From positions 35,849 to 99,848 of IMG/VR virus record IMGVR_UViG_2974730439_000001: a DNA stretch of 64,000 nucleotides; one strand, given 5' to 3'. The notes below the pieces were generated by a model. That model was not told the origin of the DNA and ran no database searches. It saw only the letters and a program-made list of their open reading frames with translations. Positions 1 to 64,000 of this stretch are shown one piece after another (position 1 is the stretch's first letter; each line of letters begins with the position of its first letter). Both the position numbers and the translations under genes were made by a program. The stretch comes from a virus. Taxonomy: Duplodnaviria; Caudoviricetes.

Positions 1-198
1 ACATTCTTTTTTACATTTTTTAAGTATAAATCCCTGAGTACATAAGGAAGTAATTCTAGAAGGGCAATAGCAATTGTATAGATCACATCCTTGACACATA
101 CCTTTTACTTCATTCTCTACTAAAGTATAAGGTTTATTACCAAAATATACTTTCTTACCTAAGTAAGCTACTTCTTTAATTTGTTGCTGTTTCTTCAT
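1..198 (-). CDS. small Cys-rich hypothetical protein (runs off window edge)
   Basis: Hand translation from ATG at 198: MKKQQQIKEVAYLGKKVYFGNKPYTLVENEVKGMCQGCDLYNCYCPSRITSLCTQGFILKKCKKEC..., with no stop before base 1. Confidence 0.7.
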   Translation of the reverse strand, partial: MKKQQQIKEVAYLGKKVYFGNKPYTLVENEVKGMCQGCDLYNCYCPSRITSLCTQGFILKKCKKEC

Positions 199-271
199 AA
201 TATAAATATCTAAAGTAGGAGACTATAATCAGTCTATACTGTCTTAGACTGTCTTTAACTGTTATAGACAG

Positions 272-298
272 TAACGTATAAACTCTTATAAAAGTTTC
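272..298 (-). promoter_or_regulatory. candidate ECF-type promoter (GAAAC-N17-CGTTA)
   Basis: Minus strand reads GAAAC-17nt-CGTTA upstream of the gene starting at 198; the same motif occurs at 62514-62539. Confidence 0.45.
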
Positions 299-364
299 TT
301 TTATGATAAACTTTTTAACATTTGTTAAGAACAATTATAGCTATTTAATAGCTAATTTTTAACA

Positions 365-1225
365 TTATTTATGAATTAATTTATATAATTCATCGGCTAA
401 CTTCTTAGCATCTGGATGAGCTGCACCACTGCAACGTAATTCAAAGAAATGTTCCCAATCACTTTCAAAGCCTGTCATTACTAATTCTGTCTTAGTTGCA
501 TTAGGTAGTACTCCACGAGCTTCTTGAGGCTTCAAACCTTTATTTATTAGTAATCTATATTGCATTCCTGCATTGTTCAAACACCATAAAAAGTTATCTG
601 CTATGCCATTATCTGAAGGCAATTGAATCTTCATATTATCAATATCACACCAATCACCATCCCAATATGTGTAATCACCAGTAGGTATATTTAACCAAGT
701 AGGTTTAATAAAAGTAAGTTCATTATTGAATTTATCCTTACTGTAGTTACAATATCTTTGAGACTCCTGTGCAAAGCTGAATACTCTGTGTCTAACAAAC
801 TCATGACTTACTCCTCTATCACATATAAATTTAGCTGTAATACGCTTTTCATGATGCTCTGTAGGTTCTACTTGGTATTGTAAATCGTCTAATCTATTAT
901 TCTCTACTATTACTCGTAGATTAGTTGTCACATATATTGAATTTCCATGTTTACGAACTCTAGTATATTTCTTGTGATTACCATCTGACCAATATAGTCT
1001 AGCTGGTGGAAGATGTCCGTCTTCTGTTTTATCTATCTTTAAATATATGGTACCATGCTCTAACATAGCTCCATGACCAAGCTTAATCATACGATCTACA
1101 AACTCTTTAGCACTGTTCTCTGTTATCTTATCTTCAGACTTATAACAAGTTCTACCTGCTAATTCTATCATCTTGTAAGGGTCTTTCTCCTCAATAATCT
1201 GTACACTGGATTCTATTAATTTCAT
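365..1225 (-). CDS. thyX: flavin-dependent thymidylate synthase
   Basis: ThyX motif RHRVFSFAQESQR, plus GHGAMLEH and QEARGVLP...LR...AH. Confidence 0.95.
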   Translation of the reverse strand: MKLIESSVQIIEEKDPYKMIELAGRTCYKSEDKITENSAKEFVDRMIKLGHGAMLEHGTIYLKIDKTEDGHLPPARLYWSDGNHKKYTRVRKHGNSIYVTTNLRVIVENNRLDDLQYQVEPTEHHEKRITAKFICDRGVSHEFVRHRVFSFAQESQRYCNYSKDKFNNELTFIKPTWLNIPTGDYTYWDGDWCDIDNMKIQLPSDNGIADNFLWCLNNAGMQYRLLINKGLKPQEARGVLPNATKTELVMTGFESDWEHFFELRCSGAAHPDAKKLADELYKLIHK

Positions 1226-1491
1226 ATTATATAGTTATTTGTTATATATTATATAACGCAAATATTAAGAATAATTACAGATATTTAACATAAATTAAAC
1301 ATATTTTAAAAATAAAATATAAAAATTTTATAAAAATTTTTTGAGAGAGGTGGTGCGTGTGTGGAGTAGCAAAAGTTCACTCCCCTGCATTTAGTATCGG
1401 AAGGGAATACCCCCGTATTGTTCTTTATGGGCATTCTCTTTCGATATTTATTTGTTTATTTTTTTTGTTTTACATTCAAATCTTTATTATC

Positions 1492-2145
1492 ATGTTGTGT
1501 TATTTACAAAGTGCAGAATTAAGACCACGAGAAGGAAAATTACCTTTCTTTATATGCAAGTGGCAAGGTGTCGTAGGCGATACAAGTGCGGACAAAGTAA
1601 CGGATGAAGGAAACGGCGTTGTAAGAATTAATGTTAAGGCAGCTTTAGCCCGTAACATTACTCTGACAAAGTCCATATTTCCCGCTGATGAAGAAGCGTT
1701 AAGCGAATGGAAAAAGTTACTCAAGTGCCGTGTTATGTACGTTCCCGAAAAGAATGAAGATGGAACGTATAAAAAAGACGATAACGGTAATTACATTCTC
1801 AATGAGAGAGTAAAAGAGGAGAATAAAAACAAATGTGTAGTAAATTTACTTTACAAGCAAGTAGATTTAGCTTCTATCAGTGACGAGGTAAAACGCATTG
1901 AGTATACCACTTCTGACGGGCGAATAATGAAACAGAGCTTTATCACTGTTATTGGTTTTGCTGATGAAAAGGACGTTTGGGCTGAAGAAATCACGCCTGA
2001 AGAAATGGCAGCAAACAATCTTCGCACTAATCTTGCCAACGGTACGTATATCGATATCACGGATGAAGAAGAAGAAAAAGAAGCCAAACCAACCAAAACG
2101 GAAAGTAAAAAATCTACACAAGCCTCTGATGACGATTGGGATTAA
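1492..2145 (+). CDS. hypothetical protein with acidic aromatic tail (first + strand gene)
   Basis: ORF track frame 1357-2145; likely start is ATG 1492 (MLCYLQ...); ends ...SDDDWD and is followed by a terminator. Confidence 0.8.
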   Translation: MLCYLQSAELRPREGKLPFFICKWQGVVGDTSADKVTDEGNGVVRINVKAALARNITLTKSIFPADEEALSEWKKLLKCRVMYVPEKNEDGTYKKDDNGNYILNERVKEENKNKCVVNLLYKQVDLASISDEVKRIEYTTSDGRIMKQSFITVIGFADEKDVWAEEITPEEMAANNLRTNLANGTYIDITDEEEEKEAKPTKTESKKSTQASDDDWD

Positions 2146-2181
2146 CGGAGACGGTGGGGAAACCCACCATCCTCGTTTTTT
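2144..2181 (+). terminator. intrinsic terminator
   Basis: GGTGGG-GAAA-CCCACC core with an extended imperfect stem and a T-run directly after the stop codon. Confidence 0.75.
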
Positions 2182-2231
2182 AAGACTAATTGTTTTACCA
2201 AAATAGACTAATCACATAATATATAGCTTTT

Positions 2232-2396
2232 ATGGACAGAAGTGTAATAATTGCATTAGTTATTTTTGTTTTTCTTTGGATTGTAATACTAAAATATTGC
2301 ATTGAAACAAATGATTGGACTGGCTTTATTTACCTAAACGGTCTCGCTTTGTTGATAACAATATCATGTATATGGACAGACAAAAATAATAAATAA
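2232..2396 (+). CDS. 54-aa two-TM small membrane protein
   Basis: Hand translation: MDRSVIIALVIFVFLWIVILKYCIETNDWTGFIYLNGLALLITISCIWTDKNNK*. Confidence 0.55.
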   Translation: MDRSVIIALVIFVFLWIVILKYCIETNDWTGFIYLNGLALLITISCIWTDKNNK

Positions 2397-2654
2397 ACTT
2401 TCAAAAAAACAAGAGAATAGCATAGCGAAAATAATGCGCTTGTTCTATAAAAAACTCAATAACTTCCCAAGACATTGAGGGCACCAGTTTCTTATAATAG
2501 TGTAGTTGGCAGACGTAAGGGCGTACTCAGCTGCCAGATGAAGCAGTGAATTCTGTGGACTGATAGAGAACGTGTGACATTCAGGCTATGCGTTGCGCAG
2601 TTATAAGTTTTAGGTGTAAAATGCAATTTAATCATTAACTAAATAAACAATCAT

Positions 2655-2738
2655 ATGGATAGAGACACAGAATTAGGTATGTTATCAGTAATAATCATGA
2701 TGATAGTATTATATCTATCTATATGGTTATTTAACTAA
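2655..2738 (+). CDS. 27-aa single-TM peptide
   Basis: MDRDTELGMLSVIIMMIVLYLSIWLFN*, after an A-rich Bacteroidota-type leader (AAATAAACAATCAT-ATG). Confidence 0.45.
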   Translation: MDRDTELGMLSVIIMMIVLYLSIWLFN

Positions 2739-3317
2739 AAACAAACAGAGGAGTAGAAAACTGTGAACTACTCCGTCTTTAAGGTGAGAATCCTTAACAA
2801 TCCTGTGGGGCTTATATCTATCAAAAGAACTTACAGCAGCTTTTATATTAGCTTAGCTGGACTTTATGATAGTATTAGTGCAGACGTTAAAATCAGGAAC
2901 AACTATATTAGATGGCAATATTACCTTCTTCCAGTCGCAAATGTCATATAGTTTAATATAGCCAAGTTTGTTTCGTCCTTAGATTTACAGTATCTACCAT
3001 TTGTTTATTTAATCATTGTTCGTTCTTAATTATACAGATTGATTAATTAAGAATAACAGTAAGCGTACTGTTGTCAGTATATTTATATGTGAATATAGAT
3101 ATACTGATTGCACTCATTAAGGTAGCCTTCATGTGGCGAGTGTGTTAAGTAATAGGTCTAAAGAATCTTCCAGTTTGTACCTATGAAAACTAATACCTTT
3201 AACCGCCAGCTCACGCGGTATATAAGACAGGATTGCCGGACCCGCAGGTGTAACGAGATAAATACCTGCATTTTTTATTAACCTTGATAATTATCAAGTT
3301 GTAAACTTTAATTTAAT

Positions 3318-3400
3318 GCCCAGATGGCGAAATAGGTAGACGCTAAGGTCTTAAACACCTTTGACCATTGGTCGTGCGGGTTCGACTCCCGCTCTGGGTA
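3318..3400 (+). tRNA. tRNA-Leu(TAA)
   Basis: Acceptor GCCCAGA/TCTGGGT, anticodon arm AAGGT-CTTAAAC-ACCTT, long variable arm, T-arm GCGGG-TTCGACT-CCCGC. Confidence 0.93.
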
Positions 3401-3432
3401 CAATTAGTAATTAACATTAAAATCAATTTAAT

Positions 3433-3708
3433 ATGAAAGAAGAAAAACTTACAAGATTAAAAATTCTAAGAGCAATGTCATATAGACTCTTACATTTCCT
3501 TATAAAGGAAAAAATACTTAGTGTATTCTTAACAGAATGTTTACAGAATCCATATCGTGTATTACTTGTGGATAGAATATACTGTGATACTTTACCAAGT
3601 AATAAAATATATGAATTTGAGTGTTATTTTACATTTGCTAAATCAATTACGTTAACTGAAAGTATATGGTGGAGATATGCATTTAAATACAGGGAGGAGT
3701 ATTTATGA
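3433..3708 (+). CDS. hypothetical protein
   Basis: ORF track; ATGA overlap with the next gene. Confidence 0.75.
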   Translation: MKEEKLTRLKILRAMSYRLLHFLIKEKILSVFLTECLQNPYRVLLVDRIYCDTLPSNKIYEFECYFTFAKSITLTESIWWRYAFKYREEYL

Positions 3709-4016
3709 AAAGTCTAAATAGTATTACTAAATCTATAGTAGGTGCTATAATATTTACGCTTATAGTCATATGGATAGCTAATAGACTATCTGTTGCACGT
3801 GTTAACACAGCTACAGAGTTTTTAGACAATTATAAGAATTGTATAATAGTGAGAAAAGATAAGAGTACAAACGACTATATACTTACTATTAAAAATCCTT
3901 ATACTCAAGATATTAGATATCGAATTACTAATGTAGTTGTTCCTTCTGGATTATGGTATAACTATTCTATAGGAGATACCATTGGTAAGAAAAAGCAGAT
4001 ATATTTTAATCAATAA
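3705..4016 (+). CDS. hypothetical membrane-anchored protein
   Basis: N-terminal TM segment; C-terminal ...YSIGDTI. Confidence 0.75.
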   Translation: MKSLNSITKSIVGAIIFTLIVIWIANRLSVARVNTATEFLDNYKNCIIVRKDKSTNDYILTIKNPYTQDIRYRITNVVVPSGLWYNYSIGDTIGKKKQIYFNQ

Positions 4017-4020
4017 AAGT

Positions 4021-4389
4021 ATGAAAAGAGAAGAAATTAAATCTTACAAAGATGCTTGTAAAGTAATAGGTAGAAAACCTAGAACTTATAAGGATAAGCA
4101 TTTGAATCTGTATGAACAGCTTAGTACAATTATAGCTACTCTAAATTTCATTAGTAATGATAATAAACCTTGGACACCTAAGTTCGATTATTATTACATC
4201 TATTCTTGGTTGCACAGAAAAGATGGATATAATAAAACTGCGGGTTTGTTCCATTTGTCTTCTAACGATGGGTTGGCCTCTTCCTTTGCTGCTGTCGGGA
4301 CTTCTCTGAAGATAAAAGAAGAAGAGGATGGAAATTACATAATGGAAAACTTTGAAGAACTACTCCAAGATTGGTTTTGGGGAGATTAA
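4021..4389 (+). CDS. small protein carrying a remote DGR variable region (second DGR target)
   Basis: Likely start ATG 4021 (MKREEIKSYKDACKVIG...); contains TAGLFHLSSNDGLASSFAAVGT, encoded by a TR-like sequence. Confidence 0.85.
   Translation: MKREEIKSYKDACKVIGRKPRTYKDKHLNLYEQLSTIIATLNFISNDNKPWTPKFDYYYIYSWLHRKDGYNKTAGLFHLSSNDGLASSFAAVGTSLKIKEEEDGNYIMENFEELLQDWFWGD
4237..4302 (+). repeat. DGR variable repeat VR2 (remote)
   Basis: 66 nt identical to TR (63690-63755, - strand) at all 43 non-A positions; 17 of 23 TR adenines are substituted. Confidence 0.93.
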
Positions 4390-4414
4390 TTACTAATTTT
4401 AAAACATTATCAAA

Positions 4415-4879
4415 ATGGAAAATGAAATGATGGCGAGACCTAAACCGCCAAGAATAATAGTTTGGGTAGTATTAATAACTCTTGCCTTAATAGGCATGAT
4501 GGGAGCAATAATTTACGCAGAGCGTGAAAACATTGCTAATTTCTTAAATGGTGTGAACCAAGAAGAAGTACAAGAAGATCCTCAAGTTATCATTGAGGAA
4601 CCTGTAACAACAATACAGGATATTCTTGATATGCGTGAGCAAATGAGAGAAGACAGAAGAGTTGATAGTGTATTTTTAGCTATGCCAAAGGTAGTATTAA
4701 TTGATATTTTGATGCAACATGGTACATCGTTGTCTATAAAAGACATGATTTACATATATGAATCAAACACATCAACGTACAACACAGTATTATCTGGGGC
4801 AAGAGCTCAAAAATATCTTGATGACTCTATACAAACTCATGTTATATCAACGGTTGTAAATGACTCTATTCAGAATTAA
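4415..4879 (+). CDS. hypothetical membrane protein
   Basis: ORF track; N-terminal TM helix. Confidence 0.8.
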   Translation: MENEMMARPKPPRIIVWVVLITLALIGMMGAIIYAERENIANFLNGVNQEEVQEDPQVIIEEPVTTIQDILDMREQMREDRRVDSVFLAMPKVVLIDILMQHGTSLSIKDMIYIYESNTSTYNTVLSGARAQKYLDDSIQTHVISTVVNDSIQN

Positions 4880-5281
4880 AACCAAACCTTCTTTCTGTTT
4901 TAAATGAACATTAGAGTCTAGTATACTCAGTCTGTGAAGATAGAGTATACGTCCTCAGAAAATGACAAGCATGTGGGGCATAGTAAATACTATAATGGCA
5001 GATTGAATTAGTAAGGCATACGTATGCATATGTAGAACAAACCATTTGATTAAATGTATTTATGATTGTGCGAGACGTTAAAATCATGTACTCCAATAAG
5101 ATTTAGTTTGACAGCTATTTCTGCTTATGAGTTAAAACTATAGTGAGAGTCATAGCGTAAGTAACGATTGTAGTCGTTTATCTTTGTCTTATAACAAATG
5201 CTATAAACTAAGAGTTGGCACTAACTTAATTAAATCCTGAGTGTCCAGGCGTCATTATTAATCAATTTAAACGTTTAAATT

Positions 5282-5545
5282 ATGGGAATATTATCAAAAT
5301 TAACCAGAGCAATGCGTATTAGAAAAATACGCAGAGAAGCTAGGCAAAAAGCTTATGAAGCATTATGCCTATCACCATTGAAATACTCTAGAGCAATTGC
5401 TGAAATAGATTGTGTTATTGATGGTCACAAATGGAGTAGTGAATTTGATCCTAAAAAGGAAATAGCTAAAGGCACTACTAAGAGAGTATACTGCAAACAT
5501 TGTGGAGTATACTATCATACTCATACTTATAAAGAGAATATATGA
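5282..5545 (+). CDS. hypothetical protein with C/H Zn-binding-like motif
   Basis: C-x4-H-K-W...CxxC pattern (CVIDGHKW...YCKHCG). Confidence 0.75.
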   Translation: MGILSKLTRAMRIRKIRREARQKAYEALCLSPLKYSRAIAEIDCVIDGHKWSSEFDPKKEIAKGTTKRVYCKHCGVYYHTHTYKENI

Positions 5546-5769
5546 AAAAGTTAAGTAATGGATACCTAGAGACAACATTTAAAGTATTTTGTCGTAGTGA
5601 TGATACTATAGTAGACGAAACAGAAGCTTATATTAAAATAGACTCTATAGTAGGAATATGTAGAAGTATTAAAAGTAATACTACAGATATAATACTTACA
5701 AGTGGAGATAGGTATACAACTACAGAGAATTTTGAGGATTTCTGTATAGATTTTTTTAAAGAAAATTAA
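5542..5769 (+). CDS. hypothetical protein
   Basis: ORF track; ATGA-type overlap. Confidence 0.7.
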   Translation: MKKLSNGYLETTFKVFCRSDDTIVDETEAYIKIDSIVGICRSIKSNTTDIILTSGDRYTTTENFEDFCIDFFKEN

Positions 5770-5793
5770 TTTTAATCAATAAAACTTAAACAA

Positions 5794-6192
5794 ATGAAAC
5801 TTTTAATTATTGGATTTAAAGATGGAGTTGATGATGCGCTCATCGAAAATGGTGTACTTGCTCTTCAAGGTATAATGGGAATAGATGTTAAAGCTACTAT
5901 CTACACTGAAGATGAATTTCTACCTACTAATAAAAACAAGAAAAAGCCTGTGAAAAGCGATTTTATGGTCGCTATAGAAACAGTTAATGAAGTATGTGGA
6001 GGAGAATCAGACAGTATAGCTTTCCGTAGCTCTTTCTATACTCTTGTATTAAAAGGAGTAATACAGAGACCTATTCTTGAAGTACTATCATATGGTCCTA
6101 AAACTAGTAGAGATCTTGAATTTCTTTCTAAAAGAAAAGAAATGGAAAATATTGTAGAATATGCTCGTGTAGCTTTATCAATGATTTCATAA
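5794..6192 (+). CDS. hypothetical protein
   Basis: ORF track; A-rich leader. Confidence 0.8.
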   Translation: MKLLIIGFKDGVDDALIENGVLALQGIMGIDVKATIYTEDEFLPTNKNKKKPVKSDFMVAIETVNEVCGGESDSIAFRSSFYTLVLKGVIQRPILEVLSYGPKTSRDLEFLSKRKEMENIVEYARVALSMIS

Positions 6193-6317
6193 TGGGAAAG
6201 ACATTCAAAGATAGTAATTATGCCATGAAATATGGCAATACTAAGAAAACAAGATCACGTAGAGCTAAATTACAGCCTTATGATCGTAAAGCTAGAGACT
6301 ATGAGACTGATAAGTAA
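6192..6317 (+). CDS. 41-aa basic peptide
   Basis: MGKTFKDSNYAMKYGNTKKTRSRRAKLQPYDRKARDYETDK*; TAATG overlap with the upstream stop. Confidence 0.55.
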   Translation: MGKTFKDSNYAMKYGNTKKTRSRRAKLQPYDRKARDYETDK

Positions 6318-6489
6318 TCAAAAACTTAAAGCAACAGTAAATAATCGTTTAAAGAACGATTGCCCGTTACAATGCAATAAAAAACATTGTGATGTATGTC
6401 AATTCAGAAATGACAAATCTGAATCGATTCCAACAGTAACTACTAATACTCCTTCGCCAGAGGTATACGGTAGAGATATGTATTATTAA
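6301..6489 (+). CDS. small Cys-rich protein
   Basis: MRLISNQ...CPLQCNKKHCDVCQF; likely start 6301 within ORF-track frame 6232-6489. Confidence 0.6.
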   Translation: MRLISNQKLKATVNNRLKNDCPLQCNKKHCDVCQFRNDKSESIPTVTTNTPSPEVYGRDMYY

Positions 6490-6707
6490 CCCTAAACAAG
6501 TTAGTATGGTGCAGTCAACCCAAAACTACTATTATCAACCAGATCCCTAATGGAAGCTTAGTAACAACTAAGCTACTAAGCAAGAGTACAATGGACTATA
6601 CAACGGTCAACCAGTATCTAATATTGGTCTAAGATGAAGGAAAAGGGTTGCCTATGAATAAGAGATACGAATAAGTAGGATAGTAGTTTTTTAAAGAAAT
6701 TAAAGAA

Positions 6708-6980
6708 ATTGACTGTTAGGTCTATTGAATCATCGTAAGACTTCCGTTCGAGTCGGAAATGCTCCACTAAATTAAAACAAGGAAGTTATTAGGTTTCTTA
6801 GCCGTTAGGTTGCAAGTCCTATAAAAAAGAAACCCTTATCAATGGGGCATACAGGTTTTGATTGCGATAGTGAAGGTAGAATAGGTCAATAAGCAGATAA
6901 CTGGCAATACAAGTTATATTATGAACTATAGCCGTATTGCGGCGTAAGTTCAAACGGCTAAGCTAATGTCGTAGAAAGCT
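6708..6980 (+). ncRNA. ssrA: circularly permuted (two-piece) tmRNA
   Basis: 3'/acceptor piece 6708-6766 (GAC-TTCCG-TTCGAGT-CGGAA-ATGCTCC-A) lies upstream of the 5'/coding piece starting 6844 (GGGGCAT-ACAGGTTTTGA). Acceptor stem has G3:U. Helix 2a TTGCGAT/ATCGTAA. Resume ATAACT|GGC, tag GNTSYIMNYSRIAA* at 6903-6947. Outer ends are approximate. Confidence 0.88.
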
Positions 6981-7043
6981 GGAGCATATCAGGCTAGATC
7001 AGACGTAAGGGCTGTGAAGGGTTCGATTCCCTTCAATGCTACA
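6981..7043 (+). ncRNA. truncated tRNA-like element
   Basis: T-arm GAAGGG-TTCGATT-CCCTTC; imperfect acceptor GGAGCAT/ATGCTAC; no proper anticodon arm. Confidence 0.5.
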
Positions 7044-7064
7044 AAACTTTTAATTATCAAAATT

Positions 7065-7313
7065 ATGAGAACAGAAAAGCAAATAAAAGCTACTAAGAGA
7101 AATTTTGCTATTTTGTATCTTACTGGCTTATTAAAGATGCTAGATCGCATAGATTCTTGGACAAGAAACTATGCAATTAAAGGTAGCGTAAATACAGTCA
7201 GAAATAGTACTAAATATCTTATATTAGTATTAAAAGATACAAATATTGAACATTCATTTTATGGTTCACCTCAAAAAGATGTAAAGTATGAGTGTAAAGA
7301 AGGCAATCAATGA
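7065..7313 (+). CDS. hypothetical protein
   Basis: Likely start ATG 7065 (MRTEKQIKATKRNF...). Confidence 0.75.
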   Translation: MRTEKQIKATKRNFAILYLTGLLKMLDRIDSWTRNYAIKGSVNTVRNSTKYLILVLKDTNIEHSFYGSPQKDVKYECKEGNQ

Positions 7314-7569
7314 CTTGATCCCACCTGAATGGGATTATGTTCTTAGAAAGAACAAAGTTCTAACAAAGTTCATAGATTATATGTATGAATTTTGCGTACC
7401 AATTTACTGGAGAAATAATAAGTATCATAGAAAAGCAATTGAAAGAATTCGATTTAAATTTAATCGAGGAATTTTAGATTGTATTGATGCTATAAATACT
7501 TCAGAAGGATATCATTTTTGGAAGAAAATTGAATTAGAAATAGAAACATATAAAGAGCAAATACGATGA
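7288..7569 (+). CDS. hypothetical protein
   Basis: ORF track; TxEGxxFW motif. Confidence 0.75.
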   Translation: MSVKKAINDLIPPEWDYVLRKNKVLTKFIDYMYEFCVPIYWRNNKYHRKAIERIRFKFNRGILDCIDAINTSEGYHFWKKIELEIETYKEQIR

Positions 7570-7751
7570 ATAAAATTGAAATCATTCCTTGGGTTAAGTT
7601 TAATGATCCAGGAGTAAAACAAGAAATCGAAAAACTTGCAGAAAAGTCTACATCTAAAATGGATTTTCTTTCAAGAGTAAAAGATCAGTATAATTTATCA
7701 TTATCTGATGCTAAAATTGTTGCAGACAAATTCTTTAAAAAGGAGGTATAA
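7566..7751 (+). CDS. hypothetical protein
   Basis: ORF track; ATGA overlap. Confidence 0.7.
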   Translation: MNKIEIIPWVKFNDPGVKQEIEKLAEKSTSKMDFLSRVKDQYNLSLSDAKIVADKFFKKEV

Positions 7752-8210
7752 ATGTTAGAACTTAAAAGAGCTGGCTTATATATAGCCAATGGAAAAAACA
7801 CAAGTGTTTTAGTAAGAGTTGCTGGTGAATATCCTTATTTACGAGTAATTAGTGGCGTTCTATTGAACGATATGGAAAAAGACGGCACAGTTACTGTCTT
7901 AAAAGAAGATGATCCTGAATTGCAGGATATAGTATGTAATCCAAAGAACTATATCTTTGATCTTCCATCTGTAAGTAGTTCTATTAAGAATGAAAATGGA
8001 TTAAAGACTACTGAAAAGAAGTCTATCGAGTTTACAAATGAGCAATTCGATGAATGGGTTAATAAATATATTAACTTTACTAAAATGTACCCAGAACAGT
8101 ACAATGTCAAAGCTCAAGTAATGATTATCAGTGCAGGATTTAGCATATCTCAAGCTGATCTTATCATTCAACAAATTCAAACAAGACTTCGTTTACGTGG
8201 TATTATGTAA
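7752..8210 (+). CDS. hypothetical protein
   Basis: ORF track; abuts the previous gene. Confidence 0.8.
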   Translation: MLELKRAGLYIANGKNTSVLVRVAGEYPYLRVISGVLLNDMEKDGTVTVLKEDDPELQDIVCNPKNYIFDLPSVSSSIKNENGLKTTEKKSIEFTNEQFDEWVNKYINFTKMYPEQYNVKAQVMIISAGFSISQADLIIQQIQTRLRLRGIM

Positions 8211-8216
8211 AGTATT

Positions 8217-8699
8217 ATGAAAGCATTTGAGTATTTACAAAAAAATATTAAGAAAGAATATTCTTTCTATCCTGGTACAATTATATCTTTAACTACTAAA
8301 GATGCAATTACTCCATTTAGACTTAACGAAAAGGAGTATTGTACTGGAAGAACTAAGATAGGTAATCAGTATTATAATTTCCTAAAAGATGAATCTAGTG
8401 ATGGTGCAATCTTTAGTGGATTACCTGATAATATCTATAAAAGAATAGAATATCCTATACTTAATACAATAGCACAAAGAATCCAAGACAAGATTATGGT
8501 ATTTGCTGTTAGTCATGCAGAGATGCAACAAACTAAAACTGAGTTAGTTCAGTTAAGAATAGCAAATAGTATGATTATGAATCTCAAATGTCTTAGTTCA
8601 GATGATAGAATTCTCTGGGCTAATTGGATAAAAGAACTTTACTGGGAGAGAAAAAAGATACTACACAGATGGTATCTAGAATATGTTTTACCATTTTAA
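8217..8699 (+). CDS. hypothetical protein
   Basis: ORF track. Confidence 0.8.
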   Translation: MKAFEYLQKNIKKEYSFYPGTIISLTTKDAITPFRLNEKEYCTGRTKIGNQYYNFLKDESSDGAIFSGLPDNIYKRIEYPILNTIAQRIQDKIMVFAVSHAEMQQTKTELVQLRIANSMIMNLKCLSSDDRILWANWIKELYWERKKILHRWYLEYVLPF

Positions 8700-8758
8700 T
8701 TACTGAATAAGGATTAAAGTCATTGGGTTGGCTTTAGTCCACTAAAATCTAGCGAACT

Positions 8759-9307
8759 ATGAAAGAAGAAGAAAAGCTTCTTGTAGAGCAAGCTAGAGAT
8801 GGTTCCGAAAGAGCTTTTAGTACACTTTATAATACTTATAAAAAGACTGTTTGGTATACTGCTTTTAAAGTAGTAAACAACGCAGATGCAGCAGATGATA
8901 TAACATCCCAAGTATTTACTAAAGTATATTTAAAGCTTAAATCTTATACACATCACTTATCATTTGAGATGTGGTTAAAGACTATTACAGTTAATACTGC
9001 AATAGATTATATAAGAAGGAACAAAAAAGAGCAATTGAATAACTATATTGATGAAGAAGATTCTACAATTCAATTAAATGGATTAGAGCATAGTCCAGAA
9101 GATAATCTTATATTTCAGCAAAATATAAATATTGTTATGGATTGTATTCCTCGTCTTAAGAAGAAATATAGAGATTTAATTTATGCTCGGTTGGATGGAA
9201 AATCCTACCAACAAATTTCAGAAGAGCTTGCTATTCCAGAAGCGACTGTAAAGACGTGTTTGAATAAAGCAAGACAAAGACTGAGAGAGATGTTTAACAA
9301 ATATTAA
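8759..9307 (+). CDS. ECF-type RNA polymerase sigma-70 factor
   Basis: Region 2 (AADDITSQVFTKVY...FEMWLKTITVNTAIDYIRR) and region 4 HTH (SYQQISEELAIPEATVKTCLNKARQRLRE). Confidence 0.92.
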   Translation: MKEEEKLLVEQARDGSERAFSTLYNTYKKTVWYTAFKVVNNADAADDITSQVFTKVYLKLKSYTHHLSFEMWLKTITVNTAIDYIRRNKKEQLNNYIDEEDSTIQLNGLEHSPEDNLIFQQNINIVMDCIPRLKKKYRDLIYARLDGKSYQQISEELAIPEATVKTCLNKARQRLREMFNKY

Positions 9308-9323
9308 CCAATACTTACAAATT

Positions 9324-9689
9324 ATGGCAAATTCATTTGGTCTACTGTGTCTTGCAGTAGTAATTGGATTCATTGCTTCTATAGTAATGAAGGATGCCAA
9401 AGCTTTCGGCAAATTGATGGCCATCATGCTGATAAGCTTACTTGTAGGTGCAGGAGTAAAGGAGTTAGTAGACATTACTAATGATGATATTACTTCTGAG
9501 AAAACTGCAGTAGTTTCTACAGAATCTACTCCCATGCACAGTAGTATTTCTCCTTTTGTATTGGAGGATACTGTTGCTATTCCAGATTGTGCAAGTAAGG
9601 AAATAGTAGAGCGTGACAGTGTAGAAATTGAAGCAGAAGGAGTACCTACAAAACAGAGAGTGAAAAGTAGTTATATAGATGATTCATGA
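9324..9689 (+). CDS. two-TM membrane protein directly after the sigma factor
   Basis: Two hydrophobic helices followed by an acidic tail. Confidence 0.75.
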   Translation: MANSFGLLCLAVVIGFIASIVMKDAKAFGKLMAIMLISLLVGAGVKELVDITNDDITSEKTAVVSTESTPMHSSISPFVLEDTVAIPDCASKEIVERDSVEIEAEGVPTKQRVKSSYIDDS

Positions 9690-9771
9690 GAGTATATTAC
9701 TCTCAATATTATTTATATATATCTACAAGTATTTAATCTAATTTACGCGTAAGGAGCGCATCATTATCAAA

Positions 9772-11154
9772 ATGGCAAAGAATAATAAGAATGCAATTAA
9801 AACTGCAAAGAAACAAACTAAGACTGTAGAGGAAAAAGTAAAGACTCAAGCAGCAGAAGCTGCAGTTGAAGCGCCAAAAGCAGAAGAAACTAAGGTTGAA
9901 GAAACCAAAGTTGAAGAACCTACTCCTGCTCCTGTAGAAGAGAAAAAGGAAGAAATTGCTAGTCCAAATGGAGAAGTAATTAATCCAGAAGTAGTCGAAG
10001 AGGCCAAGGTTGAAAAGCCTAAACCTGCTACTCAGGTAGTAAATACGTCAAAAGCAACATCTTTAGGTGCTGCACTTTCTTCAGCTGGAGGTTCTACAGA
10101 CCGTATTGACAAGAATCATGCAATTGACCTTGCAAAGATGGTATATCAGGAGTATGTAAATAATCCAGATACTCCTAGTAGCATTCGACAGACTGCTAAA
10201 AAGCAGTTTGATGTAATGACTGGAGTTGCTTTGCTTCAGTATTTTACTCAGCTAGAAGAAGACTTCGAGAATCTAGGAGTGCGCATTAAACCACATATGC
10301 GTGAACAAGCAGAAAATGTTCTTACAAACTATCTTGGAGTTAAAGTAAAGACTACTGCCCAGGATGATGGTCAGTTATTGCTTCAATTTGAAGAAATTCC
10401 AACTGAGACTCGTAAGACTGTTGCACAGGACAATAAGGCTAAAGAAAAACCTATACCAGAACCAAGTCCTGAACTTCCTGAGAAAGAGAAACTAGAAGCA
10501 TTACGAACAATTTTCGCTCAAACTAATAAGGGTGGAATTGGAGGTAATCTCTTGAGTGGTATTGAATGGGCACGTAAAGCATTCTCATTCGCTGCTGAAG
10601 AGAAGAAGTCTGTTATCTTTGCAAATATCCTTCACAAGGGTACTGAAGCTACTATGATTAACTGCTTACGTGGTATGGTTAATGGTAAGATGGGAGCTGA
10701 ACATAGTATTCTTGGAGCTCATGCATTATTGAAAGCTTGGTGTCCTACATTAAGTGAACAAGAAGTTGCAGAACTAACTGCAGTACTTATGTCTGCTGCT
10801 TCTAAGAAGAAAGTTGACGATTGGAATGAGAAAGCCAGTCCATCACAAGGAAAGCCGACTTATGACGGAGAACTTACAGTAGTAAATCGCCAGATTTTAG
10901 CAGCAAATGCAGGAAACGTAATTGATGCTATCTTAAAGGGTAACATTGAGGACGTTGCTGTAAAGGTTCCAGACAGTCAGCTTGACATGATTGTTCATCC
11001 AAATTCTATCCGTAAAACGCTTATAGCAGCATATGGAGATTCTGAAAATATCCTAAAGGATAAACTAAAAGAACTTGTTCAGTATTATGCTAAACCTATT
11101 ATGCGTTTGTCTTCATATGTAGACAAGTCAGCATATGCTGAAGCTAAGAAGTAA
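9772..11154 (+). CDS. hypothetical protein with E/K/P/A-rich N-terminus
   Basis: 460-aa ORF. Confidence 0.85.
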   Translation: MAKNNKNAIKTAKKQTKTVEEKVKTQAAEAAVEAPKAEETKVEETKVEEPTPAPVEEKKEEIASPNGEVINPEVVEEAKVEKPKPATQVVNTSKATSLGAALSSAGGSTDRIDKNHAIDLAKMVYQEYVNNPDTPSSIRQTAKKQFDVMTGVALLQYFTQLEEDFENLGVRIKPHMREQAENVLTNYLGVKVKTTAQDDGQLLLQFEEIPTETRKTVAQDNKAKEKPIPEPSPELPEKEKLEALRTIFAQTNKGGIGGNLLSGIEWARKAFSFAAEEKKSVIFANILHKGTEATMINCLRGMVNGKMGAEHSILGAHALLKAWCPTLSEQEVAELTAVLMSAASKKKVDDWNEKASPSQGKPTYDGELTVVNRQILAANAGNVIDAILKGNIEDVAVKVPDSQLDMIVHPNSIRKTLIAAYGDSENILKDKLKELVQYYAKPIMRLSSYVDKSAYAEAKK

Positions 11155-11159
11155 TCAAT

Positions 11160-11543
11160 ATGAAGCGTTTTAATATGTTAGTCACACTAGTAATGGTGTG
11201 CCTAGGAGGGTTTATAGGATTTGATCCTAATTCTCCGTCTCAAACTGCAAACGCTGAAGAAACTCGAATTCGTTGGGTAGACGTACCTAAAATGCCAGTA
11301 GACGTACTAGGCTTGAATGAAGAGAAATCTATCAACATTGACTTGCAGGAAAAGACTGTATTATTTAATGGAGACGTTGATAATACCACTGTGACAATTA
11401 AAACGGACGTTGAGACACGTCCAGAGTATATAACTAAGGTAGTAGAAAAGGTAGTATATCTGCCTGAAGATATTGCCTATAGAAGTAAATTTTTTAACCG
11501 TTTAAAACCGATTAATAAAGAACTACCAGTGAAGAATTGGTAA
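11160..11543 (+). CDS. hypothetical exported or membrane-anchored protein
   Basis: Signal-peptide-like N-terminus. Confidence 0.8.
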   Translation: MKRFNMLVTLVMVCLGGFIGFDPNSPSQTANAEETRIRWVDVPKMPVDVLGLNEEKSINIDLQEKTVLFNGDVDNTTVTIKTDVETRPEYITKVVEKVVYLPEDIAYRSKFFNRLKPINKELPVKNW

Positions 11544-13720
11544 CTGCCGAAGAGAAACGCAGACCGCTACTAGAACTATACAAGCGGTATATAAGAGCTA
11601 TAAGTATAAATATTCATTATTTGAGCCTAACTAAGCCGTGTAATGTGAGTAATACAGGATACTGAAATGTATTAAATAAAAGCTAACACTTTTATTTATA
11701 CTATAGTATGATAACTTGTTGTGTTATAAAATTACTCTATAACTGAAGAAGCAACAGGAAAATGGGAGAGCGTGCATAACCCATAAGCGAGAACCGTACT
11801 GGTGGCTAAAAGACGCAGGTGTGGAAGGAGCAGCTATCGCATCTAAACAAAGCAAGGGGTATCGTTTACCTCTATACACATTCGTTGACCAATATCACTG
11901 GTGAAATCACGAAGGAATGTGAACACGTGCTGTTTATACGTTGTCATCTTAACTGAGAATCGACTAGCATTCTAGGGTGTCTCCAAAACCCCCTTGGCCC
12001 ACTACTTAAGTGTGTACGAGCCTAAAGAATATTGCCTTAGTGTTCTATATTATATCTAAAGATCTTCTGTTGTATAGAAGTGTAAAATTCAATTGGGAAT
12101 CGGGAAAATCGATGGCAAGATTAGTACTTGGATATGGTATATATGAAGGAGGAGGATAATATAATAATGAGCAGAAATTAATTAAGACATGGCTGAGTGG
12201 CTATGATCCGTATAATATCTTTTTGTATGAGAGTTATATGACAGATTAACCAGATTGGGTGCAAAACCCTTACGCAATACAGTGAACGTTAGAGTTAGCT
12301 GTTTGGGAGAAATCCCTATGGAAAGTAAATTGCGTGTCTTACAGCTTAAGAGATTTCATAATATAGTTGCAATTACTATAGTGTTTAGAAATAAGCATAA
12401 TGAGGTTTAGGTTATTATATTATAAAGTGACTTGTTAGTAATGTCACTATAAAGCTTAGTGTGCTTTGCACCGAGTAATAAACTAACTAGCGCTTGAAGT
12501 CCGCGAAAAGACTATTAGTGGTTGAATATATGATCAATATAAGTATATTCATGGGAAACAAAGGAAGGTGGAACTGAGCCCACCCATAAAACTCAGACAA
12601 AGTAAGTGAGGTATCTTTAACCAAGATTCGCTAGAAATAATTAGGTAAGAGCTATGCACTCCAGCATAGAGCAGGATCTTACAATGCGTCTTAAGAGGCC
12701 GACACGAAGTAGAATGGAAGTAATCTACGTATTGCCTTGGTTAGTTAATGTTATATAAGATGTTATGTACTTTAGTAAGTCTAATCAATGAGTGCCTACG
12801 CTGAAACGAACAGCTAAAACAAATAAGGAGAGTGTAAACATGTTTAATTTTTAAAACAATAGGGAAGTTCAATGGTAGTACCTTGACAAAGTATGAGCCA
12901 CCCCGCTATTGAAGTAACTTGCTACATGAAATTCTGTAAACTAATGTGCGCAACACATTAGCTAAGGAGATCGCTGAGACGGCTGGTACGCTTCTCATTA
13001 GAGTGTACTAAAACGTTTGTTGAATGGTTGGAAATACCATGAGTAGAAAATAGTAACCTGAGATTTATCGCAATGTCAGAAGTGAAATGTCCAAAAGTGG
13101 GTGCTGCGAAACATCAGCAGCTTTTGTATTAGTAGTTTTAGTAACGTTTCTCAACAGAAACGACCCTCATTCGCCAAGTCTATTTTTAAGATAAGAATGT
13201 TGTAATAGCTTATATGCCCGTAGATAGTATCGTACTATTGATGATGGAGCTCTCTACATCTTTGCATCAAATCGCGTTGTAGAGTACGGCAAACAAAGGG
13301 AAACGGTAGGTGTTACGAGTCCCCTTTAAGTATAATCTCGAAACCCAAAATTGCCAATATTAACAGATATTAGCAGAAAATATTATATTTTAGAGGAGTA
13401 GGAATAAATAAGTGAAGAACGGCTGACTTATCTGTCTAATAAGTAAAGTCCTACGGGGAATGCCGAGTAGTGAAATATCACTACGTTCTAGTAATGAGTT
13501 TTATTATACTTTGACTTATTTTACAGTATTAACAAATTTTATCAGAATTTTAACTAACGTTGTATTACCATATGCATCATTGAGATTGATTAACCTCATT
13601 CAAAGCTTTTTAAAGCGTATCCTTTAGGTACAGGATAAGGTTAGAATAAAAGGTAATACATTAATTTTTAATTTTATTTATTAACTGATTAATTTCTCGT
13701 TAAAGAAATCAATCTTAAAA
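11544..13720. ncRNA. 2.2-kb ORF-free, hairpin-rich block (candidate large structured RNA or RNA cluster)
   Basis: No ORF-track entry; many inverted repeats (see findings). Confidence 0.5.
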
Positions 13721-13739
13721 TCAAAAAGGAGAAATAAAT

Positions 13740-14306
13740 ATGAACGAAATGAATGCAGTGATCAATCCTGAATTGATCGGTAAAAACAGAGCTATTCTTG
13801 AATCTTGGAACTTAATTGGTAAAAAGATTTTCGTTGTTCGGCGGGAGCCAGCAGATCTTATGTTCAATGACCGTAAACGGGACGGCGATCCAACTTTGAC
13901 AATGAAACCAATCATGAAGTACATTATTGAAGGTACTAATATCTTCGGTGTGCGGTTAGTTCCACTTCCTGATAAGACTACTCTTGTAGTGGAGTTAAAC
14001 AACAATCCAACTCTGCAGTTTAAGATTGGACCTGCTAAATTCCGTGAAGTTACTATGGAAACTATCACAGAAGCAGTAGAAAACAATGAGAAGAATTCTT
14101 CTCTTGGACGGGAACCGATTTTGTTTGATGATTTGATCTCTCTTACTGAGCAGGTTAACAAGTTGAATGCTCTGGAGAAAGCAAAAGCTGAGGCTATTGC
14201 AGAAGATATGCTTAACCAGGCTAAGTTGTTAAGCGACCTTAATGACATTCATTTGACGGAGTGTGATAAGTATTATACTGAACTTGGCACTCCTATTACG
14301 AAATAA
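13740..14306 (+). CDS. hypothetical protein
   Basis: 188-aa ORF. Confidence 0.85.
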   Translation: MNEMNAVINPELIGKNRAILESWNLIGKKIFVVRREPADLMFNDRKRDGDPTLTMKPIMKYIIEGTNIFGVRLVPLPDKTTLVVELNNNPTLQFKIGPAKFREVTMETITEAVENNEKNSSLGREPILFDDLISLTEQVNKLNALEKAKAEAIAEDMLNQAKLLSDLNDIHLTECDKYYTELGTPITK

Positions 14307-14314
14307 TTTGAGCT

Positions 14315-14848
14315 ATGTCAAAAGTAAGACTAATCTCCAAATCTCGAGAAGACTTACTAAAGCTTTTATTAAAAGATAATCGTATTAGTAGCATTGTTCT
14401 TTTGAATAATGAGATTCCAGAATCAATTGTTATCAATGACGATGGGTCGGTAACATTTGGTAGAACACCAAAACATTGGTGGAATAAAATTTTTCGAGAT
14501 TACACAACCCTGTCCTTTACAGATTTGTGTTTTAAAATGCTTAATGCATTTTCACGGTATTTACCAAAAGATAGTAATTTACCACGAATTCTGACAGAAG
14601 AAATCATTACTAATGCTATTAATAAGCAACAGTATGATTTTGTTATTGATCGATTTGTTATGTATGCTTTTCTAGGTGTAACAGAAGGTGACTACAAATT
14701 GAGTATCCTACAGCTGATAGATGAGAACCCGCAGCAACAGCAAAAAAATGATTGTGGTCGAAAAAAACGTTTCCGGGGTGAAGGTATTGCATATCTTGAT
14801 CTTGGAGGAGGACAAATTCCAATTGGAGTACGTCTAGAAGAAGATTAA
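14315..14848 (+). CDS. hypothetical protein
   Basis: 177-aa ORF. Confidence 0.8.
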   Translation: MSKVRLISKSREDLLKLLLKDNRISSIVLLNNEIPESIVINDDGSVTFGRTPKHWWNKIFRDYTTLSFTDLCFKMLNAFSRYLPKDSNLPRILTEEIITNAINKQQYDFVIDRFVMYAFLGVTEGDYKLSILQLIDENPQQQQKNDCGRKKRFRGEGIAYLDLGGGQIPIGVRLEED

Positions 14849-15055
14849 TTATTCATGAATAAGTATTAGCAGATGGACGCTTATTCATACTTTGGATTGA
14901 ATAGATTTGTTTAATAAAGTAGTACAAAGTATAACTGAGTTAGTAGATTAGATGTAAATATCTACTTACTATAGTTATATAGAGAATGAAAACGTTAAAC
15001 ATTTATATATAAAACCGTAGAGCCCAAGACGATGGGTCGGGTATCTTGGTTTTAT

Positions 15056-15141
15056 GGCCTTGTGGCGAAATTGGTAAACGCGTCGGACTTAAAATCCGAT
15101 GATCAGAAATGGTCTTGAGGGTTCGATTCCCTCCTTGGCTA
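15056..15141 (+). tRNA. tRNA-Leu(TAA), acceptor stem with two T-T mismatches
   Basis: Anticodon arm TCGGA-CTTAAAA-TCCGA, T-arm GAGGG-TTCGATT-CCCTC, acceptor GGCCTTG/CTTGGCT. Confidence 0.8.
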
Positions 15142-15208
15142 CACAGGTAAGCGATTTCTAATATACGATATTTAAATCAAGTATTAACTAAAATAATATC
15201 AACTATAT

Positions 15209-15730
15209 ATGAAATCAATTACAAAAACTATTAAGCCGAACATGTTAATCGATAAGCGTGATAAATTAACTAATGAAATTTCTCGTTATTGGAAAATTAT
15301 AGCAACAGAAAATGTACTTAAAAAAGGTTTAACACGCAATTATGACCTAAAATCTCTATTAATTCATATTAGAGCAACATATGATGAATTAGTAATTGTT
15401 AAATTACGTATTCAGTGTGCAAATATGGGTATTAAGTTAAAGGATTTATCTAGTGATGCAAACATTATTAATATCTATAAACTATCTGCTTTAAATGAGT
15501 ATATGGTTAAGTTAGATGAAATGATGAAACATCATACAATTAATCCTGTACTTAAGGCTAAACGAGGGAAAAAAGGTTTAGCAGTAAATGAGGAACTTAC
15601 GTATAACTATTTACGTGCTAAGAAGAATGAATGTTCGTTACCATTAAATGAATTACGAAAGAAAATTGCAGAATTTAATGACAATACTGATTTGAATGAG
15701 GAAGAAACTCCTTTATTCTTAGCAGCATAA
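15209..15730 (+). CDS. hypothetical helical protein ending ...LFLAA
   Basis: 173-aa ORF. Confidence 0.85.
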   Translation: MKSITKTIKPNMLIDKRDKLTNEISRYWKIIATENVLKKGLTRNYDLKSLLIHIRATYDELVIVKLRIQCANMGIKLKDLSSDANIINIYKLSALNEYMVKLDEMMKHHTINPVLKAKRGKKGLAVNEELTYNYLRAKKNECSLPLNELRKKIAEFNDNTDLNEEETPLFLAA

Positions 15731-15876
15731 AAAATCATATTTTTTAAAATTTAAAAAAAAAATAATAAAGTAATCTTAAAGGGATAGATAAGTAACAATC
15801 GACGGTAATACGCCGAATGTGAGGTGTGTCGGAGGCATCTATTCCTTATTTTTTAATCTTTAAAAACAATAACATT

Positions 15877-16551
15877 ATGAATAAGACTGATCAACAGAAA
15901 AATAATAAGTATATCAATTACTGGACAGAAAATGGTAAATCTTCTAAAGAAATTAATAGAGCGATGAAGATTGCAATTACAACTACTTATAAGGATAGTA
16001 AAGGAAATTTACGTACTTGTACAACATACCGTCATCCTAAATTAAGTGATTTAACGTTTGAATCTTTACCAGCAAAAAGTTTTGCTCTTACAAAGGAGCA
16101 AAAAGAGGAAAGATTCAATAATGCTAAATATAGTGATAAACATGATAAGTTAGTATCTAACCTATATGGAAAGATAAATAATATCTTTAAGAAGCAAGCA
16201 GAAAAAGCAGCACATGAGGATAAAATTAACAATATTATGTTTAACAAAAAAGTACGTACTTTAGTAAGTAAGCAGAGAATTAAAGGTGAATATCCTAATT
16301 TGCTTATTATACAGAGAAAGAACAGTAAAGGTTTACCATATGATTTTAGTATAAATCCATCTCGTAAAACATTAGAAGAACTCCGTAAAGACGGAGAAGA
16401 GCTAAATGATACATTTAGTAAAACTATGCGAGATTATTGTGGTATCGAAATTTGGGAAAAGTCTCGATATGAACTAAAAGGAACCGATGTTCCAACGAAT
16501 TATCGTTATTGTATCTTTAAAAATAAAGAAACTATTAAAAGTGCAGCATAA
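15877..16551 (+). CDS. basic hypothetical protein ending ...IKSAA
   Basis: ORF-track frame 15826-16551; likely start MNKTDQQ at 15877. Confidence 0.8.
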   Translation: MNKTDQQKNNKYINYWTENGKSSKEINRAMKIAITTTYKDSKGNLRTCTTYRHPKLSDLTFESLPAKSFALTKEQKEERFNNAKYSDKHDKLVSNLYGKINNIFKKQAEKAAHEDKINNIMFNKKVRTLVSKQRIKGEYPNLLIIQRKNSKGLPYDFSINPSRKTLEELRKDGEELNDTFSKTMRDYCGIEIWEKSRYELKGTDVPTNYRYCIFKNKETIKSAA

Positions 16552-16775
16552 TGAGAAAAATTGATAAATTAGATGTTATACATATCAAAAAGAAAGCTGA
16601 TACGTATATTAAAAAGAACACTGAAATTAGAGAAGGACAAGCTCTGTTTTGCGCTTCTTATGATTTGTTCCCTAAATCAACAGATAAATTATCTGGAACA
16701 CCATGTGATTGTTTTTATGAAGATAGCAGAATACCTATCTTTTTAGAAGAATTACAAAAATTAGACGCTGAATAG
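16551..16775 (+). CDS. hypothetical protein
   Basis: REGQ...DCFY motif; TAATG overlap. Confidence 0.75.
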   Translation: MRKIDKLDVIHIKKKADTYIKKNTEIREGQALFCASYDLFPKSTDKLSGTPCDCFYEDSRIPIFLEELQKLDAE

Positions 16776-16782
16776 CGTCTTC

Positions 16783-16856
16783 GGTCCTATAGCTCAATTG
16801 GATAGAGCAACAGACTTCTAATCTGTAGGTTTTGCGTTCGAGTCGCAATAGGATCA
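16783..16856 (+). tRNA. tRNA-Arg(TCT)
   Basis: Acceptor GGTCCTA/TAGGATC, anticodon arm ACAGA-CTTCTAA-TCTGT, T-arm TTGCG-TTCGAGT-CGCAA. Confidence 0.92.
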
Positions 16857-16875
16857 CTAACTAAACTTTAATGAT

Positions 16876-18873
16876 ATGCAAATACGTGGAAAAGCGGTAT
16901 TTGTATTCGATATCGAAGTATTTCAAAACATCTTTCATTGTTCTGTAAAAGACACAGAAACAAATACTATTTATAAATTTGAAATATCAGAAAGAAAAAA
17001 TCAACTAAGAGAATTAGTTAAATTCTTTAAACAGGTAAATAAGTATATTACTTGGGGAGAATATTATACTACAACTAGACAAATAGAATCTAATATTATA
17101 TTCTGTGGTTATAATAATCTGCATTATGATAATCCAATAATCAATTATATAATTGAATATGAGGATACTTTAATGAATCACAATGTATTTACTATTTGTA
17201 GTTCTATATTCAACTTAAGTAAGACTATTACTACTTCTAAGGAAGATAATATAGATGCATGGAAGCATTGGAAATATCAAATATGGTTTGATACTTTTGA
17301 TATTCTTACTATGTTATATTCTAATAAACTTAGAGTAGGTTTAAAGGAAATCCAAGTAACAATGCAATATCCTAATGTACAGGAATTTGTATGTGATTGG
17401 ACTAAACCACTTCCTTTAGAAGATTTTGACTCTATGATAGATTATAATATCAATGATATTGAATCTACTTCAGAATTATTAAATAGATGTAAGAAAGATG
17501 TTGATTTACGTATAGCTATTGAAGATGAATACGGAGTAAGAGTACTTAGTAAAGATGGTGTAAATATTGGAATGAAGATTTTAACTCAGAAATATCTTGA
17601 AAAAACAGGTTTAACCTGGTGGGATATAGAAGGTTTAAGATCTCCAATGGATTATATTCCTTTAAAGGATGTGATATTGCCATTTATTAAATATGATAGC
17701 CCTATTCTAAATAGAGTACTAGAAGACATGAAAGATCAGATAGTATCTCCAGGTAGAAAAGGATATGAAAATAACTTTGTATTTGCAGGCTTACGTTATA
17801 CTATAGGAGTAGGAGGAATTCATTCTAAAAATGATCCTGAGATAATTATTCCTAAAGAAGATGAAATGCTTATAGACATCGATGTCGCATCTCTATACCC
17901 AAGTATGTTAATTGAATATGGGTTCTATCCTAAACATTTAGGACCTGAATTTCTAGAAGTATATTCTCAAATTAAAAATGAGAGAATAGAAGCAAAACAT
18001 AATGGAGATAAGGTAAAGAATGAGACATTAAAGTTAGCTCTAAATGGTTTATCAGGAAATCTACAAAATGAACATAACTTTTGTTATAGTCCTGAAGCTG
18101 TAATGAAAATCAGAATTAATGGACAGTTATTATTACTTATGTTAGCTGAAAAGCTAACGCAAGTAGGATGCCGAATCATCCAAGCTAATACAGATGGTTT
18201 ATTTGTATTACTTAAGAAAGATAACTATCAACAGGTTAACACTATTTGTAGAAATTGGGAACAACTTACTAAACTTACTCTTGAAGAAGAGCGTTTTGAA
18301 GCTATGTATCAATATGCTATTAATGATTATATAGCAGTTAAAGAAGGATACCAAAAAACTAAAAATCCTGATTTAATTAAAACAAAAGGAATGTTTATTA
18401 CTAAAGTATTATTAGGTAAAGGACTATCTGCAAAGATAATTCCTGAAGCTATAATAAAATACTTTGTAGATGGTATACCAGTTGAACAAACTATTAAGGA
18501 ATGTAAAGATATTAAAAAGTTTTTAATGTCTGAAAAAACTGGTAAACAATGGCATGTTGAATATATGAATGAGGAACAACAGAGAACTAATCGTTTCTAT
18601 GCATCTACCAATGGTGGATACTTATGGAAATGGAAAGATACTGGTCACAAAGAAGGTGAAATTATAACATACACTGAGCCATATGTAGGAGAACATAAAT
18701 ATAAGGCTTCTGCAAGACAGTATCAGAATATGCTAACAGCATCTGGCGTTACTCTTTTAAATAAATTTGATGATAAACCAATAGAAGAGCGTAAAATTAA
18801 TTATAGATATTATCTTAGAGAAGCTCTTAAGATAATTGAAGAATTACAACCAAGACAATTAGAACTGTTTTAA
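16876..18873 (+). CDS. family B DNA polymerase
   Basis: Exo I FDIE; motif A DVASLYPS; motif B KLALNGLSG; motif C NTDG. Confidence 0.93.
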   Translation: MQIRGKAVFVFDIEVFQNIFHCSVKDTETNTIYKFEISERKNQLRELVKFFKQVNKYITWGEYYTTTRQIESNIIFCGYNNLHYDNPIINYIIEYEDTLMNHNVFTICSSIFNLSKTITTSKEDNIDAWKHWKYQIWFDTFDILTMLYSNKLRVGLKEIQVTMQYPNVQEFVCDWTKPLPLEDFDSMIDYNINDIESTSELLNRCKKDVDLRIAIEDEYGVRVLSKDGVNIGMKILTQKYLEKTGLTWWDIEGLRSPMDYIPLKDVILPFIKYDSPILNRVLEDMKDQIVSPGRKGYENNFVFAGLRYTIGVGGIHSKNDPEIIIPKEDEMLIDIDVASLYPSMLIEYGFYPKHLGPEFLEVYSQIKNERIEAKHNGDKVKNETLKLALNGLSGNLQNEHNFCYSPEAVMKIRINGQLLLLMLAEKLTQVGCRIIQANTDGLFVLLKKDNYQQVNTICRNWEQLTKLTLEEERFEAMYQYAINDYIAVKEGYQKTKNPDLIKTKGMFITKVLLGKGLSAKIIPEAIIKYFVDGIPVEQTIKECKDIKKFLMSEKTGKQWHVEYMNEEQQRTNRFYASTNGGYLWKWKDTGHKEGEIITYTEPYVGEHKYKASARQYQNMLTASGVTLLNKFDDKPIEERKINYRYYLREALKIIEELQPRQLELF

Positions 18874-18923
18874 CAGAATCTAACATATCGTATCAAATTC
18901 TTATAAAATTGTCATAAACTTTA

Positions 18924-19490
18924 ATGCTTATGATACTAGAATTAGATACATCTCTATTAAACAAATTTAGTATATCAATTAATCAATTAGTATTTATTAG
19001 CCTTGTATTGAATGATAATCAAATAAATAATCAAGACATTCATGAACTTCTCAGCCGAGTTAATGAAGAAGAAATACAAGACTTAATTCAACGTAACATT
19101 ATCGTAGTTACTATTTCTGACGATAATAAAATTTATAGTCCTTCAAAAGAACTACTTGATTTCATTAAAAAGAATGAACAGAGTATGTTTGACGAGTTCT
19201 ATGAAGTATTTCCTATTTATGTAACAAGACCAGATGGAACTAGAGGTTTTCTTAGGTCTAACGTAAATAAATGTAGAAAAGAATATAACCGTATTATCGG
19301 TAAGTCTAAAGCTATGCATGAGCATATTCTATCCTGTTTAAAATATGAGATAGATGATAAGTTGCAGACAGGTAAAATAGGTTATATGAAAACTATGTGG
19401 AAATGGCTTACTCAACATGAGTGGGAATGTTACGAAGAGCAAATAAATGAACAACAAAATGCAGAATTATATGGAGCAACAGTTATTTAA
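18924..19490 (+). CDS. putative replication initiator or helicase loader
   Basis: Lies between polymerase and helicase; FDEFYEVFP...KWL...WE pattern typical of phage replisome-organiser C-termini (inference). Confidence 0.55.
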   Translation: MLMILELDTSLLNKFSISINQLVFISLVLNDNQINNQDIHELLSRVNEEEIQDLIQRNIIVVTISDDNKIYSPSKELLDFIKKNEQSMFDEFYEVFPIYVTRPDGTRGFLRSNVNKCRKEYNRIIGKSKAMHEHILSCLKYEIDDKLQTGKIGYMKTMWKWLTQHEWECYEEQINEQQNAELYGATVI

Positions 19491-20454
19491 GACACTACCG
19501 TATAAGACTATTGCTGAAGTAACTAATGAATCTGTTAGTTATATTCAAGCAAGAAAGGATAGAACTATTATTCCTCTTAAAACAAGATGGAAAAAGTTCA
19601 ATAGAGTTTGTTGTGGAGGATTAGAACCAAACATGATTTTAACAATTGCAGGAGGTTCTGGATCTGGTAAATCAGCATTTGCAAATACGCTTGAAACTGA
19701 TTTAATTGATCTTAATACAGATCAAGAAATTGTAATTTTAGATTTTTCGTTTGAGATGCTTAGTTATAGACAAATAGGTCGAAAACTGAGTAATCGATTA
19801 AGACGCACTACCTCGGAATTATATAGTGCAGAAGACAGTATAGATGATGCTACATTTACTAAAGTAAAAGAAGAAGCAGAACGCATTAAGAAGTATCAGA
19901 TATATTATATAGATACTCCCAGTACTGTTGAAAATATCGAAAAAACTATAGATTATTTCCATGAAACAATAGCTAAAGATAAATGGCTAATTGTTATCCT
20001 AGATCATGCTTTATTGGTCGAAGGAGATACGGAACGTGGAACAATAGTAGATTTACAGAAAATGTTTATTCGTAAAAAGAAATTATCTAATACGAGTATT
20101 ATACAGATTTCACAGATGAATCGAAATATTGAATTGCCTGATCGTATAAATAATCCATCTATGCATTTTCCGTTGCGTAGCGATTTAGCTGCATCAGATG
20201 CTATATTCCAAGCAAGTGACTATGTGATAGCATTATCACGTCCAGAATTACTTAATATTCAAAGTTATGGGGTCAATCGCTTACCTGTGAAGAATAAGGT
20301 ATATCTACATTTTCTTAAAGTAAGAGATGCTGGAGAACCTTGTATATTAGAGTTTGACAATGAACTTAAATATGGTAATCTGATAGAAACTGAAGGAAAT
20401 ACTACTATGCAGCAAAATGTAGTATTTAACAATAAAAATAGGCTGAAATTATGA
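19447..20454 (+). CDS. dnaB: DnaB-like replicative helicase
   Basis: Walker A GGSGSGKS, SFEM, ILDH, ISQMNR, SDL...FQASD. Confidence 0.9.
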   Translation: MNNKMQNYMEQQLFKTLPYKTIAEVTNESVSYIQARKDRTIIPLKTRWKKFNRVCCGGLEPNMILTIAGGSGSGKSAFANTLETDLIDLNTDQEIVILDFSFEMLSYRQIGRKLSNRLRRTTSELYSAEDSIDDATFTKVKEEAERIKKYQIYYIDTPSTVENIEKTIDYFHETIAKDKWLIVILDHALLVEGDTERGTIVDLQKMFIRKKKLSNTSIIQISQMNRNIELPDRINNPSMHFPLRSDLAASDAIFQASDYVIALSRPELLNIQSYGVNRLPVKNKVYLHFLKVRDAGEPCILEFDNELKYGNLIETEGNTTMQQNVVFNNKNRLKL

Positions 20455-20999
20455 AAAAGACTTTTACAATAACTACTCCGAATGCAAAATGTGATCCGAC
20501 TGGTGAATATAAGAATTATCTTTTGAAGCGTTTGCTTACTAGTTATCCAGAATTAGTTATTGACGGTATTGATACTGAGGAAACTCCGTTTAGTTATCAG
20601 TACATTGGCCCGAACAACAAGATACGTTTTGGTGCTGATTTATTTTCAAAGTGTGACGTTGCTAAGTATGTGGATTGCAAATATTGCCCATATGCTACAC
20701 CATATTATCCTGCTGAAAAAGTGGAAAATTATAATTTAGCAACACAGTTTGCTCTTGCAATGAAACGTTTAGACGATTATGCAAAAGCAAAACGTAATTA
20801 TAAACCTCTGTACGATTTTCGATTAGCAGATGGAACTCCTGTTAAGGAGTATGGAAATTTCATCCAGGTTGGTTATAAACTAATTCCGAAGTACGATCTT
20901 AGTTATTTTAACACAATCAACGATGAAGAAAAAACTATCATTAATAACATTATTATTATGATTAATAATACTGAAATTAATGCAGAACTTAATATCTAA
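20451..20999 (+). CDS. hypothetical protein
   Basis: 182-aa ORF. Confidence 0.8.
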   Translation: MKKTFTITTPNAKCDPTGEYKNYLLKRLLTSYPELVIDGIDTEETPFSYQYIGPNNKIRFGADLFSKCDVAKYVDCKYCPYATPYYPAEKVENYNLATQFALAMKRLDDYAKAKRNYKPLYDFRLADGTPVKEYGNFIQVGYKLIPKYDLSYFNTINDEEKTIINNIIIMINNTEINAELNI

Positions 21000-21082
21000 T
21001 AACTTTTACTTTACATAATACAAATTTTAACATAATTTATCATAGACTATCATATCGAGTAAAGTAGTATAACCTATTTAAT

Positions 21083-21823
21083 ATGTTAATACTACCAACT
21101 GAAAAAAATATACCAAAAGTACAAAATCCTAGATTTTTAATACTTTTTGGAAAACCTAAAGCTGGTAAAACAACATTACTTTCTATGCTTGAAGGATGTC
21201 TTATAATAGACTTAGAAGGAGGTTCAGAATTTCTTGAAGCTCTTTCTATTCAAGCAAGAAGTGTAAGTGATTTAGGAGAAATTGCTAACCTAATACGTCA
21301 AAAAATTACTGAGACAGGTAAGAAGCCTTATAAGTATATTGCAATTGATAATGCAACACGCTTAGAAGAGATATGTTTACCATATGCTGCTACACTTTAT
21401 AGGCAAACTCCTATGGGGAAAACCTTTAAAGGAGATGATGTAAGACAGCTTCCCAACGGATCTGGATATCTATATCTTCGAGAAGCAGTAAAGAAAGTAA
21501 TTTTTATGTTTAAAGAGTTATGCGATAACTTTATTCTTATTGGTCATACTAAAGATAAGATGATTAATAAGGATGGTGAAGAGCTTACAGAAATGGCAAT
21601 AGATTTAGTTGGAAGACTAGGTGATATTGTTTGTGGTGAAGCAGATGCTGTAGGTTATGTCTATCGAAAAAAGAATGAAACTCATATTTCATTTGAAGGT
21701 GGAGATAACTCAGTACGCGAAGCAAGAGCTCCTCATTTAAGAGGAAAAAACATAGTAATTGCAGAAAGTAATGAAAACAATGAGATTACTACTCATTGGG
21801 AAAGAATTTATTTACCAGAATAA
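21083..21823 (+). CDS. Sak4-like (AAA_24) ATPase / recombinase
   Basis: FGKPKAGKTT, DLEGG, IAID, LIGH; followed by an SSB-like gene. Confidence 0.8.
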   Translation: MLILPTEKNIPKVQNPRFLILFGKPKAGKTTLLSMLEGCLIIDLEGGSEFLEALSIQARSVSDLGEIANLIRQKITETGKKPYKYIAIDNATRLEEICLPYAATLYRQTPMGKTFKGDDVRQLPNGSGYLYLREAVKKVIFMFKELCDNFILIGHTKDKMINKDGEELTEMAIDLVGRLGDIVCGEADAVGYVYRKKNETHISFEGGDNSVREARAPHLRGKNIVIAESNENNEITTHWERIYLPE

Positions 21824-21835
21824 AAAGATTAAGAT

Positions 21836-22447
21836 ATGTATAGTAAAGAAAGAGCACAACAGATAACAAAAAATGACGTTAGATTTATTCCTGCAGGCAT
21901 TCATGAGAATGTACAATTAAAAAGTGCACGTTTAGCAGAATCTCCTACAGGTAATAAGTTTCTTGAAATTGTCTTTGAAAAAGATGGGGCAACCTTAACT
22001 CAGACTGAGTGGAAACCTACGAAGTTTGAAGGTATGGACGAAGCAGCATTACAGAAGAAAGAAGATACTCAATTTTCTCGTATGATGCAAATTTTGCTTT
22101 GTTTTTATAAAGATGAACAATTGATTTTCAATGGTTCTACATTTGAAGAGTTTGCTACGGAAGTAGTTAACTATTTAAATAATGCAGATAAGTCTAAGTT
22201 AGTAAGAGTAAAGATTGTATATAACAATAAAGGATATACTACTTTGCCTTCATATGCAAAATATACATTTATTGAGCCTATGATCTTACCCGATGGTATG
22301 ACTTCTGCAATTGCTAAATTAGGTATTGACAATTTTGAAAAGCCTATTGTAGCAGATGTAGAAACTCCTGTAGATACACTTGATAGTGTAATTAAGAATG
22401 AAACAACTTCATTTAATACAGGTAATTTGAACGATTTGCCATTTTAA
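21836..22447 (+). CDS. putative ssDNA-binding protein
   Basis: C-terminal DLPF tail; adjacent to the Sak4-like gene. Confidence 0.65.
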   Translation: MYSKERAQQITKNDVRFIPAGIHENVQLKSARLAESPTGNKFLEIVFEKDGATLTQTEWKPTKFEGMDEAALQKKEDTQFSRMMQILLCFYKDEQLIFNGSTFEEFATEVVNYLNNADKSKLVRVKIVYNNKGYTTLPSYAKYTFIEPMILPDGMTSAIAKLGIDNFEKPIVADVETPVDTLDSVIKNETTSFNTGNLNDLPF

Positions 22448-22563
22448 TAAATAAGGTTTAAATTAAATGCCTACGCTAGGCTAATATAGCGATACGAGAG
22501 TGTGAGTAGAGTCTAACGAAAGCACTCTCGTTTATTTTATGTCTAATTAAAAATCAATTTAAA

Positions 22564-23712
22564 ATGCGTTTATCAAAATTCATAAACAAACATTTCTTTA
22601 ATAAAGACATAGATACAGTAGATCCTAACTACACGATTGAAAATATCAATGTAGATAAAAAGCGTGACGAGCTTAAAGAAGGGGATGTAATCTATGCTGC
22701 CATTTCTACTACGATTAAAGAAAATGGTAAGAAAAAAAGATTGAATCAACGAAAGGATCTTTATATGCTTAAAGATTCCTATGGTAAATTTACTTTCGTC
22801 GACTATCTTGGTAATGAATATAAAACCTCTCTTACAGGTATTAAAATTATTAATAGTTTAAGTAAGAAACTTAAAGAACAAGAAATAAATAATTTATTAG
22901 ATACTTATGAAAGAGACCTAAAAGAAGCAGAAAGACTAAAGTATCTAGAGGAAAGTAAAAGTTTAGGATTCAATTTTACTGACCTAGAGCCAGAAGAGAA
23001 GTTACGTAGAACTGTCAAAGCTGGCATAAAGAATATATGGATGGTTGGTCCTGCCGGTTGCGGTAAGAGTACTATGGCTAGAAATATAGCAGAAGAGATG
23101 GAAATTCCATATCTATGTATTAGCTGTGGTATAGGGACATCAGCTACCGAGTTTATTGGTTATAAGTATCCGACGCGTGAATCTACTCGATTTGGAGAGT
23201 ATTATGCGAAACCATCTATTATATTGATTGACGAGATAACGGCATTAGATCCAGCAGTTGCGCAAATTCTTAATGCAGCGTTAGCAAATGATGAAATTGA
23301 GACTACTACGGGCTTAGTTCATCGACATCCGAACTGTATTATTATTGCCACAAGTAATACATTTGGGTTTGGGTGTGATCGTCAATATGTGGCAAATAAC
23401 CAATTAGATGCGTCTACTATAGACCGTTTTATTGGCGGTATTGTAGAAGTTACGTATTCTGCTAAGTATGAAAGTCAGTATGATTCTGAAGTAGTAGATT
23501 ATATAAATACTTTACGTAGATTTGCTAAAGAAACAAATTTACGTAAGGTAATATCTACTCGTATGGTTCAAGCTGGTCATACTCTTAAGTATAATCACTT
23601 TATGGATTGGAAACAAAGACTAATTATAAATTGGTCTGAAAATGAGAGAAAGACATTAGAACAATGGTTGGAGTCTAGTGATGAAACTCCTGCGAAAAAA
23701 AAATCTAGTTAG
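22564..23712 (+). CDS. MoxR/CbbQ-like AAA+ ATPase
   Basis: GPAGCGKS, LIDE, ATSNT, LDASTIDRF, ISTR. Confidence 0.85.
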   Translation: MRLSKFINKHFFNKDIDTVDPNYTIENINVDKKRDELKEGDVIYAAISTTIKENGKKKRLNQRKDLYMLKDSYGKFTFVDYLGNEYKTSLTGIKIINSLSKKLKEQEINNLLDTYERDLKEAERLKYLEESKSLGFNFTDLEPEEKLRRTVKAGIKNIWMVGPAGCGKSTMARNIAEEMEIPYLCISCGIGTSATEFIGYKYPTRESTRFGEYYAKPSIILIDEITALDPAVAQILNAALANDEIETTTGLVHRHPNCIIIATSNTFGFGCDRQYVANNQLDASTIDRFIGGIVEVTYSAKYESQYDSEVVDYINTLRRFAKETNLRKVISTRMVQAGHTLKYNHFMDWKQRLIINWSENERKTLEQWLESSDETPAKKKSS

Positions 23713-23714
23713 TT

Positions 23715-24509
23715 ATGAAAGAATTATTATATAATTATGATAGCATTACAGATTTTTACAATGATGCAATTACTCCTACTCCAGAAGGAAATTCTAATGA
23801 TCTTAACACTCATTTAAAAACTGAAGAAAAAGATTTTAGAGGATTATCTATAGATGATATACAAAAGAGTAAGTATTGCTATCTTAAAGGTTTAGATGGT
23901 CTTAAAGAAATAGAATTAAATGTTGATTTAGGAGGTTCTAAACGTAGTTATACTTATGACGAGTTTGATGGAGATGACATGAATTATGATAGATTACTTG
24001 AAGGTTTTCCAGCAATGAGAAAACGAGTAAAAACTCATGGAATAGGAAGTGGACGTCTTATAAACGTATATGTAGTAATATCTGAAAATTGCAACATAGG
24101 TTATAAAGAAATGCTTAATAAAGCCTATACAGCTATACAAATTGTAGATATGCTTGAAAATATAGGATATAGAGTTGCAATATATGCATGTGATTCTACC
24201 AGAGATGCTTATGGTAGCTGGAGAGAAGAAACAGGTGTAATATATGAAGTACGTGTATGTTTAAAGAAACATGAAGATTCTATGAATAAAGGATTAATAT
24301 TAAATGGTATTAGTCCTTGGTTTTTTCGTTATTATATGTTTGCTCATCAAAAAGGTCATTACAAAAATGGCTGGGGAATGGGGCATGCTATACCACTTAA
24401 TATAGAGCAAACAAAAGAAAATATAGTAATTAATCATGGTCAGTGTTTATCTAAAGAATCTGCTGATGCAAAATTGAAACAAATTGAAGAATTATTCAAG
24501 GTAGATTAG
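23715..24509 (+). CDS. vWA-like partner of the MoxR ATPase
   Basis: Coupled to the AAA+ gene; alternating beta/alpha pattern and PWFFRY motif; fold is inference. Confidence 0.55.
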   Translation: MKELLYNYDSITDFYNDAITPTPEGNSNDLNTHLKTEEKDFRGLSIDDIQKSKYCYLKGLDGLKEIELNVDLGGSKRSYTYDEFDGDDMNYDRLLEGFPAMRKRVKTHGIGSGRLINVYVVISENCNIGYKEMLNKAYTAIQIVDMLENIGYRVAIYACDSTRDAYGSWREETGVIYEVRVCLKKHEDSMNKGLILNGISPWFFRYYMFAHQKGHYKNGWGMGHAIPLNIEQTKENIVINHGQCLSKESADAKLKQIEELFKVD

Positions 24510-24841
24510 AAACGTTAAGCCATAAAGAGCTATTATACTATTCCTAAAGTATAATGATGAGATGTAATGAATGATAGGTGTAAGTCCTATGATACATATT
24601 TATCTTGACAGTTTAGGGAAAATTATAGTCTTTAATATTTTTTAAAGAATTTTATTGTTCTCTGCTTAACTATATGAGAATTCGAGCCTGAGTTGATGGT
24701 CAAGTTGCTCTTGAATATAGAACCAAGGGTTTTCTTTATTTTTAGTTAATCTATGCAAACATAGAACTGTAAAAAATAATTTATTATATTAACAAACAAT
24801 GACAAATTTTATCCTATAGTGTGAGAGCCTATAGGATATAC

Positions 24842-24901
24842 GGAATGTTCTTTAGAAAAGGAAAGATACTAATGTAGTGGGTTCGATTCCCACACATTCC
24901 A
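24842..24901 (+). ncRNA. 60-nt mini tRNA-like element
   Basis: Perfect acceptor GGAATGT/ACATTCC-A and T-arm GTGGG-TTCGATT-CCCAC, but only TCTTT/AAAGA and TAC-TAAT-GTA hairpins between them. Confidence 0.65.
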
Positions 24902-24919
24902 CAATAAAAATCATATATT

Positions 24920-25927
24920 ATGTATGACAAAAGAAGGGTTAAAACCCCTACTAATATTACTTTAGATTATATCTTATCTAAAGTAACGGAGTATGATATA
25001 TATACTCATTATCTTGGACAATTTAAAGTAGGCGCTATTTATAATAGTCCATTCCGTAAGGATAATAATCCTTCTTTTGGAATATACTATAGTAAGCGTA
25101 CAAAACAACTTTTGTTCAAAGATCATGGAACAGGAGAATGTGGTAATATAGTTAAATTTGTATCATTATACACAGGTTTAACAAATTATAACGATATACT
25201 ACAAGATATAGTAGATAAGTTAAATATTACTACTTCAACTAAGCTCGATAGCTCTAAGCAATACATACCTTCTTCTGAGACTGTAATTGGTGTAGTAAGA
25301 CAAAACTTTACTCTAACAGACATCAATTACTGGTCTCAGTTTCATATTTCAAAGGAAACATTAAAGAAATATAACGTTAATAGTATTAAATATTATTTAT
25401 GCAATGGTATAGTTAAAGGCATTTATAAACCTGAAAATCCTATGTATGCTTATAAAGTGTATAATAACTTTAAGATATACAGACCATTAGCAGATAAATA
25501 TACTAAATGGAGAAACAATCTTACAGAGTATGACATACAAGGTTATGCTCAATTGCCTAAGAAAGGTAATGTACTCTTTATTACTAAGAGTATGAAAGAT
25601 GTAATGTGTCTTCATGAAATGGGTTATACGGCAATATCGCCTTCTTCAGAAAGTACATTCATTCCATTAGATATCTTAGAACAGCTTAAGAGACGTTTTA
25701 AGCGTATTATAATACTATTTGATAGAGATGTAGCTGGAGTAAAAAATAGTCGTAAATTAAGCCTTAAACATGGCTTAGATGCAATGTTTGTCCATAAGAA
25801 ATTTAATGCAAAAGATATATCTGATGCAGTTAAGTTAAATGGATTTGATAAAGTTAAAAAATGGTTAAATGAAACGATTAACAAAGAAAAAAGGTTAGAA
25901 GAAAGTACGAAATGCAACTCCAAATGA
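24920..25927 (+). CDS. dnaG: DnaG-type primase
   Basis: SPFRKDNNPSF...FKDHGTG zinc-finger-like region; TOPRIM ITKSMKD...FDRDVAG...KDISD. Confidence 0.85.
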   Translation: MYDKRRVKTPTNITLDYILSKVTEYDIYTHYLGQFKVGAIYNSPFRKDNNPSFGIYYSKRTKQLLFKDHGTGECGNIVKFVSLYTGLTNYNDILQDIVDKLNITTSTKLDSSKQYIPSSETVIGVVRQNFTLTDINYWSQFHISKETLKKYNVNSIKYYLCNGIVKGIYKPENPMYAYKVYNNFKIYRPLADKYTKWRNNLTEYDIQGYAQLPKKGNVLFITKSMKDVMCLHEMGYTAISPSSESTFIPLDILEQLKRRFKRIIILFDRDVAGVKNSRKLSLKHGLDAMFVHKKFNAKDISDAVKLNGFDKVKKWLNETINKEKRLEESTKCNSK

Positions 25928-26264
25928 ATACGACGGAATTAAATTTCGTAGTAAACTTGAAACCTATACATATAAGAAGCTGAAAGAAGCTAATATTCCA
26001 GCACAATATGAAGCAATACATTTTGAACTTATACCTAAGTTTGAATACAATGGTGAAAAGGTAAGAGCTATGACTTACTTACCTGATTTTGTTGGTAAAA
26101 ATTTCATAATTGAATGTAAAGGACTAATGGGTGACTCATTTCCATTACGCTGGAAGATTTTTAAATATACTCTTATGAAGAGTAGAGCGAATTATAAGTT
26201 ATACTTAGTTCGTAACCAAAAACAAGTCGATTCTATGATCGATGAATTAAAAACTAAAAAATAA
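25869..26264 (+). CDS. PD-(D/E)XK endonuclease (endonuclease I / DUF1064-like resolvase) with in-frame TAG at codon 10
   Basis: MKRLTKKKG(TAG)KKVRNATPNEYDGIKFRSKLE...YLPDFVGKNFIIECKG; the ORF track only catches 26070-26264. Confidence 0.75.
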
Positions 26265-26270
26265 CAGATT

Positions 26271-27182
26271 ATGTCAGAATTTATAAAAGCAGGTAATAAG
26301 ATCCTTAATAAACCTAATGGTTTTGATTATGATTTAATTAATGGTAAAGTATATAATCTTAAGTATGAACACTATGGAGTTGGTCCATATTTTGAAGAAG
26401 ACGGATCTTTAAGTTTACCTAAGAAAGTATATACTACTAAAGATGACGATATCTTTATTAAACGAGTAAATACTTATTTTGAAAAGACATCAAAGCTGTC
26501 CACTGGTGTTATGCTTAGTGGTGTTAAAGGTACTGGTAAAACAGTTATGGCAAAAGTAATTGCTAAAAATTCAAATTTACCAATTGTTGTAGTAGATGAA
26601 GATTTTCCTACAAGTCAGATTAATGACTTCTTTCGTAAGTTTAGTACTCCCGTAGCCGTTATTTTCGATGAGGTAGATAAGCATTGGGATACAGAAGACT
26701 TATTAGGTTGGCTTGATGGAGTACAAACAAATGCTAAGAAATTAGTATTATTTACATGTAACAATGAAGATCGAGTTAATGAGTATCTTAAAGACCGTTG
26801 TTCTCGTGTACGTTACACTCGTCATTTTGAGGCAAATGACAATGCTCGATTCTTAAAAGAAATTCTTAAGGATAAGGGTATTGCTGAGAATGAAATTGAA
26901 TCTACTTATACATTTATCGTAAATAACTTTAATTTATTATCTATTGATAATATTTTATCGTTTATTGATGAAAAATTAATGTTCCCTGGATTATCTAACG
27001 AATATCTCCTTAAAGACATGAATATTAGTTCAGATTCTGAATTAAGCGTTAATAAGGAACCGAAGAATGTTGAATCTGGAAAGGATGAAGACGAAGACGA
27101 ATATGATGAGGATGATAATAACGAGGAATATGATAATGAGGATGGATGGTTACAATTAGTAGCCAATACGTTTTTAAACTAA
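26271..27182 (+). CDS. AAA+ ATPase
   Basis: GVKGTGKT, IFDEVDK, FTCN, DRCSR. Confidence 0.85.
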   Translation: MSEFIKAGNKILNKPNGFDYDLINGKVYNLKYEHYGVGPYFEEDGSLSLPKKVYTTKDDDIFIKRVNTYFEKTSKLSTGVMLSGVKGTGKTVMAKVIAKNSNLPIVVVDEDFPTSQINDFFRKFSTPVAVIFDEVDKHWDTEDLLGWLDGVQTNAKKLVLFTCNNEDRVNEYLKDRCSRVRYTRHFEANDNARFLKEILKDKGIAENEIESTYTFIVNNFNLLSIDNILSFIDEKLMFPGLSNEYLLKDMNISSDSELSVNKEPKNVESGKDEDEDEYDEDDNNEEYDNEDGWLQLVANTFLN

Positions 27183-27187
27183 AAAAT

Positions 27188-27212
27188 AGGCTAGCAGAAA
27201 TGCTAGCCTTTC
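27188..27212 (+). terminator. hairpin / terminator
   Basis: AGGCTAGCA-GAAA-TGCTAGCCT followed by TT. Confidence 0.6.
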
Positions 27213-27218
27213 TATACT

Positions 27219-28118
27219 ATGAAAATATGTGGATTAAGCGATATACATGGACAATTTAGAGATATACCAGAATGTGATGTGTTATGTATCACCGGAGATA
27301 TAATTAATTTAAATGATCAAAGGTCTATAGATGCATCACGACATTGGTGGTATACTAGATTTACTAAATGGGTAAATAGATTACCTTGTAAGAAAGTAAT
27401 AATTACTCCAGGTAATCATGATTTCTTTTTAGAAGATGCTTATAATAAGTATTATTATGATGAATTAAAACAGGATTTATCAGCAAGAACTAATGACAAA
27501 TTAGTTATATTAATAAATGAACAATATGAGTATGAAGGTATAAAGTTTTATGGTTGTCCCTATATCAATCCGATAATGTTCCAAGAAGGAAGATGGGCAT
27601 TTGAAGATAAAGGTATAATGCCAGGAGAAATAGATCCTGATACTGGAGAAGAAAACCAAACAGGAGAAATAATAAGCCATTACAATAAAATACCTCAAGA
27701 TATAGATATATTGCTTACTCATGATAATCCATTTAAAAATGGATTATTAAGTAATGCTCCAAGGCCTAAGTTAGCTCATCTGTATGGACACTGGCATGAT
27801 GGAAGAGATTTACGAGAGGTAGGATATTATAATTGTTCATTATTAGATAATAATTATAATGTTAAAAAGAATTTTAAACCCATAATAATAGACATAATGA
27901 AAGAGCAAGAAAAGATAAGTTTTTTAGATTCTCTATCTTTATTAATTGAACCTTTCTATAAATTAAAAGGAGAAAAACCTTTATCTTTAGAAGATATAAA
28001 GGAATTCTTTAATATGCAAAAGGAGTTTTATAAAACGCAATTAGAAGATATAATTGCAGAAGATGAAATTCCTTGGGATACTAACTTAGAAATAGAAGAA
28101 GAAAATGATGAAGATTGA
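27219..28118 (+). CDS. calcineurin-like metallophosphoesterase
   Basis: SDIHG, TGD, GNHD, LTH, GHWH motifs. Confidence 0.9.
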   Translation: MKICGLSDIHGQFRDIPECDVLCITGDIINLNDQRSIDASRHWWYTRFTKWVNRLPCKKVIITPGNHDFFLEDAYNKYYYDELKQDLSARTNDKLVILINEQYEYEGIKFYGCPYINPIMFQEGRWAFEDKGIMPGEIDPDTGEENQTGEIISHYNKIPQDIDILLTHDNPFKNGLLSNAPRPKLAHLYGHWHDGRDLREVGYYNCSLLDNNYNVKKNFKPIIIDIMKEQEKISFLDSLSLLIEPFYKLKGEKPLSLEDIKEFFNMQKEFYKTQLEDIIAEDEIPWDTNLEIEEENDED

Positions 28119-29088
28119 TATTCCATATTATGAAGATAATACAAGAATATCAAATTCTGCTATCGGTTGGTTTCTAAAAAAGGGTCCTAAGTACTTACGA
28201 GATATGCTAGATGGTAAGGAAAAAGGACTAGAATTACCTCAGTTAGAAAGAGGTACTATGATACATGAATATATACTTCAACCAGAAGAATTTTGGAAAG
28301 ACTATGAAATATTAGATTTTGAAATACCTAAAGTAAAACAACAGAAAGATTTATGTGAGAGATATTCTCAATTAAAACTAACTGATCCTTTAGAAAATGA
28401 AGTATCTATTCTATTAAAATCTTATAGATCTGCTTATAGTAATAATAAAGGAGCAGCTCAACAAATAAGTGAGGCTAGAAGTATTGTAGATAAATATGAT
28501 AGCTATATTAAATATCTGCAAATAGGAAGCACAAAGAAAGTAATATCATTTGCAGATTTACACATGCTAGAAACTATAAAGAAAAATATTGAGGATCATA
28601 TTGCAGCTAATAGATTGCTGTACGATGTTCCTACTACATATACCTGTCATAATGAATTTCATATTAATTGGGAACTTTATGGAATAAAGTGTAAATCTTT
28701 ATTAGATAGAGTAATGTTTGACCACGTTAATAAGAAAATTATTCTGATAGACCTAAAGACAACGAGTGATGTCTACAATTTTGCTCATTCTGTAGAAACA
28801 TTTGATTACTACAGACAGATAGCTTTTTACCTTTGTGCTATTACTTGGTATATGATAGAAGAGCTAAATTTAAATCCTGATGATTATGATTTAGAAGCTT
28901 ATATTATTGCAGTACAAACAAATGGTAATAATGAAGTTAGAGTATTTAATATGTTTAACGAAGAGGAGTTACTCAATCGAAAAAATATTATTGCAAAAAC
29001 ATTAACAGAAATATCATATCATATCAATTCCGGTAATTGGGAACATACTCGTAAATATTACGAAAATGATGGAATTGAAGAATTATAA
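28105..29088 (+). CDS. PD-(D/E)XK exonuclease (RecE / ExoVIII-like)
   Basis: ISNS...GTMIH...CKSLLDR...IDLKTT...YYRQIAFY. Confidence 0.85.
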   Translation: MMKIDIPYYEDNTRISNSAIGWFLKKGPKYLRDMLDGKEKGLELPQLERGTMIHEYILQPEEFWKDYEILDFEIPKVKQQKDLCERYSQLKLTDPLENEVSILLKSYRSAYSNNKGAAQQISEARSIVDKYDSYIKYLQIGSTKKVISFADLHMLETIKKNIEDHIAANRLLYDVPTTYTCHNEFHINWELYGIKCKSLLDRVMFDHVNKKIILIDLKTTSDVYNFAHSVETFDYYRQIAFYLCAITWYMIEELNLNPDDYDLEAYIIAVQTNGNNEVRVFNMFNEEELLNRKNIIAKTLTEISYHINSGNWEHTRKYYENDGIEEL

Positions 29089-29200
29089 TCCTAAGAGTTC
29101 TGAAGATTGGGCAATTGTTGCTAAGTATGATACAGTAGAATTTACTGATGAAGAAGATATAAATCAACCTACAGAAGTAGAAATAGATGGTATGGAGTAA
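29066..29200 (+). CDS. 44-aa acidic peptide
   Basis: MMELKNYNPKSSEDWAIVAKYDTVEFTDEEDINQPTEVEIDGME* bridges the gap between its neighbours. Confidence 0.5.
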   Translation: MMELKNYNPKSSEDWAIVAKYDTVEFTDEEDINQPTEVEIDGME

Positions 29201-29618
29201 TGAATTAATTTTATTAGCTCCAAGAGTATTACCAAATAGAAAACCCTTAGAACATCCAAGTTTTATAGGCTTATATACAGCTATAAATAAAGAATATTCT
29301 AAGGGTTTTATATATTTAGTATTTAAGCATATAGATGCAAATCAAGTTAAAGATTTAGAAGGATCTTTAAATAATACTAAATATTATTATAGTATGAGAT
29401 TACTATACGTTAATAATAAATATTTTGTTATATTTACTTTCTATATAGATGATATTAATATAGAAGAGTATAAAGAACATGGTAATATTGGTTTTACTAT
29501 AGAAGATTATGCTATAGTTTTTATTTTTTGGGGTGATTTAGTTAAAGATATGCCTCAGTTTTATAATAAGGATATATTTGAATGTAAAAACAAATTAAAT
29601 GAAAAGGACCTATTGTGA
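29187..29618 (+). CDS. hypothetical protein (last + strand gene)
   Basis: 143-aa ORF. Confidence 0.75.
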   Translation: MVWSNELILLAPRVLPNRKPLEHPSFIGLYTAINKEYSKGFIYLVFKHIDANQVKDLEGSLNNTKYYYSMRLLYVNNKYFVIFTFYIDDINIEEYKEHGNIGFTIEDYAIVFIFWGDLVKDMPQFYNKDIFECKNKLNEKDLL

Positions 29619-29634
29619 AATAGGTCCTTTATTT
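29602..29634. terminator. bidirectional terminator at the convergent strand switch
   Basis: AAAGGACCTATT-GTGA-AATAGGTCCTTT between convergent genes. Confidence 0.85.
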
Positions 29635-32600
29635 ATTCTCCTAAAATTTGTTTCTAATAATAATTACGTTTACTTTGGATATCCTTAAGCTCCCATAAGT
29701 TTTTAAAAGGTGTAAGTTTCCATAGAGCTCTTTCAAATTCAGTCATACCTTTATATGCTCCTTTTTTTATTACTTTATTACCGTCAAAACTTTCCTCTTT
29801 AAATAGACTTCTTGTAGTATTAAATAACATATTAGCTGGAGCAGACATAACTTCTGTAGCATTTTCTATATAAGATATAATTGCAGAAGGACTTTTAACA
29901 GTTCTAGCTATATCAAATATATTATAAGGAGCCATAATTTCAAAAGAAGTTCGTTCTGTTACATAAGCAAATAACTATTTTAATTTATTTTTCTTATCAT
30001 CATCCGCTGAGCTCGATATTAGAGGTCGTAGTAATTGAGTAATTAGAAGCCACAAAGATATTTCTGTCGTAATTTTTGCTATATTTTCTCTAACTACTGG
30101 GTCACTTAAAAACTCTCTTCTAAATGCTAATAGAATATTTTCATTATGTTCTATCGCCTAAGTAAATATTCTATAAGGAGTCTAGAAAACCGCTTCTTTA
30201 TATCTTCTGGTCTAATAATCTAGCTATCTACTCATTAGAAAACGTTCTTGAAGAATAACTGGTAAATACTACCTATGCATCATGACAAACTATCCTGCCG
30301 CATTAGCAAGAATTACAGATCTCTATAAATCTGTTAATTGTCCGTCTGCAGATTGAGATAACTATCTAGCTAAATATCCAATTTCATTTTTGACAGCATC
30401 TACTGCAGATTGATTTGCTGGATCTTTAGCTACCATTTCTCCTCCTATAAACTATATCGCATCTCTAAATGTTAATTTATCTCCAAAGTTCCAGTCTAGA
30501 ACATCACCAGGTTTAAACACTTTTAATACATATTTTTGCTTATATGCCTCTCTAGACATAAACTATCTATTACCATTCTCATCTATAACTAATTTATAGT
30601 TGTGCATAATAGAACCAAGTATCTAGCCTTTAACAAAATGATCTTGCAATGTATATATACCAAAACCCCAATGTTTACTAGTCATATTAAGTAATTTATT
30701 CCTATTAGTAGGATTCAGCTGCATTGTAGCACCAACTTCAAAGTATTCCATACATTTGGTCATAAAAGGAGTATATGAAGTTACACCAAGTTTATTTGGT
30801 ATATTTACTACCAGATCGCTTATCATATCTTTAAAAGCATAAGATGCGTCTACTGGATTATAGTAACGCTAAACTAAAGAATTGACTATGTGAGAGTATA
30901 ATGCAGTAAAACCGCCTGTAAGAGCACACCATAGATTTAACGCTAAGTTTCTAGCTGTACCTAAAGTTCTAAGTATAGCTAACATTTTAGTAACATTTAT
31001 TTCTCTTGGTTTACTTATATCATAATTAATAAGATTGAATATACTACCTTTATATGGCACTATACCAAATAATTTACCACTTTTGTTATTACCGTAGCTT
31101 ATAGTAACAGTCTGACTCTTAATATCATAAAGATTCATATCTATAAAGGCCTTTGCAAACTTAGCTACATTGGTTTCATTCGTTTTTACCTATCCACTTC
31201 TATCTAAGTATTTTTTGCCTAGTATATGAGATTTAAGTAACTCTACTTTAGGTTGAATTTCTTTTTTATATTTCCATTCCTTAGCAGACCTATAATATTC
31301 TATTACACTGCCAACAGCATCTGCTTTTAACACAGCAGGATTGTCTAATCTAGCAATATAGTTCTATGGTATAAGGTTAAGTCTTTCTCCATTCGGTTTA
31401 TTAAGGGCTTTATTAAATCCTTTATCATCATTACGTACAGATAATTTATCTTTAAACCACTCAGAAAATCCTTTAAATGGAGCAGATAGTTTATATAAAC
31501 CTTTAGAAGCTCTCCATTCAGCGCCAATATATCTGTATAAGCTACCAGATATTTGTGGAGTCCTATAAGGATATATTTTACTTAAATTGGTATATTCCGC
31601 ATTAGCCTCAGCCATTGTCTGTAGTAAAGCATCATATAATGCTTTAACTTCTGGATTATTCTAAATTTTATTATATCTGTCCGAGGAATCGTATTTATCT
31701 TCTTTAGGAATCCAGTATTCATCTTTTAATTCAGGGTGATCTACCTGAGCTTGATAATAGGCTTCATTATAAAAAGGGCTATCCTTAGATACTTCTAACC
31801 AGTTGTTATTAGGTACTCTTTCGATTAAACTTTCATCCTTAGGAACAAGTTTAGTATACCAAGATTTAGGAACTGTTTTAATACTTACTCTGCCATTACT
31901 ATCCGTGCTTTTAATAGTATATGCATTAGCTTGTAGCCATAGTTGTGCAGATTCTGGGTCATCGTTTAGCAATGAATCATAAAACTTACGTTTATCTTCA
32001 TACCACTATTTTGTAGGAACAGTTTTTGCAATTTCATCAAACTCATATTCCCCAGGAATAGTAGAAGCTTTCTTTTGTTTCCTTATTTGAGTCATTCTAC
32101 GAGATATAGCGCTAAGTGCATTTTTAGTCCCTTGAGGCAGATTATTAGCATCTATTTCCCCAGTAGAATCTTCTCGAAACATAGACAATATGGCTCTTCT
32201 ACGTTCCTATAATGCTGCGTACTCTTCTCCGTAATATTTTTTAGCAGCTTTATCTAGCATTTGATAAAACTTTTCTTTATACTATACTTTAGAATTAAGC
32301 TCCAGCCATTCATCTTTTTGAGCTTGTGTAAGCGTTTTATCGCTCATTACACGAGCTTTTTCTTTTTCATAAGCTTCGCTATTCTTAGTCAATACAATAC
32401 CTTCAGAAAGCTTTTTATTAAGTTCCTATAGTTCTTCCGCTACCTATAATTGGATGCCTTGTTTTTTACGGCCATTTATATCATATATACTAGCTAACTA
32501 TTTTTTTTCTAACTAATGCTTTTTTAATTGAGCTCTTTCTTGGGGATTTAATCTTTCTAGTCTAACTATACCGTAATTATCTCTAGCTTTATTTTGTAGG

Positions 32601-35170
32601 TTACGAATATTTATTTGTATAGATTCCCTTTGCTACTGTGTTTCATTACTAAGGTGATTGAAAGCCTCATAATAATCAGCAGTAAAACGCCTTTCACAAT
32701 GTTCCGATAACCATTTATTTCTCAGTTTATTATATTCTATACGTATTGCTCTATTTTCTGGTAAATTTAAGTCAGTAATATCAATACCTAATTGCATACA
32801 AATATTATCCATCTCTTTTTTGTACGCTTTTTCAAATTTCCCATAATTTCTAGACCTTACAAAATATCCAGTGGTGTTACCATCATCATCTATCTCAAAT
32901 AGCTATAGTTGATTATATTTATTAGTTTTCTATAACAGTTCTATTAACTAGTTTTGTTTAGCGTAGGTATCTTTCCTTACTTTTTCTTCGGCTCCATTTA
33001 TAAGATAAAAAATAGATTTTATACAATCGTCCTTTATTTTATCTCCAGCACCAAATAAATAAGTAAGATAAGATATATCCTTATCGTAAGATGTAATATC
33101 AGTCTATTCGTATCTATATATGGTAACAGCTCCTACTTCTACTCCAACATCTTTTAGTATTTTAGATGCATTTCTAGCTATCTAGCTTTTAACTATAAGT
33201 TGCCCTTCTGTTAATAAAGCCTAGTACGACTTGGCTCTCTTTATCAATCTATCTAGTTTGTAGTTGCCATTGCCATCTTTACCTACTATTTCTCTATAGG
33301 GTTCCCTATATATCAGTTGCTGAACTATATCGTCTATTATACCAACATAAAAACTAAAGAAATTCTAGTCTAAATCATTAAGTTTAGTATCATCTATTAT
33401 TTCATTATTTTTTCTAGCTTTTATTAACATTTCAGATGCTGTTTTAATTTCATCTGCTGATTGTTGTAGGAAGTTATTAATACTTTCATAGTCTGATACT
33501 AAACCCTGAGTAATATTCTAAATTTGCCACTCCATAGTTTTTTTAGCTTGCTACTCTACTATAGGATCCGGATGTTTAAATATTTTTAAACGAGATTGTA
33601 GCGCTTCATTTATACTTTGCGCTAAATTATGAGTAATTTTTTCAAACTATTCTTTATCTTGTTCTATCTAATCTAACTGGGATTCCATATTAAAGATAGC
33701 TTGTTGCTACCTAGATACTAAATCGTTAGTATTATCAAAAAAGTACTAATAGGGAATATTATTATCCACATTAAATGATATTAAATCTAACAATTCTCCC
33801 TGTATTACTTCAATATCTTGTTGACTATACTATTTTGTGAGTAGATTTACTATACTTCGCCATATTTTTTGTAGCAAATCTTTTATTGAATTTACTTCAT
33901 TTTTATTTGCCATATCATTTATAATGTTTTCTACAAATGACTAGTTAGTTAATAATTCTGAAGTGAATTCATATATATCTTTTAAACCGTAATAATCTCC
34001 TGTTTCTTTTTTAGGGCCTTCAATTAGTAAAACCTTTTTATAAAGTTTATTTATTGTATCATATACATATTTCTCTTGCTAAGAGAAATTTTTGCCCTAT
34101 TTTACTCTATATATACTGCTTACTGTATAAGCATGCACTATCTCATGCATTAACGTTCTGATATTTTTATCAGTACTCTGCATTGAAAAAGTTGCAGGAT
34201 TAATTCTTATTGTATTATTTGTTAAAGAATAATCCATATACTAAGTATTAGCAGACAATTCAATTAATATATTACTATCCTTAAACAAGTTATACAGATT
34301 ATCAAATCTACTTCCGGCATAGTAGAACTATAGTTGCTACAGAGCATTAGAAACTGTAGTTACAGCGTCTTCATGGAATATTTTCTATAAAGTATAATCT
34401 AACCCTATGTTAGGGTCGTACTCAAAAACAGATTCTGCTTTAAAGATACTATCATCCTAAGTAGAGAAGGCCCCGCTATTATCTATAGATTTAACAAGAT
34501 TAGGATTACTTATAGAATATACCGTTCCATAATTCTATTTTTCGTAATCATTCCAAAACATTTCTATATCAGAGATATCAAAATTCATTATACCTTCACC
34601 TACATCTTTCACGTGGCTGTATATTACACCATCGTAATCTGCATTTGCAGACAATCTCCTCTATCCAGGATACTGCTTCTCTACAGCATCTCCAATTTCT
34701 TCTCCTTTTCCATCTATTGTTAATGGATTACGGATGCTTAAAAATACTTTAGTAGGAAGACCAGAATAAGTAGCAGCAGTCATATAGTCACCAAAGTAGA
34801 TATCGCCATATTCATCCCCCTTAAATACTTTTATATCTTCATATCCATTGTGATAAACAATTAATGGTTCTCCATTTTCATCTACTATCTTTGATGAACC
34901 TTCAACGTTGTTTATCCAATCACCAAACCAATTTTTAAATTCGTCTGTAAACACTTTTACTTTAGCCTTAATAGCTTGTTCACGATTGCCATTATAATGG
35001 CTCAAAAGATCTGAAAACAGCTTAGAAGGCTCCCCATTGGGAGCCTGATCTATAGCATGACCGTTATTTTCAGACACTACGTAATATGCAGCGTCTTTAC
35101 TACCTAATACTGTAGTAAGTTCGTCTACTGCTGCTTTTACTTCTTTATTATCTAAAATTAAACACTGCAT
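29633..35170 (-). CDS. ~1845-aa virion cargo / polyvalent protein (TAG=Gln) with ART-like and zincin domains
   Basis: Seven ORF-track fragments share one frame and end at TAG; terminal TAA at 29633. FKNWFGDW..SKIVDENGEPLIVYH near the N-terminus; HEIVH at 34133-34147. Confidence 0.8.
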
Positions 35171-35172
35171 AA

Positions 35173-38100
35173 TTACTTACATTCTTCTTTACGTTTTTTA
35201 CCATTTTTTTTCAGATTATTCACAGTACCTTCATTTATTTCAGTGATATCGTCAATAGGAGTTTCTACACTATCTATGATTTCTGTTATGAGTTCAGTAA
35301 CATCAATAGCCTCAGGTTCTGGAGTTAAATCTTCAAATTCTATTCCACTGTCAGTTTCCATCCCATCTAAATCTGATAATAATGTATCATCTATATGATT
35401 TATATTATCTACTTCAGATGGATCTGAAGAACTATCAACAAATTCCTCAGGAGATATAGTTTCTGATGATGCTATTTCCTACTCCTAAGTGCTGCTATCC
35501 TATATTTCCTAATCAGTATAGTTATCTGTTTGATCTAATTCTATAGAAGCTTTTTCTTCTATATTATCGTAATTAGAATAATCTACAGAGTGATAACTAT
35601 CATCTTTCACAAATACAATGGGGTCTTTTCCTCTTAATAACTGAACTCGCTTATCTATTAAATTAAATACATTATTTATCTAATCTAACATTTTATCAGT
35701 GAAATTATTAGTATCAAATGCTGATGGTTGATCACCTTCTTTATACAACTCATATATTGAGTTAGAACCAGCATCATATCCCAATTTAGGTACTACTGTA
35801 TATATTCTTTCAATGGTCTTTCCAGTATCAAGATTCACTATATCCCCTATTCTTTGGTATACGTCAATATTATTACCTGTACCTACTATTTTGAAGAATT
35901 TATAGTTTTTAGATATATCATAATCTCCTCTCACACTTATAACAGTGTTAACGTTTACTCTAGTTTTACTAGTAGCTGATGCTAAATTAACTACATTAGA
36001 TACTCGTTCTCCACCTTCATCATCACGTCTAACTCTTCTAACAAATACAGGTACTATGTCATTATCTCTCCAATAGTTTCTTACAAGATTCAAATATATA
36101 GAGTCTACCCAATCTGACGTATTATTACTATTTACTACAGATGTATCTCCATAATTTAATTTGTTAATAGCGTCAGCAATAGATGATACATAACCTAATT
36201 TTCTCTTATATGACATAGGTACTAAATTAAAGAATGAATTAGGAGTTCTGTTATCGTAGCTAGTTAAAAATGAATATTTAACTAAAGTTTCGGCAAATTC
36301 TCTGATAGTATTATCTTCACTAGTAAGTAAGTCATAAAACGCGGATCTAAGTCTATCTTCATAATACCTAGAGTTATTCATAGTAGATGTAGACGTATTT
36401 ATATAACTTATATTCCTTTTATTGTTAGAGGTTACCGCTTGTAAATAGTTAAGTAGTTCGTTTGTAATATTTCCAGATTCATCTACAAAAGTTATTAGAT
36501 TAACATTATCCTTATTAACTCTAATATAATTTTTTATACTATTTAATCTACGAGCAATGCTATCTTTTCCAAACAGAATACTGTTTATATCACTATCAGT
36601 TAACATAAGATCAGTATTGTTGGCTGTTACTTTAGCTCTAATTATACTTTCTACTTTATTAGAAAGAGCTCCAACATATTCCTTATTACTAGTAGCTTTA
36701 TATTTAAATAATATAGATTTACCATTATTAGTAGGAGTATAGTTTCCACCTCTTATTTGCTGTAATATAGAAGTAAGTATTTCTTTATAACCATTCGTAG
36801 CTGCAAACACTTGTGATCTCAATATACTATTTGATAAATCCATAGCATATATTAACTTCTTATGTAAGAACGTATTTCCAAAGTAAACGTCTAGTCCATT
36901 TGTATCTACTGTATCAGTAAAGAATTTTTCTTTATTATCCTCTATAAATGTAGTATAAGAATTATAAAAGTTCTATAATTGAGATAAGTTATTACCATAC
37001 TTCTTAGTATCTATCTAAGATCTTTGAACTAAATCTGCCATAGTTTGAGCATCAGAAGCTAAATCTTGATATGCTTTAACAACTAATAGTTGTTGAACTA
37101 TATCTTGAGGAGTGATATCATTGCTTCTAAAAGATTCTAAACTACTAGCAAGCTTAGATTGATTAAACGCATCAATACTTCCATTCTACACTAGCTACTC
37201 AATCTGCTTTTTATAAGTATCTGATAAAGGGAATCTATTTAGCATATCCCAATATTTCTATTTTATATCAGAGAATATCTAGTTATCGTACTACTTACTA
37301 ACTCCGATTACTCCTTCATTCATAATCTTTCTGTTAGCGTACTCTTTTAACGCTGGCTGCGCTAAGAATAAGAATGTATTTCTACCTTTACCTGTTCTAA
37401 GTAAGAAACTAGCCATGTTATAAGTAACTTTATTAACATTCAACACGATTATATAAGGATCTTTAGCAACGTCTACGTGAGCGTTAATCATGGCAGATAA
37501 CCAATCAAGTATCTTATAACCATCCTATCCAGTTATTTCATCAAATTGATTTAAATTGTATTTACTAGCTCCTTCAGAGAATTTCATTCTAAGATGAGTG
37601 GCCTAAGTAAGGCAATGATTAGTAGAATTTAAAGCAAAAGGAGCAATACCGGCTTTACCAGACGTGTATTCTGTTTTTCTAGATTCCTAGAACGAAGGCA
37701 TAAGTTCGTACATAGGTTCAGCTTCTTTCAGTTCTGTAGTCTATACTAATGGTAATATTTCTTTTTTAAGGATACCAGTAAGAGTATCAATAGAAGCTCT
37801 AGTTTCTGCTAGCGTCTTCTTATCTGAGATTACTAAAGTATAACTATCTAATAACTTATTAATTAATGCGCCTTCTGTTTGTTCTACATATGATTTAGCG
37901 TTGTTATTCCAAGTATATCTTTCATTAGTTTCAGGATCATACGCATAAGTAGCTATGTACAATTTATCAATATCGAAGTCAGATCCAGTCATAGCTGTAA
38001 ACTCATCAGGTACTACTATAGTATCTCCAGTTTGAGCAGGTAATACGTCTGCTACTATAAACGAGAATGTTGATGACAAACCCTGAGTAGGGATACGATA

Positions 38101-41100
38101 GCCAATACCATAAGGTTTAGAATTGTTGCCTATTACATTATGCTCTATTAACCAACTTCTCATAGTAATATAATCGGTCTAATATTCCTAAGGAACTACA
38201 TCTCTGAAGAAATTAGTACTTAACATAACTTCCATGCTACCTTTATCTGGATCAAAACTAAGTTTCTTTCCGTCATTAAAAGGTCTGGCAGTTTCCTCAT
38301 TCCATACTTGATTAGCTCTAAATCCAAATGATGCCATTTGAATAGCAGAACCACCTGGAGTATTTACATCTATAACCTCTTTATTAATAAGCGATATTAT
38401 TTTACTCTCAATCCAATTACGAGTACTTAATGATGCAATAGGAGCTCTGAAATTACCTTTCTTATCTAATGCGAGTGCTTCTGTAATTTCTGCAGACATA
38501 TTAGTACCTTTAGCTTCCTATATAAGATAGTTTGATAACGCTTTATTGTTTATTCTACCATTCTTATCAAAGAATCTACCGGCTACTCCGTTACTGCCTT
38601 TGAGTTTCATGTAACCCTTGGTAGACAAAGCTTTTATACAACCAAATACATCCTTTTTAATCCTAGCTCCAGATACATTTTGACCTTTATTATGACCATA
38701 ATGGCGATCATCTACTACATTACCAATACATATTTTTACTGCCTATGTACCAAATGATCTATCAGTATGTTCATGTGGTTCAGTATTTAACTGTAACCTA
38801 AGTTGTTTTATATCTTGTACTTTAGTAGTAAGACCTCCATTAAGTCTTTCTACTACAGTATCCTAATTTATAACAGTTGTAGAGGGAGAATTAATAGCTT
38901 CTATATTGAGCTGAGTATTTCTATTATCTTTATATACTTTAAGCTTATCTCTAGTAGACCCTACTTTGGTTGAAGATTCAAATTTCAACATATCAATAGT
39001 ACCCAGTTGTTCATTGTTCATTCTATCATACAGATATTTATTATCAGCATTAGCTAATATCTTGAACATAGGGAATAACGCCATTTTATCAAACACTGGT
39101 ACATTTATATCTGATACCTCATCAAAATGGTCACCAAAGTACATCATTTTTAGTGGTTTGATTGAAGCTCTTAACGCTTTTGCATATAGTTCGGGATTTC
39201 CAAGTACATTCTAATTACTTTCGAGTATATTATAAGCTTCTTCTATTTCTGGAGACCATTCTCCTAAAGCCTACATAATACGCTTATAAAATGCAGGTCT
39301 GATATATACAGCAGCATCTGCCTAATTGATATTACCAGAATTGTTTTCATCATCATAGGCATATGGATCTGCTGATTTTACAGCTTGTTTTTCAATAAAC
39401 TTGACATCATCAACGCTCAATTTAGTACGATCTTGCATAGTATTATCAAAATGCTTATCGTCTGTAAGTTTAAATAATTCATCATCTGTCAAACTTGGAT
39501 TATTTTTCTTAAGCATTGTTCTAGCTAAATCAGCTTTAAATATTTGTTCAAGTCTACTATGATATTCAGAACCTATCATATTATCCTACAATATAGCACT
39601 AGTGTATTTAGTACTATTTCTAGGATCATTATCTCCCCAATGTGTTCTAAGATTAGTACCAGTAGATAGTACAGAGGATAAACGTTTAATCTTATCAACA
39701 TCCCTTTGAAATATTCCTACAATTTTATCAGATTTCCATTTATAAAATGCAGGGTCTCCAACGAAACACTTCTCTATTTCCTCTATAGATATAGCATAAC
39801 CGGCCACATAATTAGCTATTATACTATAGATAATATCATTCTGAGTAATAGCATTAAACTCTTCTGGTATATGTGATACTAAGGTTTCATAGAATGCAAA
39901 TGGGTTAGCATTTTCCTAATCTTCTAATACAGAAGTAGAAGGCAAATTGCCGTACTACAAATTGCCTTTTTTATCTCTAGATATTACTCCTAATTTTATA
40001 GCCTATTCTATCTCTTTATCTACTTTATCTATAAGCAGAGTATTCATAGAATCTCTAAGCAAGGCTCTATCTTCTATTAGTTCTGTTCTAATACGGTTCA
40101 GAGCTTGAGTTATTAACTCAGGATTTCCTGATTTCTCTGCATCATCTAACATACGATTAAGACTAACTGTAGCTCCATTTATAGGTAACTAGTTAAAATA
40201 ACGGAATCTACCACCGTTACCACCAGGAGCCATCTTTCCATCTTTACCTATTTCGCCATGATAATTATCATAGAATCTAGATTTACCTTTTTCTACATCT
40301 TCTTTACTATCGAAATATTTTACTATAGCATTGTATTCATCTAAGAAGTAATTACAGAATATATCTAGGGTTTCATTAGAGAATCTACGAGGAATTATAG
40401 TAGCTTCCATAGAACCTTCGGCATTAGGAGAGTACTTTATAGTGCCTAAAAAGTCTTTTGGTAATTTAATACCTTCTATACTATACCAAGTCTTTTTATC
40501 GGACATAGTTGGTAGTATTAATCTACCTTGATGCACTAACAATAGTTTAGCTATATAATCTTCTAATGGAGTAATTCCAAAATAATCTCTACTAGAGTTG
40601 GTTATATTATCTCTAATAGCAATAAGAGTGTGTAGTTTAAGTTTTGGTTTATCAGGAGAAGTTAAAGCTTTAACTATGAGAGAATTTGCGCTATATGCAG
40701 ATCTAGCTATATTATCTAATTTGTTATAAGCATTAGTATTTAACCATCTAAGCTAATCAGACATATAGTTGTTCTAAGTAATAGGATACAGCAAACTACC
40801 GTCCGCTCCAGTAACACTGAATTCTTCAGGAGTTGGATGCATTTCTCCGTAAGCTATCGCCATTAGGTTAATTACAGCATTAGGACTTTTATAATTGAAT
40901 ATACGAGATGCAGATATAGTTTGTCTCTTAAATTTAGCCTCTAGACTCTTTGCGTTATTCATTAACCTGATGTTGTGCATTATAGAATTACTAATAGACC
41001 CAGGCATATTTTTATATAATGCACTAAATACAAAGAATTCAGGATAGTTAGTAGAGTTAGTATTTACTTTTCTCAATAAATAATTCAAAGATTCACTATC

Positions 41101-44100
41101 AAAAGGTATACCTATTGCATTTAATAAGTTTAAAAACCTTTCCTTAGTATGTTCAAACTATTTTAGTCCTTGATTACGTATATCAGCATTCTTACTATTT
41201 AATCGCTTTTGTATCTATTCTATATCACTTAGTATCTGTTTATCTAATTTAGCTAATTCAGAATATCTATTCGTATTTATACGTGACCTATTGTTTTTAT
41301 CAGTAAAGATTAAAGAAGATAACATAAAGTTCTGAGACCACTGACTCGGTAATCTAGCTATCTTTCGCAGATTACTACTATCCATTACTGTCCATACTTT
41401 TCCTCCTCTTCCTTTAGTATTCTTCTGTATAGTTCCTGTAGAAGTATCAAATATATCTACAGTATCCATACTGTTTTTTGCACTTTGTATAGTAGTCAGT
41501 AACTGAGTAACTGTATTTTCTGGTAATGAATATGCAGGATTATCTATTCTATCAAGTAAAGTAGCAAAGAATGGATCCGCTTTAGCTAAGTTTCTTACTC
41601 TTCTTATCAAATCTGGCCAATCGTTAGATAACCATAAATTATCTAATATTTTATTCCACGTAATATCAAAAGATTGTGCTACATCTAAACCAAATATATT
41701 ATCTTTTACAGTATCTACTATTTGATTACCATTTTCGTCTGTAACAAATTTGGATTGAGGAATAGAATAGAAGAATAATTTGGCGTTAAATGCTACATTT
41801 GCTTTCTTACTTATCTCATATGAAGCTCTATCCCATACATTGTCGTAAGTATCTCCTGAATCTTTAGCTTCTTTCTCTGCTATTTCTGCTTCTTCACGTT
41901 CTATAGCCCTAATACCTAACTCTTGTAGATACGCACGGATCTATTTAGCAAATAGACTTTTATTACTGAGCACATCGTGCACCATCTACTTTTTAGACTC
42001 ATTGTAATCATATTCTCTAGCATCATATAAATATTGAATATTATCAAATACATCATCTAATTTTAGATTTTGTATGTCTTCCATACTTCTAATATTAAGT
42101 ATAGATAGTGCTGTATTACTTAAGGTTTCTACTATGTTATACAGAGTATTGGCGTTGGCTATATGAGGCATATTTTCCTATTCCTTATTACTTATACCTG
42201 GAGCATAATAACCTATACCAACATCATATTTCTTATTAAATTCCTCGAGAGTATCTTGATCTAACTGCGCATTCTTAAAATTGCCTTTTCGTATTTGATT
42301 GAACACTTGATTTTGTAGGCTAAGTTCCTTTCCTGCGAATGCCATTACTAAGTCCCATATAGCTTTAAAGAATTTTTTTATTCTGTAAGTCCAGGTTGGA
42401 TTTACTTCTTTAAGCATATATGCTTTAAATTCTTCTGCTAATTGCTCTTCTATTTCCTATTTAGTGCTATTAGAATACTCAGGATTTCTTTTTACATAAT
42501 CTGAGTATATCTAATCCCTCTGTGCAGGAGTTAATAATAACAAAGATACGTAATGCCATGCCTCATGATATTCTACTCCTGCTCCACCTTTAGTAGATAG
42601 AACTATTCTAGCTACAAATTCATCGTGTATACGATCAAATACAGATTGTAATAAACCATATGCTGATGGAGTATTAATAGCTCTCATAGCAGCATTAGTT
42701 ACCATTACATCATCCGGATCTATACCCAAAGTATCATGTAACCATTTTTTAGCAGCAGCAATATCTAAGGTGCCTTCTCCTCTTACTGTGGAGAATACGC
42801 CTTTATTACCCAACATCTTCTATAATACTCTACTATTATTGGGTAATATAACATATTTACCATCTGCTTTACGTACATACGTATAACCTTGTTTTGGAGT
42901 AAGACCTGCAGCAATAGTTTCATCATAAGTAAGAGCTTTATCTTGCTATGGTAGTTCTATAGTAGTAGTTTTTTTAGATTCTTCTGTAGCTATTTCGTCA
43001 GAAGGCTATCTGGGTTGCTCATATTTAGGTTCTACAGTAGCAGTTACTTGTTTAACTTTCTCATTAGTAGATTGTTTAACCTATTCGATATTACTAACTT
43101 CAGCAGTTTCTGCCACAGCTGCATCATCGGCATACACAAAAGGATCTCTAAAAGCTCTATCTCCAACATCAGTTTTAAGCACCTGATGGTTTATCATCCA
43201 AGACATCAGTATAGGAGTACCATCTTTACGAACCACTTTACCATCAGTATCTCTTGTAAGATTTAAATCTTGCATAGTAAATACCAACTCATCACAGTTC
43301 AATACGCGATAATAATCAGTATTGTACTTATTCATATACTCGATAGCAGCATTTACAATGTTATCTGAAATAGGATTCATCATAGCTTCTTTATCGGTAT
43401 TCCAGTGTAAATTATTTGATATTTGTCTGATTACATCGTAAGCTTGCTGATCTGTAAATACTATCTTGCCGTTCGTATTTTTTATTTTCAGATATTTTAA
43501 TACGTAAGATCCATCAGGTGTTCTAGATGCATACATCAAGAAACTACCCTTAGTATTAGTGTAGTAATGTAAAGTTTTACGAACATAAAAAGATAGTTTT
43601 TCTACACGATTATCTCCTACAGTTACTGTGCCTGGACCGTAATTTACTAATATATCTAATATATCTAAGAATTCAGGATTGTTAGATACAGGTAACGTCT
43701 AAGTGACTAATCTAAATAATAATTCTGCAGTGCTAAGCGGCACACGTTTACCGTTATCGTCATATTTGGCTTTACCATCTGGAGTATAAGAAGTTATTAG
43801 GTTCTTAGATCCTCCCTATATGAAATGTCTCTTTTCTGCTAACATTATTGGAGCACTACTTCTCTAAGAAGGAGTATTGTCTACTTTAGGTATTATGTAT
43901 ATTTTACCTGCATACCCAACCCCTTGAGCAGATGCTTTTGTTACTTGATCAAAATTTACTATAGTAAATCTATCAGCAGGGTCCATTGGGAATGGGCCTT
44001 TACCATATCCAAATTCTACTTCTCCGTTTAATATCTGATTAGACATCTATATAGGATCTGAACTTAAACCAAATTCCTATACTTCAGTAAGAGATCTATA

Positions 44101-47100
44101 TACAGGTCTTTTTCCTTCAGATGCCTAACTATTAATAGAACCATTACTTTGTCTTAAGTTAACTGGAATTATACCTTTAGGAGCCACTTGAGGTAAAGTA
44201 GCAGATTTGTCTACAAAATAGTTAGGAGAGTATGTTTTAATATATTTGTCTATAATACTCTTACGCAATTGTCTAAGTTTATTTATTTCACTATTAGTCT
44301 TAGAGCTGCTTACGTTCCAATTACGCATTTTAGCTCTAGCTTTATCTGGTTGATATAAAGCTAGATTGTATATTAATTTCTTACCATCTTCCGTAGTTTC
44401 TTCGATAATTAAATGTACTGCCATTCTATCTGCAGCATCTCTCTCAGATTTTCGTGTCTCCTTATTATCTGTAACTATATAGTAAGCTTTCTATTTAGAT
44501 AACCAGCCCGGTATGGCTAATTTAGATGCTAATTCTATTCCTGGTCTACGCTCTCCATCAAATTGCACAGGTTTACCATTAGCTTCAATAGGCATTACTT
44601 CTGTAGAATTAAAAGCATAAAAGAAGGTAGAATGTATTCTATTAGTTTCTACTTTCTTCTTAGTATCTAAACCAGGAGATTTATCAGTCTAACCTAAATA
44701 ATTTGCTGCTTCCTAAGTAGTAGCCATATCTACAGCGTCCACCTATTCAAACTGCCCTTGCATTTCTATCTCTTCGTCACTCACCGGAGATCCTAAAGAC
44801 GGATCTTCATTACCTACCCAAGTATCAGTTCCATCTGTATATATTACGTCATCCTAAGTCTCTAAAGGAACTTCTACAATTTCATCAGTAGATCCGTCAA
44901 ATGATTCTGGTGTAAGATTAATAGTGGGATTTATCTACTTTGGACTGATTGGTTCCTAGCGCTTAGTATTATATGTAGACTATTCAGACTATACCTCTTC
45001 TTCTGTAGTAGTAATATTTTCAGTAGAAGTTACATCAGAATCTTCAACATTACCTATATCTGCGATAGGCCCGCCATCTTCTATAGTATCATACTTAGCT
45101 TTTAATTCATCTATCTCTAAGGTATTACTATCTACGTTGTCAGTGGCAGCTCTATCCTAATCGTTAGCGGAACTCTACGTTATTTCTGTTACATCATTAT
45201 CCTCTACATATTCTTTATCAGATACTTCATCTAGCATAGCATCAATATCGCTAACTTCTCCAGTATCTCCAGTATTATCAGTTACCTCATCCACTTGTTC
45301 TTCTGAACTATTAGTAGCAATTTCATCAACTGGGGTGTTTACAGAGCCCCTATCAGTATCATCTGATATACTATCTATAGTATGCGCGGATTCCTAGGAT
45401 GTTTCTTTCGTATCGTCACCCTGATTATTATCTGGTTCTACCTATGTTTTATTTGATGATTCCTCTGTTGAAACAGGTTGACTATCTATAGGAGTGTCAA
45501 ACTCTTCCTAATTTTCTACTTGGGCTTGCTATAAAGATTTTCTAGTATTACGTAAGTCTTCTCTAAATATAGCATTAGCTAATGTACGTTCGTTAGCTTC
45601 TACATTAGCACTATTTTCTATATCACTCCAACTCTAGTTAATCTTATGATTATAATAACTTATCAGTTGCCTTCTAGTAGGTTCTTCTTGAGTCTGATGA
45701 TCCTCTTTATATTTCTCTGCATACTCAGTTAATACAGACTATTTTTCAGAATCATCAAGAGTACTCCATAAAGGTTTTCTTTCTACTAAGTATCTATTAG
45801 ATATAGATAATCTACCAGTATTATATGTATTTAATTTTGTAGATATGATATTTATTATTCCTGCATTAAGTATAGATGGAGCCAATACGTTTTCTAATTC
45901 CTCAATATTAGCAGGATCTTGTAGAGTATTAAATGTTCCCTTAAATAAAGTATTATCTAATTTACTAAGCGAATTTTTGATCTCTCTCTAACGTTTTTTT
46001 ATAAATTCCTGTAAACCATTTATACCTTGTTTAGATATATCTATTCCATATTCAGTTTTGATTTCTTCGAGAGTTTTTTTACGCTAGTTAAGATCTTTAT
46101 TTAATCTATCTAATACTCTGCTAGTAGCTCTAGTAACAATAGAGTTAATAATAGGAGCTCTAAATTCAGATAATTGTATTGCCGTCTAACCTTCAGCCAA
46201 ACTGTTAGTATATTTCTCATACTACTGTTGAATGAATCTATTTAACGGAGAATCAATACTTTCATTAAATATCTGTTCTATTTTTTCTGTTACTTTCTTA
46301 TCTGATAAGTCAGCCAATTCAGAAGCTTCATTAAAACTATTAATTAATTCTACATGATTTTGTACGAACATCTCGAAATCTTTACCAGATTTACGATTTA
46401 TTCCCAGTTCTTTTAGATTATTATCTATATCTTTGTTCTTATATATACCATATACTATACGAGAAGTTTCTATATCCTCGTCAATCATTTTATCAGTAAC
46501 ATCTGTACCTTTATATCTCTTTAATTCTTCTATACTATTACGTAAGTATTCAGGAGTATTCCCATTACGATAAGAATCTAAAAATTGTGCTACTTTGAAG
46601 CTTCTATCTACTCTGTCAAGGTTTCTAGCAGAAAGTTCCTAGATGCTTAAATCAGATTCAATTTGTTTTCTAGTTCTATTAATTTGCTATATATCGGGTC
46701 CAGCTCCCATAAGAGCACCAATAAAGCTACCAATACTCATTGCTTTTCGCAACTGATCATCGGTATTATACATATCATTCCAATGTAAGCCGTTATATGC
46801 TAGTGTAGCTTCAACAGCGGCTGTACCAGATTGAATTATACCATCTAAAAAGCTGTAAGGAGACTCCGTCTGAGTGCCATCTACAGGTATATCTGAATAT
46901 CTCTTTTGGAATATAGACTGTTGCCCTTCCTCAATTCCTTCAGATATAGCTCGTTTTCCAGTATGTAAAGTAAAGTTAGCTATAGATTCTAGAGCTCTCT
47001 TAGTTGCTACTTTCTACATTGGATTATCGAAAACTTTGTCCGCAATCTTATTCGTTCTATCTTTTACTGCTTCTATTAATTTTCTAGTTCTAGCATTTTT

Positions 47101-48654
47101 CATAGCTGCAGTACCTATACCGTTAGCTATAGCTTTAGCCCCTATGGTATTATTTACTACTTTTCCAGTATAAGATAAACCAAAGTTCTACAGGTAATCG
47201 CTAAGCGCTAGAGCATTATTACCTTGTTCTATTTCAGTAAGACCAACTCTAGCATCTTTAGCAAACTTATTATAGTTCTAATCACTAGTTTGAATATTAT
47301 ATGCTAATCCAAATTGAAGCTTTTCAAGGTCATCCATAGAGGATACATCATATCCTCTGGATTCCAATCCAAACTCATAATCTTTCATAACTTTATTAAT
47401 GTCAAACTTATCAGAGTTCTCTAATAATTTCTGTGTATATGATGATAGTACTTCTGCAGCAGTTTCTTTATGTCTAAAGTAGGCTGTACTAAGTAGGTTG
47501 ACTCCAGTTTCTCCTAATGCCCAAAGACCAGGATGTTTAGATGCTCTACCACCCCACTTAACGAGATGAGCTGTAGCCATAGTGGCTCCCATAGCTTGCA
47601 ATTCTGACAAACTACTACCAAGATGTGTTAATCCATACTTATATGTGCTAGGATCAAATAAAGAAACCTCTACTTCCTATCTCTATTTGTCAAAAGCAGG
47701 ATCAATTTCATCTGGATCATAAGTAATCCCCAAAGGTACTATTCCAAGTAGAGGATCATGCAACATATGCTTTGTTTTTAGAGCTTTCTGCTTAGCTTTA
47801 ATTTCAGACTCCTTTTCAAATAGTGCCACATTAGCATCCTCTAAATTCTTGTTCAATCTATCTAGTTTGTTAGATAATTTAGCTGCCGCAGTTAGTCTAT
47901 CATTTAATTCATTATTAGTCTAATTCCAAGATAAGTCAATAATATATTGATTTCTATTATTCTACAATATAGAATTCATGACATCTCTAGATACAGCCTT
48001 GGGATACAATTGTCCAGGATGTGTAAACGCAGGTTCTATAGCCTAACCGTAAAATATATCTCTTATGTATGGATTAGTTTTAGCTGCTTCTTTTACTTGT
48101 TTTTCTAGCTCCTGTACCTCAGACATTACCTTAAAGTAATCTGGACCATCTACAGATAATTCTCCTAGTAATGTTTTTTGCTCTAAGTAACGTTTAGCGA
48201 TCTCTATTTCCGGTATCCATTTGCCTTCTGTTTCCCTTAACTCATTTACTCTAGCTTGAACATTTATAGATAATGCATCACGTACATTTATATTTACAGC
48301 CTGGTCTATATAACTAGAATCATTTCCGTTTTCTCCCTTATAGTTATCAGTAAATAATCCTATTACAGCCTTACTTAAATCAGAAGCAAAATCGTATGAT
48401 GAACCTACACCAGGTAATTTTTTAGTGGATTGTTCTTGTTTCTCAGTTATTTCCGATTCTTCAAGTGAAGTATCATAATCTTGTATATTATAATTAAGTT
48501 CTTCTTCTAACTGATTCCAAGCTTCATTTCTAACAGCTCTAGTACCAGTCTAACCAACATCAAACGTATTTAAAGAGCTAATCCCCGATTCAGAGAAATC
48601 GGGGGCAGTTCTTTTATAGTTTATTCTATTATGACTTAAACTTGTTCTATCCAT
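35173..48654 (-). CDS. ~4493-aa virion RNA polymerase polyprotein (TAG=Gln)
   Basis: All minus-strand ORF fragments from 35173 to 47610 are in one frame with ATG 48654. Contains RIPTQ...GSDFDIDKL (crAss/phi14:2-type catalytic DxDxD) and zincin HEAWH. Confidence 0.85.
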
Positions 48655-48659
48655 ATTAA

Positions 48660-50426
48660 TTATTCATTATCGTCGTCTATGTTACTATAAGGGAATCTCA
48701 TACTTTCTGAGCGAATATTCTACATTACATTTACGTCAGTACCAACTTTTCTAGAATTTTGGAACTATATATCAGCGGCAACTGCCGCCTAACCAGAGCT
48801 AGGTATTACAGTAGCCACAGGTACCATAACGTATTCAGTATCATTCTTAGTAGTAATAGACTTACTATCTATATTATCTCTATTATCTAATCTTACTACT
48901 ACAGACCCACTAGTATCACTATTATTCAAAGTTACTACTTCTAATCCTGCTTCTTTAACTGCATCATATAAAGATCTAGCATTTTCATCATCATCTTTAC
49001 CAGATGAAGTAAAGAATTTATCTTTATTAAATTGATTTAACGGAATAAATGCATATTTAGTTTGATAAGTTTGACCACCGTCAGTTACCTGTTTAGTTTC
49101 AGGAGATATAATAAAATTATTAAATTCTCCATTATTCCACATATCTGTAAATATGGCATTTCTTGCAGTTTGTGTGCCTAACTAATTAACATCTCCGAGC
49201 ATACTAAATGCTAATTCATCTTGTAATATAAAGTCACTAGATTTCTTTCCGATGTAATTACCATTACTATCTTTTTTACCAGTAGTACCATATTTACCAT
49301 ATATATCTATAGCAGTATCTGGATCTAATGGAGAAGAGAAAGCATTTATTACATAATCTATAGCTGCATTTCTACTTCTAGTATGAGAGTACACGGATTC
49401 AAAACTATTACGCAATTTATCTTGCATTACACTAGGGTCTAACTATTTTAACACAGCATCTCGTCTATCTTTTGATAATACATTTATACCATGTCTAGTT
49501 ACAGCATTCATTTCTTCTGGAGTCATATCTGTAAAATTTTCGTATATTCTACGTCTAGAATCCATATGAACTTGTTCTGTAAGATTAAGTAAGTTATTAG
49601 GATTATTTTTAGCGGCAGCTGCAGCTCTAGCTTGTATCTTGGCGCTTTCTATCCACCATGGATCTCTTTGAGCCTAATCGTAAGCAAATTCTCTACCTGC
49701 AGTAATGAGTGTTCTATTAAGCTGTTCTTCAGCATTCTGTCTACTAAGACCTTGTCTCTATAATACTTCTAAATGCTTTTGATATTCTGGAGTATTCTAT
49801 ATACTAGATAAATTCCTTTGAATTTCATAGTCTGTTCTATCAGTAGAAACTCCTTGATGAATCCATCCATCTTTAACTCCCATGAAACTAGCTTTCAAGT
49901 TATCCACATATGGTCTTACTAAGTCTACTTCAGATTTATAAGCAAGAGGAGCAATATCGTTAAATATTCCACTATCTACTGTGTTATAGTTAGTGAAATC
50001 TACGTCATGCCAAAGAGGATTATACATACCTTTTATCATTAATTCCTAATTAGCTTTTTGTCTTGCTAGCATTCCTTCTCTACTTTGTCTTAAATTACTA
50101 AGAGTAGCGTAATCAAGATTAGCGATACGAGAATTCAATCTAGCTCTAAAGTTAGCATCCTTCATAGCATCCGGATTAGTAGCAGCTTCGTCTATTAAGT
50201 CTCTTATCTTTCCTAAAGAGTTCTCGTAGTATCTCTAAGTATCTACAGCAGAAGGAGATTGAAATTCTCCAAACTTACTAACAGTATTAGTGAATTCGTT
50301 AGCAGCTTGTTCAACAGCTTGTCTTTGCGCCTAACCTATTCTATACAATTCACCAAAATTAATTGGTACATATGTATTCATTATAGGAGCTTCTGCAGCT
50401 CTATCGTATCTATTAGCTTGCATCAT
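48660..50426 (-). CDS. 588-aa virion cargo/ejection protein (TAG=Gln)
   Basis: Three fragments in frame; ATG 50426 overlaps the upstream TGA; hand-read to TAA at 48660. Confidence 0.75.
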
Positions 50427-52273
50427 TTACCTCCTTTTCTTTTTATTGTACTACGATTAGAATTCATCATAGCTCTGAGATCATCTTCAGTAAACCCAGC
50501 TTGCAAGAATCTTTGATACAAAGGCCACATTTCCATATCTCTAGCTTTCTGATTACGCATTAACTCTCTATTCTGAGCCCATTGACTTAACTGACTTAAA
50601 CCAGCTCTACGTATATTTCTAGCAGTAGCTCTATTCTGAGCATTAGCTTCATTAGCCATATTCGTAGCATTAACCCATTGCTGTCCTAAACTATTCATAG
50701 TATTAGCATAATCACCTAAGTACTGATTGTTAACATTACTTTCTTGAGATCTTAAACTAGCTATAGCTCTGTCAGTATTAACAGCTGACTGTAATCTATA
50801 AGCTAAATTAGCTCCAGTACTAGTATTAATCTGACTAGCATTATAATTACTAGTAGCTCTATTACGGTTTAAATCTTCAATAGCAGGACTAATATCATAT
50901 CTACGTCTACGCATCGCATTACTAATACTAGTAGCATAAGGATTATATACTGCATCAACTGTTTCAGGTCTACCAGTAAATAGATTAGACATAACAGGAG
51001 TTAAAGAAGCTATCCCTGACAAAGCAGACCCCCAATTAAATTTATTATTATCAGGCTCAGGTTTACTATAAGCATTACTTTTAGGTAAAGTAGTAACCTT
51101 ATCTGCTTGAGAAGTAAGGGCGTCTCCTAAACCTGCCATTTCACTATTAGTAGCAGTTAGTAACTCTGGATGTTTTGGTTTCAGCGGATTAACTGTACCA
51201 TACCAAGTAAATGGTAATTCTGGCTTACCCTCATCAATTAATCCTGTACTTGTAGAAGAAGTAGTTCTACGTCTACTTGAAGTAGTTTGAGTATTACTAG
51301 GATTAACAGGCACATGATACCATTGATTATTACCAGTTCCCCACTGCACTCCAGCACCCCATTTACGATTAGGGTTATAGATAGCATCTACTATTCTATC
51401 TCCTAAACCAGGTTTAATCTCATCACCTAAAGCAGCTGCTTGTATCTACTTAGTTTTAGGTTTAATACCTTTACTTTGTTTAACAGATTCCTGCATAGCA
51501 AATAACTAATCATGAATCATATTATTATTCATTTCATTTAGTTTTGCTGCATTCTCTGCAAATCTGTCATTATATTTACTTTTTTTCTTTGCCATCATTT
51601 TCTCACCAAGTTGTGCAAATGTTTCTTTTCTACCAGGCACTTTAAGCTTATCACTTAATACTCTACTGCCTTCAGGTAAACTAACTAAATTACTGTCAGT
51701 AGGTTTATTATTCTCTGGTACTTTACTTATACTTCCATCTGGAGTCTATATTAATTCACCATCATCTACATAAGCTAAAGAGGAAGACATTCCTCCATTA
51801 GCCATAGTATCTGTATTCATCCCTATCATATCATCATATGCTTCACTTTGTAGGTAATTAGTACCTTGTACAGCAGCTCTATTACTGTAAGCATTCTTCT
51901 TAATAGCAGCTCTCTTTCTGCGCAATTTTCTATTACTAAATGCTCCTATTATACCACTACCAAGACTACCTTCATCATAATCAGTAAATGAAGTCATTCT
52001 AGCTTGTTCACCAGATCTGCCTATTAAACCTACACCTGCTCCTACCGCAGCACCGACTGGACCAGCAACCTTATAACCAGTAGCTGCACCGCTAGCTATA
52101 TCACTTACAGATTGTGCAGCAGCTTGTCCTCCTGTAGTAGCATTAGATTTCTAAAATGGTGTTATTAAAGTATTTAGTACATCAGGAGCATCTTCAAGCA
52201 TATTACTCCCAATTTCTTTAAATTGAGTTCCAAATGCACATGCTGGTACTTTTGTTTTCTTTTTACTTTTCAT
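50423..52273 (-). CDS. 616-aa virion cargo/ejection protein (TAG=Gln)
   Basis: ATG 52273 is in frame with fragments 51746-51997 and 50423-51349; Gly/Ala-rich hydrophobic segment, AYVDDGELI motif and N/Q/A coiled coil. Confidence 0.75.
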
Positions 52274-52274
52274 A

Positions 52275-55200
52275 TTAAATTAATGAATTTCTATATGTTG
52301 TTGTAATCTACGGTATTTCAAAAGTATGATCTATATCAGAATCTAACTCATAATCGCATATCATATACTTACCTCTTAACCTAGCAGGTAACGATAACGC
52401 ATCTTCATTCTTATCTGCTCTAGGTATAGGGAATCTAAATGTATCTTCTCTATAATCGGTTATTATATGTTGTTCAGGAGTAATAACATTACCTTCTTCA
52501 TCAAGTTCTTCTTCAGTGTGTTCTCTAATAGCTTCTTGATGTTTAGTACTGAATTTCATATAATCTATGATATCGTCCTTAATAGACTCTTGATTACCAT
52601 CTCTAAACTCTCCTTGTAATCTAACATTATCAAATACTTTAGTATAAGGAGCATTCTTATTAATAACTATTTCTAATTTAGCTTTTCTATCTAAAGGAGT
52701 TAACCCTATTACTCCAGTATCATGTATAGTATGCAATTCATTGTCTTTTATTGCTACTACTCTATCAGAAATAGGTAACGACCATTTAGGATTAAACGTA
52801 TAGAAAGATGTAAATCTACCTAACTACTCATTAAATACTAGTGGTTTATTTAGTACATTAAACCATACCTCATTATACTTCTTATCAAATAAGGACATAG
52901 CTTTAGCCCTATCTTCTTTAATGTTTTTATTAAAGTAAGATTGTACCTGCTTTTCTTTAGATAACTAACTTACTTGACCTGTATAAGAACATATTTCGTT
53001 CTTATCATAATCGTACCAATAAAGCACATTATCTGAATTAATTATACTCTTGTCATTCTTAATAGACGAACCATTAGTAGTAGTTACGTAGTCGAATCTA
53101 CTTAATATACCACCAGTACCTAATACTAGTTGATTTACATTATCGTCAGTAATAAGTGATCTTTCATTGACAGAAGCTACTCCTACTCCAGTATCTTGGA
53201 AATAGAACAGTCTATCTTTGAATACTTTTAGATTGGTTATGTCTCCCCACTGATTATCTACATCTAAGTAATCAGCTACTTTGAATTTAGACCACTAATC
53301 TATTACTTCATTATTAGTCTTAGCCTATGAAGTTAATATTCTATTAGTATACCTTACGTCTTTATCAGCATACATAGAATTAGGTACATATAATTTACCA
53401 GTATTCTATGCTGAGTAAACAGAATTATATACAAAGTAAGGAAGATCCTGTACATGTATATCTTGCATCTGTGTAGGTTCTAACTATAACCAAGAGTCTG
53501 CAAAGTTTGAACTAGTTACCGTTCTATGAATCTGATCTCCGTGGAATAAATTCATATTAATAGAACTTTCAAATGGTATATAAGCTCCTATATAATTCTT
53601 CATTCCATCCCATTCTTTAGCATCAGGTAATTGGAATAGCATGGTATTAGGATAATCTAATAAGCTTAGATAAGTATCTCCTCCAAATACATACTTTCTG
53701 TCGTACGCTGCTATACTTATGTATACAGAATTCTGTCTAGATGAGAATGTATTACCACCATATATAGAATTACCATCACGTTTAACATTAAATACAGGAA
53801 TAGCATTAGTAGAATCAAATGGATGGAGCTCTGGGTATTTGTTAGTAGGTACACTATTAAATCCAGAGAATACATTCTATAATTCAGGTACATGAGCTAT
53901 GATACACGGACCAGCTGGACCTTGTAATGATTGATTATCATTATGAATAAAGTCAGACATAGAGTAGTTAGTATAAGTTCTATTACCTACATTTATTCTT
54001 TTAGCTACTACATCTGGAGCTCCATACATATTATAATCTATATTGGGTGGGTATTTAGCATCTTCAATATACGATGTAGATTGAGATTGTCCAAATGTTG
54101 GAACGAAATATTTAGCTATTGATGCTCCACGGTATACCTTATTACCTCTACTATCTTGATAAGGGAATCCTACAGCTAATACATTAAGACCCCATCTACT
54201 ACCATAACCTACATATGGCACAGTATCTTGCTGCAATACTCTACCATCTATCTGAGTAACGTAATCCGCCGCAGCAAATATACTACGACTTACACTATTA
54301 CCAATAGTATTACCATTTACATAGTTATCTTTAAAATCATCAAACTTGCTATCATTTACTTTACCACCTACAAATGGAGAATAGTATGAGCCTATACCAT
54401 CTAAGTATACACTTCCTTCAAACAGTTTAGTTGCATCATCACCCTGTACACATATTTCTGGAGATACTAAACGTATATAATCATTTACTCTCATAGTAAG
54501 AGAGAAATTACCGATACCTTCCGCTGTACCTGTTGATATTGCTAATTGTTCACCAATCAAACTACAGAAGAAAGGAGTAGGTCTCATCTCCAAACTACTA
54601 TCTAATTCAGATCCCTATCCTACATATTTATCCTGTTCTTGAATTCTATACTCATATACGTAACTACCTACAGTTTGCATAATCACAGTTCTATCACGCT
54701 CAGTTCTATCACAACGAACTATCTCGTAACTTACTGCGCCAACTGGCATTTTCTTTACTTTAAATTCTACACCTAAAGCATTACCTATAAGAGTATTATT
54801 TTCATATCTAAATGGAGGCATTTGTGAAGCATGAGGCATTCTAATATCACCTATCCAAAGTACGGGAGAAGCTACAGATTTATCATTGTAGAATATTATA
54901 CCAAATCTATATATCTCATCTCTTTGGTAACCTCTATAATTAGCTGCTATATATGGATCAGCATAGTTAGGTACATATGAATTATTCTATTGTTCCTTAG
55001 TAGGTTGTACTATCTCAGGCATCTTGTCTGTACCTCTATTGATATATCTAGTATTGTTTCTAACAGTAGATACATCCATACTACAAGATTGATCTAATCT
55101 AAACTTATCTTGTTTATTGCTTAAATTTATATCTGTAGTTATGAATGAATATTCTATATTAATACCATAACCACCTAATTCACCTTCCTTATTGTATATA

Positions 55201-56447
55201 TATACATTCTAGGAATTAGATGCATCCTTTGTATACTTTGTGTTATTAAAGGGATTTATACAGTCATGAGTAATAGGAATACGTTTTATAGCTTCATCAT
55301 CTGTTATAGATAGACGAATATTATTACTATCTAAACTAGATAATAACTATATGCTTCCTTCTGAATTAGCTCTATATGCTCTAGCATCATAGTCATTACC
55401 ATCTTCATCTTCTGGTATCCAAGTATTCTCTGTTACATTAGCAGCGAATAATCTATTTTGCATTTTAGCAAGAGTCTACGCTATAAACTAATAACCAGTC
55501 ATAGCATTAAACTCATCTATAGATATATCGCTTAATGTAGAACCATAATCTACATACTGAATATCTGTTTGACCATCTGGAATATCTATTTCATCTACTA
55601 TACTAATAATAGGAGTAGAGTTGTTCTGTTCATAAAATAGACGTATTACTCTTAACTTATTGAAATCCTAAAGAGATAATTCAGTAGATAACATTACTGA
55701 TTTATTTGATGACTTATTTAAACCAGTACCTTTATATTCAGAACTACCTTGGCTAGTTACACTATTTGTTAAGTGAATTAGCTCACTCATTGGAGAAGTA
55801 ACTGTTTCAGTACCATGCACATTGAATAATTGATAACAATATGTTACCATTCCAGCTTTAAGGTTACCTTCAGATAACCAACGGAATTTAAACGGCAATA
55901 AACTTACTACTGGAGTTATTTCTAATGAACCAGGATTGATTATATTCCCATTCTCATCTATAAGATTAGAATTGTCTATATACTCATTACTCATTATGTT
56001 AACAATCTTAATAGGACTGTTTCCATCAGTAAAGTATATCTTTATATTAGTATCTGATTCATAGTTACCTACAATACTTAGTGTTGGATTTTTAGATAAA
56101 TCTTCACATAATCCTAAAGCTCCTTTACATACTAATTTGATTTGAGGCATGTTACTATCAAACCCCATTAATCTGTATATCTTATTAATGTTATCAGATG
56201 TTTTAGTTATTACTACTGCAATATCATTTATAGTAGTAGTACCTATTATAGTCTCATCTTTAGGTATAATAGTATCGTATCTTCTAGGATTCTCTATACT
56301 TTGTAATACTCCTGTAGTTCCTCCATCATTAGTGATAACACGGACATCCTCAGCATATCTGTACTGAGTATCCGGTATCAAATTCACATCTTGGTCCATA
56401 TTAAGACCTTGCGTAAATGTATTAACTTGTGCAGTATTACTTATCAT
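52275..56447 (-). CDS. 1390-aa tail muzzle / stabilisation protein (TAG=Gln)
   Basis: N-terminal NTFTQGLNMD...YRYAEDVR; four fragments in frame; C-terminal ARLRGKY...ITTTYRNSLI*; position between ring and cargo genes. Confidence 0.75.
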
Positions 56448-57373
56448 AATCTGTTCTAATTATATATGTTCTGTTCATCCCCTATCGTACTATAGAAAGT
56501 ATCATGCGCTCCTATTTCTGGATATAATTTTAACCAGACATCTTGCACAGAAGAAAGATCATCTACAGTAGGCATCATAGCTTCAGCATATGCTTGTTTA
56601 CGATAGAAGTTGTAAGAGTTACGTATATCATAGTAATCACCTTGGCTTATTTGTCCTTTTAATTTCTTAGGATACATAAGTTTCATAGTAATATACCAAT
56701 ACAAACATTCTTTATAAGACTCTAAATCTGGTATCATTGGCATACTATCTTCATCAGTATATATAGCATAATAGGATATTTTAACAAATCCTCTAGGCAT
56801 ACATGTATTAATATAACCAGGTTTAGTAGTATATTGTAATTCATTACTAAACATAGTACCATCCCTATGATCTACTACTCCAGGAACAAATTTACCATTT
56901 ACTGTACCTACTGTCCATTGATTAAGTAATATACTTAATGTTTGTCGTAAATTAGTGTCTTCGTTTAACTTTTCTAATGCTTCTCTATCAGTATTTAAAT
57001 TGAACATATTCTTTACTAATGGAAACATTGCAGTATCTGGAATTAACATACAGGGTTCATTACTACATTCACGGTCGTGGAATACACCAAAACTAGAAGT
57101 AGCTTTCCTCATAGGTAACCATCCTCCTCCATTACAGAATGAAAATGCTACTTGACCTAATTTATATAAATCACAAGGTAAAGCAACCTAATGGCATTCT
57201 ATTGGTAATATAGCTACCTTATGCTCATACTATTGTACAGCTCCTATCTTAAGTATTCCTTCCATAATCCATTCTCGGATATCAGTAATTCTAATCTAGT
57301 CTTCTTTAAGATCCAAATCAGCTATTACTTTAGCAACTACAGATGCAGAGCTAATCATTCGATTGTTTATCAT
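56444..57373 (-). CDS. 309-aa tail ring protein (TAG=Gln)
   Basis: ATG 57373 to TGA 56444 by read-through; ISYYAIYTDEDSMPMIPD...LYWYI; ATGA overlaps at both ends. Confidence 0.7.
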
Positions 57374-57831
57374 TTTTCAGGATAATCTTTTAATCTATTA
57401 AAAATTATTTTAGCTAACTCTCGTTTATTATCTCGACATGCTATAAATTGATATTTACCTTTATTAGTTAGTAAGCATCCTTGTTTAGACCAGAAGAATC
57501 TGTACTTCCATCCATTACTATGCTCGTTAAGTAAATATACTGGTTTACCTATTTCTTTAGTAGCTTTCCAATCCCATCTAAGGCTTTTACCTGAATACTC
57601 TTTAGGTTGATGCTTTATGATTTGCAAAGTACCTAATCTGCATGGTAACTTTACTTCCTTACATTCATACATTATTTCGTTTTTAATGTATTTAAAGTAA
57701 TCAGTAACTATAGCTTTAAAAGTCTTTAAATCTACATCATACTAAGTATTAGGTTCTATATACTCCTTATAGCTTATGTAATAATCGGCAATAGTATAGC
57801 ACTTTCTCTAATATTTTAATCTCTCTCTCAT
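57370..57831 (-). CDS. 153-aa crAss IHF/HU-like protein (TAG=Gln)
   Basis: KLPCRLGTLQIIK...DWKATKE..GK.VY..NEHS.GW.YRF.W pattern; start extended to 57831 through two TAGs. Confidence 0.65.
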
Positions 57832-58472
57832 TTATTATTAACTCTATTCTGCGTATCATCATGTGCATCATTACTATCATCGCTAGGCATAGTAATCATA
57901 ACAGATAATTCTCTTTGCATTATCATTTGTGTTATTACTGGTATCATTGCAGACGGTATAGGAAACTCACCATCTGGATCAAAACAAGCATTAAGTTCTG
58001 TAGGATCTTCAGCTATTACATCTACACTGATATACTCTAGCTGATTAGAATCCCCATCTACATATATCCTATTATTCTTAACCCATGCAATATAGTCTTT
58101 ACATGTAGCTTTTCTATACTTCTATAATTTAGCTTTAGTACGACTACCTATCTAAATTATATTACCAAACATATCACGTACATTTATTACTCCAGGTCTA
58201 TAGTTAAAGTCTATTAACTTAGGGAGTTCTTTATCTCCTACATAAGTAAAGTAACCTGGTACAGTTTCTTCACGATCTAAGTGAATAGGTTCTATAGTAG
58301 TAAGATATAATTCATTTATATCTCTTCCTTTATCTATATCCTATTTAATTAACATAGCTCTGTAACCTATAATCCACTTTTCAATTTGTGCTCTACTTAA
58401 ATGCTCAGACTCTGCAATATTATTATTACGAGCAATAAGTAGAATATTATCAATTAACTAGTTAAGTGTCAT
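57828..58472 (-). CDS. 214-aa tail ring-type protein (TAG=Gln)
   Basis: Missed by the ORF track: MTLN(Q)LIDNILLIARNNNIAESEHLSRAQIEKWIIGYRAMLIK(Q)DIDKGR...; TGA overlaps the next ATG. Confidence 0.7.
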
Positions 58473-58593
58473 ATCTTATTTCTAATAACGTTATAAAGCT
58501 TAAAACGCATTTTAAGGCGTTTAGAGACACTTTACGTATTGTAGCTTACAATCCCTTACCTTAACTAATAGCGTTTCTTACACAAGCTTAAAA

Positions 58594-58624
58594 CAAAAAA
58601 AGGTTGATCTTATTGACCAACCTT
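58594..58624 (-). terminator. intrinsic terminator
   Basis: AAGGTTGGTC-AATAA-GATCAACCTT followed by a T-run on the minus strand. Confidence 0.6.
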
Positions 58625-59173
58625 ATCCATAGCATTCTTCATATCCTAAGGGAGCATTTCCTTCATAGGTGGTGGAACCATCTAATTAGCTTTCCTTATT
58701 ATATTCTTCAATTCACTAACTTCTTTCTATAGCTCTAATATTTTATCGTTCTCTCTAGCTGGTTCATTATCTACTCCCAGCTTATCTAATAATACTTGGC
58801 ACTTAGCCATTTCTTCATCGCATTTAGCTATTGCCTCTTTCCTCTATTTGTACGTATCATATTGATTACGTACTATATTTATAATTTCTTGTTTATCAGT
58901 AGATATAGTAAGACCTATAGAATTATCTGTTATAACTGATTTATTCTCAGGTATAGTAAACTTCTTAGTCTCTCCATTACACTATATAGTTATATCTACT
59001 ACTTTCTTTCTGGGTTGATTAGGCATAGGGAACTATCCTGGTGGTAGTGGCTCATCATATACTGCACTTACTTGAGTAACAGAACCTTCATTATACTCAG
59101 TAGTCTTTTTGAATGTCCCAACCACTTCTATTATATATACTTTATCACCTATATTTAATTGATTGAATAACAT
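58610..59173 (-). CDS. 187-aa hypothetical protein (TAG=Gln)
   Basis: MLFNQLNIGDKVYIIEV... to in-frame TAA at 58610; missed by the ORF track because of TAGs. Confidence 0.7.
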
Positions 59174-59216
59174 AATAAGTTAGTTTTAAGGGGCTCATTT
59201 AGAGCCCCAATTTGTA

Positions 59217-59657
59217 TTAAGCTGCCGGTGTAGCCGGTACTACTATATGATTAATTACTTGGAAGATTCCGTCACATTTGTTATAGTATATAAGATATCT
59301 GTTACCAGTTGTAATTTCATTATTTGTCATTTGAGCTCCGGAACCATTTAATAGAGCTTTTGCTCCAGTAGATGTAATAACTGTAGTTGTATTATCAATC
59401 TATCTATTAGTAAAGCTAGTAGGATCTAAGAATACTAAATCCGTAGGAGTAGCTGCACTAGCAGGAGTAGATGTTACATGCAGTATAAATAAACCTTGGC
59501 ATGGGAGTTGTCTCCACAGTTTAGGACATATACCATAAGTAACTGAAGTAGTCGTAGTATCGGTAGTAACATAGTTAGTTCTCAATACTGGAATACCAAA
59601 ATTATCTACAGTTCTTACTCTACCTCTATTAAAGTAGTTTAAAAAAGGATAAAACAT
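59217..59657 (-). CDS. 146-aa hypothetical protein (TAG=Gln)
   Basis: MFYPFLNYFNRG...NR(Q)IDNTTT...PATPAA*. Confidence 0.7.
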
Positions 59658-59674
59658 AACTGCCTCCTTTCTTA

Positions 59675-60595
59675 TTAGCAACCGCATCCGCAACCGTTAT
59701 TATAACCGTAGCCGTAGCCGTAGCCATAATCATTCAAGCCACCCTAACAACCAAAAGGATTGCAAGTTAAGTAAGCAGGAACAGGACACGGACGAATTTG
59801 ATTAACGATGTTTGCAGTTTGAGCTTGCTGAGAAGCAGACAATTGTAAAGCTTGTTTATCTTCACGCAAAGCATCGATCTTATTCTGCATTTCTCTCATT
59901 TCGAGTTGACAGAACTTATCATTGATAATTTGAGTCTGTGCATCTATCTTAGCACCTACAATATTAAACTTAGATGCATTATCAGCCATTAAAGAATTGA
60001 ATCCATTAGTAATAGCGTTCTGCAGTGTGTTAGTCTGATTGCATACAGACAGCTGATTTTCATAACCCATCTTAGTGATGTTGTTATTTACACCGCTAAT
60101 AGATTCTCTAACATTGCAGCAGCAGCTAGCTAACTGAGAAGCCAAGCTTGCATTACCAGAAGTAATAGCATTGATTACTTCACAGCTAGACAACTTAGTA
60201 TCGCAAGAGATCTGACTTACTCCAGAATTGATAGTATTAAGAGCTGTCTGAACAGAATTAATATCACAATTCAAAGTAGTAGCTAAGCTATTGATGGCAT
60301 CTTTGTTACCGTTAATAGCCTGCATCAACAGATTAGTGTTAGCGTCACTGTTCAGTTCAGAAGCAAGAGCACCAGCGTTACGTCCGCCGAAACCATTACC
60401 ACCGAAACCGCCCCAGCAGAAGAAGATCAGGATGATCCAAATCCACCACCAACCGCCGTTTCCACCGAAACCACCGTTGTTCATCATAGCCATCAAAGCA
60501 GCGGGATCCATATTACCTTTATTAGCATTCTATATTAAAGCAGCAAGACCAGCGTCAATACCGCGATCCTGCACAATAATTCTATCTTCTAACAT
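59675..60595 (-). CDS. 306-aa Gly/Trp-TM plus CCC coiled-coil phage protein (TAG=Gln)
   Basis: ATG 60595 to TAA 59675; GGWWWIWIILIFFCWGG, ASCCC, PVPAY and terminal GCGCGC. Confidence 0.8.
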
Positions 60596-60624
60596 AATTG
60601 ATTTAATTTAAAAATTGATTTTTA

Positions 60625-61260
60625 TTAATATCTAACGTAGCGAACTGCTTTGCCACGTCCATATTCTGAATAAGGTTCGTACTCTTTTTCTCTTTCGAGC
60701 ATACGTTCGTAATCGTCTTCATAGTCTCTAGCTCTGCTAGTAGAATATACTCTACGACCACCACGCATCATACCACCTCTTCTACCACCTCTACGGAATA
60801 AGCCTATGCGTTCAAACTCGTCATCATCGTCATCTTCGTATTTTTCACGCTTTTCAACTTCTTCCTCATAGCATTCCATTTCAGCTTGTCTGATCTTATC
60901 ACACATAACGTAAATATAGTAATACCACATCTTACCTTCATCAATGTCTTTGTCATTGATCCAAGCTTTTGCCAATTCAACAAAATGCTTAGTGCTATTA
61001 GAATTAGTCATACTTATAATTACCTTATAGTAATCAGAATAAACCATGTTAAGTGCTACGAACCAATCATAACGATTAAATCTGCTACCCAGATTTATTC
61101 CGTATTGACTAGCTAATGCGGTAGTTTCTTCTACAGACCAATGTGGTCCACGAGTACCGTCCTCATTTTCCATTTTACTTACAGCTTTACGGGCATGTTC
61201 CTCATTGAAGTGAGGACCGTGTTCTGCTTCGTAAGCCTTTACACGAAATATTCTATGCAT
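60625..61260 (-). CDS. hypothetical protein (MENEDG..GPHW family)
   Basis: 211-aa ORF with no internal TAG. Confidence 0.8.
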   Translation of the reverse strand: MHRIFRVKAYEAEHGPHFNEEHARKAVSKMENEDGTRGPHWSVEETTALASQYGINLGSRFNRYDWFVALNMVYSDYYKVIISMTNSNSTKHFVELAKAWINDKDIDEGKMWYYYIYVMCDKIRQAEMECYEEEVEKREKYEDDDDDEFERIGLFRRGGRRGGMMRGGRRVYSTSRARDYEDDYERMLEREKEYEPYSEYGRGKAVRYVRY

Positions 61261-61295
61261 ATTATTATTGATTAATATTATTGAATATATTGATT

Positions 61296-61934
61296 TTACT
61301 TAGGTAACTCAATTACACGAGTATTAGTTACCTTGATTATTGGGTTACTGTTAATTATCTGATATTTTTTGGTACGTATACGTTTCCAATCAAAGTGGAA
61401 GAACCTAACGAAACCGTTACGATATTTATTCTTGTATTCTTTCTTTTCTTCTACAAACAAAATCTATTGATTCTTAATATCTAATGTGGCTTTAAGGATT
61501 GAGTCCTTTCTACTAACTATGATAGTTGTTAATGGATTAATTTTAAGTTCTTCATCAAAATCTATTAACTTATGTTTTATAATAGTTCTGACTGAATCTT
61601 TAATCTCAGTATTGATTACATTTACATCAGTTAGGTTCTTGTCTTTGATTTTAAGCTTTTTCTAAGCATCCTTAGCTTCTTTTAATAAACTATCATTACT
61701 AGTATTTAGTTCTTCTATAGTAAGCTATAGTACTCTGTTTAACTATTCCTTCTAGGATGCTAATTGCTCGTAAGCTCTAACATTGTTAGTTATTCTGTCA
61801 ATCTCTTTATTCTTTTTCTATAGCTAATGGTTCTAAACAAAAACAGTCGCAATAAGTAAACTAACTAAACCTACTGCGACTGCTCTGAAATTCCTTGTAA
61901 ACCAATTAACTAACTAATTCAGTATTGGAATCAT
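61296..61934 (-). CDS. 212-aa Rz / i-spanin-like protein (TAG=Gln)
   Basis: N-terminal TM followed by a coiled coil, directly after the holin; at least 9 in-frame TAGs. Confidence 0.6.
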
Positions 61935-62415
61935 CTGGTAATTCTTTATCTAATGATATATCTAAATATTTCTCTCCTTTTGCTTTTATAACCTTCCTGA
62001 GTATCTTCCATATCTTCCAATCAGGATATAAGTCGCTAAATGATTCTAATAACGACCAGAACTCAACTAAGGCTATCATTCCTGCTACTATTTCTACAGC
62101 GTGCAGGTTAATAGAGGTTACTACCAGCTAATCTATTATTGATGCACTAGTTATTGCTACTGCTGTATCTCTAGTCTTCCATATAGTTTTCCATGCTTTA
62201 TGTGATTCAATCTTAGGATGCCCATATTTTTTAGAGACTTTATAACCATAGATAGCATCAAGTAGTATCAATATACCGACAGCAGTGATAGGAACCCATA
62301 CAGGTGCGAATATAGAAAGTAGCCCAGTTATAACAGAAGCTACGCATTTATCCGCACTACTGAACATGTTCTTAAATATTGACATAGTATGTTCTCCTAA
62401 TTGTTGGTAATTCAT
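61906..62415 (-). CDS. 169-aa holin (phage holin 4-like; one in-frame TAG)
   Basis: TM segments, LLDAIYG, and EFWSLLES after read-through of TAG 62128-62130. Confidence 0.75.
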
Positions 62416-62513
62416 AGATAGTAGCTGATAATAAAAATCAAATAAGCCCTGACAGATTAAAAGGGGAGTAAAATCTGAGAGGGCTCGAAATTCCGTTTGA
62501 GATTATAATTATA

Positions 62514-62539
62514 TAACGATAAGGTTTATTTAAGGTTTC
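62514..62539 (-). promoter_or_regulatory. candidate ECF-type promoter (GAAAC-N16-CGTTA) for the lysis cassette
   Basis: Same motif as at 272-298; about 100 nt upstream of the holin ATG. Confidence 0.45.
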
Positions 62540-63552
62540 TATTTTGAAAATCTTCTTGCATAAACTAATAGCTCTTTATAGCGTAATATCTTCTTTAGTA
62601 AGTTAATGCCATTACAATGCTTAAGCCAACCTATATGACTACACATTTCTTGTTTGTAATCTTCTACTGTAATGTTTTTCTTTCTGCCTAATCTAGCAGC
62701 TTTCCTACACATGCTACGCTTAATATTTTTTCTTACTAAAGTATAGTCATGCCTTATTACATAACCTACAAAAGATATACCTCTGTCTTCTACTTTAAAT
62801 ATCTAATAGTTATCTTTGAAAGTTAATTTTAAAGTATCTAAATACTATTTCATTTCTTCAAACAGTTCTCGTAAATACTCTTTATCCTTATGTAGTATTA
62901 CTATATCATCTGCATATCTAAAGTAATATTTAACCTATTTATCTTCTTTAAGCCAGTGGTCAAAGTAAGTAAGATACAGATTAGCAAAGAACTAAGATAA
63001 GTAATTACCAATAGGTACACCTTCTGCTGAATCTATTATCTCATCTAATAACTATAATAACTTCTAATCCTTTATCTTCTTTCTTATTATGCTCTTTAAT
63101 ACTTCATGGTCTATACTAGGATAGAACTTTCTGATATCTAACTTAAGACAATAAGTAGTATTATCTACATCTTTTAAAGCTTCTTTAACATTATGTAATG
63201 CTTCGTGAATACCTCTGTGTTTAATGCAACTATAAGTATCTTTAATAAAGATAGATACCCATATAGGTTCCATTATATTCATTACAGCATGATGTACTAT
63301 TCTATCTGGATAATAAGGTAATCTAAATATTAATCTTTCTTTAGGTTCTCTAATTATAAATGTATTATATTCAGAAGTTTTATACGTACCGTTAATTAAA
63401 TTCTGCTATAGTTTTTTAAGTAATTCTTCTTTATTCTAGTCAAACTCTTTGATATCTTTTCTACTAGATTTATTTCTTCTAGCTTTCTTATCTGCTAAAT
63501 ATAAATTGTCTAAGCTAACAATCTTATCGAATAAATTATTATATCTCTTCAT
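62530..63552 (-). CDS. DGR reverse transcriptase, 340 aa (9 in-frame TAG)
   Basis: MKRYNNLFDKIVSLDNL...EPKERLIFRLPYYPDRIVHHA...KLDIRKFYPSI...GVPIGNYLS(Q)FFANLYL...YFRYADD...GISFVGY. Confidence 0.95.
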
Positions 63553-63689
63553 AAATAATATTTTCTGAAATACCTTCACGCATCTTCACTTTCGTTACCA
63601 ATGCGTTCAAGAAGCATGTCATATTTTACCAAGAGGTAAGGTTCAGCCCTTGATTTTTTGTCAGTTTATAATTTTTTTACGTATTTCAG

Positions 63690-63800
63690 TGTCCTGACAT
63701 TAGCATTGGAATTGTCTAACTCATTGTTAGAATTCAAATTGAACAAACCTGCATTAGACTCATTGTCTGAGTTACTGCTGATTTACTCACGACTGCAACC
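63690..63800 (-). repeat. DGR template repeat (TR)
   Basis: AAY-rich: ...AAC TCA GAC AAT GAG TCT AAT GCA GGT TTG TTC AAT TTG AAT TCT AAC AAT GAG TTA GAC AAT TCC AAT GCT AAT GTC AGG ACA; lies upstream of the RT. The 5' limit is approximate. Confidence 0.92.
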
Positions 63801-63813
63801 TTTTATTGGTTAA

Positions 63814-64000
63814 TTAAAACCAGTTTTCTTCAGATTCTATAGAATCCAATTGTTCATAATCCTCATCATTTAACTCTAATGTAGCTGGAGCAGCTGGCAA
63901 TGCCGGTTCACCATAGAAGGTAATTCGAGTCCCGACAGTAGCAAGGGAAGCGTCCAACCCAGCGTCAGAATCCAAACGGAACAAACCCGCAATAGACCCA
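63814..64000 (-). CDS. 3' end of the local DGR target gene
   Basis: ...GSIAGLFRLDSDAGLDASLATVGTRITFYGEPALPAAPATLELNDEDYEQLDSIESEENWF*. Confidence 0.85.
   Translation of the reverse strand, partial: GSIAGLFRLDSDAGLDASLATVGTRITFYGEPALPAAPATLELNDEDYEQLDSIESEENWF
63928..64000 (-). repeat. DGR variable repeat VR1 (truncated by window edge)
   Basis: 73 nt with 18 differences from TR, all at TR adenines. Confidence 0.95.

Follow-up and report, generated by a model that had tools for sequence, protein, structure and literature searches.

A probable two-target DGR in a crAss-like phage of the Suoliviridae, with one template repeat and a remote variable repeat in a small gene

Results

A DGR cassette and a remote variable repeat

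The DNA analysed here (the window) is a 64,000-nt stretch (bases 35849-99848) taken from a viral record of 99,848 bp. The record is circular, with a 55-bp overlap between its ends. The closest record to this phage is crAss-like phage cr53_1 (Crassvirales; Suoliviridae; Loutivirinae; Blohavirus). At the end of the window, on the minus strand, lies a DGR cassette composed of a reverse transcriptase (RT), a template repeat (TR) and a first variable repeat (VR1), the latter carried by the 3' end of a tail-fibre-like gene (Table 1). The RT matches Pfam RVT_1 (2.1e-19) and phrog_1423 (1.8e-123), as expected of a DGR-type RT, and its catalytic motifs are kept, with YADD and IGxxxSQ readable in the translation. 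Its ORF contains 9 in-frame TAG codons, read as Q. Regarding other components of such cassettes, the whole genome gave no match to the Avd family PF05635 at E<=1; Avd is missing from roughly a quarter of DGRs. Inspection of the flanks revealed neither a distinct IMH/IMH* pair nor a GC-rich hairpin or inverted repeat downstream of VR1 or of the second variable repeat, VR2.

Table 1. Coordinates of the DGR components and target genes, in positions of the window unless stated otherwise.
Feature	Position	Strand	Remarks
Target gene 2 (P0001)	4021..4389	+	122 aa, soluble; phrog_11581 (unnamed family); VR2 = residues 73-94
VR2, remote variable repeat	4237..4302	+	3' 66 nt of TR; heavily varied core 4252-4292, plus 4302
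DGR reverse transcriptase	62530..63579	-	RVT_1 and phrog_1423 matches
TR, template repeat	63690..63790	-	66-nt core 63690-63755 common to both VRs
Target gene 1, 3' end, tail-fibre-like	63814..64000	-	~845 aa; wraps the circular junction to contig ~2415
VR1, cassette-adjacent variable repeat	63928..64000	-	~100 nt in total; runs beyond the window and contig end

The core of VR1 (63928-63993, minus strand) differs from the TR at 17 of its 23 A positions and at none of the 43 non-A positions. Once TR 63690-63755 is reverse-complemented, VR2, which lies on the opposite strand, gives the same counts (17/23 A and 0/43 non-A mismatches), and the 10 differences that separate VR1 from VR2 all fall on TR adenines. 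These figures had been given by a first-pass annotation of the sequence and came out exactly the same on recount. In both repeats, differences from the TR are found only at TR adenines, and the VR lies inside a coding gene. The probability that all 17 mismatches would land by chance on the 23 adenines among 66 positions is 4e-11. A scan of the whole genome (99,848 bp) with the TR non-A pattern returned three sites only, namely the TR, VR1 and VR2, with ~3e-21 chance sites expected genome-wide. VR2 covers about two-thirds of the template, compared to the ~100 nt that the TR has in common with VR1; the ~35 further 5' nt of the TR (to ~63790) are common to VR1 only. At their 3' ends VR1 and VR2 have only ~10 nt in common before they diverge, and no homology was found between their flanks. 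The annotation had put the second target ~59 kb from its template, which holds one way round the circle but becomes ~40 kb the other way, so that the distance is better given as ~40-59 kb.

One template adenine behaves differently from the rest. TR position 6 (window 4242 and 63750) is an adenine in a synonymous GCA codon, and almost every copy of VR1 and VR2 has a G there (44/46 for VR2). Since the codon change is synonymous, protein-level selection cannot explain why this position is not randomised.

VR2 encodes a predicted hairpin of a small soluble protein

P0001 was confirmed to be, as first described, the product of a 122-aa ORF with an internal VR followed by 28 aa, and to have neither a hydrophobic N-terminus (signal peptide) nor a TM segment, the maximum 19-aa Kyte-Doolittle value being 0.75. 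Its ORF contains no in-frame TAG. The protein matches phrog_11581 and has no match in Pfam. An AF2 model built on a 52-sequence alignment (pLDDT 83) has helices at its N-terminus, followed by a beta-hairpin (residues 77-92) corresponding to the VR and then by two C-terminal helices. Variable and fixed residues alternate along both strands of the hairpin, and one of its faces would be variable according to this model.

Searches for known relatives of the fold were largely silent. A sequence profile search of the PDB with P0001 gave nothing below E=0.5, and Foldseek against the PDB with two AF2 models (pLDDT 76 and 83) gave nothing at E<=0.001. In a wide VIA-align search, the two models reached best Z values of 4.9 and 4.0, respectively, with none at Z>=5. 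In BFVD, P0001 matched uncharacterised proteins only, the top ones from phage or crAss-like virus records, and in the ESM Atlas it matched unnamed viral clusters only. The sole similarity to a CLec-type tail came from hhalign of the P0001 family against the tail-fibre target, which produced a local match of 32 columns at the VR hairpin; among the BLASTP matches listed, those between P0001 and the tail-fibre target were at chance level only.

The P0001 gene belongs to a gene arm almost without in-frame TAG

The two arms of the genome differ in their use of TAG. ORFs of the plus arm (window 1400-29600, + strand) contain 0-2 in-frame TAG codons each, while the late minus arm (window 29633-64000, - strand, plus contig 2500-30300, - strand) contains hundreds, with 80 in a 4493-aa ORF (35173-48654) and 49 in an 1845-aa ORF (29633-35170). 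Despite this recoding, ARAGORN found no suppressor tRNA in the whole genome. We call P0001 a putative early gene because the plus arm is almost without in-frame TAG and the late arm is TAG-recoded. The first-pass annotation had placed it in an early region among host-interaction ORFs; the first part of that description agrees with the plus-strand arm being essentially without in-frame TAG, but no counter-defence genes can be recognised among its neighbours. The immediate neighbours are small ORFs without a family match, a divergent ThyX gene and an ECF-type sigma factor (window 8759-9307, +; Sigma70_r2 and r4_2, phrog_1740), located ~4.4 kb downstream of the VR2 gene. A sigma factor also lies ~5 kb from the P0001-family member of phage Versailles. 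ARAGORN predicted a permuted tmRNA gene at window 6677-7038 (+), with the tag peptide GNTSYIMNYSRIAA. In cr53_1, the P0001 homologue is annotated as hypothetical protein gp19.

VR2 varies between genomes at template adenines

The population evidence consists of comparisons between genomes. TR and VR2 loci were paired in 23 related IMG/VR genomes, and when each VR2 was compared with its own TR, 373 of 526 A sites differed, against 15 of 992 non-A sites. Clustered at 90% identity, the proteins recovered by a search made up 597 clusters; almost all measured 122 aa and were 85-92% identical. Among 119 cluster representatives of the 597, column entropy was above 3 bits at residues 78, 80, 82, 87, 89 and 91 and reached 2.99 at residue 83, and these seven residues are exactly those encoded by AAT or AAC codons in the TR. 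Residue 86 is G, D, A or V, matching a GAC codon mutated at its A, and the remainder of P0001 is nearly invariant among the same representatives. Inside the VR, the Gly residues 84 and 93 are fixed although their TR codons contain adenines.

At the nucleotide level, in an alignment of 46 related ORFs, TR-A sites had a per-site entropy of 1.27 bits, against 0.09 for the non-A sites of the VR and 0.14 for the sequence outside it. Outside the VR, entropy at codon position 3 was 0.21 bits, compared with 0.12 and 0.10 at positions 1 and 2; third positions being the most variable, this is a real coding gene under purifying selection. Four public runs were also read as Logan contigs, which gave one consensus contig each over the VR2 locus, a format in which rare variants are invisible. 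Between genomes, the VR is diversified at TR-A sites only. VR2 proved neither invariant nor variable beyond TR-A sites across the related genomes, the two outcomes that the first-pass annotation had set against its own proposal. These comparisons indicate that VR2 is a live DGR target and no relic.

VR2 is independent of VR1 and follows its own TR

At 17 core A sites, the mean match between VR1 and VR2 was 5.41 within the same genome and 6.00 between genomes (permutation p=0.96), and VR2 alleles were all different among 22 genomes. As identity between VR1 and VR2 is no higher within a genome than between genomes, VR2 is not copied from VR1. Regarding the template, where the TR has the T54G variant VR2 carries it too in 8 of 9 genomes, against 0 of 13 where the TR lacks it. 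In the RefSeq phages cr53_1, cr52_1, cr56_1 and cr60_1, whose TRs have diverged, VR2 presents 0-2 non-A mismatches to its own TR versus 5-12 to the TRs of other genomes. Non-A changes of the TR are thus passed on, and the pattern across these sequences indicates that information flows from TR to VR2. The proposal of one TR that serves a remote second target by independent mutagenic retrohoming, rather than by passive copying of VR1, is strongly supported by these between-genome data.

Related genomes also include cases in which the second target has decayed. Two RefSeq Buchavirus genomes, cr109_1 and cr113_1, were without an RT match. The VR-like segment of cr109_1 has drifted and matches only 34/43 non-A sites of a Buchavirus-type TR borrowed from another genome, and in cr113_1 the target gene is shortened to 85 aa. 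In a sister clade from IMG/VR (RT 74% identical), all five genomes examined carry a P0001 homologue. In two of them, 42-43 of the 43 non-A sites agree between VR2 and the genome's TR; in two others VR2 has drifted despite the RT, so the second target appears to be dispensable in some lineages. The fifth, whose TR itself seems depleted in adenines, was left out of the fit count. In one Buchavirus-like genome (L099:1306-1371), the repeat upstream of the RT, at the expected place of the TR, is short of many adenines and resembles a VR; this template may have been overwritten or inactivated.

The P0001 family is found in other phages with distal or adjacent VRs

An exhaustive search recovered relatives of P0001 at 30-45% identity. 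A subfamily at ~30% identity occurs in ~50-kb (pro)viruses, where an RT was present in 5/5 records tested and the family gene was directly upstream of TR-RT in 3/5. A-specific TR/VR pairs were found at these loci, some as tandem copies. In two ~50-kb proviruses (L144:5538-6600 and L151:5875-6930), two tandem family domains, each with a VR, lie directly upstream of a single TR.

The family also extends to LoVEphage-type phages and to Versailles. The LoVEphage protein QVQ57199 aligned with the P0001 family profile over 157 columns (hhalign probability 99.8%, E 8.5e-28), and tblastn likewise ties the family to LoVEphage, Versailles, PV4-TP1 and BI-TP1. Both LoVEphage and Bacteroides phage Versailles encode their family member amid genes for methylase, resolvase, NinB, SbcC and the replisome, and its VR matches a TR beside the RT that is ~14 kb off by the shorter path (in the 58-kb genome of Versailles, VR and TR are 44 kb apart by record coordinates). 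A further VR, located in the RT locus ~200-290 nt upstream of this TR, is served by it as well. In all, a distal VR that shares its TR with a tail-fibre VR was found in the phage studied here, in LoVEphage, in Versailles and in four RefSeq Suoliviridae. On the strength of these alignments, we assign P0001 to the family of LoVEphage-type distal second targets. In LoVEphage, the RVT_1 match of the RT falls in two separate pieces (L197/L198, 48183-48768), which agrees with the frameshifted RT of Quimbyvirus (Benler et al. 2021, PMC8008677).

Discussion

Non-adjacent DGR targets within phages have been catalogued before (Wu et al. 2018, PMC5758913). The Quimbyvirus DGR targets one structural protein and one distal, opposite-strand and apparently non-structural protein, encoded in a defence-related island, an arrangement that was called new at the time; the Quimbyvirus homologue, longer than P0001, was assigned to CLec by HHpred (Benler et al. 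2021, PMC8008677). Since then, a second VR, distal and in the vicinity of counter-defence genes, has been described in four temperate Bacteroidota phage species (Nature 2025, PMC12629997). In the Roseburia phage Shimadzu, VR2 was rewritten in 2% of virion reads in vitro and in 47% of virome reads in mice, with weak allele selection on this second VR compared to VR1 (10.1101/575076). Papers on crAss-like DGRs deal with tail-fibre targets only (PMC7290462, PMC11054128, PMC12386605), and no report of a second DGR target of this kind in Crassvirales was found in the literature searched. The second target described here is the first that we could document in Suoliviridae; distal non-structural targets of this protein family had already been published.

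The arrangement in our phage is that of Quimbyvirus and LoVEphage in that a single TR is the template for two VRs, one in the tail-fibre gene beside the RT and the other far off in a small, non-structural-looking gene of another transcription unit. LoVEphage, however, is temperate and ~71 kb long, whereas this is a lytic-type crAss-like podovirus of the Suoliviridae with TAG recoding. P0001 is also smaller than the LoVEphage protein (122 against 194 aa) and has a shorter VR (66 against ~120 nt), and, unlike in LoVEphage-type phages, no methyltransferase or counter-defence genes are recognisable near it. Shimadzu is likewise similar, as its orf43/44, of no assigned function, contains a second VR that shares its TR with a tail VR, but it is a Firmicutes siphovirus. 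The DGR of Bordetella phage BPP-1 (mtd-avd-TR-brt) resembles that of our phage in its RT, TR and VR, in mutating specifically at adenines and in acting on a tail protein that binds the receptor. Its only VR is adjacent and C-terminal, and it comes with Avd and with a defined IMH and hairpin, in contrast to the second, internal and remote VR, the missing Avd and the lack of a clear IMH or hairpin seen here. The DGR of crAssphage LMMB (Intestiviridae genus I, PMC7290462) presents the same target-VR-TR-RT order beside tail genes, also with no avd. It belongs to another Crassvirales family, and only its tail-collar fibre target was described, a second VR going unmentioned (PMC7290462).

We consider it very probable that this Suoliviridae crAss-like phage carries a working DGR with two targets and a single template. 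In such a system, the phage RT would copy the TR RNA, making errors specifically at adenines, and the cDNA would replace either VR1, at the tip of the tail fibre, or VR2, in the 122-aa gene on the opposite strand ~40-59 kb off. Rewriting of VR2 would randomise residues 78, 80, 82, 83, 86, 87, 89 and 91 of the hairpin and leave the intervening residues and the helical scaffold fixed. P0001 would then be a soluble non-virion binding module produced from the standard-code early arm, and its variable face may recognise a variable partner in the conflict between phage and host. As to the separate parts of this proposal, on balance we favour a non-structural protein. The function suggested by the first-pass annotation, an intracellular binder that might act in anti-defence or host takeover, is plausible, and a counter-defence role is put forward only tentatively.

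One could argue that P0001 is instead an accessory of the virion or of adsorption, such as a minor tail-associated or a released receptor-binding module, in which case both targets would serve host recognition. The hairpin templated by the TR is the same as that of the tail-fibre tip (the 32 columns aligned by hhalign), the depositors of Versailles annotate its homologue as 'tail protein', and the members in ~50-kb proviruses adjoin the TR-RT cassette, the usual place of tail targets. Yet that 'tail protein' label probably derives only from the VR motif. Moreover, P0001 is encoded in a TAG-free standard-code arm, apart from all the late TAG-recoded structural genes; in three unrelated phage groups the family gene is found among replication, recombination or methylase genes; the protein is without signal peptide or TM segment; and the alleles of VR1 show no correlation with those of VR2. 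We regard an accessory of this kind as unlikely.

It could also be that VR2 is a tolerated by-product, a stretch with chance homology to the TR that is struck by the DGR and whose variation is non-adaptive. The weak allele selection on the second VR of Shimadzu (10.1101/575076) and the drift of VR2 in some RT-bearing genomes would fit such an origin. Against it, the target has been retained in two genera of Suoliviridae as well as in Bacteroides phages unrelated to them, each with its own TR, purifying selection acts on the scaffold, and VR residues that are structurally required, such as Gly 84 and 93, stay fixed despite the adenines in their TR codons. We therefore judge non-adaptive variation to be very unlikely. 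Finally, a VR2 that is a passive relic, that is, a recombined copy of VR1 or of the TR whose rewriting has ended, would be compatible with one genome alone, given that later rewriting of VR1 also leaves differences at A sites only, but it is scarcely credible and is refuted by the across-genome data: VR2 and VR1 share no flank homology, 22/22 genomes have a distinct VR2 allele, variation is confined to TR-A sites over hundreds of clusters, and VR2 tracks lineage-specific non-A changes of the TR.

Returning to P0001 as a diversified non-virion binder, it is conceivable, if rather speculative, that its family constitutes a portable, DGR-diversified intracellular binder, made before the late genes, that would follow and neutralise variable host defence or exclusion proteins. 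If this were true, a single template would keep an adaptive counter-defence repertoire in step with the tail-fibre repertoire. The relatives in which no RT was found, with their drifted VR or truncated gene, provide a signal akin to a natural experiment, and cultured relatives exist in the LoVEphage-type temperate phages and in Versailles. crAss-like phages are among the most abundant viruses of the human gut, and in a lineage of Suoliviridae (Blohavirus and Buchavirus) a second hypermutated gene is maintained outside the virion module. The presence of the same family in LoVEphage-type phages and Versailles, as a distal target, and in ~50-kb proviruses, next to the cassette, points to a conserved use of DGR hypervariation in phages for purposes other than adsorption.

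Follow-up and report, generated by a model that had tools for sequence, protein, structure and literature searches.

The tmRNA gene of the phage analysed here has its 3′ end upstream of its 5′ end. Is it a functional, circularly permuted gene whose product works as two pieces, from which tmRNA did it descend, and what does it do for a phage? The window is a 64-kb stretch of a phage genome that is complete at 99,848 bp and has terminal repeats, and all coordinates without a locus name refer to it. The nearest named relatives of the phage are crAss-like phages of Suoliviridae from human faeces, and the carrier of the gene is itself a TAG-recoding crAss-like phage of this family. The two-piece tmRNA gene occupies positions 6708–6982 of the + strand, and with a trailing element the whole region corresponds to 6708–7043. 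No sizeable ORF lies across the tmRNA region, even when TAG is taken as a sense codon. As a whole, the best explanation of the sequence data, and one we consider highly probable, is a functional ssrA gene, circularly permuted, in a TAG-recoding Suoliviridae phage.

Anatomy and conservation of the permuted gene

The features of the region are as follows.

6708–6766, + strand: acceptor piece, with the 3′ strands of helix 2, the T arm, the 3′ acceptor strand and the discriminator
6708–6713 (P2c), 6721–6725 (P2b) and 6732–6738 (P2a), + strand: 3′ strands of helix 2, in the acceptor piece
6742–6758, + strand: T arm, in the acceptor piece
6759–6765 and A6766, + strand: 3′ acceptor strand and discriminator
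6767–6843, + strand: spacer of 77 nt between the pieces, expected to be excised
6844–6982, + strand: coding piece, from the 5′ acceptor strand through the tail hairpin
6844–6850, + strand: 5′ acceptor strand, pairing with 6759–6765, with G3 opposite U70
6851–6861, + strand: D-loop analogue, in the coding piece, replacing the D arm
6862–6868 (P2a), 6876–6880 (P2b) and 6885–6890 (P2c), + strand: 5′ strands of helix 2, in the coding piece
6891–6902, + strand: linker of 12 nt from P2c to the resume codon
6903–6944, with stop codon 6945–6947, + strand: tag ORF, starting at the resume codon GGC 6903
6923–6951, + strand: tag-end hairpin with the stop codon inside, GAAC/GTTC (6923–6926/6948–6951) and an inner 4-bp stem
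6961–6980, + strand: conserved tail hairpin of the coding piece, whose tail is nearly invariant
6983–7043, + strand: trailing tRNA-like stub of 61 nt, with its own 5-bp acceptor stem, a T arm at 7017–7033, and then A-C-A

C6767 directly follows A6766, and no CCA is encoded. The predicted mature RNAs are about 62 and 139 nt. When the two predicted pieces were folded together with RNAcofold, the same architecture was obtained, including P2a, P2b and P2c, at −57.6 kcal/mol.

A preliminary description, made from the sequence of the window, had proposed a permuted two-piece tmRNA with a 7-bp acceptor stem and a helix 2. Every sequence element that it named is present at the positions given there. 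For the tag end, comparison supports the hairpin GAAC/GTTC plus the inner 4-bp stem. A different tag-end hairpin (6931–6936/6954–6959) was dropped, as its 3′ strand is invariant although its 5′ strand changes. The replacement covaries only partly, in a gappy alignment. The register of a 3-bp helix closing the mRNA-like part (around 6893–6897/6978–6981) is ambiguous. The asymmetric internal loop between P2b and P2c (6714–6720 opposite 6881–6884) is invariant even in a divergent sub-lineage. Pairing of the loop nucleotides 6714–6720 with the tail motif is unsupported, since one sub-family alters the tail without a matching change.

ARAGORN and the Rfam models of permuted tmRNA had been named as checks of this proposal. 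ARAGORN calls a permuted tmRNA (3′ tRNA-like half at 6731–6767, 5′ half at 6844–6869, tag GNTSYIMNYSRIAA*), with the same domains and tag as proposed. The Rfam result is divided: RF04321 (tmRNA_permuted) aligns end to end at 6709–6947, but the score of the window copy, 37.5 bits (E 6e-6), falls below the gathering score of 47 bits. Scores above this cut-off, 50.3–56.5 bits, are seen in seven relatives (L001, L005, L011, L015, L016, L046 and L078). The match to RF00023 in the window is restricted to the T arm. Of the models for the known two-piece lineages (alpha RF01849, beta RF01850 and cyano RF01851), only beta_tmRNA is among the matches listed, with 19.6 bits against a gathering score of 84, and it covers the tRNA-like part alone.

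Homologues were collected with two scans. An exact motif, the 5′ block of the acceptor piece, was scanned against IMG/VR and gave more than 114 stretches, almost all on gut contigs of 50–135 kb. A scan with the tail motif added 44 loci, and the total is about 160 related loci in IMG/VR and GenBank. ARAGORN overlooks 46 of the 115 copies in one set and 41 of the 45 in the second, where it detects the remaining 4.

The acceptor stem is paired at all seven positions across the permutation in 109 of the 109 genes with an uninterrupted 3′ strand. Seven compensatory variants of the stem are seen, and the alanine determinant G3:U70, which had been pointed out in the window, is kept in every one of them. 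The covariation score, computed over 63 distinct sequences, is 0.209; shuffles give 0.099 (0 of 500 reach the observed value) and slid partners at most 0.073. Twelve rows in which the acceptor stem appeared unpaired are one-column shifts of the MAFFT alignment; they are paired in the structure-guided count. In the T stem pairing is 100%, and each of its five pairs shows double changes; P2a shows them at five pairs too. P2b and P2c do not vary in the first set, as the motif used for the search held both constant. In the second set P2b covaries (AATGA/TCATT), and P2c is seen in two alternative versions.

The tag of the window is GNTSYIMNYSRIAA*, encoded at 6903–6947; its resume codon is GGC (Gly), and it ends in hydrophobic, Ala-rich residues. 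In 115 genes the frame stays at 13–14 codons, through a 3-nt indel. The stop codon is TGA in 77 genes, TAA in 38 and TAG in none. Variable sites at the three codon positions number 6, 4 and 10, the third positions varying most. The common core of the tags is Y/F-V-T/M-D-Y-T-R-L/I-A/V-A. A second, divergent sub-lineage (L262, L267, L291 and about 30 others) has an Asp resume codon (GAC) and the tag DKSFVTDYTRIAA. The tags of some relatives end in VA, TA or SA, which may or may not serve as degrons.

Loss of the pairing and of the tag frame in homologues had been set out in advance as evidence against a permuted tmRNA; both are kept. As far as sequence can tell, the match is far beyond chance and the gene is under selection as a two-piece tmRNA, and comparison of the homologues shows two RNAs joined by the acceptor stem and the helices P2a, P2b and P2c.

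The RNA is as compact as first described, with little room for pseudoknots. All four of PK1–PK4 are absent, only 12–13 nt lie between P2c and the resume codon, and downstream of the tag there are two small hairpins and no pseudoknot. PK1–PK4 are typical of tmRNA but not universal, and pseudoknot 1 matters in E. coli tmRNA. Organellar tmRNA genes are far shorter, some plastid genes being about 65 bp (PMC11915505). Given such short genes, the missing pseudoknots can be treated as a variant trait, which need not exclude the RNA from the tmRNA class.

Descent from Bacteroidota tmRNA and relation to known two-piece forms

One genome per prokaryote species was searched with a 14-mer that takes in the D-loop analogue and the beginning of P2a. 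The tmRNA genes matched by the 14-mer are from Bacteroidota only, and all of them are one-piece, as had been stated in advance for Bacteroides ssrA. Their resume codon is GGC, the same Bacteroidota-type Gly codon that had been recognized in the window, and their tags (such as GENNYALAA, GNNNFALAA and GETSYAFAA) start with G-E or G-N. Many phage copies and Bacteroidales genes have nearly the same sequence in the T arm and in the segment leading up to it. A host motif near the 3′ strand of helix 2, ending GTAGAAAGC, recurs in the tail of the phage coding piece. Host genes, the phage acceptor piece and the tRNA genes of the phage itself all end in A-C without a full CCA.

The one-piece Bacteroidota tmRNAs (for example those of the Bacteroidales genomes L137, L160, L175, L194 and L196) thus share with the phage gene the D-loop-analogue motif, the T arm, the GTAGAAAGC tail motif, the GGC resume codon, the G-N/E start of the tag and its AA end. 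The host gene is colinear, 370–400 nt long, with four pseudoknots and a tag of 9–10 residues, whereas the phage gene is permuted, with about 200 nt of mature RNA, no pseudoknots and a tag of 13–14 residues. Judged by the positions of the shared signatures, the permutation break has the tail motif on one side and what remains of the 3′ strand of helix 2 on the other. No phage-type gene was found among 401 sampled Bacteroidales genomes. Judging from these signatures, the gene is derived from a Bacteroidota one-piece tmRNA and has lost all four pseudoknots; the claim of descent rests on the shared signatures, as the shared RNA is too short for a tree.

The two-piece tmRNAs of alphaproteobacteria, a betaproteobacterial lineage, cyanobacteria and marine phages have the same permuted order, with the acceptor piece first. 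In the known two-piece tmRNAs the pieces are paired together, as comparison shows for the phage RNA, and the precursor is cut by tRNA-processing enzymes, as is predicted for it. The alpha and beta genes differ from the crAss-like family in other respects. They score 150–175 bits on RF04321 (150 bits for a Rhizobium gene and 175 bits for a Rhodocyclaceae two-piece gene, both with Ala resume codons) against 37–56 bits in the crAss-like family. Their tags are of the AND type, and about 45–55 nt separate helix 2 from the resume codon, against 12 in the phage. The marine phage genes (Melnitz, pelagiphages, cyanophages) group with the lineages of their hosts, whereas the crAss-like gene has Bacteroidota signatures. 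Since the signatures are of the Bacteroidota type and not alpha, beta or cyanobacterial, the two-piece form most likely has an origin separate from the permutations of these three lineages. The independent permutation proposed in the preliminary description is therefore probable.

The same description knew of no phage case, and here it was mistaken. Two-piece tmRNAs of marine phages are published: in one survey, 53 of the 133 unique phage tmRNAs have the two-piece form, and nearly all of these come from phages of marine or aquatic origin (PMC9004378). In addition, sister genes are labelled in RefSeq. Three Suoliviridae genomes, cr114_1 (NC_055897), cr125_1 (NC_055900) and cr52_1 (NC_055888), carry tmRNA features that agree with the window copy in the order of the pieces, the type of tag and the tRNA-like element behind them, at 76–80% DNA identity over the locus; these records give a feature line only. 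Matching DNA without tmRNA annotation is present in cr53_1, cr4_1, cr113_1, cr109_1 and cr6_1, and both pieces were confirmed in cr53_1 and cr4_1. In the literature searched, no paper linking tmRNA to crAss-like phages was found beyond tool names, and tmRNA is not mentioned in Yutin 2021. No published account was found of the crAss-like family, its Bacteroidota descent, the pseudoknot loss, the trailing tRNA or the combination of intron and permutation.

Two-piece tmRNA had previously been a matter of three bacterial lineages, some organelles, and marine phages grouping with those lineages. A separate, phage-only origin would add a natural minimal tmRNA of about 200 nt, which could reveal what trans-translation needs, and a clean case of the origin and processing of a permuted RNA gene.

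Trailing element, proposed maturation and insertions

A tRNA-like element is located 3′ of the tail in 100 of 100 genes, and its own acceptor stem covaries. At nine loci of the second sub-lineage, ARAGORN calls this element tRNA-Ile(GAU), with a full cloverleaf and an A1-U72 pair. At other loci its anticodon loop is of 6 or 9 nt. The stub in the window has an acceptor stem and a T arm, without D or anticodon arm. A weak match to the mascRNA model is seen at 7010–7040. The junction of the element with the tmRNA tail is conserved, on which ground the element is read as a tRNA-Ile kept for RNase P cleavage, even after decay. It probably marks the RNase P cut that sets the 3′ end of the coding piece. 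The stub of the window would then be a decayed form of the tRNA-Ile-like cloverleaf. Alternatively, the stub could be what decay has left of the 3′ end of a one-piece ancestor. One point in favour of this is the colinear alignment of the host tmRNA profile with the tail and the stub T arm, but the cloverleaf versions in relatives make a decayed tRNA-Ile the likelier source.

tRNA-like elements are known as 3′-end processing signals from mitochondrial tRNA punctuation and from MALAT1 mascRNA, where an acceptor/T-arm mimic likewise lies directly 3′ of a functional RNA. The crAss-like element differs from these in that it seems to be derived from a tRNA-Ile gene and not to be a dedicated signal, and its cleavage is predicted.

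Under the proposed maturation, transcription of the + strand in the early, RNA-rich region would yield a single precursor. RNase P would cut 5′ of G6844, as in any tmRNA, and again 5′ of the trailing tRNA-like element (6982/6983), which would generate the 3′ end of the coding piece. The tRNA 3′-end enzymes would trim after A6766/C6767, and the CCA-adding enzyme would finish the end. Host tmRNA and the phage's own tRNAs need this addition as well. No conservation is seen in the sequence 5′ of the acceptor piece. At L005:1290–1356 and about 35 other loci, a compact motif, missing from the window, ends 3–4 nt before the tmRNA gene. It has an 11-bp hairpin with strong covariation, and its loop TTTGGTC is complementary to an invariant GACCA 5′ of the stem, giving a pseudoknot-like fold. 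No Rfam match to it was found in L005 at E 0.01. It could be a processing element or a ribozyme that makes the 5′ end of the acceptor piece.

The position of the stub raises another reading of the locus: a one-piece tmRNA at 6844–7043, closed by the downstream T arm and 7035–7041, with the upstream acceptor piece as a leftover. The stub sits where the 3′ end of a one-piece gene is expected, the Bacteroidota tmRNA profile is colinear across the tail and the downstream T arm (E 6e-4), and the downstream 3′ strand of the window could pair with 6844–6850 at six of seven positions. This strand, however, does not change along with the tmRNA's 5′ strand: in L005 the latter differs although the stub is the same, and in 100 genes the downstream strand covaries with its own local 5′ strand. 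Together with the tRNA-Ile-like cloverleaf of the element in other phages and the invariable pairing of the upstream acceptor strand across the permutation, this leaves the one-piece gene scarcely credible; closure through the downstream T arm is contradicted by the covariation. A second doubt concerns activity. The locus might be a relic, decaying or not translated, for instance a captured host fragment, the remains of an attachment site, or a tRNA-like decoy that blocks host trans-translation and adds no tag. Fragments of tmRNA are common in phages, tagging by an RNA without pseudoknots could be inefficient, and a tag-less tmRNA-like RNA of mycobacteriophage DS6A is reported to inhibit host tmRNA (cited in PMC11915505). 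But two sub-lineages and about 160 loci retain the whole tRNA-like domain and helix 2 as well as the resume context and the tag frame. The changes are compensatory and preserve the frame, with a stop always in frame and never TAG, and nothing similar was found in the 401 sampled Bacteroidales genomes. A relic is thus improbable, and a functional two-piece tmRNA is the preferred reading.

The spacer is a landing site between the gene halves, and its length in relatives ranges from 15 to about 900 nt. In the window, the intervening segment of 77 nt contains a stem of its own, as had been described: an acceptor/T-arm-like mini-hairpin (6792–6798/6828–6834, inner 6806–6809/6818–6821). This mini-hairpin covaries among the window, cr114_1 and cr125_1, and one compensatory change distinguishes the window from L001 and L002. 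The spacer of cr114_1 (L001) contains a full tRNA-His(GUG) at 3597–3669. That of MT835588 (L004; 1812–2387), an 87% identical contig and the closest relative of the window, contains a gene for a 191-aa endonuclease (phrog_3322) on the opposite strand. The commonest type of spacer (93 nt; L016:5010–5100 and others) opens with a perfect hairpin of T-arm type, and the 7-mer after it matches the 3′ acceptor strand of another sub-family exactly. The arrangement resembles a second, decayed acceptor half and is possibly a trace of the duplication behind the permutation.

Insertions are also seen in the T arm. The T loop is interrupted at two different sites in seven loci of the first set (L006, L025, L066, L082, L100, L105 and L111), and the T arm is similarly interrupted in at least five loci of the second set, including L268, L282, L288 and L292. 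The insert of cr4_1 (L006) at 1510–2330 matches the group I intron model RF00028 with 75 bits, and the intron region has an HNH endonuclease ORF on the opposite strand. The genes with interrupted T loops are permuted and intron-bearing at once. In a published table of tmRNA forms, permuted genes and intron genes are separate classes, and no class that combines the two was seen there (PMC11915505). The intron-form genes listed there have a group I intron in the T loop, like cr4_1 (L006), L025 and L066, but the crAss-like intron lies in a gene that is permuted as well. The window's own copy is without an intron.

TAG recoding, possible function and genomic surroundings

In the late genes of the window genome, TAG is a sense codon. 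When it is read so, ORF coverage rises from 0.2–0.5 to 0.9–1.0, and the late genes on the minus strand at 29633–56447 have 4–80 in-frame TAGs per gene. A late-protein homologue contains 2–13 in-frame TAGs in 36 of the 36 complete tmRNA-bearing genomes tested; all of these belong to one clade, and the figure describes co-occurrence and not independent contrasts. No suppressor tRNA was found in the phage genome by ARAGORN, even at low thresholds or with introns allowed, where the matches looked like noise. The tRNAs that ARAGORN reports there are tRNA-Leu(UAA), twice, and tRNA-Arg(UCU), none with a CUA anticodon. Among the about 160 related early-region loci, tRNA(CUA) is present in one (L097).

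No SmpB gene was found in the phage genome, and the RNA must therefore use SmpB, AlaRS and EF-Tu of the host. Such dependence would fit its host-like tRNA-like domain. Host AlaRS would charge the RNA via G3:U70, and host SmpB and EF-Tu would carry it to ribosomes that have stalled on mRNA that is broken or lacks a stop. Translation would then resume at GGC 6903, adding A-GNTSYIMNYSRIAA, a degradation-type tag. The likely benefit would be free ribosomes during infection.

One plausible reason for a tmRNA in such a phage is that, once TAG is reread as sense, ribosomes would run off messages ending in TAG. The preliminary description had suggested that the RNA may rescue ribosomes during the TAG code switch or after host defences that cleave tRNA or mRNA; what the comparison offers on these roles is the co-occurrence with TAG recoding. 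The TAG co-occurrence fits a tmRNA that clears ribosomes reading through TAG stops. A working tmRNA whose purpose is unconnected with the code switch comes close to an even chance, without quite reaching it. It departs from the best explanation in the selective benefit alone, nothing found speaks directly against it, and the co-occurrence is compatible with it too. No recoding of stops is known from the marine phages that have two-piece tmRNA, and for their tmRNAs the same ideas have been put forward (PMC9004378). The gene moreover has tRNAs and ribozymes as neighbours in the early region. Recycling of ribosomes in general, while host RNA is being broken down, is as good an explanation as clearing after TAG readthrough. 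The most far-reaching combination, in which the gene is a fourth origin of bacterial type that occurred in a virus, a required companion of the amber switch, and cut by RNase P at a tRNA-Ile relic, is rather doubtful. If it were true, host messages and early phage messages ending in TAG would lose ribosomes off their ends, and the minimal tmRNA of the phage would clear them. With TAG recoding in every genome tested, the family offers a testable link between stop-codon reassignment and ribosome rescue, in phages that are among the most abundant viruses of the human gut.

The early region contains tRNAs and ribozymes beside the tmRNA gene. Two Hatchet ribozymes are located at 2775–2898 (103.5 bits) and 4951–5089 (69.6 bits). 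A RAGATH-9 RNA (RF03146, 158 bits) at 6511–6690 ends 18 nt 5′ of the acceptor piece. RAGATH-9 adjoins the acceptor piece, at about 18–26 nt, in the window, L002, L004, L030, L046 and L078, and it is 0.3–1.9 kb upstream in L001, L003, L013, L015, L016, L018, L019 and L062. As an obligate 5′ partner of the tmRNA it was rejected, since the distance varies among relatives, up to 1.9 kb. RAGATH-9 is a neighbour within the same RNA-rich early region and no fixed part of the tmRNA gene. In relatives, RAGATH-6, RAGATH-7, RAGATH-7-associated and RAGATH-20 RNAs are also close by. The cluster of structured RNAs, tRNAs and ribozymes in the early region is possibly one multi-RNA precursor.

Follow-up and report, generated by a model that had tools for sequence, protein, structure and literature searches.

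A probable structured-RNA locus of about 2.2 kb in crAss-like phages of the family Suoliviridae

An ORF-free block of approximately 2.2 kb (positions 11544-13739) in a human gut phage of the Suoliviridae (delta crAss-like) was probably a conserved, non-coding, plus-strand locus of structured RNA that had not been described previously. It was located between two small genes (127 aa upstream and 188 aa downstream) of the window, that is, the whole 64-kb stretch of DNA that was analysed. Comparative analysis of sequences alone showed 11647-13346 to encode approximately 1.7 kb of RNA with separately closed domains, and showed its base pairing, rather than a protein or the DNA duplex, to be under selection. 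The last ~400 nt were better read as separate units: arrays resembling promoters, a small-RNA cassette that some lineages lack, and the structured leader of the next gene. The first-pass annotation had inferred a large RNA or an RNA cluster at this place. That inference was supported, since the block was non-coding, conserved, covarying and without a Rfam match; whether it is a single giant RNA was not settled.

Position and conservation of the block

The block directly followed the genes of a rightward operon (9324-11543) on the same strand, and the 188-aa gene started with an ATG at 13740 that was preceded by AAGGAG. The GC content of 11544-13340 was 0.371, compared to 0.314 in plus-strand coding DNA and 0.19-0.33 in spacers without RNA genes, so that the block was indeed GC-richer than ordinary spacers, as had been claimed. 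The remaining GC-rich spacers of the window contained tRNA, tmRNA or RAGATH-9.

The core motif of the block was carried by approximately 285 related contigs or loci, and the same ORF-free gap was found in 31 IMG/VR loci and four RefSeq/GenBank phages. When the count was restricted to the lineages with full coverage, the gap was ORF-free, measured 1980-2473 nt and was flanked by the same two small genes in all 15, so that the proposed RNA locus kept its place and size in at least 15 lineages. Its nucleotide mismatch to clade B was 20%, compared to 29% and 39% in the flanking genes, and islands of 77-85% nucleotide identity remained where the neighbour protein was only 27% identical. When distant lineages were compared, alignment was possible only for the core, the tRNA-like domain and the central island. 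A search of 185,579 species genomes with the core motif returned only four matches, three of them on short contigs (3.6-7.8 kb) and the fourth on a MAG contig of 100 kb. We read these as stray phage contigs, which was not verified. By this search, the block is phage-specific.

Covarying helices and pseudoknots

A covariation analysis of homologues, a check of the kind that the first-pass annotation had proposed, revealed covarying plus-strand helices and pseudoknots along the block (Table 1). Each of four covariation tests exceeded 500 of 500 shuffles and every slid control. For the whole block, RNAalifold predicted 302 pairs from 24 near-clade sequences; double changes affected 125 of these pairs, and the double-change cells numbered 667 versus 196 ± 13 after shuffling. 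The consensus energy was -12.4 to -12.9 kcal per 100 columns in the block versus -1.5 and -3.7 in flanking coding DNA of the same genomes, and there were 5.9-6.0 versus 0.9-2.0 covarying pairs per 100 columns. In the cr6 group (19 sequences that could not be aligned to the others), the values were -10.3 versus -4.9 kcal and 6.0 versus 3.5 covarying pairs per 100 columns, and 38 helices were predicted across the whole 2150 nt, with landmark helices matching those of the window. The consensus folded to -205 kcal in the forward direction and to -143 as the reverse complement, many conserved G-U pairs could be read on the plus strand only, and all covariance-model matches were on the gene strand.

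Three of the four tests used alignments that were fitted to the model, and the RNAalifold structures were scored on the very data from which they had been optimised. Infernal realignment replaced a strict column-diagonal helix search of 15- and 19-lineage global alignments, because the latter produced much noise in the form of 4-bp long-range "helices" and overlooked hairpins that were misaligned.

Domain 1 was the most conserved part of the block. In an unbiased MAFFT alignment of 18 lineages, 95.1% of its cells were paired versus 82.2% after shuffling, and double changes occurred in 21 of 27 pairs (75 cells versus 20.5 ± 3.9); the outer pairs of H4 were excluded from this count owing to ambiguous gap placement. 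An Infernal alignment of 30 distinct sequences gave 90.4% versus 69.5% paired and 154 versus 48.6 cells. Invariant strings of this domain included AGCGUG, AACCC, GAGAACCG and AAUCA, three of which were ascertained since they were part of the search pattern.

The closing helix of Domain 2 had double-sided changes in 11 of 12 pairs, and a helix of 13 bp with the same span (271 nt) occupied the corresponding position in the cr6 lineage. Domain 2 was the only region where single-sequence folding was exceptional (MFE -67.3 kcal/mol, z = -4.30, none of 200 shuffles as stable), and the fold reproduced the comparative helices. Elsewhere, the energies relative to shuffles were z = -0.3 (11640-11995) and z = +1.3 (12424-13346; -1.2 on the minus strand). 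Thus, the case for structure rested on covariation and not on stability. The earlier description of the block as densely base-paired stood with respect to the covarying helices along it and failed with respect to the folding energy, which was unexceptional outside 12156-12423.

A D-arm-like and a T-loop-like piece had previously been noticed inside Domain 2. On the comparative evidence, the subdomain 12183-12341 that contained them is a real, covarying and conserved domain, and it is not a tRNA. Of 60 loci, 54 had a match to model R3 at the syntenic position, and none was detected in L164, L214, L229 and L242 at E < 0.01. Its pairing was 94.2% versus 85.4% shuffled, with double changes in 22 of 42 pairs (117 cells versus 35.1 ± 4.3). 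Neither ARAGORN nor the Rfam tRNA model called a tRNA here. The subdomain shared with tRNA an "acceptor-like" closing helix, a GG-containing arm (UGGCUGAGUGG) and a UGCAA loop that fitted the T-loop pattern, all of them conserved. However, approximately 65 nt and two additional hairpins separated its T-like hairpin from the 3' strand that completes the closing helix, and it lacked an anticodon arm and CCA.

Model R2 matched the central island in 77 of 100 loci (91.9% paired versus 78.7% shuffled, 78 double-change cells versus 28.0 ± 3.2), and its pseudoknot was maintained with different sequences (e.g., GUUAG/CUAAC, GUCAG/CUGAC, GUCAC/GUGAC and CCCACA/UGUGGG). Approximately 25 further hairpins were found besides the core, Domain 2 and the island. 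All five stems that the first-pass annotation had picked out, namely a (11674-11697), b (CACATTC/GAATGTG, 11877-11921), c (TAAGACA/TGTCTTA, 12183-12341), d (CTATGC/GCATAG, 12652-12669) and e (GTAGTGA/TCACTAC, 13467-13484), were present at the positions given for them. Stems a, b, c and e showed double-sided changes (Table 1). Stem d was invariant in most near clades, and in L232/L285 the stem sequence differed although the AYUCCA loop was kept; both observations were qualitative, the latter being read from the alignment.

Table 1. Predicted features of the block and their positions in the window
Feature	Position	Strand	Basis or remark
Spacer after the 127-aa gene, with small hairpin 11563-67/11584-88	11544-11646	+	Poorly conserved outside near clades
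Domain 1, universal pseudoknotted core	11647-11995	+	Covariation in 18 lineages
H1 (Domain 1)	11647-53/11731-37	+	
H2 (Domain 1)	11659-63/11705-09	+	
Ha (core of stem a, AAAG/CUUU)	11679-82/11689-92	+	Double-sided changes in 4/4 pairs
H3 (Domain 1)	11715-21/11752-58	+	Pseudoknotted with H1
H4 (Domain 1)	11762-66/11780-84	+	
H6 (Domain 1)	11817-23/11838-44	+	
H7 (Domain 1)	11855-61/11867-73	+	
H8 (stem b)	11877-83/11915-21	+	Double-sided changes in 6/7 pairs
H9 (Domain 1)	11888-91/11899-902	+	
Hairpin with CUCCAAA loop (Domain 1)	11975-80/11988-93	+	
Variable linker, hairpins 12000-02/12010-12 and 12029-34/12038-43	11996-12155	+	Indel-rich between clades
Domain 2 (268 nt), 12-bp closing helix 12156-67/12412-23	12156-12423	+	Covariation, fold energy
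Inner hairpins of Domain 2	12344-48/12392-96, 12362-67/12375-80	+	
tRNA-like subdomain	12183-12341	+	Model R3, covariation
Outer helix TAAGA/UCUUA (stem c)	12183-87/12337-41	+	Double-sided changes in 5/5 pairs, 84% of cells paired
Three-part arm	12198-200/12250-52, 12204-08/12244-48, 12209-15/12234-40	+	
T-loop-like hairpin	12257-60/12266-69	+	Loop UGCAA A
Helix enclosing 12281-87/12294-300 and 12305-08/12313-16	12271-78/12329-36	+	
Central pseudoknot island	12426-12513	+	Model R2, covariation
Island hairpin	12426-31/12443-48	+	Loop 12434-38 pairs with 12483-87 (pseudoknot)
Island hairpin	12455-58/12472-75, 12461-64/12468-71	+	Invariant GUGCUUUGCA
Island hairpin	12498-501/12510-13	+	
String of covarying hairpins	12514-13130	+	
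H-type pseudoknot	12567-71/12580-84 with 12574-78/12592-96	+	
Helix enclosing stem d (12652-57/12664-69)	12646-50/12677-81	+	ACUCCA loop
Helices	12696-99/12794-97, 12737-44/12781-88	+	
Hairpin	12941-48/12954-61	+	8 bp, 6 pairs with double change
Hairpins	12988-93/13001-06, 13024-28/13036-40, 13059-65/13072-78	+	
Terminator-like hairpin	13102-13119	+	Followed by GCUUUUGU (U-tract, to 13127)
Hairpins within 13131-13346	13145-49/13158-62, 13168-72/13195-99, 13216-20/13245-50	+	
Hairpin	13252-58/13278-84	+	7 bp, 4 double-change pairs
Hairpin	13310-17/13339-46	+	
TAACA-type pentamer array, promoter/operator-like	13355-13385	+	Repeat match, ~10-nt spacing
Optional small structured element (cassette), ~95 nt	13405-13495	+	Identity, covariation
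Cassette helix CGG(C)/(G)CCG and hairpin	13426-31/13439-44 (hairpin)		Conserved GUAAAGUCCUACGGGGAAU
Cassette hairpin (stem e)	13467-73/13478-84	+	Double-sided changes in 5/6 pairs, near clades
Second TAACA-type array	13524-13555	+	Repeat match
Structured 5' leader of the 188-aa gene, small hairpins within the 9-bp helix 13561-69/13652-60	13561-13739	+	

The 3' part behaved differently between lineages. The first TAACA-type array was absent in the L054/L155 clade (a gap in the alignment) and formed a direct repeat (D4) with 13524-47; similar arrays were found upstream of the genes at 9295, 18871, 21018 and 24790. The second array, which was duplicated in the L029/L030 clade, is probably the promoter/operator of the downstream 188-aa gene. 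The cassette between the two arrays had covarying hairpins and was 77-88% identical between lineages that were ~54% identical overall. It was missing in L232/L285, L224, L225, L269, the cr1 clade and L229, and was replaced by unrelated sequence in L011/L018, which were otherwise 92% identical to the window. The leader helix had double-sided changes in 6 of 9 pairs, and the cr6 lineage had a 10-bp helix (span 97) at the same relative place.

One transcript, several genes or another kind of element

The 1.7-kb part would most likely be the long tail of the rightward operon starting near 9295, since no promoter-like TAACA array was found inside 11544-13340, including the spacer 11544-11646; no transcript ends have been mapped. 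Such a long transcript may be cut into stable pieces, and the tRNA-like domain would be a candidate processing signal for RNase P or RNase Z, for which there are no cleavage data. Ten runs recorded as RNA (from at least five studies) contained 63-76% of the sampled words of the block. This evidence was weak, as RNA libraries can carry phage DNA, and runs of unknown kind (X15-X20) had a similar word share (0.75).

A possibility that we doubt but could not set aside was that the block is a cluster of independent small or medium RNA genes of ~100-350 nt, each with its own start and stop, and not one giant RNA. Convincing covariation was lacking for any helix with a span above ~320 nt, and therefore nothing tied the locally closed domains into one fold. 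Four long-range pairings suggested by inverted repeats were all rejected or left open: 11678-90/12291-303 and 12240-46/13431-37 had uncompensated one-sided changes in clades B and C, the 7-bp 11848-54/12462-68 was invariant in near clades and broken in the cr6 clade, and 11764-84/13097-166 conflicted with the covarying local hairpin H4. Conservation was also modular, as the cassette was gained, lost and swapped alone between its promoter-like arrays and the tRNA-like domain was undetected in the lineages named above. The terminator-like hairpin at 13102-13127 would provide an internal stop; its stem was compensatory between clades (UGCUG/CAGCA versus CGUCU/AGACG), although this was only read from the alignment. 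The scan for sigma-70-type promoters and terminators was of little use for a Bacteroidota phage, and only this plus-strand site was retained from it as a lead. On the other hand, separate genes would be expected neither without internal arrays nor with domains that abut almost without a spacer (e.g., 12423/12426). Moreover, the block kept its total length, and the landmark helices their order and spacing, even where the sequence could not be aligned, for which independent genes would have no need.

It was improbable that the block acts only in cis, as a very long 3' UTR belonging to the 9324-11543 operon and/or as the 5' leader of the 188-aa gene, controlling how stable those mRNAs are or how they are translated. 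The common strand, the location between two genes and the lack of a promoter-like array before 13355 fit such a role, and 13561-13660 does resemble a structured leader. However, known phage UTR elements need far less than a 1.7-kb stretch containing pseudoknots, a tRNA-like fold and single-stranded strings that do not vary. In addition, a promoter-like array separated the block from the downstream gene, and the terminator-like hairpin was located at 13102-27.

We gave very little credence to a function of the block as DNA (a replication origin, a packaging site or a large transcription-control region), with the hairpins being cruciforms, single-stranded DNA structures or protein-binding sites. 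The origin of this phage is unmapped, the non-coding region is large, and it contained the repeat arrays at 13355-85 and 13524-55 as well as 22 sigma-70-like promoter matches versus 11.7 ± 3.3 expected. However, those arrays were confined to the last 400 nt and similar ones preceded ordinary genes. The pairing was kept through G-U wobbles possible on one strand only, the forward consensus folded far better than the reverse, and the pseudoknots covaried. There was no turning point of GC skew, which was positive throughout 8-18 kb, and 11647-13340 had neither iterons nor an AT-rich unwinding element, its GC being above the coding average of the genome.

Finally, it was hardly credible that the block is coding after all (as many small proteins, through an unusual code or introns, or as a decayed gene), even though TAG was recoded in the late genes of the phage, with the TAG=Q reading opening genes at 29.6-64 kb of the window, and introns are a known feature of delta crAss-like phages (PMC10136315). 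The longest ORF in 11544-13739 had 55 aa, in agreement with the earlier claim of no ORF of 60 aa or more, and none of that length tiled the block under code 11, TAG=Q, TGA=W or TAA=Q. The three altered codes gave only scattered frames of up to ~125 aa, mostly on the minus strand, so TAG recoding did not rescue the block, as had been anticipated. The block contained 14 ORFs of 30-55 aa, and none was intact in all five other near clades, being disrupted by stops, frameshifts or lost starts; small ORFs, named beforehand as an explanation that would refute the RNA, were thus not kept. Substitutions in the block had no period-3 pattern (p = 0.33-0.88), whereas both flanking genes did (p from 0.035 down to 1e-12). 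Models of group I and group II introns had no match in the block region even at E <= 10, and the flanking genes were complete and separate in all lineages. Since the block was more conserved than its neighbouring genes, it was not decaying.

In the homologous region, annotation pipelines currently predict "hypothetical proteins", such as the CDS features of 162 nt and 468 nt at its 5' edge in cr125_1 and cr114_1.

Known RNAs and the meaning of a conserved RNA locus

The structured-RNA locus had not been assigned to a known family by the first-pass annotation, and this remained so. Neither cmscan of the window at gathering scores nor a search of 11300-13900 at E <= 10 with lax filters yielded an accepted Rfam family in the block, and the models of GOLLD and ROOL (even at E <= 10), RNase P, SRP, 6S, tmRNA and rRNA had no match there. 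SNORD104 and MIR7723 (E = 1-8, far below gathering scores) were chance matches, as was RT-16 at 12000-12145 (21.2 bits versus a gathering score of 50, E = 4.1), which had no adjacent RT gene. We found no published description of this RNA in the literature.

GOLLD and ROOL are large "ornate" non-coding RNAs of bacteria and phages (PMC5737381, PMC12286853). The block resembled them in being large, highly structured, multi-domain with pseudoknots, phage-carried, near tRNA genes, detectable by comparative analysis only and of unknown function. In contrast, the locus was ~2-4 times longer (~1.7-2.2 kb, the published lengths of GOLLD and ROOL being ~0.6-0.8 kb) and restricted to one crAss-like family, and neither a single fold nor oligomer data were available.

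The phage also encoded hatchet ribozymes, RAGATH-9, a two-piece tmRNA and tRNAs, including three true tRNAs in the window that were found by both ARAGORN and the Rfam tRNA model. Like the block, they were structured RNAs in the same rightward arm of early or middle, standard-code genes and on the same strand. Unlike it, they were small (70-360 nt) and belonged to described families, which nothing in the block matched; all of them were located outside the block. The location of all these structured RNA genes in the same region suggested a shared RNA-processing environment.

Function, processing and protein partners were purely inferred. As a guess, the folded RNA may scaffold a protein of the host or the phage or act as its decoy, with the conserved neighbours of unknown function as possible partners, or it may be catalytic, and it may act in the early-to-middle phase of infection. 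The 460-aa neighbour had no match to a Pfam or PHROG family, its AlphaFold model had a mean pLDDT of 63, and Foldseek against PDB returned nothing below E = 0.15, so it was dropped as a functional clue. Structures that resemble tRNA serve as processing or mimicry signals, for example at the 3' ends of some long non-coding RNAs and plant-virus RNAs.

The analysis provided a resource: hundreds of natural variants of one family, together with a map of its domains, three covariance models that work and clear covariation. Thus, RNA-seq, chemical probing, cryo-EM and genetics can be applied to the RNA directly as tests. RNAs that are both large and structured are rare, and those known have proved to be unusual machines, such as ribosomes, RNase P, group II introns and the GOLLD and ROOL cages. 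Only tentatively, and as an outcome that we regard as rather unlikely, could 11647-13346 be made and kept as one RNA that is a machine in its own right, either a ribozyme of a new class or a particle, made of RNA alone or of RNA and protein, similar to those cages, with the tRNA-like domain engaging host translation or tRNA processing. If so, this ~1.7-kb molecule would be by far the largest structured phage RNA known that is neither ribosomal nor an intron, and its tRNA-like domain would act in a family of phages that reread the stop codon TAG.

Non-coding nature and distribution of the block

The longest ORF in the block (11544-13739) was 55 aa, in agreement with the first-pass annotation, which had described this stretch as lacking ORFs of at least 60 aa. 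It had also noted that TAG recoding did not obviously rescue the block, and reading TAG as Gln indeed failed to open it, as did TGA as Trp and TAA as Gln. Phase bias of substitutions was absent from the block (p = 0.33-0.88) and present in both flanking genes when the same sequence pairs were compared (p between 0.035 and 1e-12). None of the 14 block ORFs of at least 30 aa was intact across all five other near clades (the closest lineages), and no intron family matched the block. The GC-richness noted earlier was real as well: 11544-13340 had a value of 0.371, compared to a coding average of 0.314 and 0.19-0.33 in ordinary spacers, and thereby resembled the window's spacers with known RNA genes. 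In the RefSeq calls for the crAss-like phages cr125_1 and cr114_1 (L001 2653-3324; L002 2653-3324), a 468-nt CDS extended about 90 nt into the homologous block, while the upstream ORF in the sister IMG/VR loci L019-L028 was 378 nt. RefSeq also annotated a 162-nt "hypothetical protein" inside the homologous block of both phages, which was probably a false gene call over RNA.

From position 1 to 29.6 kb, genes on the plus strand used the standard code, and the late genes on the minus strand (29633-63579) were open only with TAG as Gln, with frames of up to 4493 aa and another of 1845 aa. Two hatchet ribozymes, a RAGATH-9 RNA, a tmRNA and three tRNAs lay on the same genome arm as the block.

Along its entire length, the block was 79% identical to cr125_1 and cr114_1 (Suoliviridae, Aurodevirus); an unannotated faecal phage matched it at 98.9%. 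Moreover, the RefSeq/GenBank phages cr125_1, cr114_1, cr6_1 and cr1_1, representing three Suoliviridae subfamilies, all had an unannotated gap of 2.1-2.5 kb, with homologues of the 460-aa gene and the ~127-aa gene before it and a ~180-aa gene after it. An equivalent gap between equivalent genes was present at 31 IMG/VR loci. Viral and metagenome contigs scanned for the core motif yielded ~285 loci, which formed 18 clusters at 95% identity. In all 15 lineages with full coverage, the ORF-free gap was 1980-2473 nt long and the core motif lay 150-370 nt from the upstream gene. Pairwise identity of the block between lineages was 47-84%, and the block was conserved more strongly than its neighbour genes: in the comparison with one clade (clade B), 20% of the block was mismatched versus 29% and 39% of the two flanking genes, and islands at 77-85% identity persisted where the adjacent protein was only 27% identical. 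Among prokaryotes (one genome per species, 185,579 species), the core motif occurred on only four contigs (L286-L289). Two were recorded under Thauera sp. and an uncultured bacterium, the others under MAGs of an uncultured Clostridium and of Bacilli (the latter a contig of 100,654 bp). All four were most likely stray crAss-like phage DNA, either mis-binned or contaminating.

No Rfam 15 family matched the block. It was not mentioned in the searchable crAss-like phage literature, including the Crassvirales review (PMC10136315), Yutin et al. 2021 (PMC7886860) and a 2026 preprint on an amber-recoded genus, nor did full-text searches on non-coding or structured RNAs (ncRNA) of crAss-like phages bring it up.

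Conserved base pairing on the plus strand

All five stems proposed in the first-pass annotation were present at the coordinates it gave; covariation was found in four of them and the fifth was backed only qualitatively. Its description of the block as densely base-paired has to be qualified: the single-sequence fold was exceptional only at 12156-12423 (z = -4.3), and unexceptional at 11640-11995 (z = -0.3) and 12424-13346 (z = +1.3).

For the 5' core, 18 distinct representatives of the lineages were aligned by ordinary MAFFT, without fitting to any structure. Five helices, including the H1/H3 pseudoknot, were 95.1% paired versus 82.2% after shuffling; both sides changed in 21 of 27 pairs, and there were 75 cells with both sides of a pair changed (double-change cells), compared to 20.5+-3.9 in shuffled alignments and no more than 10 with a slid partner. 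Infernal models gave a similar picture. Namely, R1 (core helices H6-H9) had matches at 97 of 100 loci, all of them on the gene strand, with pairing of 90.4% versus 69.5% and 154 versus 48.6 double-change cells. R2 (central island) matched 77 loci (91.9% versus 78.7%; 78 versus 28), and a pseudoknot from an island loop to a downstream segment retained pairing despite widely differing sequences. R3, covering the tRNA-like subdomain with the previously proposed long-range stem, matched 54 of 60 loci (94.2% versus 85.4%; 117 versus 35.1), and all five pairs of the subdomain's outer helix covaried.

For the whole block, RNAalifold on 24 near-clade sequences gave 302 pairs, of which 125 had double changes; double-change cells numbered 667 versus 196+-13 in shuffles; the forward strand reached -205 kcal/mol and the reverse complement -143. 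In flanking coding DNA from the same genomes, treated identically, consensus energy per column was 3-8 times weaker than in the block and covarying pairs were 3-6 times fewer, although substitutions were commoner there. The cr6 group, an independent lineage not alignable to the window outside the islands, gave -10.3 versus -4.9 kcal per 100 columns and 38 helices (at least 4 bp, at least two covarying pairs) over its full 2150 nt. Landmark helices of the window had counterparts there: for 12156-67/12412-23 a helix of 13 bp with a span of 271 nt, and for 13561-69/13652-60 one of 10 bp with a span of 97 nt.

It should be noted that the R1, R2 and R3 alignments were fitted to their own models, and that both RNAalifold structures were optimised on the data used for scoring. 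Moreover, unstructured sequences can exceed column shuffles merely because they are related, but the controls with slid partners and with coding flanks spoke against this artefact. Selection was shown to maintain base pairing of the plus strand RNA, its pseudoknots and its invariant single-stranded strings across the phage family.

Domain architecture and the 3' end

Structural features of the block and upstream RNA genes
Feature	Position	Strand or remark
Two hatchet ribozymes, RAGATH-9 RNA, tmRNA (ARAGORN call)	2775-2898, 4951-5089, 6511-6690, 6677-7038	block's strand, upstream of block
Universal core, pseudoknotted	11647-11995	+
Variable linker	between universal core and 268-nt domain	+
268-nt domain, 12-bp closing helix, tRNA-like fold	12156-12423	+
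Central pseudoknot island	3' of 268-nt domain	+
Hairpin run with second H-type pseudoknot	pseudoknot at 12567-96	+; last member is terminator-like hairpin 13102-27
Additional hairpins	after 13127, to 13346	+
TAACA-like pentamer arrays, ~10-nt spacing	13355-13385 and 13524-13555	3' end of block
Structured element, ~95 nt, invariant GUAAAGUCCUACGGGGAAU	13405-13495	bracketed by the two arrays
Leader of 188-aa gene, ~100 nt	13561-13660	enclosed by 9-bp covarying helix; same-span helix in cr6 lineage

Within the core, CACAUUC (11877-11883) and AUUCU (11969-11973) were each complementary to GGAAUG(UG) (11914-11921) and each covaried with it across lineages; these alternatives may be mutually exclusive helices, i.e., a switch. 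Hairpins with (A/C)UCCA(A) loops recurred at 11981-11987 and 12658-12663, with extra copies in other lineages (L164, L214, L269, L282, L003 and L004; alignment A3). These loops could pair with purine-rich GGAGG strings such as the one at 12145-12155. The terminator-like hairpin was followed by GCUUUUGU, and its stem differed between clades in a compensatory manner; it may mark an internal 3' end.

The final 400 nt of the block were different in kind. TAACA-type arrays also preceded plus strand genes at 9295, 18871, 21018 and 24790 and looked like phage promoters or operators. The intervening element was 77-88% identical between lineages that were ~54% identical overall, was missing from several lineages, and was gained, lost and swapped independently of the remaining block, behaving like a mobile small-RNA cassette. 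In the loci L011 and L018, 92% identical to the window elsewhere, unrelated sequence stood in its place. Since the cassette was swapped in a close relative, the arrays within the block may be recombination points. The leader of the 188-aa gene may be a cis-regulatory RNA.

One RNA or several

We considered a single stable RNA of ~1.7 kb possible, at somewhat below an even chance, and assigned the remaining probability to a processed or multi-gene set. That several RNAs were produced was suggested by the local nature of every supported helix (span of at most 320 nt), the modular conservation and the terminator-like site inside the block. However, 11544-13340 had no promoter-like arrays, neighbouring domains abutted, and overall length and landmark spacing were retained even where the sequence diverged.

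Ten sequencing runs listed as RNA and originating from five or more studies (including chicken gut, mouse gut and "gut") contained 63-76% of the block's sampled words, which was compatible with expression of the block but no proof of it. The chicken-gut and mouse-gut metatranscriptome runs with most of the block were small. crAss-like phages have reportedly been found in chicken viromes (PMC11475920), which these runs fit. We inferred that transcription would read through into the block from the upstream operon and that the transcript may be processed at the tRNA-like domain. The RNA itself would work in trans, putatively as a scaffold, a decoy or a ribozyme.
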